DNA of 64,000 bases from Escherichia phage vB_EcoM_SA35RD. The translations under genes were made by a program, and so were the position numbers. Where the stretch lies: sequence record OL960577.1, one strand, 5' to 3'. This document shows, piece after piece, positions 1-64,000 of the stretch. How positions within the stretch are numbered: position 1 is the first letter of the stretch; every line of letters starts with the position of its first letter. Below the pieces are notes generated by a model, which saw nothing but the letters and a program-made list of their open reading frames with translations, was not told the origin of the DNA and ran no database searches.

Positions 1-2214
1 TTATTTGGCTGCTTCCACAGCCTTCATGAATTTAACGATTTGAGCGACTTGTTCTTTAGAAAGAGTACCACGTCGTCCCATGTAGTCTGACACAATATGA
101 TAATTGGTTTCGAATTCAATAACCATTTTATCATCATTATCGTAAGCATTATCTTTAAGCTTATCGAAAATTTTAGCACACAATTCTAACTTCTTATTCA
201 GGTCTGTATTAGTAGCACCTGCGAATCGATTCCATCCCCAACGATTATTTACTGTTGAGAGTTTTGCAAAGTCTTTACTGATTTCTTTGTTCTTAGAGCT
301 AAAATACTTACTAAGGAAGTTAAGCTCTTCATTACGAGTAATATGATTCAAATAAGGCTGTGCTCTACGACTTGGTGATACATACTCATCATAATCCACT
401 TTATCGATTAGCATAATATAGTCATTAATTGATTTTTCGAACAAGCATTCTACTTCACCAAGTTTACGAACTTTCTTAGCAATCTGTGGACGGACTACAG
501 TGAACTCTTTAATACCTGACAAATCAGCAATACGGGTCAAGAAATTGGAGTCATAGTTCAACCAACCTTTATCTGCGTCAAGACATTCAGCATTAGAACG
601 ATTACGAACTATAGCATAACCTTGGATTTCATCAGCTTCACTCGCTGGAATAAAGAGATCTTCTGATACCCAAACATCGTTTTCATTCTTAAAGAACCGA
701 TGAGCACTTGGGGATTTAGGACGAGGCCCATTAGAACGAGTCTTGACTTCAATCCATGGCTTAACGATTTGTAAAAGCTCTGAAGTCTTGTACATGTTAA
801 TGTTGTCGCCATCAAAGATAACTTTAAGGCGTTCAAGAAGTTTCATTGCATCTTCGTCTGTAGGGTCAACGAATAGTACGCTTTTACCAAAACCGCGTGG
901 AACTTTACCAGTTAATTTAACCTCGTCTTTAGACATTTCAATTGAATTAAGAGCTCGCATTAATGGAACGCGTCCCTTAACGTCGTCAATAACAATTTCA
1001 ACATTTTTAATGTTAATGCCAATCAGACTGTTAATTGAAATAGTTGCCGATGAGCTACCACTTTCACGAATACGACGAAGTCGTGGGTCTGAAACGATAT
1101 CATATACAACACCAAGGTTGCACCATTCGGGCCCCATTTTAAAACGTTTGTACAACTCGGAATAAGTTAGTTGTTCTTTAGAGTATTTCAGTGATTCAAT
1201 ATTAGACCCAGCCTTTTCCATGTATTTACGAGCGGTATAACCAAGAGAATCAATTTCACGGAATACATGACGTGGGTATTTACAATCAATCCATTTCTTA
1301 GAATCTTCAGCGAACAATTTAGCATCGATTTCTGCAACACGTTTATGGATATTTGCTACTGTACGTTTATCAAATGACAATGCTTCACGAGACGGGGCTA
1401 CATCTAGTTCACCCATAGGGAATTTAATATAAGCTGTAGTGCATCGCGTCATCATCCATGTTTGTTCTTTAATAACACTTCCGATTGGATATACAATACC
1501 ACCATAAACAGCCATGATATTACCACGTTCACCCCATGGAGCTTCCTTGGCCAAATATACATCGTCAAATTCAGGGAAGTATTTAATATCTTTAACACCA
1601 CGAACTTCTGCGATATCACCTAGAGGACGCATAACATATGCAATTTCGGATGCAAACTTTTCAAAATCTTCCGGGTTAACCGGCACAACTACTTCTACAC
1701 CCGTACGGTCATCAGGGCCCATCTTATCTACAAAGGTTGGCTTAATTTGTGGACCCGTGTCATCTTGGTAGATTACATAACCACGAACTTCGCCGTTGTG
1801 ATAAGACGTAAGGTTAAACGTATCGGTATACGCTAGTGGAGCTTTAGAACCGAGTCCGAATCCACCAATGAAATCGTTACTCGATGTTTTAGTTGAAGCA
1901 AAATATGAATTATAGATTCCTGGCTCTTCGTCATTACCTCGAATGGTGAAATCACTCATACCAGGACCAAAGTCTCGAACTACAAAACGTGGGTCTAAAC
2001 GACCTGGAGCCTGAACAATAAACTTATCAGTGCAACCATTAAGAATTTGACCATCGATACAGTTTGTGATTAATTCACGTACACAAGCCAATTCTTTGTT
2101 TGTATAAAGGTCATTAGACAAAATCTTATAAACTTTGCTATTGCCTTGAATAGTAAATGCTGTGCTCTTACCGCCTGAACCAATAATCGTTTCTTTAGCC
2201 GTTTCAATAATCAT
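1..2214 (-). CDS. rIIA: rIIA membrane-associated protein (GHKL ATPase-like N-terminus)
   Basis: 737 aa ORF; size, position at genome start and T4 synteny (rIIA, rIIA.1, topoisomerase); stop codon at window nt 1-3. Confidence 0.8.
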   Translation of the reverse strand: MIIETAKETIIGSGGKSTAFTIQGNSKVYKILSNDLYTNKELACVRELITNCIDGQILNGCTDKFIVQAPGRLDPRFVVRDFGPGMSDFTIRGNDEEPGIYNSYFASTKTSSNDFIGGFGLGSKAPLAYTDTFNLTSYHNGEVRGYVIYQDDTGPQIKPTFVDKMGPDDRTGVEVVVPVNPEDFEKFASEIAYVMRPLGDIAEVRGVKDIKYFPEFDDVYLAKEAPWGERGNIMAVYGGIVYPIGSVIKEQTWMMTRCTTAYIKFPMGELDVAPSREALSFDKRTVANIHKRVAEIDAKLFAEDSKKWIDCKYPRHVFREIDSLGYTARKYMEKAGSNIESLKYSKEQLTYSELYKRFKMGPEWCNLGVVYDIVSDPRLRRIRESGSSSATISINSLIGINIKNVEIVIDDVKGRVPLMRALNSIEMSKDEVKLTGKVPRGFGKSVLFVDPTDEDAMKLLERLKVIFDGDNINMYKTSELLQIVKPWIEVKTRSNGPRPKSPSAHRFFKNENDVWVSEDLFIPASEADEIQGYAIVRNRSNAECLDADKGWLNYDSNFLTRIADLSGIKEFTVVRPQIAKKVRKLGEVECLFEKSINDYIMLIDKVDYDEYVSPSRRAQPYLNHITRNEELNFLSKYFSSKNKEISKDFAKLSTVNNRWGWNRFAGATNTDLNKKLELCAKIFDKLKDNAYDNDDKMVIEFETNYHIVSDYMGRRGTLSKEQVAQIVKFMKAVEAAK

Positions 2215-2226
2215 ATTTTTCTCTCA

Positions 2227-2427
2227 TCACAAGTTACGTTTAAAAATTTCTGCTACTTCAAGAAGTTCTTCTTTAGTAGCTGTATCGGTTTGTATTTTAT
2301 ATCGAATTTCCTTAAAGCGTTCTTTAAAGGACTCTGCTGATTCGATATCAAAAAATCTTTGGATAAGCCGGAATTCCCGGAGCACCGCTTTATCAAAAAG
2401 TTCCAAGTCCACGTTATATGTTCTCAT
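2227..2427 (-). CDS. rIIA.1: small protein at rIIA.1 position
   Basis: 66 aa ORF immediately upstream of rIIA on same strand; synteny only. Confidence 0.45.
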   Translation of the reverse strand: MRTYNVDLELFDKAVLREFRLIQRFFDIESAESFKERFKEIRYKIQTDTATKEELLEVAEIFKRNL

Positions 2428-2519
2428 AATATTCTCTTCAGTAGATTCCTAGGGCACTATTACTAAAGACCATATAATCTATCATCTTATGTGTAATAGT
2501 GCCTCAGGCGATTCAGGAT

Positions 2520-3620
2520 TTACGCTGTGAAGATTTTATCCCACATCGCAACAACTGCATCTCGGTTATACTTCTTCCATACTGCTTCAGCACGTTTAAC
2601 TCGAGCTTCGTATGTGTCAGTGAATTCTAATACAGCTTTTGTGTAAAGCGCAACTACTTCTTTCTTAGGAGTAGAGGAATCAATTTCTACACGCACAGTA
2701 TCTGGGTCATATTCGAATGTCGCGTGCGGATAATCCTTAAAAACTAACTGAATCACAGGGACACCTTTAGAGATGGCTTCAATAGAACTATTCTCTACCG
2801 TACCCGTGTCAGGACACGTATTGATAAGTGCTTTAGCTGTTTTAAGACGTTCCATGATTTCACTGTGTGGAGCATCAATAATAACAGGATATTTAGCTGG
2901 TGGTGCCCATTTACTAGGACAGTATCCTGCACCATTTTCGCCTAGTGCTTTAATCGCTTCAAGAGCAACATCAGTACGACGCATTTTAGTGTCATAACGT
3001 TGTGCACTAATAATCAGATCAGTCGCCGGAAGAACTTCAGGTTTCTCATTCAAACAAATAACCGGATAATCTTCGGCTTCAAACAACGGATTTGCTCGCC
3101 AATAATCATAATCAATTTTGTCAGTCAGACCTGAAGTCATATAACAATATTTGCGTTCAAATTCACGGAAGGCTTTAGTAGGAGCATAACTCTTACCACC
3201 GTTCTTATGAATTTGAATAGTCTGGTCCCAAATTTGAACAATGCCACGAGATACCGGTTCAAATGGTGTTGCCATAAAATTCTTATGAACTTTAGAGAGA
3301 CCTGCGTCTTTAATTGCCTGAACGGTTAGTTTGGTCGGTTCCATAGTAACAACAAAATCGTATTCATGGATGCCGGCTAGTTCAACAATCTTACGAGCCA
3401 TAGTATAACTCATACCTAGACTGAATTTAGTCAGATGACCAACAGGATGATGATTAACCTTCCAGTCACCAAACGTGTCATTATCAAAGCCGATATAATC
3501 AATATCAGCACCGATGGACACAAGATATTTCAATACATTTAAATGTACTGCTTCAAGACCACCTTGTACACGTTCTGGGTTAAATGGGACTGCGCGAGAT
3601 GGGATAAACATAACTTTCAT
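2520..3620 (-). CDS. GT-B fold glycosyltransferase, candidate DNA hmC arabinosyltransferase
   Basis: 366 aa; N-terminal MKVMFIPS...GGLE and C-terminal GTVENSSIEAISKGVPVI resemble GT1/GT4 motifs; occupies the gene 60/mobA slot of T4. Confidence 0.55.
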   Translation of the reverse strand: MKVMFIPSRAVPFNPERVQGGLEAVHLNVLKYLVSIGADIDYIGFDNDTFGDWKVNHHPVGHLTKFSLGMSYTMARKIVELAGIHEYDFVVTMEPTKLTVQAIKDAGLSKVHKNFMATPFEPVSRGIVQIWDQTIQIHKNGGKSYAPTKAFREFERKYCYMTSGLTDKIDYDYWRANPLFEAEDYPVICLNEKPEVLPATDLIISAQRYDTKMRRTDVALEAIKALGENGAGYCPSKWAPPAKYPVIIDAPHSEIMERLKTAKALINTCPDTGTVENSSIEAISKGVPVIQLVFKDYPHATFEYDPDTVRVEIDSSTPKKEVVALYTKAVLEFTDTYEARVKRAEAVWKKYNRDAVVAMWDKIFTA

Positions 3621-3631
3621 AATTAAGCCTT

Positions 3632-3664
3632 ATTAAAATTAAAATGAAGCTCCCGAAGGAGCTT
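3632..3664 (-). terminator. stem-loop with UUCG tetraloop followed by U-rich tract
   Basis: Plus strand AAGCTCC-CGAA-GGAGCTT preceded by A-run, just after topoisomerase stop. Confidence 0.45.
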
Positions 3665-5480
3665 AGGACATCCATTCTTTACGAAGTTCTGAATCATCAC
3701 CCATCAGCATTTCAAAGAGTTCTTTCCAATTTTCAGGAAGTTTAACTACGTCGTACACAGGGTTCTGAATCATTTCACGATACTCTGACTTTTCAAGGGA
3801 GCCCAATCCCTTGATGTATCGAATACTATGCTTAGGCAGTGTATCTTTAACTTCTTCATACTCAGCTACAGTATAAAACCATTTTTGAGTTTTGCCAATT
3901 TGTGCAATAATTACAGGTGTTTTAACAAAGCGAATACGTCCTTGTTCAAACAATTCAGGCCAATTACTAAAGAAAGCAAGCAAAGCAGGATAAATACTTC
4001 CAAGGCCGTCATGATCGGCATCGGTCATAATTGCAATATTACGATAGTTCGTATTCTCTGCCTTTTCACCAAGAATAAGACCTGTGATAGCACAGATATC
4101 AAAGAGCTCTTTGTTCTTCATCATATCAGCATATGACATACCCCAGCTATTCATCACCTTACCACGTAACGGGAATCCGCCGTGTAGTTCACGGTCACGA
4201 ACATCAATGAGATATCCAATTGCCGAATCACCTTCTGTTAAAAACAATGTCGTATCTGCATCTTTACCACATTGGTTAGCTTTAATATGCTTATGAACCT
4301 TAGCTTTAGTTGCCTTTTTAGCTGCTTTAGTTTCTGCAGCCTTTTCTGCCGCCAATTTACGAGCTAATGCTGCTTCAACAATAGGCATAATCAAGGCTTC
4401 ATTTTTAAGAAGTGCCTGAGCAATTTTCTTAGCATCTAATTGGATATGATTACGAATATCACCATACGTTGACGTTAAACGTTCTTTAGTCTGAGAATCA
4501 AAACGCATGTTGCTCATGTCTCTAATAAACATCAACATTGTGAGACATTCTTTAACACGAGCTTTAGTGACTTCAATACCATTATATTTCTTTTTAATGC
4601 CGGGCAAAAGATGTTCGCAGATATCATCCATTACACATTCAACATGATGACCACCATTTTTAGTATGGATGTTATTCACATAAGTTAAATGACGGAAGCC
4701 GTCTGGTGATGTTGTGAATGCTATAGAGACTTTATCATTTTCTTGAATGATATTATCTTCACCAAATTGTTTAGCAAATCGTTTAAAATTACCATCAACC
4801 TTTTTACCATTAAATGTGAACTTGATATCAGGATAAACGACTGCCAATGTTTGAAGTCGGTCTAAAGTAATATCTAAATAAATTTGAGATAAATTATGCT
4901 CTTCAAATGAAGAGAAATCAGGAGTGAAGATTACTTTAGTGCCTTTACCTTTAGATTTCTTAGAAGACCATGATTTGTTTTCCATTCCGTTTGAACAGTT
5001 AACAGTGATTTCATTTTCGCCATCTGACGTGATGCCTGTAAACAACGTAGAGAAGATATTAGTTAAACTACTTCCGACGCCGTTCATACCACCAGTCTTG
5101 CGTTCAGAATCATCACCAAAGTTACCACCAGCCTTTGGAATAGTCCAGGCTGCTACAGGACCAGGAATTTGTTCACCTGTTTGGTCGGTAACTAAACCTT
5201 GAGGAATACCACGTCCGTTATCTTCCACCGAAACTTGGTTATTTTTAATTTGCACATCAATTTTATTTGCAAACTTAAATGATGTACGAATAGCTTCATC
5301 AACCGAGTTGTCAATAATCTCATCGATTAATTTAACCAGACCAGGAACATATTCAACTTGTTGATATTTACCAAACAAAAAACGCTCGTGGGCTTCTTTA
5401 GCAGAAGAACCAATATACATACCACTGCGTTTCTTAATATGTTCTACATCTGACAATACCTTAATTTCATTTTTAATCAT
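3663..5480 (-). CDS. 39: DNA topoisomerase II large subunit, fused gp60+gp39 (GyrB-like ATPase)
   Basis: 605 aa single ORF, longer than T4 gp39 (516 aa), consistent with gene 60 and 39 fused; synteny. Confidence 0.75.
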   Translation of the reverse strand: MIKNEIKVLSDVEHIKKRSGMYIGSSAKEAHERFLFGKYQQVEYVPGLVKLIDEIIDNSVDEAIRTSFKFANKIDVQIKNNQVSVEDNGRGIPQGLVTDQTGEQIPGPVAAWTIPKAGGNFGDDSERKTGGMNGVGSSLTNIFSTLFTGITSDGENEITVNCSNGMENKSWSSKKSKGKGTKVIFTPDFSSFEEHNLSQIYLDITLDRLQTLAVVYPDIKFTFNGKKVDGNFKRFAKQFGEDNIIQENDKVSIAFTTSPDGFRHLTYVNNIHTKNGGHHVECVMDDICEHLLPGIKKKYNGIEVTKARVKECLTMLMFIRDMSNMRFDSQTKERLTSTYGDIRNHIQLDAKKIAQALLKNEALIMPIVEAALARKLAAEKAAETKAAKKATKAKVHKHIKANQCGKDADTTLFLTEGDSAIGYLIDVRDRELHGGFPLRGKVMNSWGMSYADMMKNKELFDICAITGLILGEKAENTNYRNIAIMTDADHDGLGSIYPALLAFFSNWPELFEQGRIRFVKTPVIIAQIGKTQKWFYTVAEYEEVKDTLPKHSIRYIKGLGSLEKSEYREMIQNPVYDVVKLPENWKELFEMLMGDDSELRKEWMS

Positions 5481-5523
5481 GTTGTCTCCTCGTTATGAAG
5501 GTATTCTATCATCCGAAATCTAA

Positions 5524-5545
5524 AGCAAAAAGGGCCGAAGCCCTT
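5524..5545 (-). terminator. intrinsic terminator-like hairpin (UUCG loop)
   Basis: AAGGGC-CGAA-GCCCTT preceded by A5 on plus strand (U-run on minus RNA). Confidence 0.5.
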
Positions 5546-5969
5546 ATTTAAATTTAATTTTCTGAAGTGCATCAATTGCAGCCAAACGCCCTTGTTCACT
5601 TTTAACTGTAATGACCACATCGCCTGATACGATCACCGAACCATCAATAAATTCTATAGAGCCTTTTTTGAAATCGACAGCTGTATCTGGTTCCTGAACT
5701 TCTTCAAAGAATTTAAATTCTGCACCATAAAGCAGAATATCACCTTGCATACTATGAATAGTTCGGCCATAATCGCCTACGGCTTCTACAGCAATAACCG
5801 AAACACCGTAACCAATCATCTCTTCCACAATAAAATCTTTGGACAATAAAGTAGTATGCAGATTAGTATTAAGACGTTTACCAGTCGTATTAAGAATTCT
5901 CAAGAAATTATCTTCTTGACCTTTGATAATATGATATTTCTTACCAACTTCAAAACCTTTAAAAGCCAT
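5544..5969 (-). CDS. hypothetical protein at goF position
   Basis: 141 aa ORF, same length and position as T4 goF; no motif recognised. Confidence 0.4.
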   Translation of the reverse strand: MAFKGFEVGKKYHIIKGQEDNFLRILNTTGKRLNTNLHTTLLSKDFIVEEMIGYGVSVIAVEAVGDYGRTIHSMQGDILLYGAEFKFFEEVQEPDTAVDFKKGSIEFIDGSVIVSGDVVITVKSEQGRLAAIDALQKIKFK

Positions 5970-5971
5970 AA

Positions 5972-6151
5972 TTATCCCTTCTTAAGTAAGTCGTAAAAAC
6001 CACCGTTCACATGTTTAGGAGCAGAAACCAGACGAGTAGACAGACGATGACATTCAGGGCAAACATCGTTTTCTCGTTCAGAAATCCTTTTAATTTTTTC
6101 ATATTCATGACCACAATCTTCAGATTGACATTTATAGTCGTATAACGGCAT
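5972..6151 (-). CDS. small zinc-ribbon protein (FmdB-like, CxxC...CPEC)
   Basis: Hand translation MPLYDYKCQSEDCGHEYEKIKRISERENDVCPECHRLSTRLVSAPKHVNGGFYDLLKKG (59 aa, below ORF-track cutoff); abuts flanking genes. Confidence 0.4.
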   Translation of the reverse strand: MPLYDYKCQSEDCGHEYEKIKRISERENDVCPECHRLSTRLVSAPKHVNGGFYDLLKKG

Positions 6152-6153
6152 TA

Positions 6154-6582
6154 TTATTCCTTAAAATGTGCTTTCAACATTTGATACAAAGACCATGCCT
6201 GGTCGTTATTTTCGATAGTAATCGACATCACCGGAAATTCAGACAATTCACCAAGTTCACTAGAATCTTGCTCTTCGGACGCTTGATATGGATTTCCAAC
6301 TTCGTCAAAGAACTCTGCTTCATTCGTGGAGAGCCAGATAAAGTTTTCATCAAGGATATCACCACCTGTTGCGTATCCAACCATGCCAGTAGATGTCACA
6401 ATTTTAGTAGGACGACCAAGATGGTCAACATCTAATACTTTAAATGGTTCCATGCCAAGACGTCGTGCATAAATCCCATTATCGGTGTGGTCCTTAATAA
6501 ACTCTTCTTGGGCACGTTTATCTTTAAATTGGTACCACGAGTTAACGCGGAATTTATTAGCCATTAGTAAGTTTCCTTCCAA
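6154..6582 (-). CDS. hypothetical protein (motB region)
   Basis: 142 aa ORF in minus-strand gene array. Confidence 0.4.
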
Positions 6583-6791
6583 TAAGTTGTACCGTTTTCA
6601 GTGATTTCACGGAAGATACCGTAGATAGGCATTTCATCACCGAGTTTTTCGTAAACGTAAACCACTTCGGTGTAGCATAAAAATCCGGTCCAGTTTTTCT
6701 GTACAACAACTAAATCAGGATTAAACAGAACATCTTCAAACTCATCGATGTTTGAATCAGTAGTTACGTTTTTAATGATTTGACGTTTCAT
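6564..6791 (-). CDS. hypothetical protein
   Basis: Start moved to internal Met (MKRQIIK) preceded by AGAGGAGAA SD and upstream promoter motif. Confidence 0.4.
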
Positions 6792-6819
6792 AATATTCTC
6801 CTCTTGTTTTGATAGGTCT

Positions 6820-6847
6820 ATAGTATCATAGGCCATAGTTGTTGTAC
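6820..6847 (-). promoter_or_regulatory. T4-type early promoter-like element (GTACAA -35, TACTAT -10)
   Basis: Minus-strand GTACAA-16nt-TACTAT followed by AGACCTATC, SD and ATG. Confidence 0.4.
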
Positions 6848-6848
6848 A

Positions 6849-7373
6849 TCATTTTAGCAAAATAAAATCAACTTGTTCTGCCAATGAACGTCTAAACATT
6901 AATTGACAACTTCCGAGGATGAAATCAGGTGCTTCATAGACCGCGATGTAGTATCCTTTAGCTTTCAAGAGTTCAACATCCACCTGGTCATCAAACCATG
7001 CATAAACCGCGTCAACGCTTTCAAATCCAAAATAGAACCCTTGAGCCCAATCTTCACTCAATTCAAATGTGTACTCAATTCTATGGTATCTTAAGATATT
7101 TTGTTCAAGAAGTTTGTCTTCATTTACTGTAGGACGATTAGGGACATTATAGTTGTCGCCGTGATGGTAGAAGTTACCTGAGAGTATTCCATGCTTATCA
7201 AGGAACTCCCATGTTTCTTCAGAGTTGTCAGTGCCAGACCAACCGTAAGGTGAGCGAGGTTCTTTATTCCAAGAGGTTTCCCAAATTCTGACGGCTTTAC
7301 CGTCTTCGATAACAATTCCTGGTAATGATTCACGTTGAGTACAAAAACTACGTTCTACGCGGTAAACTAACAT
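6849..7373 (-). CDS. hypothetical protein
   Basis: 174 aa ORF; SD AGGAGA before ATG; promoter motif upstream. Confidence 0.45.
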   Translation of the reverse strand: MLVYRVERSFCTQRESLPGIVIEDGKAVRIWETSWNKEPRSPYGWSGTDNSEETWEFLDKHGILSGNFYHHGDNYNVPNRPTVNEDKLLEQNILRYHRIEYTFELSEDWAQGFYFGFESVDAVYAWFDDQVDVELLKAKGYYIAVYEAPDFILGSCQLMFRRSLAEQVDFILLK

Positions 7374-7398
7374 ATTATTCTCCTCTGGTTGATATGGT

Positions 7399-7427
7399 TA
7401 TAATATCAAAACCAGAGGAGAAGTAAA
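7399..7427 (-). promoter_or_regulatory. T4-type early promoter-like element
   Basis: GTTTAC-17nt-TATTAT; spacer is inverted repeat of downstream SD region. Confidence 0.45.
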
Positions 7428-7432
7428 CAACT

Positions 7433-7852
7433 TTATGCGAAAGCAGCTGGGCTATATTTTTTAATTTGGAATTCAGGAACTACCATGAACTGACCAGCGA
7501 AAACGATGTTATAAAGCTTAACACCATCTTCTACCCAACGGTCGCTAATAAATCCGGCGATTTGCTTAGTTTTCCATGGCGTTCCATCAGTTGCCGCAGC
7601 AATAGTGAATTCATGGTCTTTTTCAACAGAAACTGATCTGCATAGTCCCCATTTGAACGCTTTTTCTTCTGGCTCAATGAACTGGCTTGAGACGTAGCCA
7701 ATATTACCATTAGCATCACGAACTTTAACTTGGTTACGACCAAAAACCGGATCACTCACAGAAAGAACTTCAACCAACTTCCCGGCAACTTTAGAGCGAG
7801 AAGCAACAGATACATATACGTAATCACCTGTAGAGAGATTTACAATATTCAT
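7433..7852 (-). CDS. hypothetical protein, tandem paralog family member 1
   Basis: C-terminal motif SDRWVEDGVKLYNIVFAGQF shared with the two upstream ORFs. Confidence 0.5.
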   Translation of the reverse strand: MNIVNLSTGDYVYVSVASRSKVAGKLVEVLSVSDPVFGRNQVKVRDANGNIGYVSSQFIEPEEKAFKWGLCRSVSVEKDHEFTIAAATDGTPWKTKQIAGFISDRWVEDGVKLYNIVFAGQFMVVPEFQIKKYSPAAFA

Positions 7853-7861
7853 AATAATTCC

Positions 7862-8317
7862 TTAAGCTTTACGAGGAGACACATAGCGAGTGATTTCAGA
7901 TTCTTTAACAACTCGGAAGTCACCTAAGAATACGATATTGTATAACTTTTCACCATCTTCAACCCATTGGTCACTGATGAAGCCGCACATAATATCAGTT
8001 TTGTTTGGATAACCATATTCGTCGATGAAATCAAATTCTTTATCAGTCCGGAATTCAACGCCTTTGCAAAGGGCCCATTTGAACTGTACATTAGGTTCAG
8101 TAGAAGCAAAATGAGCGCTCACATGAGTTTCCAAGAATTTAGGACTTACGTAAGCGTACTGAGTTTCAGTTTTTCCAGAACTAGGAATGATTCGAACTTT
8201 AACTTCTTTAACACGTCCAGTGCCATTAGTACGAAGTCCTACCACTTCAACTAGACGACCTGCAGCTTTAGAACGAGATGCAGACGATACACGCTTAATT
8301 TCACCAATAGTAATCAT
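7862..8317 (-). CDS. hypothetical protein, tandem paralog family member 2
   Basis: Motif SDQWVEDGEKLYNIVFLGDFRVV; start moved to MITIGEIKR after SD, since longer ORF would start inside promoter. Confidence 0.5.
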   Translation of the reverse strand: MITIGEIKRVSSASRSKAAGRLVEVVGLRTNGTGRVKEVKVRIIPSSGKTETQYAYVSPKFLETHVSAHFASTEPNVQFKWALCKGVEFRTDKEFDFIDEYGYPNKTDIMCGFISDQWVEDGEKLYNIVFLGDFRVVKESEITRYVSPRKA

Positions 8318-8347
8318 AATTTCTCTCTCTTTGTTTAAATTGAATTC

Positions 8348-8377
8348 ATTATACTCCATCCATCCTTGGATGTACAA
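8348..8377 (-). promoter_or_regulatory. promoter cassette with internal palindrome (variant copy)
   Basis: TTGTAC ... CATCCA-TCCT-TGGATG ... TATAAT; both palindrome arms changed relative to other copies. Confidence 0.45.
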
Positions 8378-8379
8378 CA

Positions 8380-8874
8380 TTAATTAAGGATATTAACCAC
8401 AGCACTACGTGGAACTACACTAAAATCACCTGCATGAACAACGTTCAGAAGTTCAACACCGTCTTCAATCCACTGGTCAGTTACCCATCCATTTACTGGA
8501 CCTGCGAACGGACGTCGAATTGAAACATATTTACACAACAAATCAGTAGGCTCAATAGGCTTAATCAGGGTACCGTACATACAAGCGATATCCATATCAA
8601 TACAGATATCTTTAACGGGTTCTACTTCTTCAATCAACAGTTCAAAGTCGGTGCTTGGAAGGGCGGTAGTAGAAATTGTACCATATGAATTTTTAATTTC
8701 TAAGAATAACCAAGGGCCTTCAACTTGTTTGATGAAGTTAACAACAGTGAAACTATTACCTTGAGTGGCACCTAAAATTTCACAAAACTTTTCATAAGCT
8801 CGCACTGAAGCACCATACCAGTTGATTTGTTTTTCATCTTTCAGGATGTAAGTAGCCGTTGTATTGATATTCAT
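8380..8874 (-). CDS. hypothetical protein, tandem paralog family member 3
   Basis: Motif TDQWIEDGVELLNVVHAGDFSVVP; start moved to MNINTTAT after AGGAAA SD. Confidence 0.5.
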   Translation of the reverse strand: MNINTTATYILKDEKQINWYGASVRAYEKFCEILGATQGNSFTVVNFIKQVEGPWLFLEIKNSYGTISTTALPSTDFELLIEEVEPVKDICIDMDIACMYGTLIKPIEPTDLLCKYVSIRRPFAGPVNGWVTDQWIEDGVELLNVVHAGDFSVVPRSAVVNILN

Positions 8875-8904
8875 AATGTTTTCCTGTTTGGTTAAGATAG
8901 AAAG

Positions 8905-8934
8905 ATTATACTCCAACCATCCTTGGTTGTAAAC
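8905..8934 (-). promoter_or_regulatory. promoter cassette with internal palindrome
   Basis: GTTTAC-CAACCA-TCCT-TGGTTG-GAG-TATAAT; ~50 bp near-identical to copy at 50541-50590. Confidence 0.5.
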
Positions 8935-8939
8935 TGGTT

Positions 8940-9617
8940 TTATCGCTGTTTTACACTTAACGGGTCAGGATTCTCAGGGACATCTTCAAGGCCAAGCGCA
9001 TAACGCTGAGCATATTTTAACATCAAAATATCTTTAGCACAATCGTGAATACTATCATGGGCAACGAATCCTTTTAGCGTACCCATCGGTAATGGACACA
9101 TACTTAATCCTCGTGTCAACGAGTAAGCTTCGATTGCTGTACGAATATCACGTTGAGCCCAGAATTTAACCGGTTCTAATTTATCAGTATCAATATCTGG
9201 TTCAAGAACACCTTCATCACGATAGAGATCACGAATCAAATCTACCAAGATCGGGAAGTCAAAGCTCATACCACGGCACCACATCTGTGATTTCCATTGG
9301 TCAACTTTATTAGCTCGACAATAATATAAAAAGATTTTAATGCCTTCAAGCGTAGTGACATCGTCTTCAGACGGAGCCAGGTTTTTACGTGCTTCTGCTG
9401 ATTGTTCTTTCCACCATTTCATAGTGGATTTAGCGAAAACTCGCTTCCCTTTTTGAGAAGCTAAATTAAATTTAATTCGCTTACCTCGTTGAACAAGTTC
9501 TTCAAATGTTTCAACAACTTCAGGGTCCGAATTATATGCAATAACCGCAAGGTCAATAACAGCAGCTTTTGACGTATTGCCGAATGTTTCAAAATCTATA
9601 ATAACATCAGTGCTCAT
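8940..9617 (-). CDS. dexA: exonuclease A (DEDDh 3'-5' exonuclease)
   Basis: 225 aa, N-terminal IDFETFG motif; position before dda as in T4. Confidence 0.7.
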   Translation of the reverse strand: MSTDVIIDFETFGNTSKAAVIDLAVIAYNSDPEVVETFEELVQRGKRIKFNLASQKGKRVFAKSTMKWWKEQSAEARKNLAPSEDDVTTLEGIKIFLYYCRANKVDQWKSQMWCRGMSFDFPILVDLIRDLYRDEGVLEPDIDTDKLEPVKFWAQRDIRTAIEAYSLTRGLSMCPLPMGTLKGFVAHDSIHDCAKDILMLKYAQRYALGLEDVPENPDPLSVKQR

Positions 9618-9626
9618 AATTTTCTC

Positions 9627-10940
9627 TCAAATAAAATGGACGTCAAAACGACCACGAGTTGTGCCGACATACAATAACTGTTTAGCTAGTTCTGAATCGG
9701 CATAATGGATACACGGTGTATAAACAAAGGCCGTGTCAACAGACATACCCTGGGCCTTATGGAAGGTTGATACTGGTAGTGCCTTCACCTTAGTGAACAT
9801 GCGTTTAGCATCCCAGAATTCGCTCCATGGAGCTTTACCACCTTTATTCCAGAATTTGTATGTTTCTGCAGTCTTAGCCAAAAACAAATTGAATTTATAA
9901 AGCTCTTCTTCAGAAGAAATAACCTTTATATCTTCGCGGACGTATTCTTCATCATCGCCATATGTTTCTACTGTAAGATTCCAGTATCGTATCATATATT
10001 CGCCTGAAACACCACGTGCTTTAACAAATGTAGACGTTTCTACAGCATCTCGAATACGAACGAATTGCCCGTTATTGAAAAGCATTTCAGACATATTTTT
10101 GCCATCTAGCTTATACGTCTTGGTAAACGGCTCTTGTAGAACAATGACCTCGTCTTTAATAAATGGCTTTTCTGTTTCGAGAAGTTTTCGGCGAATAATT
10201 GAATTTAACTTGTCCACCGACTTATTTGTGAATGCCATCATTCGATTTTCGAAAAGGTCTTCAGGAGTTTTAACGACATTAAAATAGTTCATCATATACG
10301 ATTTAAGGTCTGTATATCCATGAACACCGTGTCCATCAACTACTTTATCGTAAATCCATTTGCCATTACGAATATCAGTCGCAACATCAATAATTGGTGC
10401 ATTGCTACGTTTAACTTCTGTAAGGTTGCATTGCACGAAGTCTTTGTGAGTGAAGAAAGGACTTAGATACGCAGTGGATTCGCCTGGGTCTACCGGTCGA
10501 ATTTGACATCGGTCGCCGATTCCAATTACTGTGCACCATTTAGGGATACTAGCTAACATTATTTTAAACAGAGAACGGTCACACATTGATGCTTCATCAA
10601 ATAACAATACACGGCACAAGGCTAAGTCGGGAACCTTTTTCTGTTCAAATAATACGTTTTCTTCGTATGTAGTTGGGTTGATTTTAAGAATGCTATGAAT
10701 AGTCGATGCTTCTTGACCTGCAAGTTTGCTTAGAACCTTTTTAGCAGCATGTGTAGGGGCTGCTAAAATAATACCTGATTCTCCAGAAGAAATAAGGGCT
10801 TCAACGATGAATCTAGTAAGGGTTGTTTTACCTGTACCAGCAGGTCCATTAATAGTTACGTGATGTTTCTTTTCTTTAATAGCTTTCATAACAACGTTGA
10901 AGGCGTTTTTCTGGCCTTCAGTCAAGTCATCAAATGTCAT
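9627..10940 (-). CDS. dda: Dda DNA helicase (SF1)
   Basis: 437 aa, Walker A GPAGTGKTT; T4 synteny. Confidence 0.85.
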   Translation of the reverse strand: MTFDDLTEGQKNAFNVVMKAIKEKKHHVTINGPAGTGKTTLTRFIVEALISSGESGIILAAPTHAAKKVLSKLAGQEASTIHSILKINPTTYEENVLFEQKKVPDLALCRVLLFDEASMCDRSLFKIMLASIPKWCTVIGIGDRCQIRPVDPGESTAYLSPFFTHKDFVQCNLTEVKRSNAPIIDVATDIRNGKWIYDKVVDGHGVHGYTDLKSYMMNYFNVVKTPEDLFENRMMAFTNKSVDKLNSIIRRKLLETEKPFIKDEVIVLQEPFTKTYKLDGKNMSEMLFNNGQFVRIRDAVETSTFVKARGVSGEYMIRYWNLTVETYGDDEEYVREDIKVISSEEELYKFNLFLAKTAETYKFWNKGGKAPWSEFWDAKRMFTKVKALPVSTFHKAQGMSVDTAFVYTPCIHYADSELAKQLLYVGTTRGRFDVHFI

Positions 10941-11248
10941 CGTAAAGTCCCTGCAATTGGAATACTAACAATACGGCCGGTATCTAGAATTCGTTGATAC
11001 AATCTTTGCGTCTCTGCATCTAGTTTAACGTGTTTCATTTCAAGCTTATTAAACCAGAACTTACGCGGAGTTTCGACCATTCTTAGAACTCCCATTTTTA
11101 AATCTGTTTTATACTGTGTTTTCAAAGTATCGAAAACTTTATCTGCAATATCCTTTCTAAAAAATACTGCAGGACGATGCTCATCAAGTGGAACTGGGAC
11201 AGTAAATCCTTCCATATCTCGATAAACTATTGCATATACATAAACCAT
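10937..11248 (-). CDS. hypothetical protein (dda.1 position)
   Basis: 103 aa ORF overlapping dda start by 4 nt. Confidence 0.45.
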   Translation of the reverse strand: MVYVYAIVYRDMEGFTVPVPLDEHRPAVFFRKDIADKVFDTLKTQYKTDLKMGVLRMVETPRKFWFNKLEMKHVKLDAETQRLYQRILDTGRIVSIPIAGTLR

Positions 11249-11250
11249 AA

Positions 11251-11997
11251 TTAACCTTTAATAAGTTGGAATAATGATGCGCTAAGTGGTAAGCCACGTT
11301 TCAATTTTAATTTACCAATGAAACCAATCTTTTCAAAACGTCGCAGACCTTGGATAACTTTATCATATGTATCGAAAAGCGATTCAGCATCAGTTAATTT
11401 AGTTTTAGTTTTCCAGTCAGAGCCTTTAAGAAGAACGTTGAGTTTAGTAAGTTCATGGCCTTCTGCTTGATGTGAGCCATTAATGCGTGCTTTCAAAGCA
11501 ACAATTCTAAGTTTAGATTCGTTAGATAAAGGTTGATTTTTCATCATGTTCGCCATATGCTTAACACGATTTTCACGTTTTGCTCGGATTTTTAAAATAG
11601 TACCATAAACCTTTTTAATTTGGGCCCATTTCTTCTCGTCGAGATTAAGTTTCTCTACTTTACGGGCAGAAGGATTAGCGATACGTCTTGCAATGGCATC
11701 ACGTTTCTCAATAAGTTCTTCTAATGTTAAATCAGAACGAGCCGTGTTATATTTTTTCTTAACTGGGATAACATTACCTTTAATGTAGCCTATATCGTTA
11801 TTAAAACGTTCTAAGGATAATTTCTCACCTTCAACAGAGTTATTGAAAGATTCACCTGAGTAAGCGCAGACCTTTTGATCAAGAATGTTTTTAAGGTAAT
11901 TAAAGTCTAAGTTAAAATCCTTAGAGCGTCTCTTCGCAGAAGCTCTGGTGTGGTCAAGACGACGATTGATTTTGTTAATTTTATTATTTGATAACAT
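11251..11997 (-). CDS. srd: Srd-like protein (sigma-70 region-like decoy)
   Basis: 248 aa, size and position between dda.1 and modA as T4 srd; no strong motif check. Confidence 0.45.
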   Translation of the reverse strand: MLSNNKINKINRRLDHTRASAKRRSKDFNLDFNYLKNILDQKVCAYSGESFNNSVEGEKLSLERFNNDIGYIKGNVIPVKKKYNTARSDLTLEELIEKRDAIARRIANPSARKVEKLNLDEKKWAQIKKVYGTILKIRAKRENRVKHMANMMKNQPLSNESKLRIVALKARINGSHQAEGHELTKLNVLLKGSDWKTKTKLTDAESLFDTYDKVIQGLRRFEKIGFIGKLKLKRGLPLSASLFQLIKG

Positions 11998-12047
11998 AAT
12001 ATTTTCCTCTGTCTTACGGACGTTAAGGTCATTTAGCTGATAAGTCT

Positions 12048-12076
12048 ATAATATCATGCCCTCAGGTAGTGTACAC
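12048..12076 (-). promoter_or_regulatory. T4-type early promoter-like element upstream of srd
   Basis: GTGTAC-17nt-TATTAT-AGACTTA. Confidence 0.4.
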
Positions 12077-12152
12077 TCTTTTTTTTCATAAAATGCTTTA
12101 ATTTTTTATGTGTTATAATGGTTCTGAGTTCCATCCGGTTATTCCAATTCAG

Positions 12153-12761
12153 TCAGTAACTGACAATAGACAGATTCCAGATTGTATAACGTCCATCCTG
12201 AATAATAGAATCTACACGCAGTGTAGTCCCTATAGGGAGCATAAATTCACATTCGTCAGATATAAGTCTAGCATTAGACCGTCTTGTCGCTTCAGGGAAA
12301 GCTCCATTGAACTCACAAGATGGCGCAGCCAGAATCATGTTAAGCATATGTTCACGGAAGTTGAAAGCAAATGGTGCATCTTTGATGCAGAACATATTAA
12401 ATGTTCCGTAAAAATTATACGAAGCAAAGTTACGTGCTACACCGAACACTGGGCTGAAGCTCATTACTCTGTCAAATTTAATAATACTACCAATACCTTT
12501 ATCATCGAGTGTGGCCATAGTTTTCTTAGAGATTCCACGATACATTGTCTCAGGAACAGAAGACGTCCAATTTCTACGAACGATTGAACTTAACTCCTGT
12601 TGAATACAGTCTGGCTTGTTTTCCATACACTGCCATAGTACACTTTGTTCAATGTCGCTGAATTGACTATCAATTTCGTACTGCAATACATCTTGATATT
12701 CGGGGTTTTGAGCACGACGAACCATTTCTTCAATTTCACACTCGTTATACGGCATAAACAT
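12153..12761 (-). CDS. modA: ADP-ribosyltransferase ModA-like
   Basis: 202 aa; paralogous to next ORF; R (YRGIS) and S-x-S style ART motifs; T4 synteny. Confidence 0.6.
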   Translation of the reverse strand: MFMPYNECEIEEMVRRAQNPEYQDVLQYEIDSQFSDIEQSVLWQCMENKPDCIQQELSSIVRRNWTSSVPETMYRGISKKTMATLDDKGIGSIIKFDRVMSFSPVFGVARNFASYNFYGTFNMFCIKDAPFAFNFREHMLNMILAAPSCEFNGAFPEATRRSNARLISDECEFMLPIGTTLRVDSIIQDGRYTIWNLSIVSY

Positions 12762-12789
12762 TTAGGTTTCTCCTGTGGTTGATAAAAGT

Positions 12790-12819
12790 ATAGTATCATC
12801 GTAGGTAGAGTTTGTAAAC
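12790..12819 (-). promoter_or_regulatory. T4-type early promoter-like element upstream of modA
   Basis: GTTTAC-18nt-TACTAT. Confidence 0.4.
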
Positions 12820-13400
12820 TAAAAATTCAACATCTTTAAGTGAATGATTTTGTATACTCGAGACAAAGGGTCATACTCTAACTCTTCGATTTCCACAATC
12901 TCAAATCTAGAGATACCTGAAACCATGTACTCTTGTTCAGATTCAATCATATCTAGGACGTCAACACGTGTTTCTTCCATAACATGCTTAGGGTTCTTTC
13001 CGGCGAGTACAATGTTAACCATGTTTTGGTAGTAATCAAAAATGAATGGAGCATTCCTGAGACTAAGAATAGTGTACGTCTGATATTCCCAACTCCCAGA
13101 GAATTGACGAGCTGTGCTGAAATCAGTTGTGAACGATGTTACTCGTCCAGGAGACCAATGGCATCCAACAGAAAGAAGGGAAAGACGTTCTACTTCTTCT
13201 GGAGTTACACCACGGTAGAGTTCTACTGGTACTGTAGAAGTCATATGCTTACGAACAAGATGGTCTAATTCATAGTGGAAATCCGGGTCTTCCTTAGAAT
13301 CGGTGCAAGCCCAGAGAATGTTTTGTTCTTGGCGGGTGAATTTGCTATCAATCAGATTTGTTAGGTATTCGCGTTCTTGAAGTTCAGATTGACATGTCAT
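12819..13400 (-). CDS. modB: ADP-ribosyltransferase ModB-like
   Basis: 193 aa; paralog of ModA-like ORF (YRGVT, FTTDFSTARQF); synteny. Confidence 0.6.
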   Translation of the reverse strand: MTCQSELQEREYLTNLIDSKFTRQEQNILWACTDSKEDPDFHYELDHLVRKHMTSTVPVELYRGVTPEEVERLSLLSVGCHWSPGRVTSFTTDFSTARQFSGSWEYQTYTILSLRNAPFIFDYYQNMVNIVLAGKNPKHVMEETRVDVLDMIESEQEYMVSGISRFEIVEIEELEYDPLSRVYKIIHLKMLNF

Positions 13401-13427
13401 GATAGACCTCCATTTAAAGATAAGTCT

Positions 13428-13456
13428 ATCATAACACGAGAGGAGGGAATGTAAAC
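13428..13456 (-). promoter_or_regulatory. T4-type early promoter-like element upstream of modB
   Basis: GTTTAC-17nt-TATGAT-AGACTTA. Confidence 0.4.
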
Positions 13457-13797
13457 TACTTTTTAAGCTTTCCTACTAAAGGTCCATCAGGGCCAGGTTG
13501 TTCTAACATGAATAAGGACGCTTTAAAAAGCAATGTCAACCCTTTCACCATTCGGTACCATGTCTCAAAGTCTTTTTCCTTGATTTCTAGTAAGAATTTC
13601 TCTTTAAATTTCTCTTTCATTTCCAAGGACTCCATGGTGGCGGGTCGTCATAATAAGATGCAAGGTCTTTCAGGGCTTCAACAGGTAAACTAAAGCCGTG
13701 TCGTTGTATAATACTATCTAGTTCATCAACAAGTTCACTACGATGCACTTTAGGAGCCTCAACTTCAGGCTCGTCAAACATACTCATAAGGTCCATA

Positions 13798-14262
13798 TTA
13801 TTCACCTAGATAAAAACTAGCCGGTTCAGAGAATGTTTCTAGTGCTACACCTTTTGTCTTAAAAAATTTCCAAATAGCTCGTTGCAAATGGACTAAATCT
13901 GCTAATGATGTAATAAAGTATTTTTTGGCAAAATACTTATGGTCTCGCTTTTCAAACAAGTCTAAACGCTTTTCAGGATTCACATAAACTGCATTTTCCG
14001 TAGATTCATAACCTAAGTCCTTTATGCCTTCTTCAAGACTAAACGGAGAATTTTTAGAACGAGTAATAGCTCCAACTCGCTCTACACGAATTTTGTAACC
14101 TTTAGGAATCTGCAATTTGCAGAATTCTTCTACGATATATTGCGGATTATTTAGACTTTTGTTAATGAGAATAGCTATTTCTAGTGGAGTCTTATCTTCC
14201 ACTGGTATATGTTTAAATGACTTGGCTTCAAGCAAATACATTTTAAATAGCATAGCATCCAT
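13798..14262 (-). CDS. hypothetical protein
   Basis: 154 aa ORF in gene array. Confidence 0.45.
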   Translation of the reverse strand: MDAMLFKMYLLEAKSFKHIPVEDKTPLEIAILINKSLNNPQYIVEEFCKLQIPKGYKIRVERVGAITRSKNSPFSLEEGIKDLGYESTENAVYVNPEKRLDLFEKRDHKYFAKKYFITSLADLVHLQRAIWKFFKTKGVALETFSEPASFYLGE

Positions 14263-14468
14263 TATAATTTCCTCGATGGTTCACCCATATAAAGTTTTAC
14301 AATACGTTCGCCTTCATCTTCGACGAGCTTTTCTTCATGTTTCTGGAATTCTTTAGCCATATTCTCTTCAAGAACATCCAGCCAATCTTCTGGACCGACA
14401 CCATCGTCCCAGCTTTTAAACCATTTAACTATCTTGTTCATTCGCAGCTCCCTGAGCTTGAACCACAA
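14262..14468 (-). CDS. hypothetical protein
   Basis: 68 aa ORF, start overlaps stop of upstream gene. Confidence 0.4.
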   Translation of the reverse strand: MWFKLRELRMNKIVKWFKSWDDGVGPEDWLDVLEENMAKEFQKHEEKLVEDEGERIVKLYMGEPSRKL

Positions 14469-14674
14469 TCAGAATAACTTGACCCAGAATCACCAGACCA
14501 AGACGATACGTATGAATGATTATAACTTGAAGAGTTTGAAGCAGACTTAGGACGAATAACTTCTTCCATCATGCCGTCACCAATGTATTCCCAAGCCTTT
14601 TCATGTGTATCAGGAATAGGCATCATACCTTCGCCTGGTTTAACAGCAAACAACTTCTTCAGTATCGTAAGCAT
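14438..14674 (-). CDS. hypothetical Ser/Gly-rich small protein
   Basis: Internal Met MLTILKK preceded by GAGGAA SD; overlaps neighbour, start uncertain. Confidence 0.3.
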   Translation of the reverse strand: MLTILKKLFAVKPGEGMMPIPDTHEKAWEYIGDGMMEEVIRPKSASNSSSYNHSYVSSWSGDSGSSYSDCGSSSGSCE

Positions 14675-14867
14675 TAATTGTTCCTCGAACAAAACGAACA
14701 CCGCCATCATCCCAACGGATTTCAGCATTAAATTTGACGTCTTCACCGTCCATCATGAAAGAATGTACCACAACATCATCATAGTATCCAAGACCGTACT
14801 TTAATGAAACTTCTTGAGCAATCAAAGCACCTAATGTGTTATTAGGTTTAATCCAACGATTTAACAT
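14640..14867 (-). CDS. hypothetical protein
   Basis: Start moved to MLNRWIKP after AGAGGAGAA SD; longer ORF would start within terminator/promoter. Confidence 0.4.
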   Translation of the reverse strand: MLNRWIKPNNTLGALIAQEVSLKYGLGYYDDVVVHSFMMDGEDVKFNAEIRWDDGGVRFVRGTINAYDTEEVVCC

Positions 14868-14895
14868 ATTGTTCTCCTCTTGAGTAAGTAGAGTA

Positions 14896-14925
14896 ATCAT
14901 ATCACAATCTAGAACCTTTGTAAAC
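14896..14925 (-). promoter_or_regulatory. T4-type early promoter-like element
   Basis: GTTTAC-18nt-TATGAT then AGAGGAGAA SD. Confidence 0.4.
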
Positions 14926-14933
14926 CACAGAAA

Positions 14934-14960
14934 CGAAAAAAGGAATCCCGAAGGATTCCT
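14934..14960 (-). terminator. intrinsic terminator downstream of soc (UUCG loop)
   Basis: AGGAATCC-CGAA-GGATTCCT preceded by A6 on plus strand. Confidence 0.55.
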
Positions 14961-14965
14961 CATAA

Positions 14966-15199
14966 TTAAACTACATCTGTTGGGGTGAACATTGCTTCGT
15001 TCTTAGTACGCCAGTCTTCTGCATCAGTCACCACCGTAGAGTACGCGGCTTCTTCAGACGGGAAAGTCTGATAATGGGCATTAGCAATTCGGTGCTCATT
15101 CGAATAAATCTCAAATGGAACTGAAACTTCAACGCCTTTAACTTCTTTACCTTCACCGGCCGGATGCGTAAAGGTTTTGATATTGACATAACCACCCAT
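14966..15199 (-). CDS. soc: small outer capsid protein Soc
   Basis: 77 aa; GYVNIKTF...AHYQTFPSEEAAYSTV matches remembered T4 Soc; late promoter upstream, terminator downstream. Confidence 0.8.
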   Translation of the reverse strand: MGGYVNIKTFTHPAGEGKEVKGVEVSVPFEIYSNEHRIANAHYQTFPSEEAAYSTVVTDAEDWRTKNEAMFTPTDVV

Positions 15200-15230
15200 A
15201 ATTAACTCCTTTGCTGTTTAATTACAGGTG

Positions 15231-15238
15231 TATTTATA
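15231..15238 (-). promoter_or_regulatory. T4 late promoter TATAAATA upstream of soc
   Basis: Exact TATAAATA on minus strand ~32 nt upstream of soc ATG. Confidence 0.5.
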
Positions 15239-15240
15239 AC

Positions 15241-15762
15241 TTAATACCCGTTGTCCTGGCGTTCGAAGTTATGTTTATTTTTCAAATAATACAGCTTAAA
15301 GATTTCTTCAGCAGAAAGACCCAGACCTTGGAACATGTTCAGAACGAAATGCAGAATATCAATCATTTCGAATTTAATTTCGAGCTGGTCTTCAGGAGAT
15401 AGTTCATCGATACGACGATTACGATATTCAGCATGTTGGGCCTTCCACGGTTTCCATACAGCAGATGCATCTTTTTCACCATTGCTCATACCACCAAGTG
15501 AAGTCAACAGTTCACGGAATTCATCATCAATATAATCTTTCTGATTACGCAGCCAATCAACAACATCACCAGCAGTAGCCAATTCATCAGGATGTTTGTT
15601 ATGTTCAGGCTTGTCATTTGCCAGACGAACCTGTAAAGATTTCTGCATATCAAGCATTACCTGCAGTGGGTCTTTATCTTCGTGAATCAGAGCATTAAAA
15701 TAAGCTTCTTCTGCTTTATCAACACCAGAAATAAGTTGTGAACATTCGTTAAAGTGTGCCAT
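15241..15762 (-). CDS. 56: dCTP pyrophosphatase gp56 (MazG-like)
   Basis: Start at MAHFNEC after AAGGAAAA SD; size and synteny. Confidence 0.65.
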   Translation of the reverse strand: MAHFNECSQLISGVDKAEEAYFNALIHEDKDPLQVMLDMQKSLQVRLANDKPEHNKHPDELATAGDVVDWLRNQKDYIDDEFRELLTSLGGMSNGEKDASAVWKPWKAQHAEYRNRRIDELSPEDQLEIKFEMIDILHFVLNMFQGLGLSAEEIFKLYYLKNKHNFERQDNGY

Positions 15763-15851
15763 TATTTTTCCTTTCAATTCAGTAATAAGTGAGTTAATTC
15801 TAACATTAATTTTATAAAGCGTAATAAATAATAGGTAACTAAGGAGATATT

Positions 15852-16049
15852 ATGTTTAAACTTCCATCGTTAATCAACGCTATTAAAGGCAATAAAAAGA
15901 AAACTGCTATCGCTGCAATAGTTGTAGGTGGCATTATTTCATGGAACTTCGGGATTGCACCATTGTTAGTTGCCCATGGTATTATAGTTCCTTCTGTTCC
16001 ATTGGATACTGTAGTTGATTTGGCCTTTGCTATTATAGGGCTTGTTTAA
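15852..16049 (+). CDS. hypothetical small membrane protein (plus strand)
   Basis: 65 aa hydrophobic ORF; strong SD AAGGAG 7 nt before ATG; AATAAATA late-promoter-like element upstream; convergent with gene 61. Confidence 0.4.
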   Translation: MFKLPSLINAIKGNKKKTAIAAIVVGGIISWNFGIAPLLVAHGIIVPSVPLDTVVDLAFAIIGLV

Positions 16050-17068
16050 ATCTTCGAATAACGAGATAATCTCATTTTAGCATGCAACCCACTTGAAATA
16101 TTCTGTTTCATATATTCTAAAATTTCTTGTGGTGTTGCATTTTCTTTCATTACCATATCATTCACATCCTTTGAACTCCATGGAGCTCTATCCCAGAACA
16201 TGACACGTTCGCCTGCATCAACTAATCGCTTCATGCGAGCTATAGTATCTGGATGCCTAGGTTCATTATCCATTACCCATACCCGACGTTCTTTAAATGG
16301 TACCACATCTAAATCTATTGAGCCGCCTGTAATAGCGATTGCATTGGGTATGAATAAACTATCAATAGGGCCTTCCATTACCCAGACGTCTCCTTCCTTA
16401 ACACGTTCAACACCATAAATTTTTGTTGCAGACTCAAACGCTTTAATAGTGATATATTTCTGAGGAGCGTCTTTACGAAGTGCACGTCCTTGGAATGACT
16501 CGGCCTTCCCGTCTTTATTAAAAATAGGAATCACTAAACGTGGCTCGGGAATCTCTTTCTTATACGTACCAGGTTGAATCTTGTTGACCAATTTAGGCCA
16601 TTCTAATGTGAACCATAATCTATTCCACGATTCTTTAGGAATACACCGAGACTTAACATATTTCACAATAGGATGCTCTTCAGGCAACTTGTCTAGACGA
16701 GAACAAGACGGCAAAGAATTTATAGTCTTTTTCTCCGGTTCTGGTTTATGTTCAGGAACCTTTTCAATCTTTGGTTCCATTCTAGCTTTTTCTTTACGAA
16801 CTTCCATTAGATATTCGCGATAAAGCTCTTCATCATACTCTTTTAAGTATCCTGAAATTGTATTGTGGTATTGACAGTTATAGCAATGTACATTACCAGG
16901 AGTACCGCCATAATACCATCCGCGAGCTTTCATTGCATCTGTCTGGGAGTCGCCACAAACTGGACATCGAAATGTTAATTTAAATGTACTTGAATTATTG
17001 ATTTGTCTAAAACGAGGTAGGTGAGAAAACGCACGATAAGCAAATTCATTATCTATCCATTCAGCCAT
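16046..17068 (-). CDS. 61: DNA primase gp61
   Basis: 340 aa, zinc finger CPVCGDS...CYNCQYH; T4 synteny. Confidence 0.85.
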   Translation of the reverse strand: MAEWIDNEFAYRAFSHLPRFRQINNSSTFKLTFRCPVCGDSQTDAMKARGWYYGGTPGNVHCYNCQYHNTISGYLKEYDEELYREYLMEVRKEKARMEPKIEKVPEHKPEPEKKTINSLPSCSRLDKLPEEHPIVKYVKSRCIPKESWNRLWFTLEWPKLVNKIQPGTYKKEIPEPRLVIPIFNKDGKAESFQGRALRKDAPQKYITIKAFESATKIYGVERVKEGDVWVMEGPIDSLFIPNAIAITGGSIDLDVVPFKERRVWVMDNEPRHPDTIARMKRLVDAGERVMFWDRAPWSSKDVNDMVMKENATPQEILEYMKQNISSGLHAKMRLSRYSKI

Positions 17069-17107
17069 AGTATTCTCCAGAGGCCTTAAATTAATAAGGC
17101 CATCTTA

Positions 17108-17602
17108 TCACAACTTATTAATATTTACTTTAATTCGCTTTCTTTTCTTGGAAGGAATTTGTTCTGGACCTTTATTTACGACTGCACCTGTAGTTGTTCC
17201 TGATGCAATAGCTTGAGGACTGCCGCCTGAATCACCAGCAACCATATCCTCAAATAAAGGGAGTTCTTTAAATATTTCTTTCTGTTGTTCTTCAGTAATG
17301 TTATAGCGTGAAGCTACAGCACTCCAGGCAGACATCATTGAGGCCATTCCATTAAGACCTGGAACAGTACTCATCATTCGCTTCATTGAACGAACTGAAG
17401 CATGAAAAGGTGTATAAGCCGCTTTCTCTTCGGGAGTAGAAGGACGTTTAAGAACACTTCCACGTTCGTCGATTATTTTGGCTTCGTACGCTTTCCATTC
17501 GGTAAAAGGTTTTTGCATTAGTCGAATAAACTTATATGCGTAAACAGAATCTATTGCAGTGTTAATAATACCCATAGGTACCTCCTGAGTATATTTAATC
17601 AA
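17108..17602 (-). CDS. hypothetical protein (61.1 position)
   Basis: 164 aa ORF. Confidence 0.5.
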   Translation of the reverse strand: MIKYTQEVPMGIINTAIDSVYAYKFIRLMQKPFTEWKAYEAKIIDERGSVLKRPSTPEEKAAYTPFHASVRSMKRMMSTVPGLNGMASMMSAWSAVASRYNITEEQQKEIFKELPLFEDMVAGDSGGSPQAIASGTTTGAVVNKGPEQIPSKKRKRIKVNINKL

Positions 17603-17792
17603 TCACAAAGATCGCTTTATCACCGTTCGCATCTGTGACTTCATATGTAGTGTCTTCATAGTGTGGAATATTCCAAATTACACCATCATTAGCTTTTACG
17701 CTAATATGGCATTGGTGTTTTGAAACAACTTCATAATCTTCAAAACTTGTAAAAACACTAATTTTAGAACCAGTGCAAATTGCAGTAGTCAT
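17595..17792 (-). CDS. hypothetical protein
   Basis: 65 aa ORF between neighbours. Confidence 0.4.
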   Translation of the reverse strand: MTTAICTGSKISVFTSFEDYEVVSKHQCHISVKANDGVIWNIPHYEDTTYEVTDANGDKAIFVID

Positions 17793-17793
17793 T

Positions 17794-18453
17794 TTAACCT
17801 CGATTCATAAATGCATTAAATATTTGGTCATCAACAGAAATTTCTAATTCGACTTCAATTGTTTCAGCCTTTTCTTCAGGTGGTAATTCGTATCCACACA
17901 CTACAATTTTTTCATCGATATCAAAATATACAGAAGCAATACGATTAATGTTACTTTCAGTTAAGTCTAAATCAACATCAACATCTTTTTGACCTACACT
18001 TAAAGGATAACTAATACGAGTTATTTTATTATCTTTAACAAAGAGTCCACCAACATACTCTGTACTACGTTTGAAGTTTACACGTTTCCGAATTGAAAGA
18101 TATGATACATCTTTACCGTGAGCTCGGCTCATAGGACATAATGAATAACTAGAATAAGAGATGTCAAATCCTACGCCTTCAACATGTGCTAGAGTATCAT
18201 GAGTAAACCAATTATAGTCGTATGCTAAATCCATTATATTGTAATATGTGAAAGGCACAGGATTAACATCATATGTTGTACCTTTAAAATCTGCCCAGGC
18301 AACGATTTCGTTATCTTTAACAATTACAAAAATTACACCAATATGGTACCCGTTATTATTTTCATTCGGCGTTATATTATAACATTGTGCATTAGGAAAT
18401 TTACCATATTTAAACGGCGCGTTTTTGTGCATATAATAAATCATATTATTCAC
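17794..18453 (-). CDS. hypothetical protein (61.2 position)
   Basis: 219 aa ORF. Confidence 0.5.
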   Translation of the reverse strand: MNNMIYYMHKNAPFKYGKFPNAQCYNITPNENNNGYHIGVIFVIVKDNEIVAWADFKGTTYDVNPVPFTYYNIMDLAYDYNWFTHDTLAHVEGVGFDISYSSYSLCPMSRAHGKDVSYLSIRKRVNFKRSTEYVGGLFVKDNKITRISYPLSVGQKDVDVDLDLTESNINRIASVYFDIDEKIVVCGYELPPEEKAETIEVELEISVDDQIFNAFMNRG

Positions 18454-18739
18454 CTGTGATTTCGGTTACGATATCTTTGTTATCGAAATTAGGGTCACAA
18501 TACAAAACATAGTTGTACTGCATGATACCACCAGACTTAAGTTGTTCAACAACTTTATTAACCATATTAGGACGGTCTCGTTTAGTGATGTTCATGATAT
18601 CAGAGAAGATTTGTTGTTCAACATCTTCTTGATTTGCAGTCATTGACCACTCACAGAGGTCTTTATCATAACCTGCCGTAACTGGAGCCGGTGCACATGA
18701 TACTGCAAGTAAGATTGCTGCCAATGATAACTTTTTCAT
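18446..18739 (-). CDS. sp: Spackle-like periplasmic protein
   Basis: 97 aa with N-terminal signal peptide MKKLSLAAILLAVSCAPA; same size and position as T4 sp. Confidence 0.5.
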   Translation of the reverse strand: MKKLSLAAILLAVSCAPAPVTAGYDKDLCEWSMTANQEDVEQQIFSDIMNITKRDRPNMVNKVVEQLKSGGIMQYNYVLYCDPNFDNKDIVTEITGE

Positions 18740-18802
18740 TTTAACTCCTTAGTTGATTTGATAGGACTACTATACTATAGTCCATCTATAATGTAAACAA
18801 AT

Positions 18803-19051
18803 TTATTCTTTTTCGCGAATAATAATTACTTGTTGAGGCTGCTGAGCCGATTTCTTTTCGGCAACGAAAGACCAAATTAAAGTTCCAATCCAACCAATCA
18901 TCGTCCAGTTAAAGAGTAAAGATACAAAGAAGATTGCTGTTGTGCTTTTTGTGCCACGAATAAGTGCGATTACCCAAGGCAACATGTAAATGATGATTGA
19001 ACCAATACCTGCGATTAAAACTGCTACTGAACTAGCTACGAATAATTCCAT
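18803..19051 (-). CDS. hypothetical membrane protein
   Basis: 82 aa, two hydrophobic segments. Confidence 0.45.
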   Translation of the reverse strand: MELFVASSVAVLIAGIGSIIIYMLPWVIALIRGTKSTTAIFFVSLLFNWTMIGWIGTLIWSFVAEKKSAQQPQQVIIIREKE

Positions 19052-19079
19052 GTTAATTTCCTCTTGATTTGTTATGTTT

Positions 19080-19109
19080 ATAGTATCTTGGTTTAACTTT
19101 AGTGTAAAC
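19080..19109 (-). promoter_or_regulatory. T4-type early promoter-like element
   Basis: GTTTAC-18nt-TACTAT. Confidence 0.4.
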
Positions 19110-19112
19110 CAA

Positions 19113-19481
19113 TTAATTAAATTTGTTTAAACGTTCAATACACTGGACGTAGTTATTTGCGATTTGTTTCTGGGTAGGCTCTTTACCAGTTGTTTCAACA
19201 TAGCGAATGAATGCGATTTCAGTAGCCTGTAAGCAATGTTCTTTAACGCGCTGTTCTTTTGACATAGCTACAGTATCAGAATCACGATAACGTTGAGCAT
19301 GAGCATCAGCTTGAATCATTCGATTACCTACAGTAACCGGGTCTTCCACTTCAACTTTAGGTTGTTCATATTGTTTAACATTCGGATTGTAAATCAGTTG
19401 GCCAACATTATTAGGAATAAAGCCATGGGCACCACATCCGGTTAATCCAAATACCATTGCTAAAGCGATTAATTTTTTCAT
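19113..19481 (-). CDS. putative lipoprotein
   Basis: 122 aa, lipobox LTGC after signal peptide. Confidence 0.5.
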   Translation of the reverse strand: MKKLIALAMVFGLTGCGAHGFIPNNVGQLIYNPNVKQYEQPKVEVEDPVTVGNRMIQADAHAQRYRDSDTVAMSKEQRVKEHCLQATEIAFIRYVETTGKEPTQKQIANNYVQCIERLNKFN

Positions 19482-19509
19482 TTCAATTTCCTCTGTAGTT
19501 GATAGAAAG

Positions 19510-19539
19510 ATAGTAACACAGTATGTGGTGCTTGTAAAC
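19510..19539 (-). promoter_or_regulatory. T4-type early promoter-like element
   Basis: GTTTAC-18nt-TACTAT. Confidence 0.4.
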
Positions 19540-19550
19540 AGTTTTTAAAA

Positions 19551-19739
19551 TTATCGAAAATCTGATTCGAAAACTTTCTCGTCATTAACAAATGCTTTAA
19601 CTAATGCGTTGTTCACTTCAGCAAGTTGTACCACAACCCACTCGATTTCTTCGCGATCACCTGATAACATGATATCTTTAGTGAACATCTCACCGCTTTT
19701 AAACCAACCGATAAAAGTAACTTTAGTTAATTTGCTCAT
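19551..19739 (-). CDS. dmd: Dmd-like antitoxin (discriminator of mRNA degradation)
   Basis: Start at MSKLTKVTFIGWFKSGEMFTKDI after GAGGAA SD; size (~62 aa) and position before gene 41 as T4 dmd. Confidence 0.5.
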   Translation of the reverse strand: MSKLTKVTFIGWFKSGEMFTKDIMLSGDREEIEWVVVQLAEVNNALVKAFVNDEKVFESDFR

Positions 19740-20053
19740 ATTTCCTCGCAAAATGCCCATTCAGCGTGATAAACTGTAGCGCCTTTAGTATCATTCATTT
19801 GAACTACATCTACCGGAGAAATTACTCGATAGAGACGTGGTTCACCTCCATAAGAGCGTGCTGCTCGTCCTGCATAAATCTTTGCTAAACCAATATCTTC
19901 AGTAAAGAATACACGATCCAAGTTTTTCTTACGTCCAGTTTCAGACAGAACTCCTGTTTCTTCAGGAGGACAAAGCATGTTTTCGATGTTAGCTGAACTA
20001 CTTGAACCGTGATAAAAAATCTTAAATTCTGCTTTACAATCGATGGTTTTCAT
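19736..20053 (-). CDS. small Arr/Tpt1-like protein (possible ADP-ribosyltransferase fold)
   Basis: 105 aa; FYHGSSS...VFFTED...YAG...YRVISPV pattern resembles Arr family; weak, by eye. Confidence 0.35.
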   Translation of the reverse strand: MKTIDCKAEFKIFYHGSSSSANIENMLCPPEETGVLSETGRKKNLDRVFFTEDIGLAKIYAGRAARSYGGEPRLYRVISPVDVVQMNDTKGATVYHAEWAFCEEI

Positions 20054-20079
20054 TTTGTTCTCCAGTAGTTGATAGGTCT

Positions 20080-20109
20080 ATAATAACACAACTACTGGAG
20101 AAGTAAACT
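20080..20109 (-). promoter_or_regulatory. T4-type early promoter-like element with RBS-pairing spacer
   Basis: GTTTAC-18nt-TATTAT-AGACCTATC; spacer AACTACTGGAG complementary to SD region CTCCAGTAGTT. Confidence 0.45.
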
Positions 20110-20483
20110 TAAAAACGTAATTTAGATACATCTGCGTTGATTTCGTTTTGGTTTGCGTCGTATGCAATTAAACGAACCGCTTTAGATGGGTCATTCAATG
20201 CATAGAAATGATGGAACATTGCTCGAACGATATCACCATTTACGAGTTCTACCTGGATAGGAGAACCTTTTTCGAGTTGGAAATGTTCATAAGCTTTGAT
20301 GGTTCGCAGATAATCAAGTTTTTGATTTCCGGCTCCAACGATTTGTACGATACGTTTGCCCATGTTTTCCATACGAGATACAATAGTTTTAGGAGCAAGA
20401 ATAACGTAGGTTGCCAGTGGAGAAACTACTTCAACAGTTGTGTTTTCGGTGATTGCAGTAAAAATTGCTTGAGACATATTCAT
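20109..20483 (-). CDS. hypothetical protein
   Basis: 124 aa ORF with upstream promoter motif. Confidence 0.45.
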   Translation of the reverse strand: MNMSQAIFTAITENTTVEVVSPLATYVILAPKTIVSRMENMGKRIVQIVGAGNQKLDYLRTIKAYEHFQLEKGSPIQVELVNGDIVRAMFHHFYALNDPSKAVRLIAYDANQNEINADVSKLRF

Positions 20484-20512
20484 AATGTTTTCCTCTTGGT
20501 TAGTGTAAGTAC

Positions 20513-20542
20513 ATCATATCATGCCTAGAGGAAGATGTAAAC
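20513..20542 (-). promoter_or_regulatory. T4-type early promoter-like element
   Basis: GTTTAC-18nt-TATGAT; spacer partially complementary to downstream SD region. Confidence 0.4.
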
Positions 20543-20549
20543 CCCGAAA

Positions 20550-20570
20550 GGAGACCGAAGTCTCCTTTTT
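20550..20570. terminator. hairpin with T-run on plus strand and A-run on minus, possible bidirectional terminator
   Basis: GGAGAC-CGAA-GTCTCC followed by TTTTT on plus strand, immediately after gp41 stop. Confidence 0.4.
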
Positions 20571-20571
20571 A

Positions 20572-22014
20572 TTAAAATTTTAACTCATTGGCTAAGCTAT
20601 CTAGGTCAGCACGTGTTGCTTTGGCTTTACCTACGCGTTCCGTACGATTCACCTCTGCCTGACGCATCTGAGCACCTGCGTTTTCATTTACTGTGTTAGG
20701 TGTGTTCATGCCTTCTTGCTCAATCTCAATCCATTTCTGGTTACCTTTACGTACACCCATCAGGAATTTATTCCACTTATTCTTATCACCATATCGTGAT
20801 TTGATTTGTTTGATAAGTTGTTGTTCAGCTTGTGCAAGTTCTTCGGTTTCAATTACAGCCAACATGAAATCTGCCGTTGCTGGTAAACCTGCTGATTCTG
20901 CAATATCACTCATGTTCATATCCGAAGCATCCCATGCTGCACGTCCTACTTGAGCTGCAGTCCATAGAACTGTTTCAGATTCTACTGCTAATGCACGAAG
21001 TTCTTCTGCGATAGCTTTAACTAATGTGTAGCTATTTTCAGTGTAAACTCTGATACGACAAGACCCACAAATACCTAAGTAATCAACCATGATTACAGAT
21101 GGCACAAAGTTCTTCTTAAGTTTTAACTCATTAAGCAATGCACGAAATGTATTAGCATTAGCTCCACCAGTAGGATACTGTTTAACTACTAAACGTCCTA
21201 ATGTGGATTTTGAACGCCATTTTTCCATCTTGGCTTTATATTCAGCATAAGATACGTTACCGTCATCAATATCATCAAGTGATACGTCAAGCATGTTTGC
21301 ATCTATACGCTTAGCGCAAACTTCTTCAGCCATTTCCATTGAAATATAAAGAACATTATGGCCTGTTTGAAGATAATCTGCAGCAAGTGAACAAAGGCCT
21401 AAAGATTTACCAACGTTAACACCAGCCATTAAAACATTCAGTGTACCGGTTTCAGCACCACCTTTAGTGATTTTATTCAGAATGTTTAATTTGAACGGGA
21501 CCTTACGTGCTTTGTTCAGATAAGAAAGCCAGCGTGCTTCATAGTCTTCCATCCAGTCATGCCCAACATAACTATCAAACGAAATTGAAAGTGCTTGACG
21601 CATAATATCAGGAATAGCTCCTACGTCAGGCATTTTCTTGTTACGTTGTTCTGGAGGTAGTTCAGCATTAGACTGAATCTCAATGATTTTGGATGTAGCA
21701 TTATACATCGCTTTTTGCTGGACATATTTCTCAGTTTCTTTAACCAACCATTCATGGTCTTCAGGAGTATCAGCCAATTTTTCAATTAGGTCTGAAGTTC
21801 CTTTATACTCTACTTCGGTTAAAGAACTGTTATCTAAAGCCACCTTTAACGCATTGATGGATGGCATTGCATTATATTCGTTAACGTGGTTCTTTATAAT
21901 TTTAAAGACATTTTTTGCCGGTCCACGCTCAAAGTATTCAGAATCCATATAAGGCCAGACCTTAGAAAAATAAGCCTGGTCGTATACTAGATGAGACAAA
22001 ATAATTTCTACCAC
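20572..22014 (-). CDS. 41: replicative DNA helicase gp41 (DnaB-like)
   Basis: 480 aa; Walker A GVNVGKS; T4 synteny. Confidence 0.85.
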   Translation of the reverse strand: MVEIILSHLVYDQAYFSKVWPYMDSEYFERGPAKNVFKIIKNHVNEYNAMPSINALKVALDNSSLTEVEYKGTSDLIEKLADTPEDHEWLVKETEKYVQQKAMYNATSKIIEIQSNAELPPEQRNKKMPDVGAIPDIMRQALSISFDSYVGHDWMEDYEARWLSYLNKARKVPFKLNILNKITKGGAETGTLNVLMAGVNVGKSLGLCSLAADYLQTGHNVLYISMEMAEEVCAKRIDANMLDVSLDDIDDGNVSYAEYKAKMEKWRSKSTLGRLVVKQYPTGGANANTFRALLNELKLKKNFVPSVIMVDYLGICGSCRIRVYTENSYTLVKAIAEELRALAVESETVLWTAAQVGRAAWDASDMNMSDIAESAGLPATADFMLAVIETEELAQAEQQLIKQIKSRYGDKNKWNKFLMGVRKGNQKWIEIEQEGMNTPNTVNENAGAQMRQAEVNRTERVGKAKATRADLDSLANELKF

Positions 22015-22023
22015 GATAACTCC

Positions 22024-22365
22024 TTAAAAGAATTTAAATTTTTTCTTGGTTCGTTCATTAAAAGCTTGTTGTACTTGCATTGTAACACATTTTTCAACGT
22101 GTGGTGCAAGTTCTGCTTTTCTGTCCTGGTCAAGAACTGCAAAGTCCATTACGATTTTACCATCAACCCAGTCTAGTTTTGTAATATAGACTATATGATG
22201 AGAACCATCTTCAAGTGTAATCAGAATCTCTTGAATGACGTTTTCCATTGCTGAACGGATAATTTTAAGAGATTCATTAAACACTCGTTCTTTGCGAATG
22301 TCTTCCCCTTCCGAAGAAGGGGATTCATCAACGATTTCTAGATTTAAATCATCGAGATTATTCAT
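22024..22365 (-). CDS. 40: gp40-like protein
   Basis: Start at MNNLDDLNLE after GGAAGA SD, 2 nt after uvsX stop; position as T4 gene 40. Confidence 0.4.
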   Translation of the reverse strand: MNNLDDLNLEIVDESPSSEGEDIRKERVFNESLKIIRSAMENVIQEILITLEDGSHHIVYITKLDWVDGKIVMDFAVLDQDRKAELAPHVEKCVTMQVQQAFNERTKKKFKFF

Positions 22366-23530
22366 CGAAATCTTCCATTTCGTCAAGGTCGTTTTCAATA
22401 TCTGCTGCAGACGGAGCATCAGAAGCTTTAACAGGAACTTTAGTTGTTGCTTTGCAATTAATAAGGTCGTTAACAGCGTCATCAACTTCTTTAATAGAAG
22501 AGATAGCACCTAGTTTATATTTAGTTTCAATTGCATCTCGGAAAGGTTTGTGTTTAAACAACGGTCCCCAGAATTCTACACAATCAGTAGCTTTAGCACG
22601 CCACGATTTCTCTTCACGAATCATTTCGCCTGTTTCTTCGTCAAGGAATTCACGAGCATACCAACCGGCTTTAGGCTTAACAACAAATCCAATTTCAGTT
22701 GCCATTTCTAACAAGCCACTGAATGGGTCGATACCACCATCAAAATTAACTGTGATTGGGAAAGTAGATTTTTCTTTAACTGTACGAGATTTTTCTGCTT
22801 TCAACGTGAAGTCATAACCGGTCAATTCTGTACCTTCTTTAACCTGACGTTTAGAGATAAAGAATACAGTGTTAGCAGAGTAAAGAATACCTGTACCACC
22901 ACCCATAATCTCTTTAGGATATAGTCCGCCGATTTCCATTGCTGTATGGTTGATTGCAACGCACGGAATATCTTTAATAGTCAGATAAGGAGTCACAATA
23001 CGGAACAGAGATTTAAGTGCCTTAGCACGAGACATATCACCTACGACTTTCTCGTTCAATGCATCTTCGGTTTCTTTCTTAGATGCAGTATTACCGATTG
23101 AATCGATAAAGATAATAACTTTATCACCGCGTTCAATAGCGTCAAGCTGATTAGTCATATCAACTTTAAGTTGTTCGACGGACTGAATTGGTGTGTGAAC
23201 TACACGGTCTAAATCAACACCCATTGAACGAAAATAAGATTCTGAAGCACCAAATTCTGAATCATAGAACAAACAAATTGCATCTTTATATTTCTTCATA
23301 TATGCTGCAACCATAGTTAGTCCAAACAACGTTTTAAAGTGTTTAGAAGGAGCAGCAAAAATAGTTAAGCCTGATTGCAACCCAGCATTCAGTGCACCAC
23401 CTAATGCAATATTCAACATCGGAATACGAGTAGGGACTTCATCACGATTATTAAACAGCTTAGACTTAGTCAAGTCTGCAGTCATTTTAGAAGTAGAAGC
23501 TTTAATCAGACGAGATTTTAAATCAGACAT
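22358..23530 (-). CDS. uvsX: UvsX recombinase (RecA-like)
   Basis: 390 aa; RecA-like core; T4 synteny. Confidence 0.85.
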   Translation of the reverse strand: MSDLKSRLIKASTSKMTADLTKSKLFNNRDEVPTRIPMLNIALGGALNAGLQSGLTIFAAPSKHFKTLFGLTMVAAYMKKYKDAICLFYDSEFGASESYFRSMGVDLDRVVHTPIQSVEQLKVDMTNQLDAIERGDKVIIFIDSIGNTASKKETEDALNEKVVGDMSRAKALKSLFRIVTPYLTIKDIPCVAINHTAMEIGGLYPKEIMGGGTGILYSANTVFFISKRQVKEGTELTGYDFTLKAEKSRTVKEKSTFPITVNFDGGIDPFSGLLEMATEIGFVVKPKAGWYAREFLDEETGEMIREEKSWRAKATDCVEFWGPLFKHKPFRDAIETKYKLGAISSIKEVDDAVNDLINCKATTKVPVKASDAPSAADIENDLDEMEDFDE

Positions 23531-23630
23531 TGTATTTTTCCATAGGCATCATTATATTTTACTCATGTTTAAAAGATAAGACGATTATATACTAAGGGTT
23601 ATACAGCATTTAAAAACTTTAAACAGGCTC

Positions 23631-24179
23631 TTAACGAGCCCATTTGATAATTTCTGTAATCAAATTATTACGTTCGCTTGCATTAAATCCTATAACTTTG
23701 TTAGCACCATCATGATTAAGTAATTGATACGTTTGGATTTCGTTATGAATTGCAAACTCTTCAAAATATGAAATGACTGTATTAAAACCGAATGAAGACA
23801 AAGTAATAAGGTCGTCTTCAAAACTTTCAGTCATTTCGTTACGTGTTAAAATAATTGTGAACACATCATGGTTTTGGCAAAGACGAACATAATCCTGTTC
23901 ATAAACGTCAAGAACCGAGTCCGCATCTTGTCGAATACGTCCATAAACCCAGTTACTAATATATCCACGGTCTAACAGATAAATCTTAGTAGGGTCTAAA
24001 TAATTCAACATCGTTTCGAAACAGCCAACTTCATTTCGAGACTTAACATCGAAACGTCCATCAACTGTTCGTTTAGGGAAATCAATCTTTACATATCTTT
24101 CACTAATTTCCATTATGTCATTAATGAAAGTTGTTTTACCAGCATTATCCGGGCCATCTACTAAAATAATTTTAGCCAT
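23631..24179 (-). CDS. P-loop kinase, thymidylate/dNMP kinase-like
   Basis: 182 aa; Walker A VDGPDNAGKTT and LLDRGYISNWVYG (DR-Y-like motif). Confidence 0.5.
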   Translation of the reverse strand: MAKIILVDGPDNAGKTTFINDIMEISERYVKIDFPKRTVDGRFDVKSRNEVGCFETMLNYLDPTKIYLLDRGYISNWVYGRIRQDADSVLDVYEQDYVRLCQNHDVFTIILTRNEMTESFEDDLITLSSFGFNTVISYFEEFAIHNEIQTYQLLNHDGANKVIGFNASERNNLITEIIKWAR

Positions 24180-24180
24180 T

Positions 24181-25080
24181 TTATTCCTCGATTACGACAT
24201 CTTCGTATTTAGGTATATTATACGGTGAAGAAATTAAAGCATTAAAGTAGATGAACTCACCAAGACCTGGATGGAATACTTCTTCAGGATTTTCGAAATA
24301 TTGAATCTTCGGACGTCCTTTAAGAATTTGATAGTACTCAGTTTTAGTTGGATTAAAAATTCGAATCAGCGCTTCTTCAGGATACTTATTTCTGTCGAAA
24401 CTATTATTTGGATCAGTTATATAAAGCGGTTGACCTAATTGAATTGCGCATTCAACCACTTGTTCAAAACGATAGCATGGGTCACTAATTCGAAATGGAT
24501 GAAAAATACCATCTAGATGAATAGGAGCCAAATCACCTACAAGACGCTGCATGACGGAAGGACGTATAACTTTCTGCGTTACGATAATCTTATTACCATC
24601 TGCACCTGCGTTAACCAGCACTTCTTTTTGACGTTCATTCAACACAGTAGTTTGAAGTGAACGATTAACAGACAACATGTCGGTTTTTAAGAATTCATCA
24701 ATATAAAAACGTGGTTTATTAGGGTCTGCAGTGATATTGAAATTGAATTCTACATCAAAAGCGCCGTCATATCCAGTGATATCTGTGATTAGAAAATCAC
24801 AATCATAATAAGCAATTAATGAATCAACCACAAATTCATTTTCAGACCAAAAATATTTACGAGTGTTATACGCGTTATCTTTATACCATAATGGAACAAA
24901 CTTAAATTCTGGGAAAAGACGTTCACATTCTTTAATATCAGATGCATTACGTGGATATGTAATCACATCACCCGGATTAGCACGGTGCAAATGAAGTTGG
25001 AAGTTGCCATCCTTAAGGATAGCATACTGTCCAGTTTCATAAGACCGCATACTCAAGATAGGTACGCGGAAAATAGCCAT
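24181..25080 (-). CDS. hypothetical protein in modification locus
   Basis: 299 aa ORF, no recognised motif. Confidence 0.45.
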   Translation of the reverse strand: MAIFRVPILSMRSYETGQYAILKDGNFQLHLHRANPGDVITYPRNASDIKECERLFPEFKFVPLWYKDNAYNTRKYFWSENEFVVDSLIAYYDCDFLITDITGYDGAFDVEFNFNITADPNKPRFYIDEFLKTDMLSVNRSLQTTVLNERQKEVLVNAGADGNKIIVTQKVIRPSVMQRLVGDLAPIHLDGIFHPFRISDPCYRFEQVVECAIQLGQPLYITDPNNSFDRNKYPEEALIRIFNPTKTEYYQILKGRPKIQYFENPEEVFHPGLGEFIYFNALISSPYNIPKYEDVVIEE

Positions 25081-25796
25081 TAGTCAAGGAATCCTTTAAC
25101 ATAATCAAAATCACGTTCAAACACATGGGCACTTACCATGGTATGAGTATAATCACCAACTTCTACACCACATTCGTTAGCGATATAATGAAGTAATTTT
25201 CCTTGGAGATAAAAATCCAACTGCATAACAACAGCACAGTTCTGGGAACGCATATGACAGTGGGTATAAAGCTTACCGTCACGAATATAATAAGTCACTG
25301 AGTCAGTACATGGATATTCAAGCGTTTCGTCCGAATCAAGCAAAGCCTGATCAGAACTTTCTAGAATTTGGAACACAACTCTTCGAGAGTTAGGTTTCTC
25401 TTTAAGTTCTTTTAGAAGAGCTGGTAATTGGGCCGCAATGCGAGGACCATAGAAAGTGTTGAAGTTCGCCGGCAAAGCGTCTGATTTAGGTTTAGAAATA
25501 AATTTAGCGACATTAGGATATGCCTTAAACGCTTCTTCTGCATCAGTACCACCAGAAATCATAAACTTCCAGAAGTCTTCGGCATATTCATAAGAGATGC
25601 GGTTAATACGTGGGTCGGTCATTTTGAATGATGATGGATTGTCAACAACTACTGTCATGGACCCGATTTCATTACAACGTCCAATACGAGAATCAGTTAC
25701 GAATTCAGGATTTTCTAAAATTTCACGATTGACTGCTTTAAATGCGGCTTGAAAATCTGCGGCTTTGATATATTTCATTGTGTTATGTTTTCCCAT
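25080..25796 (-). CDS. 42: dCMP hydroxymethylase gp42 (thymidylate synthase fold)
   Basis: 238 aa; EYPCTD segment and size; T4 synteny (42 upstream of 43). Confidence 0.7.
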   Translation of the reverse strand: MGKHNTMKYIKAADFQAAFKAVNREILENPEFVTDSRIGRCNEIGSMTVVVDNPSSFKMTDPRINRISYEYAEDFWKFMISGGTDAEEAFKAYPNVAKFISKPKSDALPANFNTFYGPRIAAQLPALLKELKEKPNSRRVVFQILESSDQALLDSDETLEYPCTDSVTYYIRDGKLYTHCHMRSQNCAVVMQLDFYLQGKLLHYIANECGVEVGDYTHTMVSAHVFERDFDYVKGFLD

Positions 25797-25838
25797 GTTT
25801 ACCTCAATACAATTTATTATATACTCAATTCGTAAAGC

Positions 25839-26078
25839 TTATTTGAATTTCTTGGCAATGTTGATATAACGTAAAGCTTCAGAATCTATACTTCCAAGAA
25901 CACTATGAAGGAATGCATCAGTGTAGTATTCCAATTGAACAGGTTCTTTAATCACTTTAGCCGCTTTGGTTTCAAACAGGCCCATAAGGGCCTTTTTAAG
26001 AATTTGTTCGTTAGTGTTCAGTTTTATAGTCAAAATCTCTTCATTAAGTTGGTGGTTAAAAGTTTTTCTAGAAATCAT
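25839..26078 (-). CDS. hypothetical protein
   Basis: 79 aa ORF. Confidence 0.35.
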   Translation of the reverse strand: MISRKTFNHQLNEEILTIKLNTNEQILKKALMGLFETKAAKVIKEPVQLEYYTDAFLHSVLGSIDSEALRYINIAKKFK

Positions 26079-27244
26079 TCCGGGTACCTCAAAGCGTCAT
26101 CAGAGTTAGTTATATCAATAATAGATATAGAGTTTTCTGATAACCCATTTTTAGATAACTGACGTTTATAATATCTTTCACAATATGTACACGTCGTCCC
26201 GCAGATTTCATTAGCACAATCGAAATCTGGATGTCTGAACCACCTTTTTTCTAAAAAACCGTCTAACAATGAGGTTTCAATATTTACTGTATGTGAAAAC
26301 TCAGTCTCATTTTCAAGAGTGAAAATAGTCTCTAAAGGCTTCCACAGTTCTAACAAATTACCTTCAAACTTTTCAGAAGCGTATGCTTCAAGAACTTTCA
26401 AAATGTAGTCTGTGCTACCTGTACGTCCTGAAACTTTGAATTGAGTGATACCAATATCATTATAAAGTTTCAAATCTTGAGGACGAACAAAACGAGTTCT
26501 CAACCAGTTAAATGGGTCTGTATCACGAGCTTTAATGCAGTGTTGCATTGGATACCCGTTTAAGGATTTAGCATCATCAGCTGTAACATCAGTACTATGG
26601 AAAATATAGCAAGAGTCACGATAGCTACAATGTGTTGTATACCCTTTACCAGCATTAGAACAGAACTCATTTACAAGAACTTCAAATATTATATTGTTCT
26701 TATTGCAAAACTCTGCTGCACGCTTCAGGAAAGAAACTGAACGGTTCTTATGAATTCCACAGCAGACCTTTTTGATATTGTATTGGTCATGTAAGTATTT
26801 TATTTGAGTTACAGCATCGACATGTAGAATTGTTGAAACTTCAATCTCAATGTCTTTATTGACTTCACGAACAATTTCCATAACAACAGGGTTAGCGATA
26901 GTAATACGCCATACGCCTATTGACCAAAGATACTGAACATAATCCTGAATAGCTTTCTTCTTCCACTCAACTAGTTCTCTTTTTGAACCAGGATTTATCG
27001 TGTTGAGTGTATAGTTAAAGCAAATACCTAATTCGTTACAACGTTTAACGTAATCTTCTAACATCTTTTTGTCAACGTCAGGAAGCCTAAAATCAGGTCT
27101 GGCTGCTACAAAAGCCATTTCTCTTGTAGAGCCGTATACTTCATTTATCAAGCTATTAGGATAAGTTTTATTGAGCTCTACGATTTTATCAAGAAGAGCT
27201 AAATCAAAATTCGTTCCGATTTTAAAAGTATTCATTTTTTGCAT
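26075..27244 (-). CDS. Cys-rich protein, possible Fe-S enzyme (U32-like?)
   Basis: 389 aa; Cys clusters EFCSNAGKGYTTHCSYRDSC and CANEICGTTCTYC (CxxxCxxC); family unresolved. Confidence 0.45.
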   Translation of the reverse strand: MQKMNTFKIGTNFDLALLDKIVELNKTYPNSLINEVYGSTREMAFVAARPDFRLPDVDKKMLEDYVKRCNELGICFNYTLNTINPGSKRELVEWKKKAIQDYVQYLWSIGVWRITIANPVVMEIVREVNKDIEIEVSTILHVDAVTQIKYLHDQYNIKKVCCGIHKNRSVSFLKRAAEFCNKNNIIFEVLVNEFCSNAGKGYTTHCSYRDSCYIFHSTDVTADDAKSLNGYPMQHCIKARDTDPFNWLRTRFVRPQDLKLYNDIGITQFKVSGRTGSTDYILKVLEAYASEKFEGNLLELWKPLETIFTLENETEFSHTVNIETSLLDGFLEKRWFRHPDFDCANEICGTTCTYCERYYKRQLSKNGLSENSISIIDITNSDDALRYPE

Positions 27245-27294
27245 CTCGCGTTAATTGATGCGATGGGTTTTTTTTGCAGGTCTTACTTAAATTA

Positions 27295-27696
27295 TTATAG
27301 ATTCGGTTTATACGATTTAAATGTTTCGAATTCGCCTTTATTCATAAGAGCTTTGAATTCGTCAGGACGCATAGCTTTGTCGTCGATAATCCAATCATAT
27401 ACTGGTTTATGTGTTAGCAAATTATGGTACTTCAAACCAATGTTTTCCAAGTTCTGAATCAGACTTGGGAGAATGTCAATTGCTATACGACCAGGACCTA
27501 CCGACTTCATACCACGAGCAGTGTAAAGCGTTATGGTATGCCCTGCATCATACAGGGCATTAATGGCGGTCACCATTTCGACGTCTGGTTTGAAGTTCAC
27601 ATAATCACGATTGTTATTCCACTCTGTTATACAATCATCGACATCAAAACAAAGATTAAGCATGTTTTCTACACGGTGCATTAGATTCGTTCCCAT
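27295..27696 (-). CDS. HAD-superfamily phosphatase
   Basis: 133 aa; DxD motif in FDVDDCIT near N-terminus. Confidence 0.55.
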   Translation of the reverse strand: MGTNLMHRVENMLNLCFDVDDCITEWNNNRDYVNFKPDVEMVTAINALYDAGHTITLYTARGMKSVGPGRIAIDILPSLIQNLENIGLKYHNLLTHKPVYDWIIDDKAMRPDEFKALMNKGEFETFKSYKPNL

Positions 27697-29366
27697 TGAT
27701 GAGTGATATCGCCACCGATTGGACGATAGGAAACACCAGTTTCTTTATCAGTTAGTACCCATTTACCAGGATTTTTTGTAATCAGAGTAGCCGTTACAGG
27801 TTCTGCTACGTCATAACTAATAGAGCCATCTTGAAGTACACGGCCCGTGTTACGTAATTGCTTAGTCAGAAGTTCCATACCTTTATAATATGCGGCTACC
27901 GCTTTAAGTGGATTATTCTTGAAATAACCACCTAATGCAATCCAGATAATTGCTACTGCCAAATGATGATACTCGTTAAACGAACTCATCTTTCCATATT
28001 TGTAAACTAATGGATTGATGTTAATAGTCACATTACAAGTTGTTTCATCAATAATAAACTGGCCCCAGGTCGGATTAGCGTTGAATTCATCATAACCTGA
28101 AACAGCATAAAGCACTTTAGCTTCATCATACAATTTTGGTCCGTAAATCTTGGTTTCACCAAAATATCCACGAGGGTCGATAAACTTGACTTCGCCGTTA
28201 TCAGTAATCATAGTATTACTGAAGTTCGGATCACCGTGAATAACAGAGTACTGTCCCTGAGAACGGTTATGATAACGAATAAGATGTTCTAAAGCTTGTT
28301 TCAACATTGGCTTCAGACGTCCAATCTTAGTGTAGTTCACGTGTGTGATTTTACCAAATGAATCAATCAATGGCTGAATGCTTTCACAACGATCAATAAC
28401 TTTCGTATAGAACTCTTTAGTGAAATCACGGCGAACAGTTTCAGGACTTACAAAATAAGTGTCTGTGCTGAATTTCAGTGCATCTAAAATTGCATCAACA
28501 ATTTGTGGACGAGCAAGACTTGATTTGGATTTAATATATTCAAATGCCGGCTTACCTTTAATACGTTCCATTTCAAAGTTATTTTCATTAACAGAAACTA
28601 ACTGAGGGACTGAATCTGATTTCACTTTCAAATACCATGAAATCTCATCTTTCTGAAGAGCTCGACCTTGTTCGGTTAACGCGAATTTAGTTACAGTTTC
28701 TTCGCCAATTTCAACTGCATTAAAACTACGATTAAGTTCACGAACTTCATGAGCTTTTTCAAGTTTAGGCATATCGCCAAGGTCGATGATATTCATAAGC
28801 TCTGATTTATTGAATGCGCCGCTGTAAAGGAATTCTACGAAATCACGTCCTTTGCAGTATTCATGAATTTCCTCATCAGTAGAACCCATATAGAATTCCC
28901 AGTCTTTGAACTGATAAATTCCTACAACATTACCACCTGTTGAACCTACGTTAGTGATATTTTCACCGTCGAAATTATATCGACATTCGTCACCCTTAAC
29001 ATAGATTGCGTTAACATTCCAAGACCATGAACCAAAATCAGGAATAATATCACACCAGTTAACAATTACATTATGGCCGTCTAAATCTTTGTGTAATTTA
29101 GCAAGAGCATAAGCAGAACCATACGCTTCGTCAACTGTACGAATAGTCACATTGAACCCTTCTTGCTCACAATAAGCTCGAACAGTTTCAGCAAATTTTG
29201 AATGAACTACTACAATAATTTCATCTGCGCCAAGGTCAGAATAAATTGTATACAAATTGCTCAGAATAGTGTCTTGTTTATAGTTCACAAGAACTTTTGG
29301 AATATGATGCGTTATTGGATACAAACGAGTTGCCAGTCCAGCACCAAGAATAACAGCTTTTTTCAT
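27681..29366 (-). CDS. bifunctional sugar-1-phosphate nucleotidyltransferase / sugar kinase
   Basis: 561 aa; N-terminal GAGLATRLYPITHHIPK (G-x-G-T-R...PK); C-terminal HGDPNFSNTM...IDPRG (APH/choline-kinase-like). Confidence 0.6.
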   Translation of the reverse strand: MKKAVILGAGLATRLYPITHHIPKVLVNYKQDTILSNLYTIYSDLGADEIIVVVHSKFAETVRAYCEQEGFNVTIRTVDEAYGSAYALAKLHKDLDGHNVIVNWCDIIPDFGSWSWNVNAIYVKGDECRYNFDGENITNVGSTGGNVVGIYQFKDWEFYMGSTDEEIHEYCKGRDFVEFLYSGAFNKSELMNIIDLGDMPKLEKAHEVRELNRSFNAVEIGEETVTKFALTEQGRALQKDEISWYLKVKSDSVPQLVSVNENNFEMERIKGKPAFEYIKSKSSLARPQIVDAILDALKFSTDTYFVSPETVRRDFTKEFYTKVIDRCESIQPLIDSFGKITHVNYTKIGRLKPMLKQALEHLIRYHNRSQGQYSVIHGDPNFSNTMITDNGEVKFIDPRGYFGETKIYGPKLYDEAKVLYAVSGYDEFNANPTWGQFIIDETTCNVTININPLVYKYGKMSSFNEYHHLAVAIIWIALGGYFKNNPLKAVAAYYKGMELLTKQLRNTGRVLQDGSISYDVAEPVTATLITKNPGKWVLTDKETGVSYRPIGGDITHQWERI

Positions 29367-29407
29367 GTTGAAGTCCTCATTGGTAAGTAGATGTATTGTA
29401 CACTATT

Positions 29408-29551
29408 CTAGTTAAAGCATTCATACTTTGCCTGTAGACCAATCATAATCCATCCAATTACAAGTGTTGGAATCATTACTGGAGCCGTTAAGCTCCAGTA
29501 GATAGTCATGACAAGCATTAATAGTAAAAGTCCTATTGTTATTGCTTTCAT
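29408..29551 (-). CDS. small hydrophobic peptide translationally coupled to isomerase gene
   Basis: Hand translation MKAITIGLLLLMLVMTIYWSLTAPVMIPTLVIGWIMIGLQAKYECFN; ATGA overlap with upstream stop. Confidence 0.3.
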   Translation of the reverse strand: MKAITIGLLLLMLVMTIYWSLTAPVMIPTLVIGWIMIGLQAKYECFN

Positions 29552-30183
29552 TGTTCGCCTCGTAACATGGCACCTAGTGCACCACCAGGGTGGAACTTAA
29601 GGAAGTCATTAGAGGTAAATCCGCGTTCAGACGAAAGGTTGATAGCAAACGTATCGATAAGCGCTAACAACAATGTGGTGGACATTGTCGGAGCTAAAGA
29701 GTTCTCGTCAACTTCTACCGCGATACCGGTACAGAACGTATAATCAAAAAGAGCTTCGTATTCTTGTGGAATGTCAGGGTTACAATGTAACAGAATCTGT
29801 TTAACCTGAGGACGAATCATACGAAGATGTTTAGCAACACCTATCATTTCTTCAGTCTTACCAGAACGACTAATATGAATCAACACATCATTAGGCGCAA
29901 TGAATCCTGCATCACCGTGAGAATAATGCCCGGTGTTCAAGTACATACTCGGGATACCGAGTGAAGCAAATGTCTCAGAAGCTTTAGTTGCAATATTAGC
30001 ATTCTTACCAACACCTGTAATAATTACTCGGCTTTCATAATTACTAAGTCCTGGGCGTCGAAGAGTTTCTAGAATAGCATTATAACGAGCAGGGTTTTGA
30101 CTAATTACTTTGGCCATAGCGGCCAAAGAAGAAGCTTGTTTTATGATTGCGTCAATAGCGATAGTAATAGGAGTAGTTTTCAT
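29548..30183 (-). CDS. SIS-domain sugar-phosphate isomerase, arabinose-5-phosphate isomerase-like
   Basis: 211 aa; GVGKNANIATKASETFASLGIPS...SHGD resembles KdsD/GutQ SIS domain. Confidence 0.6.
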   Translation of the reverse strand: MKTTPITIAIDAIIKQASSLAAMAKVISQNPARYNAILETLRRPGLSNYESRVIITGVGKNANIATKASETFASLGIPSMYLNTGHYSHGDAGFIAPNDVLIHISRSGKTEEMIGVAKHLRMIRPQVKQILLHCNPDIPQEYEALFDYTFCTGIAVEVDENSLAPTMSTTLLLALIDTFAINLSSERGFTSNDFLKFHPGGALGAMLRGEQ

Positions 30184-30223
30184 ATTTCTCTCATTTAATT
30201 AGTTTACCGTCCATGTCATTATA

Positions 30224-32935
30224 TCAAAAATCGAACATATCGAACAGAGATGCTTTCTTCTCGTAATCGAGTTTCGCTGCTGATGTGAATCCTTCAAGTG
30301 GTTTAATAAATGTCTTCTCAAGGAGAACAGTGTAGTCCATCCAATGAAGTACGTCGTCTTTAATTAAATCTGTTATTTCAGTGCCAGAAGGCCATGCGAT
30401 ACATTTATCACCGAATGGGTTTCCTTCACGTAAAGGCAGAACATATACTTTTTCACCTTCTACAACTTGTGGTGCATCGATATTACCTTTGATAGCCCGG
30501 TTATACGTCAGAATTCCACGAATATGGAACGGGCATTTAGGACCAGGGAATCCACCGACGTCATATTTAGCAATGTTATTCGCAGAAGATACCGACGCGA
30601 TGCTAATATAATTCAATTGACGGAATTCTTTTTCAAACTCTTTAAAATATTCTTGTAATGATTCTTCACCTTCTTGAAGCATACGACGAATACATTCTTT
30701 AAGAGCTTTCTGTACTGCTTTAGGGGTCGAAGATTTCTGAGTCTCTAGACCCATGATTTTGAGTTTAGGCTCAGCGTAACGAGTACCTTCCATATCCCAC
30801 ACGTTTAATGCATAACGTTTCTTACCAGTCCAAAATCCGCCAATACCTTTAGAACCAAGCGGAGGTCCAGCGATAGCTTCTCGGTCCATGAACATCAAAT
30901 GTTGCTTATTATTCATGTATTCGCACATTTCACGGAAACCTCTATCAATAGCAGGTTCCATACGTTCACGAGCGAACTTATCTAAGAAGTCTACCCAGTG
31001 GTTGGTATCACGGAATTTAGATTCACCAACCTTATCGATAATTTTATCAGCAGATACGTAAATAGAGTCTGTATCACCATAAAGAACGAAAGCTTCACCT
31101 TCTGTACCACAAACTTCATTCAGATATTCATTAACTTTACGTTCAATCCACTGTAAAGCCATTTGCCCGAATGTTGTGATTGCAGTAGCATTACGCAAAT
31201 CATAATAACGGAACCAAACGTTTCCAAGTGCACCATAAAGTGAGTTGATGAGCAATTTACGGTTAATTTGTGCAGTCATACCTGCAACTTCAGTACGTTG
31301 AGCTCTAAACAACATTTCATTAAGAGATTTAGCAGACAACTTTTTAATCTTTTCTTTAATCTCATCGCTGAAGTCGAAACGATAATCAACATCTAACGGT
31401 TCGTCAACAGAAAGATTAGGATTATGCAATGCCTCTTTAATTATTTCACCATTACGTTGAGCTGCAAGCATATAACCTTTATGTTCTTTACGTTGATTAA
31501 AGACCTTAGTGATTTCAGTTGGAACAACACCATCACGGTCTTTATAATACATCATGCCGTTAGGAGAGCAACTATACACATCTGAAGGACGTTCAGCGAT
31601 TGCGTTAATATAATCATGCAATGGAGCTACTTTAAACGTTCCTGCTATTGTTTCCGGGCTAATATTCACTTGGCGAATAATACTTGGATACAGAGATGTA
31701 AGGTCGAAACTCATTACATATTTGTATCGATTTGGAATAGGTTCCTTAACAAAAGCGCCAGGATAAGGTTGAACCGGGTGAGAACGACCTTGTGGAATCA
31801 CCTTGTTCTGCTCTTTAAGGCTATTAAAAATAATAGCATCCCATGTTTTAATTGGGCTAAACACAGATTGAATCTGTATCTTAGCATAATAACCCATGTC
31901 CAAGCTCAAGTTGATGAACTGTCGCTTAGCATCAATTTGCAATACACGATACACATCGATAATGTTATAAGAAATATATCGTTGGTGATTGCTTTCACGA
32001 AGCTTAGAAATAGGGCCGTCATATTTCAGTTTACCAACGTTCAATTCAAATTCTGAAATGTAATCCAGAGAATACGACGGTTGATTGGTAAAAGAGAATT
32101 TTTTGTAAAGGTCAATGTAATCAAGAACAGAGATACCGAACAATGTAATGATTTCACGAGAACCATACATGTTTTCGATAACTTTAACACGAGTTTTACG
32201 ATGTGGTGATAAACGTTTCGCAGTAGATTCGCCAAAAATATTCTTGATTCGGTTATACACATATGGAATATCAAATGACTCAACGTTCCATCCAGTCAAA
32301 ATGACAGGAGTTTTCTGTTGCCAGAAGTTGAGATATTCCATCAACAATTCTTTTTCGTTATCAAACGGCATATAAATGATTTTATCGATAATTTCGGATG
32401 GAACTTCATCACCACCTTGTTCTTGAAGCTTAGCCGCAATTTCGATAGACCATTCTTCTACATTACCGTATGGAGAATTCAATAGATCAAATACGTAGAA
32501 CCTGTCGTCAATTGAGTCATAATGGGTGATAGCATCAATCGGATGTTTTGCTTGTGACGGCTCAGGGAACCCATCCGGAGATGTTACTTCGATGTCGAAG
32601 TTAGCCACACGAATTTTTGTATGGTCGTATTTGATTTCATAGTTATAAGTGTCAGACAAATACGCCAATTTGAAATCGTCCATGCCAAGTGCTTCAAGTC
32701 CGATATCTTCCATGCGTTTAATCCATTGGGAGGCATCACGCATATTAGCGAACAACTTACGAGTACACGGCTTACCATAGATATCGAAATATTTCGTAGC
32801 CTGACTTTCCGGACAATGAGCAAACAGTGATGGTTTATATTCTACTTCACGAGTACGTTCACGGCCATTAGAATCGATGTAACGTTCAAAAATTGAATCA
32901 CCAATCTGTTCAACCGTTAAGTAAAATTCTTTCAT
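30224..32935 (-). CDS. 43: DNA polymerase gp43 (family B)
   Basis: 903 aa; N-terminus MKEFYLTVEQIGDSIFERYIDSNGRERTREVEYKPSLFAHCPE matches remembered RB69 gp43; YGDTDS motif. Confidence 0.95.
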   Translation of the reverse strand: MKEFYLTVEQIGDSIFERYIDSNGRERTREVEYKPSLFAHCPESQATKYFDIYGKPCTRKLFANMRDASQWIKRMEDIGLEALGMDDFKLAYLSDTYNYEIKYDHTKIRVANFDIEVTSPDGFPEPSQAKHPIDAITHYDSIDDRFYVFDLLNSPYGNVEEWSIEIAAKLQEQGGDEVPSEIIDKIIYMPFDNEKELLMEYLNFWQQKTPVILTGWNVESFDIPYVYNRIKNIFGESTAKRLSPHRKTRVKVIENMYGSREIITLFGISVLDYIDLYKKFSFTNQPSYSLDYISEFELNVGKLKYDGPISKLRESNHQRYISYNIIDVYRVLQIDAKRQFINLSLDMGYYAKIQIQSVFSPIKTWDAIIFNSLKEQNKVIPQGRSHPVQPYPGAFVKEPIPNRYKYVMSFDLTSLYPSIIRQVNISPETIAGTFKVAPLHDYINAIAERPSDVYSCSPNGMMYYKDRDGVVPTEITKVFNQRKEHKGYMLAAQRNGEIIKEALHNPNLSVDEPLDVDYRFDFSDEIKEKIKKLSAKSLNEMLFRAQRTEVAGMTAQINRKLLINSLYGALGNVWFRYYDLRNATAITTFGQMALQWIERKVNEYLNEVCGTEGEAFVLYGDTDSIYVSADKIIDKVGESKFRDTNHWVDFLDKFARERMEPAIDRGFREMCEYMNNKQHLMFMDREAIAGPPLGSKGIGGFWTGKKRYALNVWDMEGTRYAEPKLKIMGLETQKSSTPKAVQKALKECIRRMLQEGEESLQEYFKEFEKEFRQLNYISIASVSSANNIAKYDVGGFPGPKCPFHIRGILTYNRAIKGNIDAPQVVEGEKVYVLPLREGNPFGDKCIAWPSGTEITDLIKDDVLHWMDYTVLLEKTFIKPLEGFTSAAKLDYEKKASLFDMFDF

Positions 32936-32993
32936 TTAATTTCCTTTAGACGAGTTATTGTCTTTTGTTTGTTGATGAACTTATTATACTCCA

Positions 32994-33013
32994 AATGGGA
33001 CCGAAGTCCCATT
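32994..33013 (-). other. stable hairpin (UUCG loop) between regA stop and gene 43 5'UTR
   Basis: AATGGGAC-CGAA-GTCCCATT; followed on minus strand by GGAGTATAAT and gene 43 SD. Confidence 0.45.
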
Positions 33014-33016
33014 GCT

Positions 33017-33385
33017 TTAATTACCAATTGTATATTTTGCTTTCAAAGTCCAGTCATCTTTCTGTTTAAAAGAGATAACACGGAAGTTATTAGTAAGGCC
33101 AAACAGATCTTCACGAGCAGAGTCTTCAATAACAATCAAGCCCCAGTCTTCAAGCAACTGAGCAATCGAATCACGTCGCTGATAGTCTTCACCGTCAATA
33201 TCAACCTGACGTCCATCCATACGCAGCATTTCTTTAAAGTGGACGATGTAGTATTTACCTTGCTTTTGGAGGATATGACAGGACTGATAAAGGACTTTAT
33301 CCTTGTTATTAGCGATGCCCATACGGGTCAAAGTCTCTTTGACTTTAAGAAAATCTTCAGGGTTCTTCAATTTAATTTCAATCAT
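33017..33385 (-). CDS. regA: translational repressor RegA
   Basis: LKVKETLTRMGIANNKDKVLYQSCHILQK and NNFRVISFKQK match remembered T4 RegA; start at MIEIKL. Confidence 0.85.
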   Translation of the reverse strand: MIEIKLKNPEDFLKVKETLTRMGIANNKDKVLYQSCHILQKQGKYYIVHFKEMLRMDGRQVDIDGEDYQRRDSIAQLLEDWGLIVIEDSAREDLFGLTNNFRVISFKQKDDWTLKAKYTIGN

Positions 33386-33387
33386 TT

Positions 33388-33951
33388 TTACCATTCCAAT
33401 GCTAATTTTTTAAATTGTTTTTGTTCTTTCACATTTTTTGTAACTTCTTTGAGAAACTCATCAGTGACCATGGCCTTCAGTTCTTTAAGGACTATTGGCA
33501 GCTTGTTATTTTTTTCAAGGAGCCGCTTATACTCGGTAGCATCATTCATGTTGATTGTGTAATGTTTCATCAACAGTTTGATAACTAGTAACTCTGAAGT
33601 GTCTTCGACTAGTTTAGCCCATTTAGAGAATCGTCGGCCACGTGGAATTGCCGCCATCATATAGTTGAAGTGCGCTTCATCACTTAATTCAGAACCGACT
33701 AAGTTCATCATGTAAACGGCTGGCATACATTCTGGGAACTGGGATAATGAGTTCTCAACCATAAATTTTGAGTAGTCGACCTGAGCAATTGACATAGATT
33801 TCTTTTCATTAATAGCATTAATGATTTTAAAGAATTCATTCTCAGGTTTTTCTTTAAACATGTCAGCACATTTTTGAATCGCGTCAGCGTCGTTAGACTT
33901 CCATGCAATTTGGTGCTCGTTAAGTTGGACGTCATCATCAAATAAGTTCAT
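33388..33951 (-). CDS. 62: clamp loader subunit gp62
   Basis: 187 aa, same length as T4 gp62; synteny. Confidence 0.7.
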
Positions 33952-33952
33952 A

Positions 33953-34915
33953 TTATTTCCAAGTCAGTTCGCAGGTCAGTTGAAGAAGCATATACATAAC
34001 ATGTAATTCAATATTACTTGCTAATCCATGAAACTTATTATTTTCGCCTGCAATTTCATAAAGCGAAATAATACTTTTACCAGGTGCAACTTGGTCATAA
34101 CATTCTGAAACTAATTTATCGATGAACCATGAATAATCTGCGGCATATTTTGGAGCTAATGCACGAAGCTGTTTGATATCTTTGTTCTTCATTGCTTCGA
34201 TAACATCAGAGACTGTGCCACGGTCATTAGTTACGATAGACAAAATACCAGCATCAAGAACACCTTTAGACGAGTACTGGTCTAATTGACCAATTGTACG
34301 ACGAAAGTCCGGGAAGTTCTTTTTAACCAGAGCTGCAACAACTTTCATATCAGCGATTTCGATATTTTCATTCTTACAGATTTCAACCATACGATGAATC
34401 ATTTTCTTCATCATCGAGATTTTATCTTCTTCGGTTGGACGTCCGAATTCAATAACTCGACAACGACTACGTAATGGTTCAATAATTCCATCGATGTTGT
34501 TAGCAGTAATAACAATAGAGCAGTTACTAGAGAATTCTTCCATAAACGTACGAAGGTGACGTTGTGATTCGGCGAGACCACTACGGTCGAATTCATCAAT
34601 AACAATAACTTTAGGCTTGCCTTCCATTGAGACTGAACGAGCGAATGCAGTTAACGGACCACGCACAAAATCAATCTTACAATCAGAACCGTTGACGAAC
34701 ATCATTTCGGCATTGATATCATTACATAATGCTTTTGCTACGGTTGTTTTACCTGTACCAGGAGAAGGAGAGTGCAAAATAATATGAGGAAGTTTTCCTT
34801 TAGATACTAAAGACTTGAATGTTTCATGGTCATACGCAGGCAGAATACATTCGTCAATGGAAGAAGGACGATATTTCTGTTCTAGAATGTGTTCTTTGGA
34901 ATTGATAGTAATCAT
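33953..34915 (-). CDS. 44: clamp loader AAA+ subunit gp44
   Basis: 320 aa; Walker A SPGTGKTT; synteny. Confidence 0.85.
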
Positions 34916-34990
34916 GTAATTTTCCTCATTATCATTAAACTGGAGGATTTCTCCTCCATAATCGTATCACAATAAACGTAAAGCTTTGAC

Positions 34991-35677
34991 TTAGAAGTCG
35001 TGAGTAGAATCGGCTTCCATCGCAATAACATAACTTACTTGAGAGCTTTCAAACTTGGCTGCAACTTTATCACCGGCTCCCCACAACATTACTTTATAAT
35101 TACCTGGCTGGATTTTCATATTAGCCATATTGATTACGAAGTTAAAGTTGTTAGAACCATCATAATCGGTAAGAGTCAAAGAATACTTAGGACGAGTTAG
35201 TCCAGAATCTTCAACTTTATTATAGCCATTGATAACAATTTTACCATCTTTATTTGTAATAGCAATTGTATCAATCTGAAGACCACGTGAAACTCGAAGC
35301 AATTGTTGAAGGTCTTCAGCTTTAATTTCAGTAATCACAGAAGCCACTGGGAATTGAATTGGCTTATTAGGAAAAACAATGGTGCTCTTGTCAGCGGCAG
35401 GCCAATAAACCGTGGAGCGTGTGTCTGCAATTTTAATATTGCCATCAGTGTGCATTGAAATTTCAGCATCATCAGACACTAGACTCAAAATGCTTAAGAA
35501 GCTATTCAAATCATAAAGTGCTACGTCAAAATCAATTTCATCAGAGATATTTGCTTCCGCATAAGTGGTGCCATTAACTGCACGAGTCATAATAAATTTA
35601 CCTTGACTCAGCAGAATGCCGGAGTTAATAGAGGCAAAGTTTTTCAGAATAGCGATAGTATCTTTAGACAGTTTCAT
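34991..35677 (-). CDS. 45: sliding clamp gp45
   Basis: MKLSKDTIAILKNFASINSGI matches remembered T4 gp45 N-terminus. Confidence 0.85.
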   Translation of the reverse strand: MKLSKDTIAILKNFASINSGILLSQGKFIMTRAVNGTTYAEANISDEIDFDVALYDLNSFLSILSLVSDDAEISMHTDGNIKIADTRSTVYWPAADKSTIVFPNKPIQFPVASVITEIKAEDLQQLLRVSRGLQIDTIAITNKDGKIVINGYNKVEDSGLTRPKYSLTLTDYDGSNNFNFVINMANMKIQPGNYKVMLWGAGDKVAAKFESSQVSYVIAMEADSTHDF

Positions 35678-35719
35678 TTTATTTCCTTTCAAGACAATTC
35701 AAAGTTTATAACAAATTTA

Positions 35720-36136
35720 TTATGCAGCAACCATCTGCTTTTTAATAGCTTCAGGCAGTGATTCAATATATTCTGGAATTTTAGAGGCAACAATTTCGCC
35801 AGCTGCAATTAGTTGTTCGTCGGCATCAACACAGTAGAAATCTTCCAGACGCTCAGAACCGTCTTTATCAAGAACGATTTTTCCACCAGCTTCAATAGAA
35901 TCTTTATAGTGCTTACGCATCAGATGAATCCACATATCAGATACATCGTTATCAATAAAACCGTAAATCATAAAACGAGTTTCTTGTGGCAAAGATTGGA
36001 GTTTTTTAGCACTTGCGTCATCACAATGCAGGACCCATGCTTTACGAACACGATTATGGTTATGTGGGTTAGCGTCAGTACGGATAGAAGTAACTTTCAG
36101 ATCAGCAGCAGTGAAACCTTTAGCAGTAGTAAACAT
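35720..36136 (-). CDS. rpbA: RNA polymerase-binding protein RpbA-like
   Basis: 138 aa ORF at rpbA position. Confidence 0.4.
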   Translation of the reverse strand: MFTTAKGFTAADLKVTSIRTDANPHNHNRVRKAWVLHCDDASAKKLQSLPQETRFMIYGFIDNDVSDMWIHLMRKHYKDSIEAGGKIVLDKDGSERLEDFYCVDADEQLIAAGEIVASKIPEYIESLPEAIKKQMVAA

Positions 36137-36148
36137 ATTATTTCTCTC

Positions 36149-36349
36149 TTATTCGTAGAAGTCGGTAACTGTCCATGCGGAATTGCGATTAGACATTATT
36201 TTATTATACTCATCTTTAAAAGCAGATTTGAGCATTTGTTCAGTAACAATATGTTCTTCACCTGAAAACGTATTGGTCAAAACATATTTTTTAATTTCAG
36301 GGACAACGAGAAGATGTTGGCCGGTTGAATACTCCATGTTGTTCTCCAT
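36149..36349 (-). CDS. hypothetical protein (45.2 position)
   Basis: 66 aa ORF. Confidence 0.4.
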   Translation of the reverse strand: MENNMEYSTGQHLLVVPEIKKYVLTNTFSGEEHIVTEQMLKSAFKDEYNKIMSNRNSAWTVTDFYE

Positions 36350-36391
36350 TTAATTTGATGTGGTCATTATAACCACATCGTGTTAAAGCGT

Positions 36392-38080
36392 TTATGAAAC
36401 AGTCATTACCGTAAATCGTCCAACTTTGCTCATTTGAAGATGTTGTCCATAAGCTTGTGGGTCATGGTCTCTGTGACTAATTATAAACACGTTTGCATCG
36501 GTTAGAGAGTTAAGAATTGTTGAAATAGCTTTAATACCTTCAGAATCAGTCGCGGAATCCATGACTTCGTCCATAATTAATGTATTGATTCTAACACCAG
36601 AGACCTTTTCAGCAATATCTCGCCATGTAAACAACAACGCGATATCGATACGCGCTTTTTCGCCTTGACTAAATGAAGCATAACTGAACTCTTCACGGCC
36701 ACGTGATTTTATAGATTCATTGAATTCTTCGTCAATAGAAAACACGTAATCGGCTTCCATGATTTTAAGATAATGGTTAATCTGCTTATTGAACAAAGGC
36801 ACGTATTTTTTAATGATAGCACCTTTAATACCAGAATCTTTTAACATATCTGTGATAATACCACGATGGTATTTTTCAAGAACGATATCTGATTTTGTTT
36901 TAATGATTTTATCAAGTTCTTTTTGAAGCAAAGCTATCTCATCGGCATGGTCGATAAATTCCGCTGAGGCTTGTTCTATTGCAGCTTTAACTTTCTTAGC
37001 TTTATCAATAGTGGCAATCATTGCTTGTTTCTTGGTACGAATATCAGATGCAAGGTCCTGTTTAGTCTTAACATTAGCTCTATATTCGTCCACTAGGACA
37101 CTCAGATTATCTCTGTGGCAGGTAAGTTGCTCGAATGAGTGATTACATTCATGAAGCTTATCGGTAATCTTAGAGACAATAGGGTCACCCTGGTGCAACT
37201 GTGATGCGCAAGTAGGACATGTACCGCCATCATGATACATCTTAATAACTTTGTTATATGAGTCAATTTTAGATTTAATCAAGAATGCTTCTTGTCCGAT
37301 CTTGTTGAATGCCTCAGTAGGGTCTTCGTCAAGAACGATATTAAGTAGACGCTCGTTAGCTTCTTCAATTTCTGCTTTTAATGAACGAGCTTCTTTGGCT
37401 AGGTCGTCATACATATTCTGTAGACGCGCTACATTATCGCCAGATAATTTCTTTTGACGTTCGATATTCTCGTTATAAATCTTAATTTGTTGGATAATAC
37501 CATCTTTCTTGGCATCGAGAACTTGTCCCTGGGAATTAAGTTCTCGAACTTGAGACTTATTGATTTTATCCATTTCGGCGAGTGTGCCGACTTCTAAAAG
37601 GTCTTCGACAAGTTTTCTACGAGCAGGGGTGCTAAGAGCCATGAAAGGGGTATACCCTGCCGTCCCAAGCACAACGATTTGTTTAAAAGACGCGTATGAC
37701 ATTCCGATGCTACGTTCAAATTCTTCTTGGAAGTCACGACTGCTGGCAGATTCATCAAGACGAACACCGTCAACGGAGATTTCGAAAATATTGGGCTTTT
37801 GGCCTCGTTTAATGAAGTATTTTTTACCATCGAATTCCATCCAAAGCTCAACTAAGAGCTCTTTCTTGTTCGTGCTATTAATGATTTGTCCTTTCTTAAC
37901 ATCACGAAATGGTTTACCGAAAAGTCCGAAAGTAATGGCTTCTAACATCGTAGATTTACCACCGCCATTTTTACCAGTGATTAATGTCTTTTGGACTTTA
38001 TCTAATTGGATATCAATAGGATTCCCACCTACCGACATGATGTTTTGATAACGAACACGATTTAATTTAAATGATTTCAT
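36392..38080 (-). CDS. 46: recombination nuclease subunit gp46 (Rad50/SbcC-like)
   Basis: 562 aa; Walker A GKNGGGKST, central coiled coil, zinc hook CPTC. Confidence 0.85.
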   Translation of the reverse strand: MKSFKLNRVRYQNIMSVGGNPIDIQLDKVQKTLITGKNGGGKSTMLEAITFGLFGKPFRDVKKGQIINSTNKKELLVELWMEFDGKKYFIKRGQKPNIFEISVDGVRLDESASSRDFQEEFERSIGMSYASFKQIVVLGTAGYTPFMALSTPARRKLVEDLLEVGTLAEMDKINKSQVRELNSQGQVLDAKKDGIIQQIKIYNENIERQKKLSGDNVARLQNMYDDLAKEARSLKAEIEEANERLLNIVLDEDPTEAFNKIGQEAFLIKSKIDSYNKVIKMYHDGGTCPTCASQLHQGDPIVSKITDKLHECNHSFEQLTCHRDNLSVLVDEYRANVKTKQDLASDIRTKKQAMIATIDKAKKVKAAIEQASAEFIDHADEIALLQKELDKIIKTKSDIVLEKYHRGIITDMLKDSGIKGAIIKKYVPLFNKQINHYLKIMEADYVFSIDEEFNESIKSRGREEFSYASFSQGEKARIDIALLFTWRDIAEKVSGVRINTLIMDEVMDSATDSEGIKAISTILNSLTDANVFIISHRDHDPQAYGQHLQMSKVGRFTVMTVS

Positions 38081-38325
38081 ATGTATTCTCTTCGAATGAA
38101 GTCCTCTACATATTTTAACATGTCATCTCTATCAGCAAAATATTCATCTAGTTCTGCATACATAACAACACCTGGGGCGTACTCACAGGTAACATACATT
38201 GTTCCAAAGAAACGAGGAGTTGATTCCTCGTAATTCTCAGTCCATTCAACGATACCAATATAACCGTCACCAATACTAAATTCGTGACGATGGATTTCAT
38301 AGTCAGTCTTCGTCATTATACGCAT
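38077..38325 (-). CDS. hypothetical protein
   Basis: 82 aa ORF. Confidence 0.4.
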   Translation of the reverse strand: MRIMTKTDYEIHRHEFSIGDGYIGIVEWTENYEESTPRFFGTMYVTCEYAPGVVMYAELDEYFADRDDMLKYVEDFIRREYI

Positions 38326-38560
38326 CCTCGATACATGCTTCAGCCATTTTAAGAATAGAGCCAGGAGTATCGTTGTCCATTATATTAAAGCTAAATTCAA
38401 TAGCCCAGTCAGTGCAGACATGAACTGCTTTAACTTCATTGCCTTCAACGCGTAATGGCTCAATCCAATACTTGATAGTGTTCTCGAATCCATCGTCATC
38501 TTTAACGTCCATTTCAACTTCAAGCCTGAGACCAGCATTGTTAAATTCATCTAAAGTCAT
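38303..38560 (-). CDS. hypothetical protein
   Basis: 85 aa ORF. Confidence 0.4.
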   Translation of the reverse strand: MTLDEFNNAGLRLEVEMDVKDDDGFENTIKYWIEPLRVEGNEVKAVHVCTDWAIEFSFNIMDNDTPGSILKMAEACIEDAYNDED

Positions 38561-39576
38561 TGTGTTGCCTCAATATAAAGTTCGTTGGAATATTTGACCA
38601 GCGCTTCTCTGTCTTCGTCTGAGATATCTGGAATCGCGTCAATATATTCTTTAATGATATCTTGAAGTGATTTAATCTCGATTTCCTGGTCGTCATCAGA
38701 TTCAACACTGTTATCAACTTTAGAAACCATACGAAGAGAGTGAACTACTTTTTCAAGTTCGGATTCAAACTTAGTCAACTCAGAATCAATTTCTGATACT
38801 ATAACACGTACGGCTAGATTAGTATAATCAGAATAATTGATTTTGCCTTTAAACGGATAAGTGATTCGTCGATGCCATGTTGTTTCATTAGGAATAAATT
38901 CCATACGTTCAACATCGGTGTCAAATACCCAGAATCCGCGCGGGTCGTTCTCATCACCTGCAGTAAGGGTCCATGGTGTCCCAATATATTTGACGTTAGC
39001 AGCTTCAGAGATTGTGTGGAAGTGGCCGGACCAGACTTGTTTATAAGTCTTTAAGAAATCAGGTTCAAGCCCATGAGACTTCATCCCTTTATAGAAATAA
39101 AAGCCATTCAGTTCCCAGTGCCCAACACAATACGCAGCAGAAGAAGTCTTGATGTGCTCTAAGATTTCACCTGTATTTTCTTCACACATCCATGGAACGA
39201 TATCAATCAGACATCCGTCAAAATCTACAGTAGTTGGATGCTCGTAAATAGTAAAGTTTTCAAATTGAGTTAACAATTCAGAAACAGTGTTAGGTGTTAT
39301 TGTATTCTTAAACGCCATGTCATGGTTTCCTATCGTGACATGAACGTGAATGCCTGCTTTAGAAATCATATCAACGATTTCACGATTGAATTCCATTGTA
39401 CGATGTGTTATTGCTTTACGGACGTCAAACCAATCACCGTACTGAATCCAAGTTTTAATCCCGTGTTTCTTAGAGTATTCAATTGCTTGACGAATACCAT
39501 CACGTTGAATATCTTGAACCCATGGGTCGTCTTGTTTGACTCCGATATGGAAGTCGCCTAAGTGCAAAATTTTCAT
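38557..39576 (-). CDS. 47: recombination nuclease subunit gp47 (Mre11/SbcD-like)
   Basis: 339 aa; phosphoesterase motifs HLGDFH, GNHD; synteny. Confidence 0.85.
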   Translation of the reverse strand: MKILHLGDFHIGVKQDDPWVQDIQRDGIRQAIEYSKKHGIKTWIQYGDWFDVRKAITHRTMEFNREIVDMISKAGIHVHVTIGNHDMAFKNTITPNTVSELLTQFENFTIYEHPTTVDFDGCLIDIVPWMCEENTGEILEHIKTSSAAYCVGHWELNGFYFYKGMKSHGLEPDFLKTYKQVWSGHFHTISEAANVKYIGTPWTLTAGDENDPRGFWVFDTDVERMEFIPNETTWHRRITYPFKGKINYSDYTNLAVRVIVSEIDSELTKFESELEKVVHSLRMVSKVDNSVESDDDQEIEIKSLQDIIKEYIDAIPDISDEDREALVKYSNELYIEATQ

Positions 39577-39622
39577 ATTATTTCCTCATTAGTTAATTCA
39601 TTCTATCATCCGTTTATAAAGC

Positions 39623-39648
39623 AAAAAAAGGAACTCCGAAGAGTTCCT
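39623..39648 (-). terminator. intrinsic terminator (UUCG loop + U7)
   Basis: AGGAACTC-CGAA-GAGTTCCT preceded by A7 on plus strand, upstream of gene 47. Confidence 0.55.
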
Positions 39649-39820
39649 ATCCACATAGTACACCGTACAGAGGCTCATTTGAACTTTTAAATCGAATGGG
39701 CTTGTATGTAATAGTTCCTTCGGCTTTAGCTTTATCATAAGACTCTTTAAAACGTCTCATTCTTTCTGCTTTGCCTTTACGGATTTTATCGAAATTTTCA
39801 GAAGTCGGGATGTTCGTCAT
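39647..39820 (-). CDS. small basic protein
   Basis: Hand translation MTNIPTSENFDKIRKGKAERMRRFKESYDKAKAEGTITYKPIRFKSSNEPLYGVLCG; followed by terminator hairpin. Confidence 0.3.
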   Translation of the reverse strand: MTNIPTSENFDKIRKGKAERMRRFKESYDKAKAEGTITYKPIRFKSSNEPLYGVLCG

Positions 39821-39859
39821 GCATAAGCACCTCTCAGAAAATGCCTAAATCAATTTCTC

Positions 39860-40081
39860 TCATCGTTTCCACCATTTCTTAACTTGAAATGAATCAACCC
39901 ACACGAGTTGTTTTGGGTCTGCCTTTACAATAGGCGGACAAATTTCTGTAATAGAACCGTCGTGATATTCCTTTTCAGAAATTTTAACACAAAGAGGACC
40001 TCCCAATTTAAGGGTGAACCCTGCGTTCAGCTTCAGACGTTTAAACTTTGTTTGAACTAGCGCCATTAATGATGTCCTCAA
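39860..40081 (-). CDS. hypothetical protein
   Basis: 73 aa ORF. Confidence 0.35.
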   Translation of the reverse strand: MRTSLMALVQTKFKRLKLNAGFTLKLGGPLCVKISEKEYHDGSITEICPPIVKADPKQLVWVDSFQVKKWWKR

Positions 40082-40364
40082 TAGCCTGACGAGTAGTAAC
40101 CCACTGGATTTTAATTAACTTGTCATTATATGGTTGTCGTAGAATATCCCGAGATTTCTTAATAGCATATTCGTAAGCTTCGAAGTTGTTTTGAATTGCT
40201 GCTTCTTGAGCATGAGCATAAAGACGGTTTAGTTCAAAACGATTCTTTTTAAGAATCTTTTCGGATTTTTTACGTGCTTCAGCTTCATTTTTCTTTTGGA
40301 TTTCTTGTAGCATTTTAGCTACTGCATCTTCTGCTTCTTTATTTTCAATAATCTCGGTAGTCAT
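40041..40364 (-). CDS. hypothetical protein
   Basis: 107 aa ORF. Confidence 0.4.
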   Translation of the reverse strand: MTTEIIENKEAEDAVAKMLQEIQKKNEAEARKKSEKILKKNRFELNRLYAHAQEAAIQNNFEAYEYAIKKSRDILRQPYNDKLIKIQWVTTRQAIEDIINGASSNKV

Positions 40365-40365
40365 A

Positions 40366-40575
40366 TTATCTCATTAAATTAAAATAAAAACGTCCATCCT
40401 CTTCAATACAGAACTCATATTCAACTGGAGTCCCGTTTATCGAAAATGACACGTCATGTGGGTTCAAAGGGTCGATGTCAAAATTAATTTTAAATTCACG
40501 ACCCAACAGTTTTACCAAATAAGGGATTGCTTCGTCAAAAGGTTCTTCTAAGTAGTTAGAGATGTCAATTGTCAT
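40366..40575 (-). CDS. hypothetical protein
   Basis: Start moved to internal Met near gp55 stop; start uncertain. Confidence 0.3.
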
Positions 40576-41140
40576 CCTCATATAAAAAATCCAAACTAGG
40601 CGAATCGCTAACAACTTCCTTCTTTTCAGCCCCAGGAGCTTTATAAGCGGATTCTTCATAATGCGTCATTTTATCGTAGATGTCTTGAATAAACGTTTCA
40701 TCTACCAACGCTACCATATCATCGTCATGGCTGTCGTAGACATTATGAACGAAGTAACTATATTTCTTTGCAACTTCCTTACGTTCTTTTTTGATACGTT
40801 GGACAAAAGCATTAAAACAAGCTCGAGTTATGTATGCATGTGGGTTATTGTACTTAGTTTCGTCGAAATTATGAAGTCCCTTAATAGAGGCTTCAATCCC
40901 ATCTGCAATCATCTCCTGCTTCCAAGACTGGGTATATCCTGAAAAGTTGAAACGTTTGGACAGGCCTTCGGCGATAAGCATAATTGCTAAACCGATGGTA
41001 TCATTCTGACGAATAATTTTGTTTGGGTCTTTATTATTTAAGAGCTCCTTTTTCCACTCGATTATAGCGGCGAGAAGCTCTTTATTATTCACATAGTTAT
41101 TTTTAGGTTTTTGTTCAGTCATAAGTACCTCTTGGCTCAA
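40565..41140 (-). CDS. 55: late-transcription sigma factor gp55
   Basis: 191 aa; size and position downstream of 47; no a-gt between 47 and 55. Confidence 0.7.
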
Positions 41141-41194
41141 TTCATAGGTCTATTATATCATAATATTTAGAGACCTATCTTAAAGCACGAGATA

Positions 41195-41464
41195 CTATCG
41201 GAGCAAACAATAAGCCTGAAACACTTTTTCCATTAAACGTTTGAACTCATGGATATCGATATAAAGCTCAGTAAGACCGGCATTATAAAGAAAATCTAAA
41301 AAGTTCTCATGTGTTTCGTTATAGTCGCCTTCGTTTAATTGAGATACATGAGTTTCCCAAAAACCAACACCTTTAACGAATGGAAAATACGTGACTTTCA
41401 TGTATTCGTCAACATAAAATTCGCCCAGCTTTTCTTCAGTTATACTGATTCGAGTTAATTTCAT
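41195..41464 (-). CDS. hypothetical protein
   Basis: 89 aa ORF. Confidence 0.4.
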   Translation of the reverse strand: MKLTRISITEEKLGEFYVDEYMKVTYFPFVKGVGFWETHVSQLNEGDYNETHENFLDFLYNAGLTELYIDIHEFKRLMEKVFQAYCLLR

Positions 41465-41688
41465 TCTAGTTCCTTTGCTGCTTCAAGAGCAGCATCCAGC
41501 GAATCAAATTGGTCAACGAAATCAATATTCAACGCATCGTCAACCGTAGCATATAACCACCATTGTTTGAATTCGTATTCTAGAATAAATCCAGGACCTT
41601 CAATCTGAGGAAGACCTAGACTATTTGTACCAACTTCGTAACCAGCTAGACGCAGGTCATTAATCAAAGTTTCTGTTAATACGCTCAT
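41461..41688 (-). CDS. hypothetical protein
   Basis: 75 aa ORF. Confidence 0.4.
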   Translation of the reverse strand: MSVLTETLINDLRLAGYEVGTNSLGLPQIEGPGFILEYEFKQWWLYATVDDALNIDFVDQFDSLDAALEAAKELE

Positions 41689-42065
41689 TTTACCGCCTTA
41701 ACAATTTTAAGGTCAACGAATTTTTTCTTACGTTGATTTTTCATACGACGGATAGTCTTTTCAGAGATTTCATGTTTCTGATAAGCTTTAGATTCAACAC
41801 CAAATGCAGCAACGTCAAATTCAGAAAGAATATATTGTACTAGAATTTCACGAATAGAATTACGTCCAATTTTCTGGTCGTGTTTTTGCATGATTTCATA
41901 AAGACGGAATTCCCACGCGTCAAGAACTTGAGGAGTAACAATATTGCCGGATTCCAGAAGAGCAACAACTTTATCGAAAGCGAAAGAATTAACTACGTTT
42001 TTGATTTTAGTAGACATATTATTTTCCTCGGTTATTTTATTATCCAACGAGAGAATTATACTCAT
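41685..42065 (-). CDS. hypothetical protein
   Basis: 126 aa ORF. Confidence 0.4.
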   Translation of the reverse strand: MSIILSLDNKITEENNMSTKIKNVVNSFAFDKVVALLESGNIVTPQVLDAWEFRLYEIMQKHDQKIGRNSIREILVQYILSEFDVAAFGVESKAYQKHEISEKTIRRMKNQRKKKFVDLKIVKAVK

Positions 42066-42083
42066 CTCTCAAGAGTTTGTATA

Positions 42084-42323
42084 TTATTTTTTAAGCATGA
42101 AAAGTAAGTAATTTGTATCACGTGGAGTAATATCAACACCCATATCAAAGACGCCTTTATAGATTGGGTATTTGTTTTCGGTTGTATCGAAGCTGAAACT
42201 ATTTCCATCACAACTAACAGTAATAACATCTGTTAAAATGTCATACTCAATCCTAACAATTGAATCCCCAATTTTAACGTCGAGGTGTTTTTTGAATTTG
42301 ATAAAATCTAATTCTTGGGCCAT
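42084..42323 (-). CDS. hypothetical protein
   Basis: 79 aa ORF with promoter-like element upstream. Confidence 0.4.
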   Translation of the reverse strand: MAQELDFIKFKKHLDVKIGDSIVRIEYDILTDVITVSCDGNSFSFDTTENKYPIYKGVFDMGVDITPRDTNYLLFMLKK

Positions 42324-42386
42324 GATATTTTACTCATTTTAAGACGATAGGAAGATAATAACATGTCTTCCTATCGTTGTACATTA

Positions 42387-42599
42387 TTAACCGAACTTTT
42401 TAGCGCCTTTCCAGCCTTCATACATAACTGCACAAGTCAATAGTACAGCGTGCTGGCATTCTTTGTATTTGTAAACCCAGAACCAGCGTAAGAAGTCTTC
42501 ATCCTCAACGCCGTTGAGTTTCATATTGGCAAAGAATTCTGCACGTTCTTCACGAAGCTTTTGCGATAACATAGATTCAGGATTCATTTTGTGTTCCAC
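42387..42599 (-). CDS. hypothetical protein
   Basis: 70 aa ORF. Confidence 0.4.
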   Translation of the reverse strand: MEHKMNPESMLSQKLREERAEFFANMKLNGVEDEDFLRWFWVYKYKECQHAVLLTCAVMYEGWKGAKKFG

Positions 42600-42718
42600 G
42601 CCCCATTTTCATCGATGAACTTAATCCAGTCATTTACAGACCATTTAGTTGTATCACCCTTTGGATTAACATTTAAAGTGTATAATCCCTGCTTAAAAAG
42701 CATTCGTTTGATATTCAT
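42584..42718 (-). CDS. hypothetical small protein
   Basis: Internal start MNIKRMLF; uncertain. Confidence 0.25.
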   Translation of the reverse strand: MNIKRMLFKQGLYTLNVNPKGDTTKWSVNDWIKFIDENGAWNTK

Positions 42719-42725
42719 AATTTCC

Positions 42726-43019
42726 TCAACTGTAACGATAACATTCGTTAGCTTTACGTTTGGCTTCAGTATGAGAAGTATTATAATCATAATCTTCTTT
42801 ACTGTAAACATCTTTTTTCAACTTACGAACTTCTTTGCGGAGTTGTCGATTCATTTCATTCTTGACTTCAGAATCAACGCCTTTCATACGTTTCCATTTA
42901 TCTGAGCGGAAGATGTTTTCAACCATGTCTTTGTGGCTAACACCATCAGGAGCTTTACGCTTACCAAAATAGTCATAATCACGAACTTTCAAATCTTTAC
43001 GACGATATGTTTTACCCAT
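42726..43019 (-). CDS. hypothetical basic protein
   Basis: Start at MGKTYRRKDLK; Lys/Arg-rich. Confidence 0.35.
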   Translation of the reverse strand: MGKTYRRKDLKVRDYDYFGKRKAPDGVSHKDMVENIFRSDKWKRMKGVDSEVKNEMNRQLRKEVRKLKKDVYSKEDYDYNTSHTEAKRKANECYRYS

Positions 43020-43026
43020 AAGTACC

Positions 43027-43275
43027 TCAGAGGTTGATCGATACAACGCGTTTGATAAAATTCACTTCACTTACTGAAAGGTCTTTAAGACCGATTGATT
43101 CTAAACGCTGAGTAAGCGTCAACATCGGGATATAATCCCATTGAGTTTTATTTGCTTGATAAGTACGAACGCCATTAGCAATTTCAACATGCAAATCGGA
43201 AATGGTAATGAATACCGGATGCTCGTCATTAACTTTAAGGGTTAGAACAACCTTCTTTGAATCTAAACTAATCAT
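43027..43275 (-). CDS. hypothetical protein
   Basis: 82 aa ORF. Confidence 0.4.
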   Translation of the reverse strand: MISLDSKKVVLTLKVNDEHPVFITISDLHVEIANGVRTYQANKTQWDYIPMLTLTQRLESIGLKDLSVSEVNFIKRVVSINL

Positions 43276-43454
43276 GGCTTAATTTCCTTCGCAATTGAAC
43301 AGAAGATACTACGGTCACAAAGCATTTCACCAATTTCTGGATATTTGATTGAACGGTACCAAACATCCAGGCTTGAAATTCTGGTTATCCGTACTGCATT
43401 ACCATTGACAGAATAATACCGGTCAACCTTAATTTCTTTATCTTCAATTGTCAT
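43272..43454 (-). CDS. hypothetical protein
   Basis: Start at MTIEDKEIK after GGAAAATAAA SD. Confidence 0.35.
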   Translation of the reverse strand: MTIEDKEIKVDRYYSVNGNAVRITRISSLDVWYRSIKYPEIGEMLCDRSIFCSIAKEIKP

Positions 43455-43584
43455 TTTATTTTCCTCTATAGTAGATGGTTTAATCTTAACACATTTATTG
43501 AGGATGTAAACTGTTTTATGAAAATATTTTTTGATTTGAGAGGGGCACAAGGAGATAGTGAAGTGAAGATTCCAATGGATTATA

Positions 43585-43622
43585 TTAGAAATGAGATAAA
43601 GAAGACCAGGCGGCACCTGGTC
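43585..43622 (-). terminator. terminator-like hairpin after glutaredoxin-like gene
   Basis: GACCAGG-CGGCA-CCTGGTC overlapping stop codon, followed by U-rich tract on minus RNA. Confidence 0.4.
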
Positions 43623-43944
43623 AATCTTCTATGATATCAGAGTCATATCCTAATGAAATCAAGGACTTTTTAAACTCTGCAATATTCTTTTGTTTCTTAT
43701 CATTTAAAAATATGACAGGATAACGAATATTAAGTGAAGTGAATCCTGCACGTTTAGCAAGAGATACAATTAAAGGACGGTCATATTCAATCTTACCATT
43801 ATTAGTGAGGACTTTATAAAATGTATAAGGAGCATTGAGCTCCTTTAAAAGTTTTGTAACAGTATAACATCCTGGACAACGTCCAACTTCTTCAGGGATG
43901 CCATAGATTTCAATCTTGTTCTTTAAGTTCGAGTTTTGTTCCAC
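43621..43944 (-). CDS. glutaredoxin-like protein (NrdH-like, CPGC active site)
   Basis: Motif GRCPGCYT; no in-frame ATG after upstream overlap, so GTG start with AAGGAA SD proposed. Confidence 0.45.
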   Translation of the reverse strand: MEQNSNLKNKIEIYGIPEEVGRCPGCYTVTKLLKELNAPYTFYKVLTNNGKIEYDRPLIVSLAKRAGFTSLNIRYPVIFLNDKKQKNIAEFKKSLISLGYDSDIIED

Positions 43945-44227
43945 GAGAAATAATTCCTTGGTAAGCCCAATAAGGAGGATTAACAGAATCCTCACCAGAG
44001 TTTTCTTCAGGAAAATAAACCTGGATAACAAATCCAGACTCATCAAAGGTAAAATAAACCGTAGGCAGTTCACCTAACAAATCGGCACGAGCGTTGATTT
44101 CTTCGAGGTCTTGTTCACGCCCAGCCCAAAAACTAGGATTTAGATTACATTCGTAAAAATAATAGTCATTACCGAACATATCAAACCCCTTCCAACTCTC
44201 TACCACATACCGCTCAAAACTAATCAT
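43910..44227 (-). CDS. hypothetical protein
   Basis: 105 aa ORF. Confidence 0.4.
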   Translation of the reverse strand: MISFERYVVESWKGFDMFGNDYYFYECNLNPSFWAGREQDLEEINARADLLGELPTVYFTFDESGFVIQVYFPEENSGEDSVNPPYWAYQGIISRGTKLELKEQD

Positions 44228-44229
44228 AA

Positions 44230-44445
44230 TTAAGCCTTTTTATCAAGAACAGAATTCAGTTTATTAGTAATTTTGTCCAAACGTTCATTGAATTCGCTGG
44301 AGGATAAACCCTTTTCCGGAGAAATTAAACTAATCACGAAAAATACACCAGTAAAAGGAATAAGAAAAATAGCTCCAACTGCCATAAACAAAAAGAACGT
44401 TACAGTTGTAAGAAAATCAGCTAAACCTTTACGAAATTTGTACAT
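44230..44445 (-). CDS. hypothetical membrane protein
   Basis: 71 aa, hydrophobic core. Confidence 0.4.
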   Translation of the reverse strand: MYKFRKGLADFLTTVTFFLFMAVGAIFLIPFTGVFFVISLISPEKGLSSSEFNERLDKITNKLNSVLDKKA

Positions 44446-44555
44446 ATTTACCCTTAATTAACTAAGCATTGATAATCATTAAACTATATTGCGAATAAAA
44501 TTCTGGACCAAAACGAAAAATCATATCATTTATAGTATCCATAATGTAATTCAAT

Positions 44556-45026
44556 TTAATCATGTTTCCACACCCCATCGGTATTTGACCAAAGTCGCTG
44601 ATTATCTGATCCTCGCCACAGCTTTTTGGTCGGAAGATTTTTCTCATACTTCCCATCAATAATAACATCAACATATTTAAGCATTTCTAGTTGTTTAATA
44701 TCTTCAAACTTATATCCTGTCCACAACCAAATGCTTTTACTGGGATAAAGATTTTTTACTGTTTGAACAATGCAATGAATAACATCTCGATTATCAGGAT
44801 AGAGAGGGTCTCCTCCAGTTATAGTTAATCCTTCTATATAATCATTATTCAAACATTCAATTAATTGTTCTAGTGTCTCTCCAGTGAATGGAACACCGTT
44901 TCTAGCATTCCATGTTGATTTATTATAACATCCTTCACATTTATGCAAACAACCTGTAACGAAAAGAACGACCCTGCAACCAGGGCCATTCACAAAATCG
45001 CAAGGATAAAATCTATCATAATTCAT
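44556..45026 (-). CDS. nrdG: anaerobic ribonucleotide reductase activating protein (radical SAM)
   Basis: 156 aa; CLHKCEGCYN cluster; directly downstream of nrdD. Confidence 0.8.
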   Translation of the reverse strand: MNYDRFYPCDFVNGPGCRVVLFVTGCLHKCEGCYNKSTWNARNGVPFTGETLEQLIECLNNDYIEGLTITGGDPLYPDNRDVIHCIVQTVKNLYPSKSIWLWTGYKFEDIKQLEMLKYVDVIIDGKYEKNLPTKKLWRGSDNQRLWSNTDGVWKHD

Positions 45027-46840
45027 TGGTGTTTAACCCTATGCATGATTTCTTTATTTTTGCCAAGATTAAATCCGCGTTCGTTCGGATTTCCCAAATA
45101 ACCACAAGTTCTTCTTATTGTGTTCATCTTTTTAGGGTCAGTTTCTCCGCAAACTGAACAAACAAATCCGTTTTCAGTAGGAGTCATTTCATGGGTACTT
45201 CCACATGTAAAACATTTATCTACTGGCATATTAACACCAAAATAATCTAAATGTTGTGCGGCATAATCCCATACAGCCTCAAGACCTTTTAAGTTATTTT
45301 TCATATCAGGAAGTTCAACATAAGAAATGTGTCCGCCAGTCGCAATGAAATGATATGGGGCTTCGCGAGAAATCTTTTCAAACGGAGTGATATTTTCTTC
45401 TACTGAAACATGGAAACTATTAGTGTACCAGCCTTTATCAGTAACATCCTTTACACTTCCATATTTTTCAGTATCAAGTTTACAGAAGCGATAACAAAGG
45501 TTTTCAGCAGGTGTAGAATACAAACTAAAAGCAAAACCGGTTCTTTCAGTCCACTGTTTAAGATGAGCATTCATTTTAGTTAAAATTTCTTGTCCAATAT
45601 CACGACCGACAAGAATATTCAATTCGTGAATACCAATGTATCCTAGGGACACTGAACTTCTACCGTTTTTAAATAACTCAATTATATCGTCATCAGGTTT
45701 AAGACGAACCCCGAATGCACCTTCTTGGTAAAGAATAGGAGCAACAGTCGCTTTAACTCCTTTTAAGGAACTAATTCTACACATCAAAGCTTCAAAACAC
45801 AAATCCATTCGTTCATTGAACAATTCGGCAAATTTCTGTTCATTGAATTGTGTTCCAATATAAGAATCTAACGCAATGCGAGGAAGATTCAGTGTTACAA
45901 CACCAAGATTATTGCGTCCATCAAGAATTTCATTACCAGTCGAATCTTTCCATACACTCAAGAAACTACGGCAACCCATTGGAGAAACTGGAACTGAAGA
46001 ACCAGTAATAGCTTTATTATTCTTAACCGAAATAATGTCAGGATACATTCTTTTGCTTGCACATTCTAACGCAAGTTGTTTAATATCATAGTTCGGATCA
46101 TCTTTATAAAGATTAACACCTTCTTCAACGAACATAACAAGCTTAGGGAAAATAGGAGTTATTCCATCACGACCAAGGCCTTTAATGCGGTTTTTAAGAA
46201 TTGCTTTCTGAATCATTCGTTCAGTCCAGTCGGTTCCTGTACCAAATGTAATTGTTACAAAAGGAGTCTGTCCGTTTGAACTAAAGAGAGTATTTACTTC
46301 ATATTCATAAGCTTGGAATGCATCGTATACGTCTTTTTCTGTTTTAGATTGAGCATAATTCAACGCATCAGCGATTTGCCATTTTTCTGCATCTTCAACA
46401 TGTTTAGCGTATGTACGTTTAACATAAGGAGAAAGAACTTTATCGACATTTGCAAATGTAGTTCCGCCATACTGATGTGAAGCAACTTGTGCAGTAATTT
46501 GTGCCATAATTGCAGTAGCAACACCAATCGATTTAGGCGTTTCAATTTGAGCATTGCCTAATTTAAATCCATTCTCAAGCATCCCCTTTAAATCGACTAA
46601 ACAGCAATTGGTAAACGGAAGAGCAGGAGAATAATCAATATCATGCATGTGGATAATTCCACTTTCATGCGCATTCATAATAAAAGACGGGACCGTATTT
46701 TTGGCAATGTGCTTAGACACAATACCAGCCATAAGGTCCCGTTGAGTTGGAAAAACACGAGAATCTTTATTAGCATTCTCGTTTAAAAGGTCTTTATTAG
46801 TTTTATGAATTAATCCTTCAATTTCTTTTTCAATTTTCAT
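45023..46840 (-). CDS. nrdD: anaerobic ribonucleoside-triphosphate reductase
   Basis: 605 aa, uninterrupted; C-terminal zinc ribbon CFTCGSTHE...CSVCG and glycyl radical region RRTCGYLG. Confidence 0.85.
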   Translation of the reverse strand: MKIEKEIEGLIHKTNKDLLNENANKDSRVFPTQRDLMAGIVSKHIAKNTVPSFIMNAHESGIIHMHDIDYSPALPFTNCCLVDLKGMLENGFKLGNAQIETPKSIGVATAIMAQITAQVASHQYGGTTFANVDKVLSPYVKRTYAKHVEDAEKWQIADALNYAQSKTEKDVYDAFQAYEYEVNTLFSSNGQTPFVTITFGTGTDWTERMIQKAILKNRIKGLGRDGITPIFPKLVMFVEEGVNLYKDDPNYDIKQLALECASKRMYPDIISVKNNKAITGSSVPVSPMGCRSFLSVWKDSTGNEILDGRNNLGVVTLNLPRIALDSYIGTQFNEQKFAELFNERMDLCFEALMCRISSLKGVKATVAPILYQEGAFGVRLKPDDDIIELFKNGRSSVSLGYIGIHELNILVGRDIGQEILTKMNAHLKQWTERTGFAFSLYSTPAENLCYRFCKLDTEKYGSVKDVTDKGWYTNSFHVSVEENITPFEKISREAPYHFIATGGHISYVELPDMKNNLKGLEAVWDYAAQHLDYFGVNMPVDKCFTCGSTHEMTPTENGFVCSVCGETDPKKMNTIRRTCGYLGNPNERGFNLGKNKEIMHRVKHQ

Positions 46841-47310
46841 TTTAAACTCTTTCTAAGCTGCTTTTTGAATGAAGCTATTAATTGTGTTTTAGTATCAGAT
46901 TCATTATATTCAAATCCTCTTTGAAGCATCTCGGACATCATTTCCTCTTTACCTAGTCTTGAGAACTCTTTAGTTTTGTCTGGAACAAAATTAGGATGGA
47001 TATTATTATCAGAATAATCTTGTTTCAAATAAGCAAGAAGAGATTCAAGCCATTCGAGGTAGTCGACATCACGACCTTTAAGACCAGAACGGTTGAACTT
47101 ATGCTTCATTTGGCCTTCTGCTGCGTTGCACAGATTACAGAGTAACCCACGAACTCTACCTGCTTTTGGCCCGTTTAATTCGTGGTCGTGGTCAAGATGG
47201 TTACCTTGAACATCAGGGTCTAATTCACGGTGGCAAATAGGACACTTACCGTTCTGTGCATCATAAAATTTTTGTTTTTCTTCTTTGTATAATTTGCCAG
47301 ATAATAACAT
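46837..47310 (-). CDS. 49: endonuclease VII gp49 (Holliday junction resolvase)
   Basis: 157 aa; CPICHRELD...HLDHDHE...CNLCN zinc/His motif; TATAAATA late promoter upstream. Confidence 0.75.
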   Translation of the reverse strand: MLLSGKLYKEEKQKFYDAQNGKCPICHRELDPDVQGNHLDHDHELNGPKAGRVRGLLCNLCNAAEGQMKHKFNRSGLKGRDVDYLEWLESLLAYLKQDYSDNNIHPNFVPDKTKEFSRLGKEEMMSEMLQRGFEYNESDTKTQLIASFKKQLRKSLK

Positions 47311-47339
47311 AATAAACCCTTACCATATATAGATAAGGG

Positions 47340-47347
47340 TATTTATA
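47340..47347 (-). promoter_or_regulatory. T4 late promoter TATAAATA upstream of gene 49
   Basis: Exact TATAAATA on minus strand ~30 nt upstream of gp49 ATG. Confidence 0.45.
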
Positions 47348-47349
47348 AT

Positions 47350-47529
47350 TTAGTAAACGTTATAAAAGTCTCGATGAAAACGTTTATACTGTCGAATCAT
47401 TCTTTTAGTAGGACGTGTTACCGAAATGATTGAAGTCCTCATGTTCGGATTGTTTGGAGCCCCAATCATAATAAATTTCCAGGATTTTTGGCCGTTTGTT
47501 CTTTCGCCATAAAATAGTTCAGTTTTCAT
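47350..47529 (-). CDS. small basic protein, paralog of 47954..48124
   Basis: Hand translation MKTELFYGERTNGQKSWKFIMIGAPNNPNMRTSIISVTRPTKRMIRQYKRFHRDFYNVY. Confidence 0.3.
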   Translation of the reverse strand: MKTELFYGERTNGQKSWKFIMIGAPNNPNMRTSIISVTRPTKRMIRQYKRFHRDFYNVY

Positions 47530-47538
47530 AATAAACCT

Positions 47539-47952
47539 TTAACTTAAACGTCTTTCTAAATATTCAATGTATTCCGCTGCGGCTTGCATCAGATTACCTT
47601 CATAACCGTCATTATTTTCTTGGGCGGCTAATTTAGCTAAAGCATAAGAAATACGTTCACCTTCGAATTCGCCAAGTCCACCATCACAAACTACTTGGTC
47701 AATTTCTTCGAGTTCATCTATTGAATGGGATTCCCAGAAGCACCAAAGAGAAGTATCACGGTCATAGATGCAAAGTTTCTCACCTGTGTTCAACATCACT
47801 TCAATAATGCCATGGTCGCCATAACCATCTTCGGTAGTAGTACCAATTACCTTGATGATCGTATCTTTCTTTAATTCAGGAAACTTGACTTGTAGTTCTT
47901 CATCTTCTTTAACAATCTTGAACCATTTACCGCGAGTTTCAGAAATATTCAT
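47539..47952 (-). CDS. hypothetical protein
   Basis: Start moved to MNISETRGKW; flanked by two small paralogous ORFs. Confidence 0.4.
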   Translation of the reverse strand: MNISETRGKWFKIVKEDEELQVKFPELKKDTIIKVIGTTTEDGYGDHGIIEVMLNTGEKLCIYDRDTSLWCFWESHSIDELEEIDQVVCDGGLGEFEGERISYALAKLAAQENNDGYEGNLMQAAAEYIEYLERRLS

Positions 47953-47953
47953 A

Positions 47954-48124
47954 TCAATATTCTCTATAAAAGTTACGATGAGAACGTTTAGCTTTGCGAA
48001 GCTGACGTTTAGTAGGACGAACTGTAAATGGTTGTCCAGAGAAAAAATTCGGATCGGTTTTAATAAGCAAATACCAATCATGCTTGCCATTTTTTAATAA
48101 ACGGTACAATAATTTAACTTGCAT
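47954..48124 (-). CDS. small basic protein, paralog of 47350..47529
   Basis: C-terminus TVRPTKRQLRKAKRSHRNFYREY resembles VTRPTKRMIRQYKRFHRDFYNVY. Confidence 0.3.
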   Translation of the reverse strand: MQVKLLYRLLKNGKHDWYLLIKTDPNFFSGQPFTVRPTKRQLRKAKRSHRNFYREY

Positions 48125-48252
48125 AATAATCTCTTCCCATCTCCATATCAATTAATTCATTTATTGAAGGTTCATCATAACACGTTTCTTCGTCGTTGTA
48201 AACTGTTTCGACGTCTGGCTCGACTGTCTCCCATCGAGCCGAATACCATGGC

Positions 48253-48609
48253 TTAACCCCGGAGTTTATTGAGCTCTTCATAATCAATCCAGGATTCTAG
48301 CCCTGACGGCAGGTCACATTCAATGTTCCACAGAAGCTCTTCAATGGCTTGCAGGCGATTATATTCTTCAACGGTAATGGTAACCATTGGTGCAACCGGT
48401 TCTGTCTTTTTAACCATCATGTCGTTCATCAGGACGTAAAGGTCATCACGAACGACAGTGTCGTTCCATCCCCATGATTTGGCTTCGTAAGCTAATGATG
48501 AAGGGAGCACATTTAAAACTTCAATAATAGTTGGAGCATCAGGACCAAGTTCATTGGCACAAACTTCGTATACATCTTGGAAATCTTTAAGATTTAATGA
48601 ATATGTCAT
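48253..48609 (-). CDS. hypothetical protein
   Basis: 118 aa ORF. Confidence 0.4.
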   Translation of the reverse strand: MTYSLNLKDFQDVYEVCANELGPDAPTIIEVLNVLPSSLAYEAKSWGWNDTVVRDDLYVLMNDMMVKKTEPVAPMVTITVEEYNRLQAIEELLWNIECDLPSGLESWIDYEELNKLRG

Positions 48610-48869
48610 TTAAAATATTCTCGTAGTTGGTCAAAGCCACCGATCGAAGTTCCATCAGGAGCAAACACTTGAGGCATAGTCAATCCGACTTGTGATTCAC
48701 GTCCAAGCTTAACCAGAAGCTCAGCAATTTTTTCTTCATCGAATACACCTTTTTCTGGCATAACATTAATGAATTCGAACGGCTGTTTCTTAACAGTCAG
48801 CAATCGTTTCGCATTATCACAATAAATGCATTTATGAATAATAGAGTCATACCCGTACACTTTAAACAT
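48606..48869 (-). CDS. nrdC: thioredoxin/glutaredoxin NrdC-like
   Basis: Active-site-like CIYCDNAKRL; size ~87 aa; start at MFKVYGYD. Confidence 0.6.
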   Translation of the reverse strand: MFKVYGYDSIIHKCIYCDNAKRLLTVKKQPFEFINVMPEKGVFDEEKIAELLVKLGRESQVGLTMPQVFAPDGTSIGGFDQLREYFK

Positions 48870-49275
48870 TATTTTTCCTTTCATCGATTAAATATGCAAT
48901 GCCAAATACAATACATGTAATAAAACCTGTTATACAGATAGAAACCAACAACACTGTACCAAAGAACCAAATCAAGTTATCTTTAGTAGTTTGTTTGATA
49001 TCCATCTCACGAATTTCTATAGCTATCGTATCACCTTTATTCAGAAGCGTATAAAACGAAGGTGATACACGCCTGTCAAAAACTCGTCCTTGCTCATCTT
49101 TATAGACTGCAATAAATTCTAATTTAGAATATTTTCCTGTAGATTGGCCTGAGATTAATTCCACTACCTCCACAGGAATTACTTTAGTTTCCATGTAAGT
49201 ATTCTGGCTGTTCCAAATGAATGGAATAATAGCAAAAACTAAAGCTGCGATAAAACAACGAAGGCTATATCTCAT
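48862..49275 (-). CDS. hypothetical membrane protein
   Basis: 137 aa; N- and C-terminal hydrophobic segments. Confidence 0.4.
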   Translation of the reverse strand: MRYSLRCFIAALVFAIIPFIWNSQNTYMETKVIPVEVVELISGQSTGKYSKLEFIAVYKDEQGRVFDRRVSPSFYTLLNKGDTIAIEIREMDIKQTTKDNLIWFFGTVLLVSICITGFITCIVFGIAYLIDERKNNV

Positions 49276-49580
49276 TATAATGTTCTCTCAAATTTGTGGA
49301 AGCATTTACGGCATTTCAATTTCAAGTTATCACTGGTCCAGTTAACCAGTTGGACTTGGATAGTTCCACATTCCGGACATGGATGTTTTGCTGCCGATTT
49401 GGCAGCATTTTCACGTCGTTCAACCATTTTCATTATTTCGTTCCATGCCGGAGGAACGAACTCTTCTTCACCATGAATTTTATCTCGCTGAACAAATTCA
49501 ATCTTTGAACTATCATCAATAAACTTAACTAAGCCATGATTAGTGCTCATATCAATATCCTCTAGAAGACGTAGGTTCAT
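49275..49580 (-). CDS. zinc-ribbon protein
   Basis: 101 aa; CPECG...CRKC. Confidence 0.4.
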   Translation of the reverse strand: MNLRLLEDIDMSTNHGLVKFIDDSSKIEFVQRDKIHGEEEFVPPAWNEIMKMVERRENAAKSAAKHPCPECGTIQVQLVNWTSDNLKLKCRKCFHKFERTL

Positions 49581-50527
49581 TATAACACCTCAATGGCATT
49601 TCGTAAACCATCCGCTTTCGCGTTCAGAGCTTTTAACGATTTAGTCTGTTCTTTAATCTGGGCTTCGACTTCTTTAAGACGAGATTTGAGATATTCACGT
49701 TCTTCGCTCAAGTTGTCAACTTTTTCTACTTTAGGTTCTTTAATAGTCTTAAGTTTATACTCGTTAGGGTTCTTCAACTTAATTTGAATGCGAGAACTGA
49801 ATAACATCGAACCGTTATCTTCGGTTTCGTCATACATTTCTACTACGTCCATGATTCTTAACATCATGCGAAGTTTATAAGACAGCGAACGAACGGTTTT
49901 ATTGTGCTTCTTAATTTCTTCAGCTTTCATGGTGCCGAGATTACGTGAGTAGTAATAAGGAACCTGGATATCAATTGACAATGATGCGTTACCATTACCT
50001 GTTGGTTTGAATACTGCAGTAACCCAATCTTTAACATGAACTTTATTTGTACGATCATCGCCACCAGTGAATAATTTACGAGAATGTTTAAAAAGCATAT
50101 TCACTTGGTTATTGAATTCACAAGCAAATTTATCAGCAAATTTAGTTTCAGGAATGGTAGATAACCAATCAGCCAAATGAGTCTTTTTAACATCATTAAC
50201 AATAGTGAATTCAACCAAATCGGTTTTAGATGTCACAGATTTAATAAAGCTCGGCTTCATAAAGTTTTTAATGTTATCGCGAGCTACAGTAGAAGATAAT
50301 AAACGAGAACGTTTGAACCATTGAAGCAGCGTCCCTAATGAATGAGAATATGCATTTTGAGTATCTTTACAGATATGATTTTCTTGGCCTGTGTATGTAA
50401 GAAAATCACGAAGAATACTATAAACCACACCTTTATGTGGAACATCAGTCCAAGCACCAGTAGCACGTTGAGCGTGAGCGTTAGCGATAAGACCGGCAAA
50501 GTATTCAATGTAATGTGAACGTGTCAT
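49580..50527 (-). CDS. hypothetical protein with C-terminal coiled coil
   Basis: 315 aa; heptad-rich C-terminus; palindrome-containing promoter cassette upstream. Confidence 0.5.
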   Translation of the reverse strand: MTRSHYIEYFAGLIANAHAQRATGAWTDVPHKGVVYSILRDFLTYTGQENHICKDTQNAYSHSLGTLLQWFKRSRLLSSTVARDNIKNFMKPSFIKSVTSKTDLVEFTIVNDVKKTHLADWLSTIPETKFADKFACEFNNQVNMLFKHSRKLFTGGDDRTNKVHVKDWVTAVFKPTGNGNASLSIDIQVPYYYSRNLGTMKAEEIKKHNKTVRSLSYKLRMMLRIMDVVEMYDETEDNGSMLFSSRIQIKLKNPNEYKLKTIKEPKVEKVDNLSEEREYLKSRLKEVEAQIKEQTKSLKALNAKADGLRNAIEVL

Positions 50528-50554
50528 AATATTTTCCTCTCGTTAAGATAGGTT

Positions 50555-50584
50555 CATTATACTCCAACCATCCTTGGTTGTAAA
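50555..50584 (-). promoter_or_regulatory. promoter cassette with internal palindrome
   Basis: GTTTAC-CAACCA-TCCT-TGGTTG-GAG-TATAAT. Confidence 0.5.
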
Positions 50585-50589
50585 CTGAT

Positions 50590-51549
50590 TTATGATTTTA
50601 ATGCATTCATTGCGTTAAAAAGTTTAGAGTACTGCAACTGGAGATTGGTCACCACCTGTTGAGCATCACGAAGCTTAGCTTGTGCTTTGTCAAGTTCAAC
50701 GGACAGTTGGTCTACAGTAGCCTTGATTTGGTTGTAATGATAATCTTCGGCCGGAAGAAGGTCATTAGAAACATTTAGTTTTACTGCCGACAGTTTGCAC
50801 ACATTTGGCAAACCTTTAAACATACCAGATTGTGCTGGAGAATATGCGCCTAGAACCTCTGCATTACCGACTGGTGTTGCTGTAATATTGCCTTCAAACA
50901 ATGCATTTTCCTTTTTAAGATTTTGATAGTATTCAGAGTCTTTGTGCCACCATGGCGCAGGAACCTTTTTACCAATAGATACACGAGCTTGGATAGCGAT
51001 ATGGCCCTTATTCTTGATAGGGTCGATAATATTAAGCTCACGAGAATAAATTGCTTTAATCTGGTGGATATTATCACCTAAAACTTCCAACGCTTGGTGA
51101 AATACACGAGCAACGTTATCATTCTTAGGTTTATACGTAAGAGTGAACTCATTCTCACTGATAACCATGATTTCCAACTTATCATAAGTATATTTCAAAT
51201 GTTTCATGTTAATTGCTTGAGGACGAATACGAGAAGCAATGGCCATCAGATTGTTAAGGTTATTCCGGAACTGCTTAGCGAAATATTGTCCTTCACCGCC
51301 AATACAAAAATTACGAAGTTTCTGTTTGGCCAATAAACGGCTGAACTCACCATTTTTAATGAACTCTTTAACGGGTGTGTTAGTAACACATTCAAATTGA
51401 GTAAACTTACGAGAATTAATCCCATAATACGAACAGATTTCCTCAATCTCTTCAGGAGTCTTTACAGGCATACGGATAGGATTAGGTCCTGGAGTATATG
51501 CGTTCGAGGTAAATTCTTTGATAAGTTCTCTACGTGTAATAAAAGCCAT
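50590..51549 (-). CDS. hypothetical protein with C-terminal coiled coil
   Basis: 319 aa; GAGGAA SD; palindrome promoter cassette upstream. Confidence 0.5.
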   Translation of the reverse strand: MAFITRRELIKEFTSNAYTPGPNPIRMPVKTPEEIEEICSYYGINSRKFTQFECVTNTPVKEFIKNGEFSRLLAKQKLRNFCIGGEGQYFAKQFRNNLNNLMAIASRIRPQAINMKHLKYTYDKLEIMVISENEFTLTYKPKNDNVARVFHQALEVLGDNIHQIKAIYSRELNIIDPIKNKGHIAIQARVSIGKKVPAPWWHKDSEYYQNLKKENALFEGNITATPVGNAEVLGAYSPAQSGMFKGLPNVCKLSAVKLNVSNDLLPAEDYHYNQIKATVDQLSVELDKAQAKLRDAQQVVTNLQLQYSKLFNAMNALKS

Positions 51550-51575
51550 TTTATATTCCTCATGTTGAAAAATTT

Positions 51576-51605
51576 ATTATACTCCAACCATCCTTGGTTG
51601 TACAT
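51576..51605 (-). promoter_or_regulatory. promoter cassette with internal palindrome
   Basis: GTACAA-CCAAGGATGGTTGG-AG-TATAAT. Confidence 0.5.
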
Positions 51606-52600
51606 CATTCCTTAAGAAGTTTTACTACCTGAATAAGATTAGCTCGTTCTGTTTTATTTTTACCATTTAAGCCTGCTAATCGTGAGATTTCATCGTCAGT
51701 CTGTTGAATAGTTACATTAAGTTCGTTAATCAAAGCTTCAAAGTATTTGATTTGCTCAGCATGTTTTGATTCAAATTTCTGAACCGGAATAACGTCTTGG
51801 TTTAGTTCATCAATAAGGTCTTTAAGAGCATCTTCTTGGTTGATATCATATTCAACTTCTTTTATTTCTTCAACGAGCTCGTCTTTATATCTAACGTCTT
51901 TTAGTCCTGGTGCTGGTCCTGAAATCTCTTCTTTAAGAGTACAAACATATCCAATACGGTATCCAATGCCGTCTCGCTTGATATCAACTTCGTCGATAAA
52001 TCCACAATGTTTAAGCCCGGAGCCGATTATGTCAAAATATCCTTGACGTCGTCCTTCAAACGTTACACGAACTACTAAGACAGTTTTACCTGCAACCTTT
52101 TGAAGCTCACATTTATAAAAGTCAGTTGAACCTGAATAACGTGGATGAGTTTTAAAGTTCATCTGACGATCTAGGCCCATTTGTAAGCGTGCTGTTACGG
52201 CCATAAAACGTGTTTGGTTCTCGTTAAGATGAGCAACAATCCATTTCAAAGGCATTTTACACTGTTCACGGCCGAACAAATCGGTACGTCCTAAATTACG
52301 CAGGATATTGTTAGAGTTAATCATCGACAGAACGTTAAGTTTATTCAGCGCGCTGAAGATTCCATCAGCCATTGATTTTCCATAACCTTTACACGCTTTA
52401 ATAAGTGCTCGCGGCAGATTAGTATAGATTTCAGACGGCATATGAAAATCAAATTTACTAACCAGTAATTGATGAACTTGGATAGCAATTTGTTCATAAT
52501 TAAGTGCTCTGCGATCGTTATGGTCTTTAAACCACACTTTAATCTGTGAAGCACATAAACCGTTAATTTCATGTTTTACCGCATCAGATGTAATGCTCAT
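51605..52600 (-). CDS. hypothetical protein with C-terminal coiled coil
   Basis: 331 aa. Confidence 0.5.
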   Translation of the reverse strand: MSITSDAVKHEINGLCASQIKVWFKDHNDRRALNYEQIAIQVHQLLVSKFDFHMPSEIYTNLPRALIKACKGYGKSMADGIFSALNKLNVLSMINSNNILRNLGRTDLFGREQCKMPLKWIVAHLNENQTRFMAVTARLQMGLDRQMNFKTHPRYSGSTDFYKCELQKVAGKTVLVVRVTFEGRRQGYFDIIGSGLKHCGFIDEVDIKRDGIGYRIGYVCTLKEEISGPAPGLKDVRYKDELVEEIKEVEYDINQEDALKDLIDELNQDVIPVQKFESKHAEQIKYFEALINELNVTIQQTDDEISRLAGLNGKNKTERANLIQVVKLLKE

Positions 52601-52662
52601 AACTATTTCCTCAGATTGAATTGGAACTCAAAACCATTATAACCCGTCCTTGGGTAAAGCGT

Positions 52663-53190
52663 TTATGCGTGAACCGTCTTTAAACGTTCTTCAAATTTCC
52701 GAAGAGTACTAATACGTTCTGCTTTCTGTTTTGTATAGTTTGCAATACGTTCTGAAGTGAGAGCGTATCGTTCGTTTACTGTTTCTTTCATGAAGTCAGG
52801 GATTTCACGAGAAGCTTTAATTTCATCAAACTTATCGAGTACTGCCTGGTCTTCAGCGATTAAATTTTCGTACATCTCGATATCTTTCTTGATAAACTCG
52901 ATATCTTCCTGGGTTACTTTGGATAAACGAGATGCTTTATCCTTTTTGTACTGCTCGTTAGTTTCACGAGACCAGAATAATGTACGTTTTTTGTTGGTGT
53001 TTTTGTAGACTTCCACAATTCCAACTGAATCGATGATAACGATCCAATTCCAGCGAGATTTGAAAATCTGTCCTCCGTCCACGGTAATCTCGTTACCATA
53101 AGCAATGTCATTAAAGAACTTACTTTGTGCTTCAGATTTAAATTTACCGTCGTTATAATTTACCAGGTTGAAAATATCTTTAGCGTTCAT
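52663..53190 (-). CDS. hypothetical protein
   Basis: 175 aa; promoter cassette upstream. Confidence 0.45.
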   Translation of the reverse strand: MNAKDIFNLVNYNDGKFKSEAQSKFFNDIAYGNEITVDGGQIFKSRWNWIVIIDSVGIVEVYKNTNKKRTLFWSRETNEQYKKDKASRLSKVTQEDIEFIKKDIEMYENLIAEDQAVLDKFDEIKASREIPDFMKETVNERYALTSERIANYTKQKAERISTLRKFEERLKTVHA

Positions 53191-53217
53191 GTTTTACCTC
53201 CAGTAGTTGATAGGTCT

Positions 53218-53246
53218 ATAATAACATAACTATAGACCTTGTAAAC
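53218..53246 (-). promoter_or_regulatory. T4-type early promoter-like element
   Basis: GTTTAC-17nt-TATTAT-AGACCTATC; ~30 bp identical to locus at 20060-20090. Confidence 0.45.
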
Positions 53247-53248
53247 AA

Positions 53249-53536
53249 CTAAAAGAAACTTTTTTCGGTATTTTTTCCACTGAACCAAACAGACTTCGGG
53301 ATTTTTTGTAATTTTTCAGATTTAAGTTTCTCTTCCTGTTCTTTCTTATATACACCCTTGTCGTACTGGAGCGTCTCTATGGCATTCTTTTGCAAACGAT
53401 CTAAGGTAATTAAGGCTTTAGTTTTTCCTTTCAAGGAAGAGTCCTGGCGAACCTCCTCACTATATTGCATCGTAGAACTAACCATACGATGAGCATACAG
53501 TTCGACTGCGGCTTTAATTTTTTGCATAAAATCCAT
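53249..53536 (-). CDS. hypothetical protein
   Basis: 95 aa ORF. Confidence 0.4.
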   Translation of the reverse strand: MDFMQKIKAAVELYAHRMVSSTMQYSEEVRQDSSLKGKTKALITLDRLQKNAIETLQYDKGVYKKEQEEKLKSEKLQKIPKSVWFSGKNTEKSFF

Positions 53537-53673
53537 AACATATCCTCTTTGATTTGTACATCATTATTTTAAATATTTCTATGCCCTCAGTAGGTTCCTG
53601 GTGTCCTTCTTTGAGGTAAGCCATATGATTATTCATCTTTATGGCTTTTGTTACCTCAGAACTTCCTATAAGC

Positions 53674-54675
53674 TTATTTCAGTAAAGTTACTTCAGAGAT
53701 TTCCTCCCAACCATCTTTATCAGTTGAAATAAAATCTGCTACATAAAGAGCGGTACGTAATGATACATTGCGAAGACGAGATACATTAGCCTTCATCCAG
53801 GACAATGCTTTATACGTTTCTGCATCAGTCAGACCACGTTTCTGCATCATGTCAGTAGATAATATTACATCTTCAACTCGAACCATAATCTCTTCATTAG
53901 AGTGTACTCCAAGGTCGAGATACACTGAGCGAGATACTAAAGCTTGAAGGTGTGGAGCAAGTTTCGAACCGCGTTCTAACTCTTTATCGATATCAACGTT
54001 TGTAATGAAAACGATAGTACCTTCAAACTCAAATTCTTTATCAATACCCTTATCATCGAGATAAGATGACGCAGTGCTCCAACAAACTTTGCGTTTATCA
54101 CCGGTATCTAATGCTGCTTTAAGAAGGTTCAGGATGTCCATATCTGAGAATACGTCAACGTCATCGATTAAGAGAACGCTGTCTGCATCACGGTTGAGCC
54201 AAAGTTGTTCGTAAAGGCCAATACCAGAGATTTTACCATTAATGCTTTTGTATTTGATGAAACCATTATCATTAGCATTATTAAGTGCTTTATCCAGAGA
54301 ATACGTCTTACCAATACCGGCTGCACCTGAAATAATGAGTGAACGAATTTTGCCATCGATAATGCCATTCGTCATCATGTTCATTACTTTAAAGCGTTTG
54401 TTGATACGAGTTTTCATATCTTCAGTGCTTTCAACAACTGCAACTGGTGATGTCTCAACTCCTTCCATTACGATGTCTGATTTGAAGACCCATACTCCAC
54501 GTTCAGAACCATCAATCATAACGAAAATTTTACCGTCACCTAAGTGGGAACATTCAGGATTAAGCTTTGCTGGGAACCAGGTCTTTGTGGCAACATAAGA
54601 ACCAGAGATTTCGTTATTACGATAGATACCTTTTTTGATTTGAACGTTGAACATTTTATTCTCCAATTTACTCAT
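53674..54675 (-). CDS. P-loop ATPase (Walker A/B)
   Basis: 333 aa; Walker A GAAGIGKT, Walker B LLIDDVD. Confidence 0.5.
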   Translation of the reverse strand: MSKLENKMFNVQIKKGIYRNNEISGSYVATKTWFPAKLNPECSHLGDGKIFVMIDGSERGVWVFKSDIVMEGVETSPVAVVESTEDMKTRINKRFKVMNMMTNGIIDGKIRSLIISGAAGIGKTYSLDKALNNANDNGFIKYKSINGKISGIGLYEQLWLNRDADSVLLIDDVDVFSDMDILNLLKAALDTGDKRKVCWSTASSYLDDKGIDKEFEFEGTIVFITNVDIDKELERGSKLAPHLQALVSRSVYLDLGVHSNEEIMVRVEDVILSTDMMQKRGLTDAETYKALSWMKANVSRLRNVSLRTALYVADFISTDKDGWEEISEVTLLK

Positions 54676-54692
54676 TTCGTTTCGATAGGTCT

Positions 54693-54721
54693 ATAATAAC
54701 ATATCCTAAAAGCATGTACAC
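54693..54721 (-). promoter_or_regulatory. T4-type early promoter-like element
   Basis: GTGTAC-17nt-TATTAT-AGACCTATC. Confidence 0.4.
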
Positions 54722-54739
54722 TACTTTTTAAAAATATTT

Positions 54740-54767
54740 TAACCCCCTAAAGGGACCCGAAGGTCCC
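54740..54767 (-). terminator. hairpin with UUCG loop downstream of secreted-protein gene
   Basis: GGGACC-CGAA-GGTCCC; moderately U-rich after on minus RNA. Confidence 0.35.
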
Positions 54768-54772
54768 CACAT

Positions 54773-55054
54773 TTACTTATCACACTTAGCAACATAATTA
54801 GGCATATCACAGAATACGGAGCGAGTAACTACTCGACCCTTTGACCATGCTTCAGTTGCTTGTCCGGCCGTGCTATTAATATAGCTTGATTTAATGTTCT
54901 CAATACCCTGAGAATGTGATGCATTTACCGAACCATTGGAAGGCCCAGAAGACTGGTTACCACCAGCTCCTGCACTACCGCTGGCTGCACCCGTGGTAGC
55001 ACCAACAGAGAATGCCATCATTACTGCGAATAAACCAATTGCTAATTTTTTCAT
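54773..55054 (-). CDS. secreted Gly/Ser-rich small protein
   Basis: 93 aa; signal peptide then GATTGAASGSAGAGG. Confidence 0.4.
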   Translation of the reverse strand: MKKLAIGLFAVMMAFSVGATTGAASGSAGAGGNQSSGPSNGSVNASHSQGIENIKSSYINSTAGQATEAWSKGRVVTRSVFCDMPNYVAKCDK

Positions 55055-55085
55055 ATTTACCTCAAGTTAAGGGTTATTTATCTAC

Positions 55086-56075
55086 TTATTTATAGTAAGA
55101 ATTATGATTTTCGAGATAGACTTGCTCAAGGAAATCATCCCAGAAACTCATATCTACTTTTTGTTGCATACCATTCTTGGCAGCTTGTTCTGACGCATGT
55201 TCAACTTGGTCAACGATATCTTCTAGGAATTCTTGTACAGTTTTAAACGTATGTTTACCAAGCTTAACATCGAGAATAAATGGAGCATCCTGAAGTGGGT
55301 AAACCAGGTCGCCGGTTTTGTAAATTTCCAATAATTGAAGTCCACCACGACACGCATGACTCAATGCTTTCCAGTCAATACCTTCGTTAGCTTCTGCCTT
55401 ACGAGCACGTTCACCATAGTTCTCTTCCAGTTTAACCAAGATGGCATTGAACTCTTTATTGGTTAACGTGTCTTGGAATTTACGGTCTAACAGATTATAG
55501 AATGTTTGCTTACCTGTTTTCTCGTTTTCGGTTTCAACCCACGAAGCAAATTCACCTATAGGCAGAACATTCTTCATATGTGATAAACGAATTACTGCAC
55601 CGTTATCAAAGTATTGTCCCCATTCATTAGAACGTTTAAGGGCTTGACGAAGAACAGCCAGTCGAGAACCCTTGACACCATATTTAGAAGCTTGCTTACG
55701 GACGTACCCTAAATAAGATTTCATGTTAGTGGTATAGAAACGAGACCTGTTATCTTGAATATACTTCCATACATCAGGCAAATCAGATTTAACTACTAAA
55801 CTTTGTGGAGTGTGAAGCATATCTAATGCGACAGTTTCACCGTCCGCAGCTAGTTTAAAGAAATATTTGAGACTATACAACTCATGGTCCACGTCGTCTT
55901 TTGTGTTCTTAGAAGATGTGTTATTCGTGTTCTTGCTCATATGTTCTTTAACGTTACCGGTCAAGATATCACGAGCATGAGGGACATAAATTTCTTTAAA
56001 ATCAACGTCAGATTCTGGGGTAGACGTTCCATAAAGGTGGCTACCAAAGTAGCCTTTCATAATTGTTTTCATCAT
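55086..56075 (-). CDS. Pol-beta superfamily nucleotidyltransferase
   Basis: 329 aa; GSHLYGTSTPESDVDF fits G[SG]-x(9-13)-D-x-[DE]; further acidic residues DVDHE/ALDML. Confidence 0.45.
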   Translation of the reverse strand: MMKTIMKGYFGSHLYGTSTPESDVDFKEIYVPHARDILTGNVKEHMSKNTNNTSSKNTKDDVDHELYSLKYFFKLAADGETVALDMLHTPQSLVVKSDLPDVWKYIQDNRSRFYTTNMKSYLGYVRKQASKYGVKGSRLAVLRQALKRSNEWGQYFDNGAVIRLSHMKNVLPIGEFASWVETENEKTGKQTFYNLLDRKFQDTLTNKEFNAILVKLEENYGERARKAEANEGIDWKALSHACRGGLQLLEIYKTGDLVYPLQDAPFILDVKLGKHTFKTVQEFLEDIVDQVEHASEQAAKNGMQQKVDMSFWDDFLEQVYLENHNSYYK

Positions 56076-56545
56076 TTAGCCTTATATTCAAGAGTAGGAC
56101 AGACTTTTTCTTTACGAGCTTTAAGGTATTCACCTATTAATGATTTCTTACGTTCAATAGGCTCAAGTCCATTTTTAATTCGTTCTTGGTTTTGCGCAAT
56201 GAGCTCAATTTCTTTATAATATTTTCTGTCGTTATATTTGTCTAACAACCAAGACGGACCAATTACCAACCCGGTAGCAATAAAAGCCATGACTGCTACC
56301 ATTAAAATGCCTACACCAATTGAAGCCGGAACTAATGTCCATAGACTGCTAAAAACAAAGAATTTAGTTAAAATTTCCTGGCCAATGATTGTGACTGCTG
56401 CTAAAATCGCAAATCCAATAATTGAAACAGCCAATACCGGGATTAACGTTTTCCAAAAATAAGCACACAACGTTTTCGGACGATTCCATGTACTATTGAA
56501 CGCGGCATAAAGTTTAAAGTGCCAAGAGTTTTCATTGATAATCAT
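56072..56545 (-). CDS. hypothetical membrane protein
   Basis: 157 aa; multiple hydrophobic segments. Confidence 0.45.
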   Translation of the reverse strand: MIINENSWHFKLYAAFNSTWNRPKTLCAYFWKTLIPVLAVSIIGFAILAAVTIIGQEILTKFFVFSSLWTLVPASIGVGILMVAVMAFIATGLVIGPSWLLDKYNDRKYYKEIELIAQNQERIKNGLEPIERKKSLIGEYLKARKEKVCPTLEYKAK

Positions 56546-56554
56546 AATAATTCC

Positions 56555-57085
56555 TTATTTCAAAGTTGGGATAATAGAATCGAGATAAGCTTTAAGAGCA
56601 ACTGCTTCATCTTTGTCTAATGTAATGATATGTTGACGAAGGTCATCAATTTGACGAATAACTACGACATCACCATCTTCATAAGAAGGATTAACGCCTA
56701 GGACTGTTGTATAGTCAGGGCGGTCCTGATTTGTAATAAAAGCATTACGGCATTTAGCCCATTGAAGTTTGGCCTTTTTAGCTGTTTCAGATTCCACGAA
56801 TTCTTTCACCTTAGTGACGAATGTTTTCCAATTATTAATAGAAAAACATTCGTCTTCAGTTTCGATATTAACCCCACTATAAAGTCCATGATAAAAACGA
56901 ACTTGAAGGTCTTCGTCAATGTTAATTACAGATGCATGGCCCGGTGGATTGAGTTTCAAAATCTTGTCCAGTTCCATAGGAAGAATAGTAGCAGCATCAT
57001 CTTCTTGTGTCAGAACATACACATAACCACGTTTTTCGATACATAAATCACCAAACAACTCGGTTGTTTCAATTACAGTTTTCAT
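56555..57085 (-). CDS. hypothetical protein
   Basis: 176 aa ORF. Confidence 0.45.
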   Translation of the reverse strand: MKTVIETTELFGDLCIEKRGYVYVLTQEDDAATILPMELDKILKLNPPGHASVINIDEDLQVRFYHGLYSGVNIETEDECFSINNWKTFVTKVKEFVESETAKKAKLQWAKCRNAFITNQDRPDYTTVLGVNPSYEDGDVVVIRQIDDLRQHIITLDKDEAVALKAYLDSIIPTLK

Positions 57086-57265
57086 TTATTCACCAATTAA
57101 AGTTTCAACAAAATTCACCAAAGCATTCTGGCAAGCATCAACCTGATTTTCGTAAAAGTCTCCGCTATCATTTACCGCATGATAAGCTACATCATTCAAA
57201 TCTGAATCGGCTTCACGTAAGTCACGGATAAGGTCCATCAATTTATTAGCTTGTTCACGGGTCAT
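57086..57265 (-). CDS. hypothetical small acidic protein
   Basis: Hand translation MTREQANKLMDLIRDLREADSDLNDVAYHAVNDSGDFYENQVDACQNALVNFVETLIGE; TAAATG junction with downstream gene. Confidence 0.3.
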   Translation of the reverse strand: MTREQANKLMDLIRDLREADSDLNDVAYHAVNDSGDFYENQVDACQNALVNFVETLIGE

Positions 57266-57429
57266 TTTACCATACTCGTTTCAATAAGATTCACTATGCC
57301 GTTTACCATGTTATAAGTAAACATCGGATAATTGTATTGTACTACAACATAAGCGATAAGCAAAAGTTTCATTTTGTTCTCCATTTGTTTTGGTAGGATT
57401 ACTATATCATAGTCCTACCAAGACGTAAA

Positions 57430-57645
57430 CTACCGATTGTGTTTTAAATGTTGATAAAGCTCTTCAACTTGTTTAGGGTCCAGGTAAATAACATCATCAT
57501 CTTGCTCAATGGAAATTCCGCCAGTATTACCTTCAACGAAATTACATTCGCATACTTCAACGGTGCGATATACATCACCAACTGGATGCCCAGGCTCCAG
57601 AACAATCACACCATCTTCAGAACAACCGCTTGGGTCATATAACAT
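57430..57645 (-). CDS. hypothetical small protein, tandem paralog A
   Basis: Start MLYDPSGCSEDGVIVLEPGHP after AGGAAA SD; paralog of next ORF. Confidence 0.4.
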   Translation of the reverse strand: MLYDPSGCSEDGVIVLEPGHPVGDVYRTVEVCECNFVEGNTGGISIEQDDDVIYLDPKQVEELYQHLKHNR

Positions 57646-57736
57646 TACAGTTTCCTCGCTAACCATGAAAAGAATAAACCAATTAAAACAGGTCCTACAG
57701 TCATTGTTAACCAAGCCCAAGGTTCAAGATAATAAA

Positions 57737-57901
57737 TCATCTCATGCTCCTGTGCCAACAGTTTCTTGGTTCACGTTTAAAAATTTCATCATGCATTGAT
57801 TGACAACCAACACAATATATCACCACCATATCATCTTCAGCGCTTTCAGGTAAAAGTTCAAGTACACCGTCTTCAGATTTTCCAGTATAATCGTAAAGCA
57901 T
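57737..57901 (-). CDS. hypothetical small protein, tandem paralog B
   Basis: Start MLYDYTGKSEDGVLELLPESA; similar N-terminus to 57430..57645. Confidence 0.4.
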   Translation of the reverse strand: MLYDYTGKSEDGVLELLPESAEDDMVVIYCVGCQSMHDEIFKREPRNCWHRSMR

Positions 57902-57908
57902 AATATCC

Positions 57909-58088
57909 TCACATAATCTCGTTAACATACATTTGCAATTCGGTGTGGGCTTCGGCCATCTTTTTCATAGCTCTGTTAATGTCGATGTCTCCATCTTCGC
58001 AACCATGAGCATTTTCCCAATCAGATACCGCATTAGCGTACTCTTCAATCAAAAACATTAACTTAGAAATTTTTTCTTTACGTGTCAT
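57909..58088 (-). CDS. hypothetical protein
   Basis: Start MTRKEKISKL after GAGGAGAA SD, downstream of promoter motif. Confidence 0.4.
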   Translation of the reverse strand: MTRKEKISKLMFLIEEYANAVSDWENAHGCEDGDIDINRAMKKMAEAHTELQMYVNEIM

Positions 58089-58115
58089 AATGTTCTCCTC
58101 TAGTAAGTAAGGACT

Positions 58116-58144
58116 ACTATAACACAACCTGAGGAGAAGTAAAC
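58116..58144 (-). promoter_or_regulatory. T4-type early promoter-like element with RBS-pairing spacer
   Basis: GTTTAC-17nt-TATAGT; spacer GAGGAGAA inverted with SD region TTCTCCTC. Confidence 0.4.
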
Positions 58145-58189
58145 TGATAGATGCCAAAAAGCCCCAACCATAAGGAAGGGGCTAGTAAA

Positions 58190-58492
58190 TTAGATAGATG
58201 TAGGCTCTAATTTTATTTTCATGAACTCGGCAAATTGTCTGGCAGTTTTTATGCCTTGTTCATGGCATTCAAATGCATCATCACAGGGGCTATTTTTGTA
58301 ATGCTTTGCCATATACTTATAGAATTTTTCAGAATTCTCGACATTTTGAATTTCAAACAAAGTATATACGTTTTTAATCCCTGATTCCATAAAGTTATCA
58401 AAATATGGGTCGGTGTACGCAGTACCAACGATAGGAGTTGTTGCTGCAAAAAACCCCAGCATCGCCATGACAGCTATCGCTCTTAAGGCCAT
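58190..58492 (-). CDS. rI: rI-like lysis-inhibition protein
   Basis: 100 aa, signal-anchor N-terminus, position just upstream of tk as T4 rI; sequence similarity not verified. Confidence 0.4.
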   Translation of the reverse strand: MALRAIAVMAMLGFFAATTPIVGTAYTDPYFDNFMESGIKNVYTLFEIQNVENSEKFYKYMAKHYKNSPCDDAFECHEQGIKTARQFAEFMKIKLEPTSI

Positions 58493-58504
58493 ATAGGCCT
58501 CCTG

Positions 58505-58717
58505 TTAATTTTGACCAGTATTTATTTTTCGCCTTTGGACGGCCTTAACATCTGTGAGGTATTTTTCCAGCTTGCGCTTGCGTGTATAATCAGCTTTAGA
58601 ACCAGTTTGACGGATATCCTCGTTTAAATGAGAAATAGAATGTCCTAATTCTCTTCGGATTTCATCCAATTGGGTTACAGTAAGATTACGAAGTTGTCTT
58701 TCGTTTAATTGCTGCAT
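58505..58717 (-). CDS. hypothetical protein
   Basis: 70 aa ORF. Confidence 0.4.
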
Positions 58718-58744
58718 ATATACCTCTTGGTTAGATATTAGTAT

Positions 58745-59326
58745 TTATAACAACCCTGTCAAATCATTCCAATGCTTCCGGCATAATGACACGTATCTAT
58801 CGGTATCACCAATTTCAATTTGACTGCCATCTGTAATTGGAAGTCCGTCTTCCGTGACTCTAGCTACCATTGTGGCCTTTTTACCACAATGACAGACACC
58901 TTTAAGTTCAACAAGCTTATCGGCAATAGCCATTAATGCTTGAGAACCTTCAAATAGATTACCTTTAAAATCTGTTCGTAGTCCATATGCCATTACCGGC
59001 ACATTGTATACGTCAACAATACGACTAAGTTGATACACCTTTTCAGTAGTTAAGAACTGAGCTTCGTCAACAAATACACAATGAATATCCTTTTGTGCTG
59101 CAGCCCATTTATAGAATTCAAAGATATCCATGTCTTTTGTAATTATATTGGCATCCTGACGAATACCAATACGAGAGACTATTTCACCTTTTGAATCGCG
59201 AGTATCAATAGCCGGTTTAAGAACTAATACACCCATGCCACGTTCTTTATAGTTGTGTGCGGCAGTAAGTAATGAAGCAGACTTACCAGCGTTCATAGCG
59301 GCATATGTAAAAATTAAACTAGCCAT
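58745..59326 (-). CDS. tk: thymidine kinase
   Basis: 193 aa; P-loop AAMNAGKS and C-terminal zinc motif CHCGKKA; T4 synteny. Confidence 0.85.
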   Translation of the reverse strand: MASLIFTYAAMNAGKSASLLTAAHNYKERGMGVLVLKPAIDTRDSKGEIVSRIGIRQDANIITKDMDIFEFYKWAAAQKDIHCVFVDEAQFLTTEKVYQLSRIVDVYNVPVMAYGLRTDFKGNLFEGSQALMAIADKLVELKGVCHCGKKATMVARVTEDGLPITDGSQIEIGDTDRYVSLCRKHWNDLTGLL

Positions 59327-59335
59327 AAGAGTCCC

Positions 59336-59518
59336 TTATAGTGAATTCACGTAGTCAATGAGTTCTTGTTCTTTCCTGTCAAATGATTCCATCAATGCGT
59401 GATATTCTTCATCTGTTAAAGGAGCATATTCATCGTACGCATTGGTGGCTGCTTGTTCATCCAATAGGTCATGGATAAGTTCGAACAGTTTAGCTTTCTC
59501 TTCTTTAGTTAATTTCAT
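59336..59518 (-). CDS. hypothetical protein
   Basis: 60 aa ORF. Confidence 0.35.
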   Translation of the reverse strand: MKLTKEEKAKLFELIHDLLDEQAATNAYDEYAPLTDEEYHALMESFDRKEQELIDYVNSL

Positions 59519-59742
59519 TTAGGTTCACCTTCTTTAACGAAATCTGGGTAAGGGTAAAATCCTGAGTAAAACCCTTCACCTTTATGATTGCTACAACCTT
59601 TGTTCGAACAGTAACACCAATAATCAAAATCACAAGCCATTTCGTCATTGCATAAAGCAAAAACTACAGGCCATTCGCATTTTTCGCATTTAGCACCTGT
59701 AAGAATTTTTGTTTGACTCATAGCCATGTCACCTTTAAGCAA
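59515..59742 (-). CDS. Cys-rich small protein
   Basis: 75 aa; CEKCEW...CNDEMACDFDYWCYCSNKGCSNH. Confidence 0.4.
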   Translation of the reverse strand: MLKGDMAMSQTKILTGAKCEKCEWPVVFALCNDEMACDFDYWCYCSNKGCSNHKGEGFYSGFYPYPDFVKEGEPK

Positions 59743-59945
59743 TATTCTTCTACATGTTGTTTACGGCCTTTCTTATCAATAAAGGTATATTCAACGAATG
59801 TTCCGATGTAGTCTTTATCTACATCATGTGGACTATTAATTGGGCATTTGGTACGACAAATGCGTTCCCATTGACGAATAATTACTGCCTTATTCTTTGG
59901 GTCATATGGATGTGGATAATGTATATTCATAATAACGGTTCCCAA
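59718..59945 (-). CDS. hypothetical protein
   Basis: 75 aa ORF. Confidence 0.35.
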   Translation of the reverse strand: MGTVIMNIHYPHPYDPKNKAVIIRQWERICRTKCPINSPHDVDKDYIGTFVEYTFIDKKGRKQHVEEYCLKVTWL

Positions 59946-60424
59946 TCAACAATCACAATTTCTAGTTTAGTAGAATACGTATCTAAAATCTCTTCGATGA
60001 CATCCCAGTTTCCACCACCAATACCTGCACCAATTCTTGGCATATAAATTACAGGCTTTATTATCTTATTCTTTCCGAATTCATTTAATTCTATTATACA
60101 ATTCATTAAAGCATAGTACTCAAAATTAGGTCCCGGCTCAAACTGTGTATAAAGATTAAAGCAATAAGCTTTATGGGTCTTAAAATATTTTTCATAAACC
60201 GAATAAGTCCCGAGTTTAGACTCGTCTCCGAATTCGGTTTGAAGTTTATCGGCTTCCAGAATTTTTGGATAAGCCTTTGCTAATTGTCCTGCCACACCGG
60301 CGCCCATTGTATGAAAACAATTACACCCATGAGCAATATTATTACCTTTAGAAAACAGGGCGACAATATCGCCCTTGATGTAGTTTTTAATCACTTGCTG
60401 CAAGTCCTCTATTATAAGAGTCAA
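59927..60424 (-). CDS. macro domain protein (ADP-ribose binding/processing)
   Basis: 165 aa; GCNCFHTMGAGVAGQ and RIGAGIGGGNW motifs typical of macro domains. Confidence 0.55.
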   Translation of the reverse strand: MTLIIEDLQQVIKNYIKGDIVALFSKGNNIAHGCNCFHTMGAGVAGQLAKAYPKILEADKLQTEFGDESKLGTYSVYEKYFKTHKAYCFNLYTQFEPGPNFEYYALMNCIIELNEFGKNKIIKPVIYMPRIGAGIGGGNWDVIEEILDTYSTKLEIVIVDWEPLL

Positions 60425-60734
60425 CTAGACGGTCCACCATAGAATTGCATGCTGCCTTATCTTTAGGTTCCGCCACCGAGCATTCTAATATTTGCCATTT
60501 TTTATAGTATCTTTTAATTAAGGTAGACGCCTTGAACCTACTAGACGCCCCATCTTTTTCTCCGTCTTTATACGCGTATAACAATTTTTGTGAAAAATCT
60601 ACTTTACACTCTTGACTTTTACCACAATAATCAGACGCCGTTCTGTTTGTATACTCCGTTACATCAGTATATGTAGTATTAGCAAGAGCGTTAAATGAAA
60701 CCAAGCTAACTATTAAAGCCAACATTTTGGTCAT
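60387..60734 (-). CDS. vs: Vs-like protein, secreted
   Basis: 115 aa, same length and position as T4 vs; N-terminal signal peptide. Confidence 0.4.
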   Translation of the reverse strand: MTKMLALIVSLVSFNALANTTYTDVTEYTNRTASDYCGKSQECKVDFSQKLLYAYKDGEKDGASSRFKASTLIKRYYKKWQILECSVAEPKDKAACNSMVDRLVDSYNRGLAASD

Positions 60735-61273
60735 TCTTTTATTTCCAGTAGTTTATTTGATTTAAGGTAATTAGCCTTTTCTAGGACTTCAGAAGCATAT
60801 TTACTTCCAGCACTTGTCTTCCATCCCGCATTATATGAGGATATAGCTTTTCTTATATCCCCGTTATGTATATTTAACCAATAAGAAAATTCGATATAAG
60901 CCCATCTGGCTGAATTAGACCGCTTAGATAGCATTTTCTTAATTTGGGCATCAGTCATATTATAACCAAGCTGGTTAATTCTTGCCCTCATTGTTGGTAG
61001 ATAATTTTGGAACATTCCATACGCATGGTGACCTTTCTTATCTTTAAGATTAATACCGGCAGATGATTCTTGCCATAGTATTGCGGCCATTATGTATCCA
61101 AGTCCTTTCTTATGCATATTTTCATGCGTTTTAAATTTTCCGTCCTTAGAAAACTGTTCCCCAAACTGATAAGCATAATTCAAGTTATCGAGTTGGACAT
61201 TACTAAAAGTATGCTCGGAGCTATGTGCTGATAATGAAAGAGCAAATAGACCAGCGAGTAGTGCTTTTCTCAT
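60731..61273 (-). CDS. lytic transglycosylase-like periplasmic protein
   Basis: 180 aa; signal peptide; LWQESSAG...YGMFQ...SYNAG resembles Slt catalytic motifs. Confidence 0.55.
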   Translation of the reverse strand: MRKALLAGLFALSLSAHSSEHTFSNVQLDNLNYAYQFGEQFSKDGKFKTHENMHKKGLGYIMAAILWQESSAGINLKDKKGHHAYGMFQNYLPTMRARINQLGYNMTDAQIKKMLSKRSNSARWAYIEFSYWLNIHNGDIRKAISSYNAGWKTSAGSKYASEVLEKANYLKSNKLLEIKE

Positions 61274-61281
61274 GTTTACCT

Positions 61282-61740
61282 CTAGATTTTAATCACTGCT
61301 TTAGAAGCTTTTCCTGGTAGTCGTTTACTGTTAATAATAGCCATTCTACATTGAAGAGTCTTCATTTTGAATGTCGGATTTTCGCGACAAACTGTAAGTC
61401 CTAACCAAAGATTTCCGTCAGTTATTTCTAAACGGCCTGGACGATACTCGACACCTTCGACAAAATCTTCATCAACATCTGGACGTGCCGGCATTGATAA
61501 AAATTCTGCAACTTCTTTAACGTGATTTTTTACTTTATGAAATAATTCAAAAACGTAATTCTCATCTATTTCTCTCTGGATGGCACGATCTAAGAGATGT
61601 TGAGAATACTTGATATGAAAGCCTGGTAGTCCAAGAGACTTTGCAGCATCTTTTATACCGGCATTTATTTTGCGGAACTCCGTTTCAAAGATTCGACGGA
61701 GTTTATTACGACGGATAAAAACGTCTGAATTGATAGTCAT
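61282..61740 (-). CDS. regB: RegB site-specific endoribonuclease
   Basis: 152 aa; KYSQHLLDRAIQREIDE...RPGRLEITDGNLWLG matches remembered T4 RegB; synteny. Confidence 0.7.
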   Translation of the reverse strand: MTINSDVFIRRNKLRRIFETEFRKINAGIKDAAKSLGLPGFHIKYSQHLLDRAIQREIDENYVFELFHKVKNHVKEVAEFLSMPARPDVDEDFVEGVEYRPGRLEITDGNLWLGLTVCRENPTFKMKTLQCRMAIINSKRLPGKASKAVIKI

Positions 61741-61768
61741 TTTGATTTCTCCTCTAGTTGACAGGTCT

Positions 61769-61797
61769 ATAGTAACACAACTAGAGGAGAAGTAAAC
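61769..61797 (-). promoter_or_regulatory. T4-type early promoter-like element upstream of regB with RBS-pairing spacer
   Basis: GTTTAC-17nt-TACTAT; 14-bp inverted repeat TTCTCCTCTAGTTG / CAACTAGAGGAGAA spans promoter and SD. Confidence 0.45.
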
Positions 61798-61801
61798 TAC
61801 T

Positions 61802-62059
61802 TTATTGATAAAATGGAGTTAAAGCCCAAGATTCTTTAGATACTATATTGGCGAAATGCCTCATCTCTTCGATTTGGCGACGACGTTGGTCAGCATAGTC
61901 TTCTTCGCCTTCTTCCTTACAATCTTCAAGGTCTTCTTCAAGATACTTTAAGTATTCACTACAAATTTTGTTGACCTTTTCTTGGAAGTCCAATAACCCA
62001 GTAATAGTAGAAGCCATTAGTATTTTTCCTCGGGTCGAAATACTGCACGACATGCCCAC
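61802..62059 (-). CDS. hypothetical protein
   Basis: 85 aa ORF. Confidence 0.4.
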   Translation of the reverse strand: MGMSCSISTRGKILMASTITGLLDFQEKVNKICSEYLKYLEEDLEDCKEEGEEDYADQRRRQIEEMRHFANIVSKESWALTPFYQ

Positions 62060-62283
62060 ATGCTGGCTTCTTTTAGATGTTGCTTAGCATACTTAAGAGC
62101 CTGCACTGCATCCATATCTTCTTTGGTTTGTTGCTCTGTTTCATTTTCTTTCAAGATATATGCTTCTTCAATCAGAGCATCAAACATCAATCCAAGACGG
62201 ACTTCTGCATCTTTAATAGCGTTCACTTTACTGATTTTATCATCGGTATGCGGTTTGTAGCCTTTGATGTCTTCAATCGACAT
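62017..62283 (-). CDS. hypothetical protein
   Basis: Start moved to MSIEDIKGYK; longer ORF would overlap upstream gene. Confidence 0.35.
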   Translation of the reverse strand: MSIEDIKGYKPHTDDKISKVNAIKDAEVRLGLMFDALIEEAYILKENETEQQTKEDMDAVQALKYAKQHLKEASMWACRAVFRPEEKY

Positions 62284-62497
62284 AAGGAATTTCCTCATCG
62301 GTGGCAAGGTCATATTCGACCAATTGGATAGGCTCATTAATACCATATCCACGTACAGTGATATCAGTTGTCGGATAGTTTCCAGTAATATCACCCATTC
62401 TAAATGCTTCAGTGAATGATTGCTCGCCTGAGCAACTAAACCAGGCGGCAAAACATTTTAAAACATCTTCAGACCCGTCTATAATCAATTTAGCCAT
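62273..62497 (-). CDS. hypothetical protein
   Basis: 74 aa ORF. Confidence 0.4.
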   Translation of the reverse strand: MAKLIIDGSEDVLKCFAAWFSCSGEQSFTEAFRMGDITGNYPTTDITVRGYGINEPIQLVEYDLATDEEIPYVD

Positions 62498-62859
62498 TAT
62501 AGACTCTCAGTAAAGGTACGAGCGATAACGTCGCGCTGCTGTTCTGGAGTCAGAGAGTTAAAGCGAACTGCATAACCGGATACACGAATGGTCAGCTGAG
62601 GATATTTTTCCGGATGCTTAACTGCATCTTCCAGAGTTTCACGACGCAGAACGTTAACGTTCAGGTGTTGACCACCTTCAATTTTAACTTTAGGTTGATG
62701 TTCAATTTCAATTTCACGGGCGTTAAGACCGTAGAAAATTTCCGGGTCTACAATAGCGTCTTCTTTAAAAGTCTTAGAGACAATAATCCGGGCTTGAGTA
62801 CAGTCTTCAAAATAAATAGTGCCTTTGTGTGTGCCTTCAAGAATTTGATATGCTTTCAT
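62497..62859 (-). CDS. autonomous glycyl radical cofactor (GrcA/YfiD-like)
   Basis: 120 aa; [26 protein letters not shown] glycyl-radical signature. Confidence 0.6.
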
Positions 62860-62865
62860 ATAACC

Positions 62866-63174
62866 TCAATTAGAAAATAAATTTATCCAAGTTTTTTCTT
62901 TAATCAAAAATGGGTCGGAATTAAACGCCATTAAACTTTGAGTGATTAATCCCTTAAATGGCCCATCAATAAATTCCATTTTGAAATGCGGAATACTAGT
63001 CATCAACCGTGCATTAGGAGCAGTACAAAGAACCTGCTGCCCTGCGAACGGACCTTTAGTCAAACGATATCGTTTAGGTTTAAAATGGTAAATCTCGTAA
63101 TTTTCTACAAGGGCCCTTTTATTGCATACTGGACTGTTATAACAATACTCAAAAACTTCAATAGTGGTCATCAT
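62866..63174 (-). CDS. hypothetical protein
   Basis: 102 aa ORF. Confidence 0.4.
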   Translation of the reverse strand: MMTTIEVFEYCYNSPVCNKRALVENYEIYHFKPKRYRLTKGPFAGQQVLCTAPNARLMTSIPHFKMEFIDGPFKGLITQSLMAFNSDPFLIKEKTWINLFSN

Positions 63175-63710
63175 TGCATTCCAATCACAAAAAATTGAGG
63201 ACGAGCATTACTGCCGATGCAATATTTGCTTTTGCAGCAGTGCTGTACTGTTTTAATGTGGACATTGTAAATCTTATCCATATCAGGAGCTTTAATAGGC
63301 TCGTCAATTATATACAGAATACGAGAAAGCGTTAATCCACGGAATTTAGAACCTTCATTGCCAATAAAACTACGAACAGAATCAGTAAATAAACGGAATC
63401 GAATATCGTCGCTAGAATAACGAGAAAATTCTTTTTCAATGTTGCCAGCAGAAATTTTAGCATAAGCTGAAGTATTAGAAAGAACAATAACCGTTCCACC
63501 ATCATACAGCCAATTAGCAGCAAAGTTAGTCACAGCAATTGATTTACCTGATTGTCGGCCGCCGTCTAAACGAAGTGTACAGTACTGCTTGAGTACGTCT
63601 TCAAATGGTGGGGCATAACCGTTCTTACAAATTTCTTCTACTCTAGCATCAGAATGGTGTGTAAAAGCATTCATCAGGGATAGATAAGGTCCAGTTAAAA
63701 ATGTTCTCAT
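63171..63710 (-). CDS. hypothetical protein, possible P-loop NTPase
   Basis: 179 aa; GGRQSGKS and ILYIIDEP resemble Walker A/B. Confidence 0.4.
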   Translation of the reverse strand: MRTFLTGPYLSLMNAFTHHSDARVEEICKNGYAPPFEDVLKQYCTLRLDGGRQSGKSIAVTNFAANWLYDGGTVIVLSNTSAYAKISAGNIEKEFSRYSSDDIRFRLFTDSVRSFIGNEGSKFRGLTLSRILYIIDEPIKAPDMDKIYNVHIKTVQHCCKSKYCIGSNARPQFFVIGMQ

Positions 63711-63823
63711 TTAGTTTCTCTTTTAGGTTGGGCCATTCCGTGGCGCATGAATTGTCCATTTCTGTATTTACCCCTCCAAGTAATTATGAATATACTATCA
63801 CAATTCTAGGAGAAAGTAAACTG

Positions 63824-64000
63824 TTATTTACCTTTAATTACTTTAGCTGCTTCGATAGCCGCTTGCTGAAGGTCATCCATAGACATACCGAATTTAGAAG
63901 CAAAGTTATCAATTTTCTTTTCGACAGCATTCAAAGGCTTGGCCTGTTTACCTTCATTAGCGCCAGGAAGAGCGAGAATACGCTCTTTGTCAATATAAAG
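63824..64000 (-). CDS. hypothetical protein, 5' end beyond window (C-terminal fragment)
   Basis: Hand translation of minus frame ending ...FGMSMDDLQQAAIEAAKVIKGK then stop; open to window edge. Confidence 0.3.
   Translation of the reverse strand, partial: LYIDKERILALPGANEGKQAKPLNAVEKKIDNFASKFGMSMDDLQQAAIEAAKVIKGK

What the first reader, a model, noticed from the sequence alone, without database searches (positions are those of the whole stretch)
62497..62859. GrcA/YfiD-like glycyl radical cofactor encoded apart from nrdD/nrdG
The protein carries the glycyl-radical signature [20 protein letters not shown]. It could act as a spare radical domain for a damaged host or phage glycyl-radical enzyme during anaerobic infection; nrdD and nrdG lie about 16 kb away.
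Basis: partly seen in the sequence, partly recalled or inferred. Interest (0 to 1): 0.4.

Follow-up and report, generated by a model that had tools for sequence, protein, structure and literature searches.

The report
Phage copy of GrcA spare-part protein
This is the well-known T4-type phage gene vs.6 (Y06I), a small glycyl-radical "spare part" that repairs the host's oxygen-damaged pyruvate formate-lyase, so the gene is ordinary; what is unusual is that its 3' half is almost nucleotide-identical to the host's own grcA gene.

Summary
Window 62497..62859 (minus strand) encodes a 120-aa protein with the motif RVSG95YAVRF. nrdD and nrdG lie 15.7 kb away.

The gene is already known. The window is a Mosigvirus-like T-even phage, and the ORF is the syntenic ortholog (93% aa identity) of T4 vs.6. 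[quoted passage not shown] T4 Y06I, which I equate with vs.6 by elimination, was shown in 2001 to be activated by PFL activase and to reconstitute oxygen-cleaved pyruvate formate-lyase. Homologs occur in 1,587 phage records.

The partner is host PflB/PflA, not phage NrdD. The last 64 residues are about 80% identical to PflB 696-759, and there is no significant similarity to the window's NrdD.

One extra result is worth recording. The gene is a chimera. Codons 61-120 are 96.7% nucleotide-identical to E. coli grcA (6 changes, all synonymous). This is the only stretch of the 64 kb that matches any of 5,426 E. coli genomes. Codons 1-60 are phage-specific. Klebsiella Jiaodavirus phages carry a Klebsiella-type 3' half instead. 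That implies at least two independent host-to-phage replacements. I found no report of this in the searchable literature.

The parts
62497..62859 (-). CDS, 120 aa: ortholog of T4 vs.6 (Y06I), a phage autonomous glycyl radical cofactor (GrcA-like)
   Evidence: ORF. Pfam Gly_radical 1.7e-18. TIGR04365 spare_glycyl 159 bits over residues 18-120. 6OWR E=2.8e-42. 93% aa identity to T4 vs.6, in the same vs.5/vs.6/vs.7 order. phrog_1209 matches over the full length, E=1.3e-62.
62497..62679 (-). Host-like 3' half: codons 61-120 plus stop, encoding the structured glycyl-radical domain (equivalent to GrcA 68-127 and PflB ~700-759)
   Evidence: 6 differences in 183 nt from E. coli grcA, all synonymous. 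The megablast tract 62489..62681 hits grcA once in each of 5,426 E. coli genomes and is the only match in 64 kb. The maximum chi-square breakpoint falls at codon 61: 46.7% identity to the left, 96.7% to the right. It carries the E. coli state at 20 of 21 E. coli/Klebsiella diagnostic sites.
62680..62859 (-). [quoted passage not shown]
   Evidence: Only 46.7% nt identity to E. coli grcA in the codon-threaded alignment. Weak residual homology remains (AR.IV.K..ED motif). Similar among phages: 87.8% nt to T4, 72% to Jiaodavirus. GC3 is 0.27 here against 0.37 in the 3' half.
62575..62577 (-). Codon GGT for Gly95, the predicted radical-bearing glycine (= GrcA G102 = PflB G734)
   Evidence: Read directly from the sequence. 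The column is invariant in the alignment. Equivalence follows from the 6OWR and 1H16 alignments.
62864..62867 (-). Shine-Dalgarno GAGG, 4 nt before the ATG; overlaps the stop codon of the upstream gene (vs.7 homolog)
   Evidence: Read from the sequence. No promoter-like site above chance lies nearby, so the gene is probably read through as part of the co-directional vs.8-vs.3 cluster.
45023..46840 (-). Context only: nrdD (anaerobic ribonucleotide reductase, 605 aa, uninterrupted ORF). Not a likely partner.
   Evidence: Pfam NRDD 1.3e-170 and Gly_radical 1.4e-25. No significant similarity to the vs.6-like protein.
44556..45026 (-). Context only: nrdG (the NrdD activase, a radical-SAM protein)
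   Evidence: Pfam Fer4_12 3e-48 and Radical_SAM 2e-07.

Best explanation
[quoted passage not shown] The proposed mechanism has four steps. (1) In a host growing fermentatively, oxygen cleaves active pyruvate formate-lyase (PflB) at its radical glycine G734. (2) The phage protein's C-terminal domain (residues 61-120) docks into the cleaved enzyme in place of the lost C-terminal piece. This domain is identical in amino-acid sequence to the host's own GrcA domain. (3) Host PFL activase (PflA) installs a radical on Gly95. (4) PFL activity, and with it acetyl-CoA, ATP and formate supply, is kept up during infection, when host gene expression is shut off and host GrcA can no longer be made. What is shown here: identity of the gene, the domain, the glycine and the synteny. 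What is taken from the literature for T4 Y06I and E. coli YfiD: activation by PFL-AE and reconstitution of cleaved PFL. What is inferred: the benefit to the phage. A second, evolutionary point also holds. The domain-coding 3' half has been replaced by the current host's grcA sequence at least twice in T-even-like phages, once from Escherichia and once from Klebsiella. The most likely route is homologous recombination with host DNA. The 5' half is inherited within the phage lineage.
For: Family and domain. Ortholog of T4 vs.6, with the same gene order (vs, vs.1, regB, vs.3, vs.4, vs.5, vs.6, vs.7, vs.8). Biochemistry of Y06I and YfiD: PMC8683613, citing Wagner et al. 2001. Conservation: homologs in 1,587 phage records, and vs.6 is one of eleven T4 ORFs of unknown function conserved in all five T4-like genomes compared by Nolan et al. 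2006 (PMC1524935). Purifying selection: 0 nonsynonymous against 6 synonymous differences from E. coli grcA over 60 codons. Host origin of the 3' half: (a) It is the only E. coli-like DNA in 64 kb. (b) There is a sharp breakpoint at codon 61, found at the same place in T4 vs E. coli and in Jiaodavirus vs K. pneumoniae. (c) Window, T4 and JM10 carry the E. coli state at 20, 21 and 21 of 21 diagnostic sites, and Jiaodavirus carries the Klebsiella state at 18 of 21. (d) 637 Escherichia/Shigella phage records are >=95% identical to the E. coli grcA 3' end, and 138 records, mostly Klebsiella phages, are >=90% identical to the K. pneumoniae one. (e) GC3 of the Jiaodavirus 3' half is 0.60 against 0.23 for its 5' half, and host grcA is 0.67.
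Against: No experiment was done on this protein. The evidence for function comes from the 93%-identical T4 protein. No in vivo phenotype of a vs.6 mutant phage was found in the searchable literature. The protein scores 159 bits against the NCBIfam GrcA equivalog, below the curated cutoff of 170, because the N-terminal half has diverged. In YfiD that half is needed for tight binding to cleaved PFL and for efficient radical installation, so the phage protein may bind or be regulated differently. Host tracking is not universal. Slopekvirus, Karamvirus CC31, and the Proteus, Morganella, Aeromonas and T5-like phage copies are only 63-81% nt identical to the bacterial grcA genes available here. The E. 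coli phage Phi1 (Krischvirus) carries mostly Klebsiella-type states.
Confidence: 0.85

Rival explanations
1. The protein is a spare radical domain for the phage's own anaerobic ribonucleotide reductase NrdD, activated by NrdG.
For: nrdD and nrdG are in the same genome, 15.7 kb away. NrdD is also cleaved by oxygen at its radical glycine (established knowledge). Nolan et al. 2006 speculated on a role in nucleotide metabolism from the Pfam hit alone.
Against: There is no significant sequence similarity to the window's NrdD (best E=5.7), and the motif differs: RRTCGYLGNP against [10 protein letters not shown]. The domain is 100% identical to host GrcA and about 80% identical to PflB 696-759, so it is built for the PFL barrel and for PflA. 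Spare parts are known only for formate-lyases. The genes are neither adjacent nor evidently co-regulated.
Confidence: 0.03
2. The protein is a decoy or modulator rather than a repair part. Its phage-specific N-terminal half would make it titrate PFL activase, or occupy PflB/TdcE, to redirect host fermentation (for example formate or acetyl-CoA flux) instead of simply restoring activity.
For: The N-terminal 60 residues differ strongly from GrcA (46.7% nt identity). They are conserved among T-even-like phages, and their start is conserved in T5-like phages too. In YfiD this half governs binding to cleaved PFL and the efficiency of radical installation. A different N-half could therefore change when and on what the domain is installed.
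Against: T4 Y06I is reported to reconstitute cleaved PFL just as YfiD does. The catalytic glycine and the whole domain are kept identical to the host's functional version, which a mere blocker would not need.
Confidence: 0.08
3. The near-identity of the 3' half to host grcA reflects a single ancient capture followed by extreme constraint, including on synonymous sites, and not repeated recombination with host DNA.
For: The domain is extremely conserved at protein level in all bacteria and phages examined. grcA is a highly expressed gene in which codon choice may be constrained (established knowledge).
Against: Eighteen of the 21 sites that distinguish E. coli from K. pneumoniae grcA are third-codon positions. 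E. coli phages carry the E. coli state at 20-21 of 21 sites, and the Klebsiella phage carries the Klebsiella state at 18 of 21. Constraint cannot produce host-specific synonymous states. Other phage lineages have drifted to 63-81% nt identity while keeping the protein, so synonymous sites are free to change. The 3' half keeps host-like GC3 within an AT-rich phage gene.
Confidence: 0.04

Closest known systems
Bacteriophage T4 vs.6 (Y06I; NP_049730, NC_000866 63557..63919)
   Same: Same length (120 aa) and 93% aa identity. Same position between vs.5 and vs.7, downstream of vs.8 and upstream of vs.4/vs.3/regB. Same chimeric build, with an E. coli-like 3' half (98.4% nt to grcA).
   Different: Eight amino-acid differences, seven of them in the N-terminal half. 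The flanking DNA is only about 79% identical, as expected for Mosigvirus against Tequatrovirus.
E. coli GrcA / YfiD (P68066; NMR structure 6OWR)
   Same: A standalone ~14 kDa protein. Residues 61-120 are identical to GrcA 68-127, which covers nearly all of the structured glycyl-radical domain (GrcA 61-127). The radical glycine is the same. Weak homology continues back to residue ~18-21.
   Different: Seven residues shorter. The N-terminal half is strongly diverged (about 25-30% aa identity), so the protein falls below the NCBIfam equivalog cutoff (159 against 170 bits). It is encoded by a virulent phage within an early-region gene cluster, not in the bacterial locus seen here, where grcA has srmB as its neighbour in Klebsiella and eamB in E. 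coli.
C-terminal glycyl-radical domain of pyruvate formate-lyase PflB (residues 696-759; 1H16/2PFL)
   Same: About 80% identical over the last 64 residues, including [13 protein letters not shown]. This is the piece of PflB that the spare part replaces.
   Different: It is not part of an 85-kDa enzyme. At positions where GrcA and PflB differ (for example [15 protein letters not shown] against MNREMLLDAMENPEK, and [12 protein letters not shown] against QDVITRTFTQSM), the phage protein has the GrcA residues. Nucleotide identity to E. coli pflB is only 78%.
Short GrcA2/GrcA3 forms (NCBIfam NF008341, NF038360) and the short T5-like phage homologs
   Same: They share the radical domain: 96-107 bits over residues 56-120. 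Some T5-like phages carry copies that match only residues 38-120.
   Different: These proteins are ~78-80 aa and lack the N-terminal half present here.

Membership tests
[quoted passage not shown] | Small standalone protein (~120-130 aa) whose C-terminal half is a PFL-type glycyl-radical domain | tested here: met
   120 aa. Pfam Gly_radical over residues 59-101, E=1.7e-18. Residues 57-120 align to PflB 696-759, E=3e-26.
[quoted passage not shown] | Conserved radical glycine within RVSGYAV | tested here: met
   G95 in IRVSG95YAVRF. The column is invariant in the alignment with T4 vs.6, other phage homologs and E. coli GrcA.
[quoted passage not shown] | Score at or above the curated cutoff of the NCBIfam equivalog TIGR04365 (spare_glycyl) | tested here: not met
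   159.1 bits against a cutoff of 170. The shortfall comes from the diverged N-terminal half. The model still aligns residues 18-120 to positions 23-126 of 126. This lowers 'strict equivalog of bacterial GrcA', but not 'member of the GrcA/Y06I kind'.
[quoted passage not shown] | Radical installed by PFL activase (PflA), and restoration of activity to oxygen-cleaved PflB | not testable with these tools
   Reported for T4 Y06I and E. coli YfiD (Wagner et al. 2001, as summarised in PMC8683613). The window protein is 93% identical to T4 vs.6 and 100% identical to GrcA across the domain.
T4 vs.6 orthologous group (phrog_1209) | Full-length similarity and conserved position in the vs.8-vs.7-vs.6-vs.5-vs.4-vs.3-regB cluster | tested here: met
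   phrog_1209 aligns 1-120 to 1-121 of 121, E=1.3e-62. Synteny with T4, JM10, CC31 and a Jiaodavirus.
NrdD-associated component (class III ribonucleotide reductase system) | Sequence similarity to the NrdD radical domain, or adjacency to nrdD/nrdG | tested here: not met
   Best BLASTP E=5.7 against the window's NrdD. The gene is 15.7 kb from nrdD with many unrelated genes between.

The most novel reading that the evidence does not exclude
The 183-nt domain-coding 3' half of vs.6 may be repeatedly overwritten by the grcA of whichever host the phage currently infects. The likely route is homologous recombination between the phage genome and host DNA during lytic infection. Two observations fit this: the segment is the only host-identical DNA in this 64-kb window, and Escherichia and Klebsiella phages each carry their own host's synonymous-site signature. 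If so, vs.6 would be natural evidence of ongoing host-to-virulent-phage gene conversion. Its 3' half could also serve as a sequence marker of host genus for T-even-like phages found in metagenomes. I found no description of this in the searchable literature, but most of the older T4 literature is not in that library.
Probability: 0.6. Interest if true: 0.5.

Novelty: already known. Interest (0 to 1): 0.3.

Why it matters
The gene itself changes nothing. It is a routinely annotated T-even gene whose T4 counterpart was characterised biochemically 25 years ago. It does illustrate that virulent enterobacterial phages carry a metabolic maintenance gene suited to the gut's fluctuating oxygen. Its in vivo value to the phage also appears never to have been tested.

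The more useful by-product is evolutionary. A lytic phage gene has its functional domain kept nucleotide-identical to the host gene in a host-genus-specific way. This points to recombination with host DNA in nature and offers a possible host-genus marker.

Tried and rejected
- **Exact 32-mer scan.** I scanned the genome collection for a 32-mer from the Klebsiella phage gene, hoping to retrieve Klebsiella grcA. It hit only Edwardsiella ictaluri grcA. That gene is not especially close overall (23 differences in 183 nt).
- **Route that worked.** Klebsiella, Proteus and Aeromonas grcA were recovered from chromosomes mis-filed as plasmids in PLSDB.
- **Hosts not tested.** No Salmonella, Enterobacter, Citrobacter or Morganella grcA was available. 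Host tracking could not be tested for Karamvirus, the Citrobacter phage Miller or the Morganella phage.
- **Promoter/terminator scan.** The scan of 61200..64000 gave nothing above the shuffled expectation, so no dedicated promoter is claimed.
- **NrdD partnership.** Rejected on sequence grounds.
- **Papers not held.** Miller et al. 2003 (T4 genome), Bowman et al. 2019 and Kammel & Sawers 2022 could not be read.
- **Searches not run.** I did not run the large protein-database searches or a structure prediction. The domain is 100% identical to a solved structure (6OWR), and the verdict did not depend on them.

Full report
**What is there.** Window 62497..62859 on the minus strand is an ATG-to-TAA ORF of 120 aa.
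- A GAGG ribosome-binding site sits 4 nt upstream of the start and overlaps the stop codon of the preceding ORF.
- The gene's own stop overlaps the start of the next ORF (TAATG).
- The quoted string [20 protein letters not shown] is residues 92-111, and the glycine is G95 (codon 62575..62577).
- The match is not chance. Pfam Gly_radical gives E=1.7e-18. The NCBIfam GrcA equivalog TIGR04365 gives 159 bits over residues 18-120. The solved E. coli GrcA structure 6OWR gives E=2.8e-42, and PflB (1H16) gives E=3e-26 over residues 57-120.
- nrdG (44556..45026), nrdD (45023..46840) and endonuclease VII (46837..47310) are confirmed by Pfam. nrdD ends 15.7 kb from this gene.

**What genome this is.** The 2-kb neighbourhood is 97-98% identical to Mosigvirus phages such as Escherichia phage JM10 (Straboviridae, Tevenvirinae). 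In those phages the same ORF is annotated "autonomous glycyl radical cofactor". The surrounding genes are the T4 cluster vs, vs.1, regB, vs.3, vs.4, vs.5, vs.6, vs.7, vs.8.

In T4 (NC_000866) the ORF at the same position is vs.6, also 120 aa. [quoted passage not shown] T4 vs.6 is a ~14 kDa protein and the only standalone glycyl-radical ORF I saw in T-even records, each of which had a single matching place. It therefore corresponds to "Y06I of bacteriophage T4". The vs.6 = Y06I equation is my inference by elimination, supported by my recollection of the UniProt name.

**What is known about it.** Andorfer et al. 2021 (PMC8683613) summarise Wagner et al. 2001.
- E. coli YfiD and T4 Y06I are ~14 kDa spare-part proteins.
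- The radical is installed on them by the PFL activating enzyme.
- They form a complex with oxygen-cleaved PFL and restore its activity.
- These two are the only validated spare parts.

The same paper shows that YfiD residues 1-60 are disordered. Residues 61-127 have the fold of PFL 693-759. [quoted passage not shown] A 2026 review states that formate-lyases are the only glycyl radical enzymes with known spare parts. Nolan et al. 2006 list vs.6 among eleven T4 ORFs of unknown function conserved in all five T4-like genomes they compared. They speculated on nucleotide metabolism from the Pfam hit alone. By tblastn, homologs occur in 1,587 phage records, including T-even-like phages of Escherichia, Klebsiella, Salmonella, Enterobacter, Citrobacter, Yersinia, Aeromonas, Proteus and Morganella, and T5-like Demerecviridae. 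The gene is therefore already known and widely annotated.

**Which enzyme it serves.**
- The protein has no significant similarity to the window's NrdD (best BLASTP E=5.7), whose radical motif is RRTCGYLGNP.
- Residues 61-120 are identical to host GrcA 68-127, and residues 57-120 are about 80% identical to PflB 696-759.
- Where GrcA and PflB differ, the phage protein has the GrcA residues.

The domain is built for the PFL barrel and for PflA. NrdD is an unlikely client, and the separation from nrdD/nrdG carries no meaning.

**An unexpected feature: the gene is a chimera with a host-identical 3' half.** Codon by codon, the last 60 codons plus stop (62497..62679) differ from E. coli grcA at 6 of 183 nt, all synonymous (96.7% identity). 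T4 vs.6 differs at 3 of 183 (98.4%). Upstream of codon 61, identity to grcA falls to 46.7% in a protein-threaded alignment. A maximum chi-square scan puts the breakpoint at exactly that codon for three pairs: window vs E. coli, T4 vs E. coli, and Klebsiella Jiaodavirus vs K. pneumoniae.

Megablast of the whole window against 5,426 complete E. coli genomes gives one match only. It covers 62489..62681, falls in grcA, and appears once in every genome. The other ~63.8 kb give nothing. Third-position GC is 0.37 in the 3' half against 0.27 in the 5' half. For T4 the values are 0.42 and 0.18, and for the Jiaodavirus 0.60 and 0.23.

**Host tracking.** K. pneumoniae grcA was recovered from a chromosomal fragment filed as a plasmid. 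It is 88.5% identical to E. coli grcA over these 183 nt.
- The Klebsiella Jiaodavirus UTI-K4 copy is 93.4% identical to K. pneumoniae grcA but 84.7% to E. coli grcA.
- The window and T4 copies are 96.7% and 98.4% identical to E. coli grcA but 86-87% to Klebsiella grcA.
- The two bacterial genes differ at 21 sites, 18 of them third-codon positions. Of those 21, T4 and JM10 carry the E. coli state at all 21, the window at 20, and the Jiaodavirus carries the Klebsiella state at 18.
- The two amino-acid differences track as well: [12 protein letters not shown] in E. coli and its phages, ETLLDAVEHPEK in Klebsiella and its phages.
- At population scale, the E. coli grcA 3' end finds 637 phage records at >=95% identity; the rows shown at that level were all Escherichia/Shigella T-even phages.
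- The K. pneumoniae 3' end finds 80 records at 95-99% and 58 at 90-95%; nearly all of those listed are ~166-kb Klebsiella phages.

The 5' halves of the phage genes resemble each other (window vs T4 87.8% nt, window vs Jiaodavirus 72%). They do not resemble either host gene. The bacterial genes show no such breakpoint between E. coli and Klebsiella. Together with the GC3 pattern, this sets the direction as host to phage.

The simplest reading has three parts. A phage-lineage vs.6 gene was itself anciently derived from a grcA, since weak homology persists back to residue ~18. Its domain-coding half was then replaced by host grcA sequence at least twice independently. The replacement tract is bounded upstream by the point where phage-host homology runs out. 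Homologous recombination with host DNA during infection is the obvious mechanism, but that is inference and not shown.

**Limits of that reading.** Tracking is not universal.
- Slopekvirus, Karamvirus CC31, Citrobacter phage Miller, and the Morganella, Proteus, Aeromonas and T5-like copies are only 63-81% identical to the bacterial sequences I had.
- The E. coli phage Phi1 carries mostly Klebsiella-type states.
- Several of these phages could not be compared with their true host genus.
- Phage-phage mosaicism is common in this region. Window vs T4 identity ranges from 51% to 97% in 90-nt windows, with high spots elsewhere too. The evidence for host origin therefore rests on the comparison with bacterial genes, not on phage-phage identity.
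- I found no paper describing this pattern, but much of the older T4 literature is not in the library.

**Mechanism and confidence.** The best explanation (0.85) is a phage-encoded PFL spare part. After oxygen cleaves PflB at G734, the C-terminal domain of the phage protein replaces the lost piece, PflA puts the radical on G95, and fermentative acetyl-CoA/ATP production continues while host protein synthesis is shut off.
- Shown here: gene identity, domain, glycine, synteny, conservation and purifying selection.
- Taken from the literature on the T4 ortholog: activation and rescue.
- Inferred: the fitness benefit.

The rivals are NrdD repair (0.03) and a decoy or modulator role that uses the phage-specific N-terminal half (0.08). 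For the nucleotide identity, the rival is a single ancient capture with extreme constraint (0.04), which is contradicted.

**Verdict.** Novelty: already known. Interest is 0.3. That score is raised slightly above a routine annotation by the host-tracking chimeric structure, which may be unreported and is directly testable.

Noticed in passing
window 62489..62681: This is the only stretch of the whole 64-kb window with megablast-level similarity to any of 5,426 complete E. coli genomes. It is the 3' half of the vs.6-like gene and matches grcA once per genome at about 95-96% identity.
   Followed up: yes
L004:1501-1863 (Klebsiella phage UTI-K4) against L008:101-484 (K. pneumoniae grcA): Klebsiella Jiaodavirus phages carry a vs.6 whose 3' half is 93-97% nt identical to Klebsiella grcA and has the Klebsiella-specific residues (ETLLDAVEHPEK). 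Its 5' half is phage-type with GC3 0.23. This is host-genus tracking of the radical domain.
   Followed up: yes
window 62017..62451 (-): The vs.4 homolog, two genes downstream of vs.6, matches Pfam Acb2_Tad1_hairpin (E=3e-17), the anti-CBASS/cyclic-nucleotide sponge family. The listed ORF starts at a TTG and overlaps vs.5. The real start is probably an internal ATG giving a product of about 90 aa, as in T4.
   Followed up: partly
window 45023..46840 (-): nrdD is a single uninterrupted 605-aa ORF here. From memory, T4 nrdD (sunY) is split by a group I intron, so this phage appears to have an intron-less allele. I did not check this against the T4 record.
   Followed up: no
phage records (e.g. 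MK972715.1 42114..42341; L006:1501-1869): T5-like Demerecviridae carry GrcA homologs in two forms. One is full-length (~122 aa) with the same MKAYQ start as the T-even proteins. The other matches only residues 38-120. The full-length copy in L006 has three tRNA genes about 360-520 nt upstream of it.
   Followed up: no
L018:52-468 (Escherichia phage Phi1, Krischvirus): This E. coli phage has a longer vs.6 (138 aa). Its radical-domain segment carries mostly Klebsiella-type states (12 of 21 against 3 E. coli-type) and reads EMLLDAVEHPEK. It is an exception to simple host tracking and may reflect a different donor or a past host.
   Followed up: partly
L009:101-485 (Klebsiella aerogenes NCTC10006, LR134122.1): grcA in this assembly is 385 nt and reads as frameshifted in its 3' part, probably a sequencing error. 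More generally, several PLSDB 'plasmid' records of 0.3-5 Mb are chromosomes or chromosome fragments.
   Followed up: no
window 62803..62891 and 63449..63538: Two further short islands of 96-97% identity to T4 stand in a background of 50-85%. They lie at the 5' end of vs.6 (and its junction with vs.7) and inside the vs.8 homolog. They show no E. coli similarity and probably reflect phage-phage mosaic recombination.
   Followed up: no
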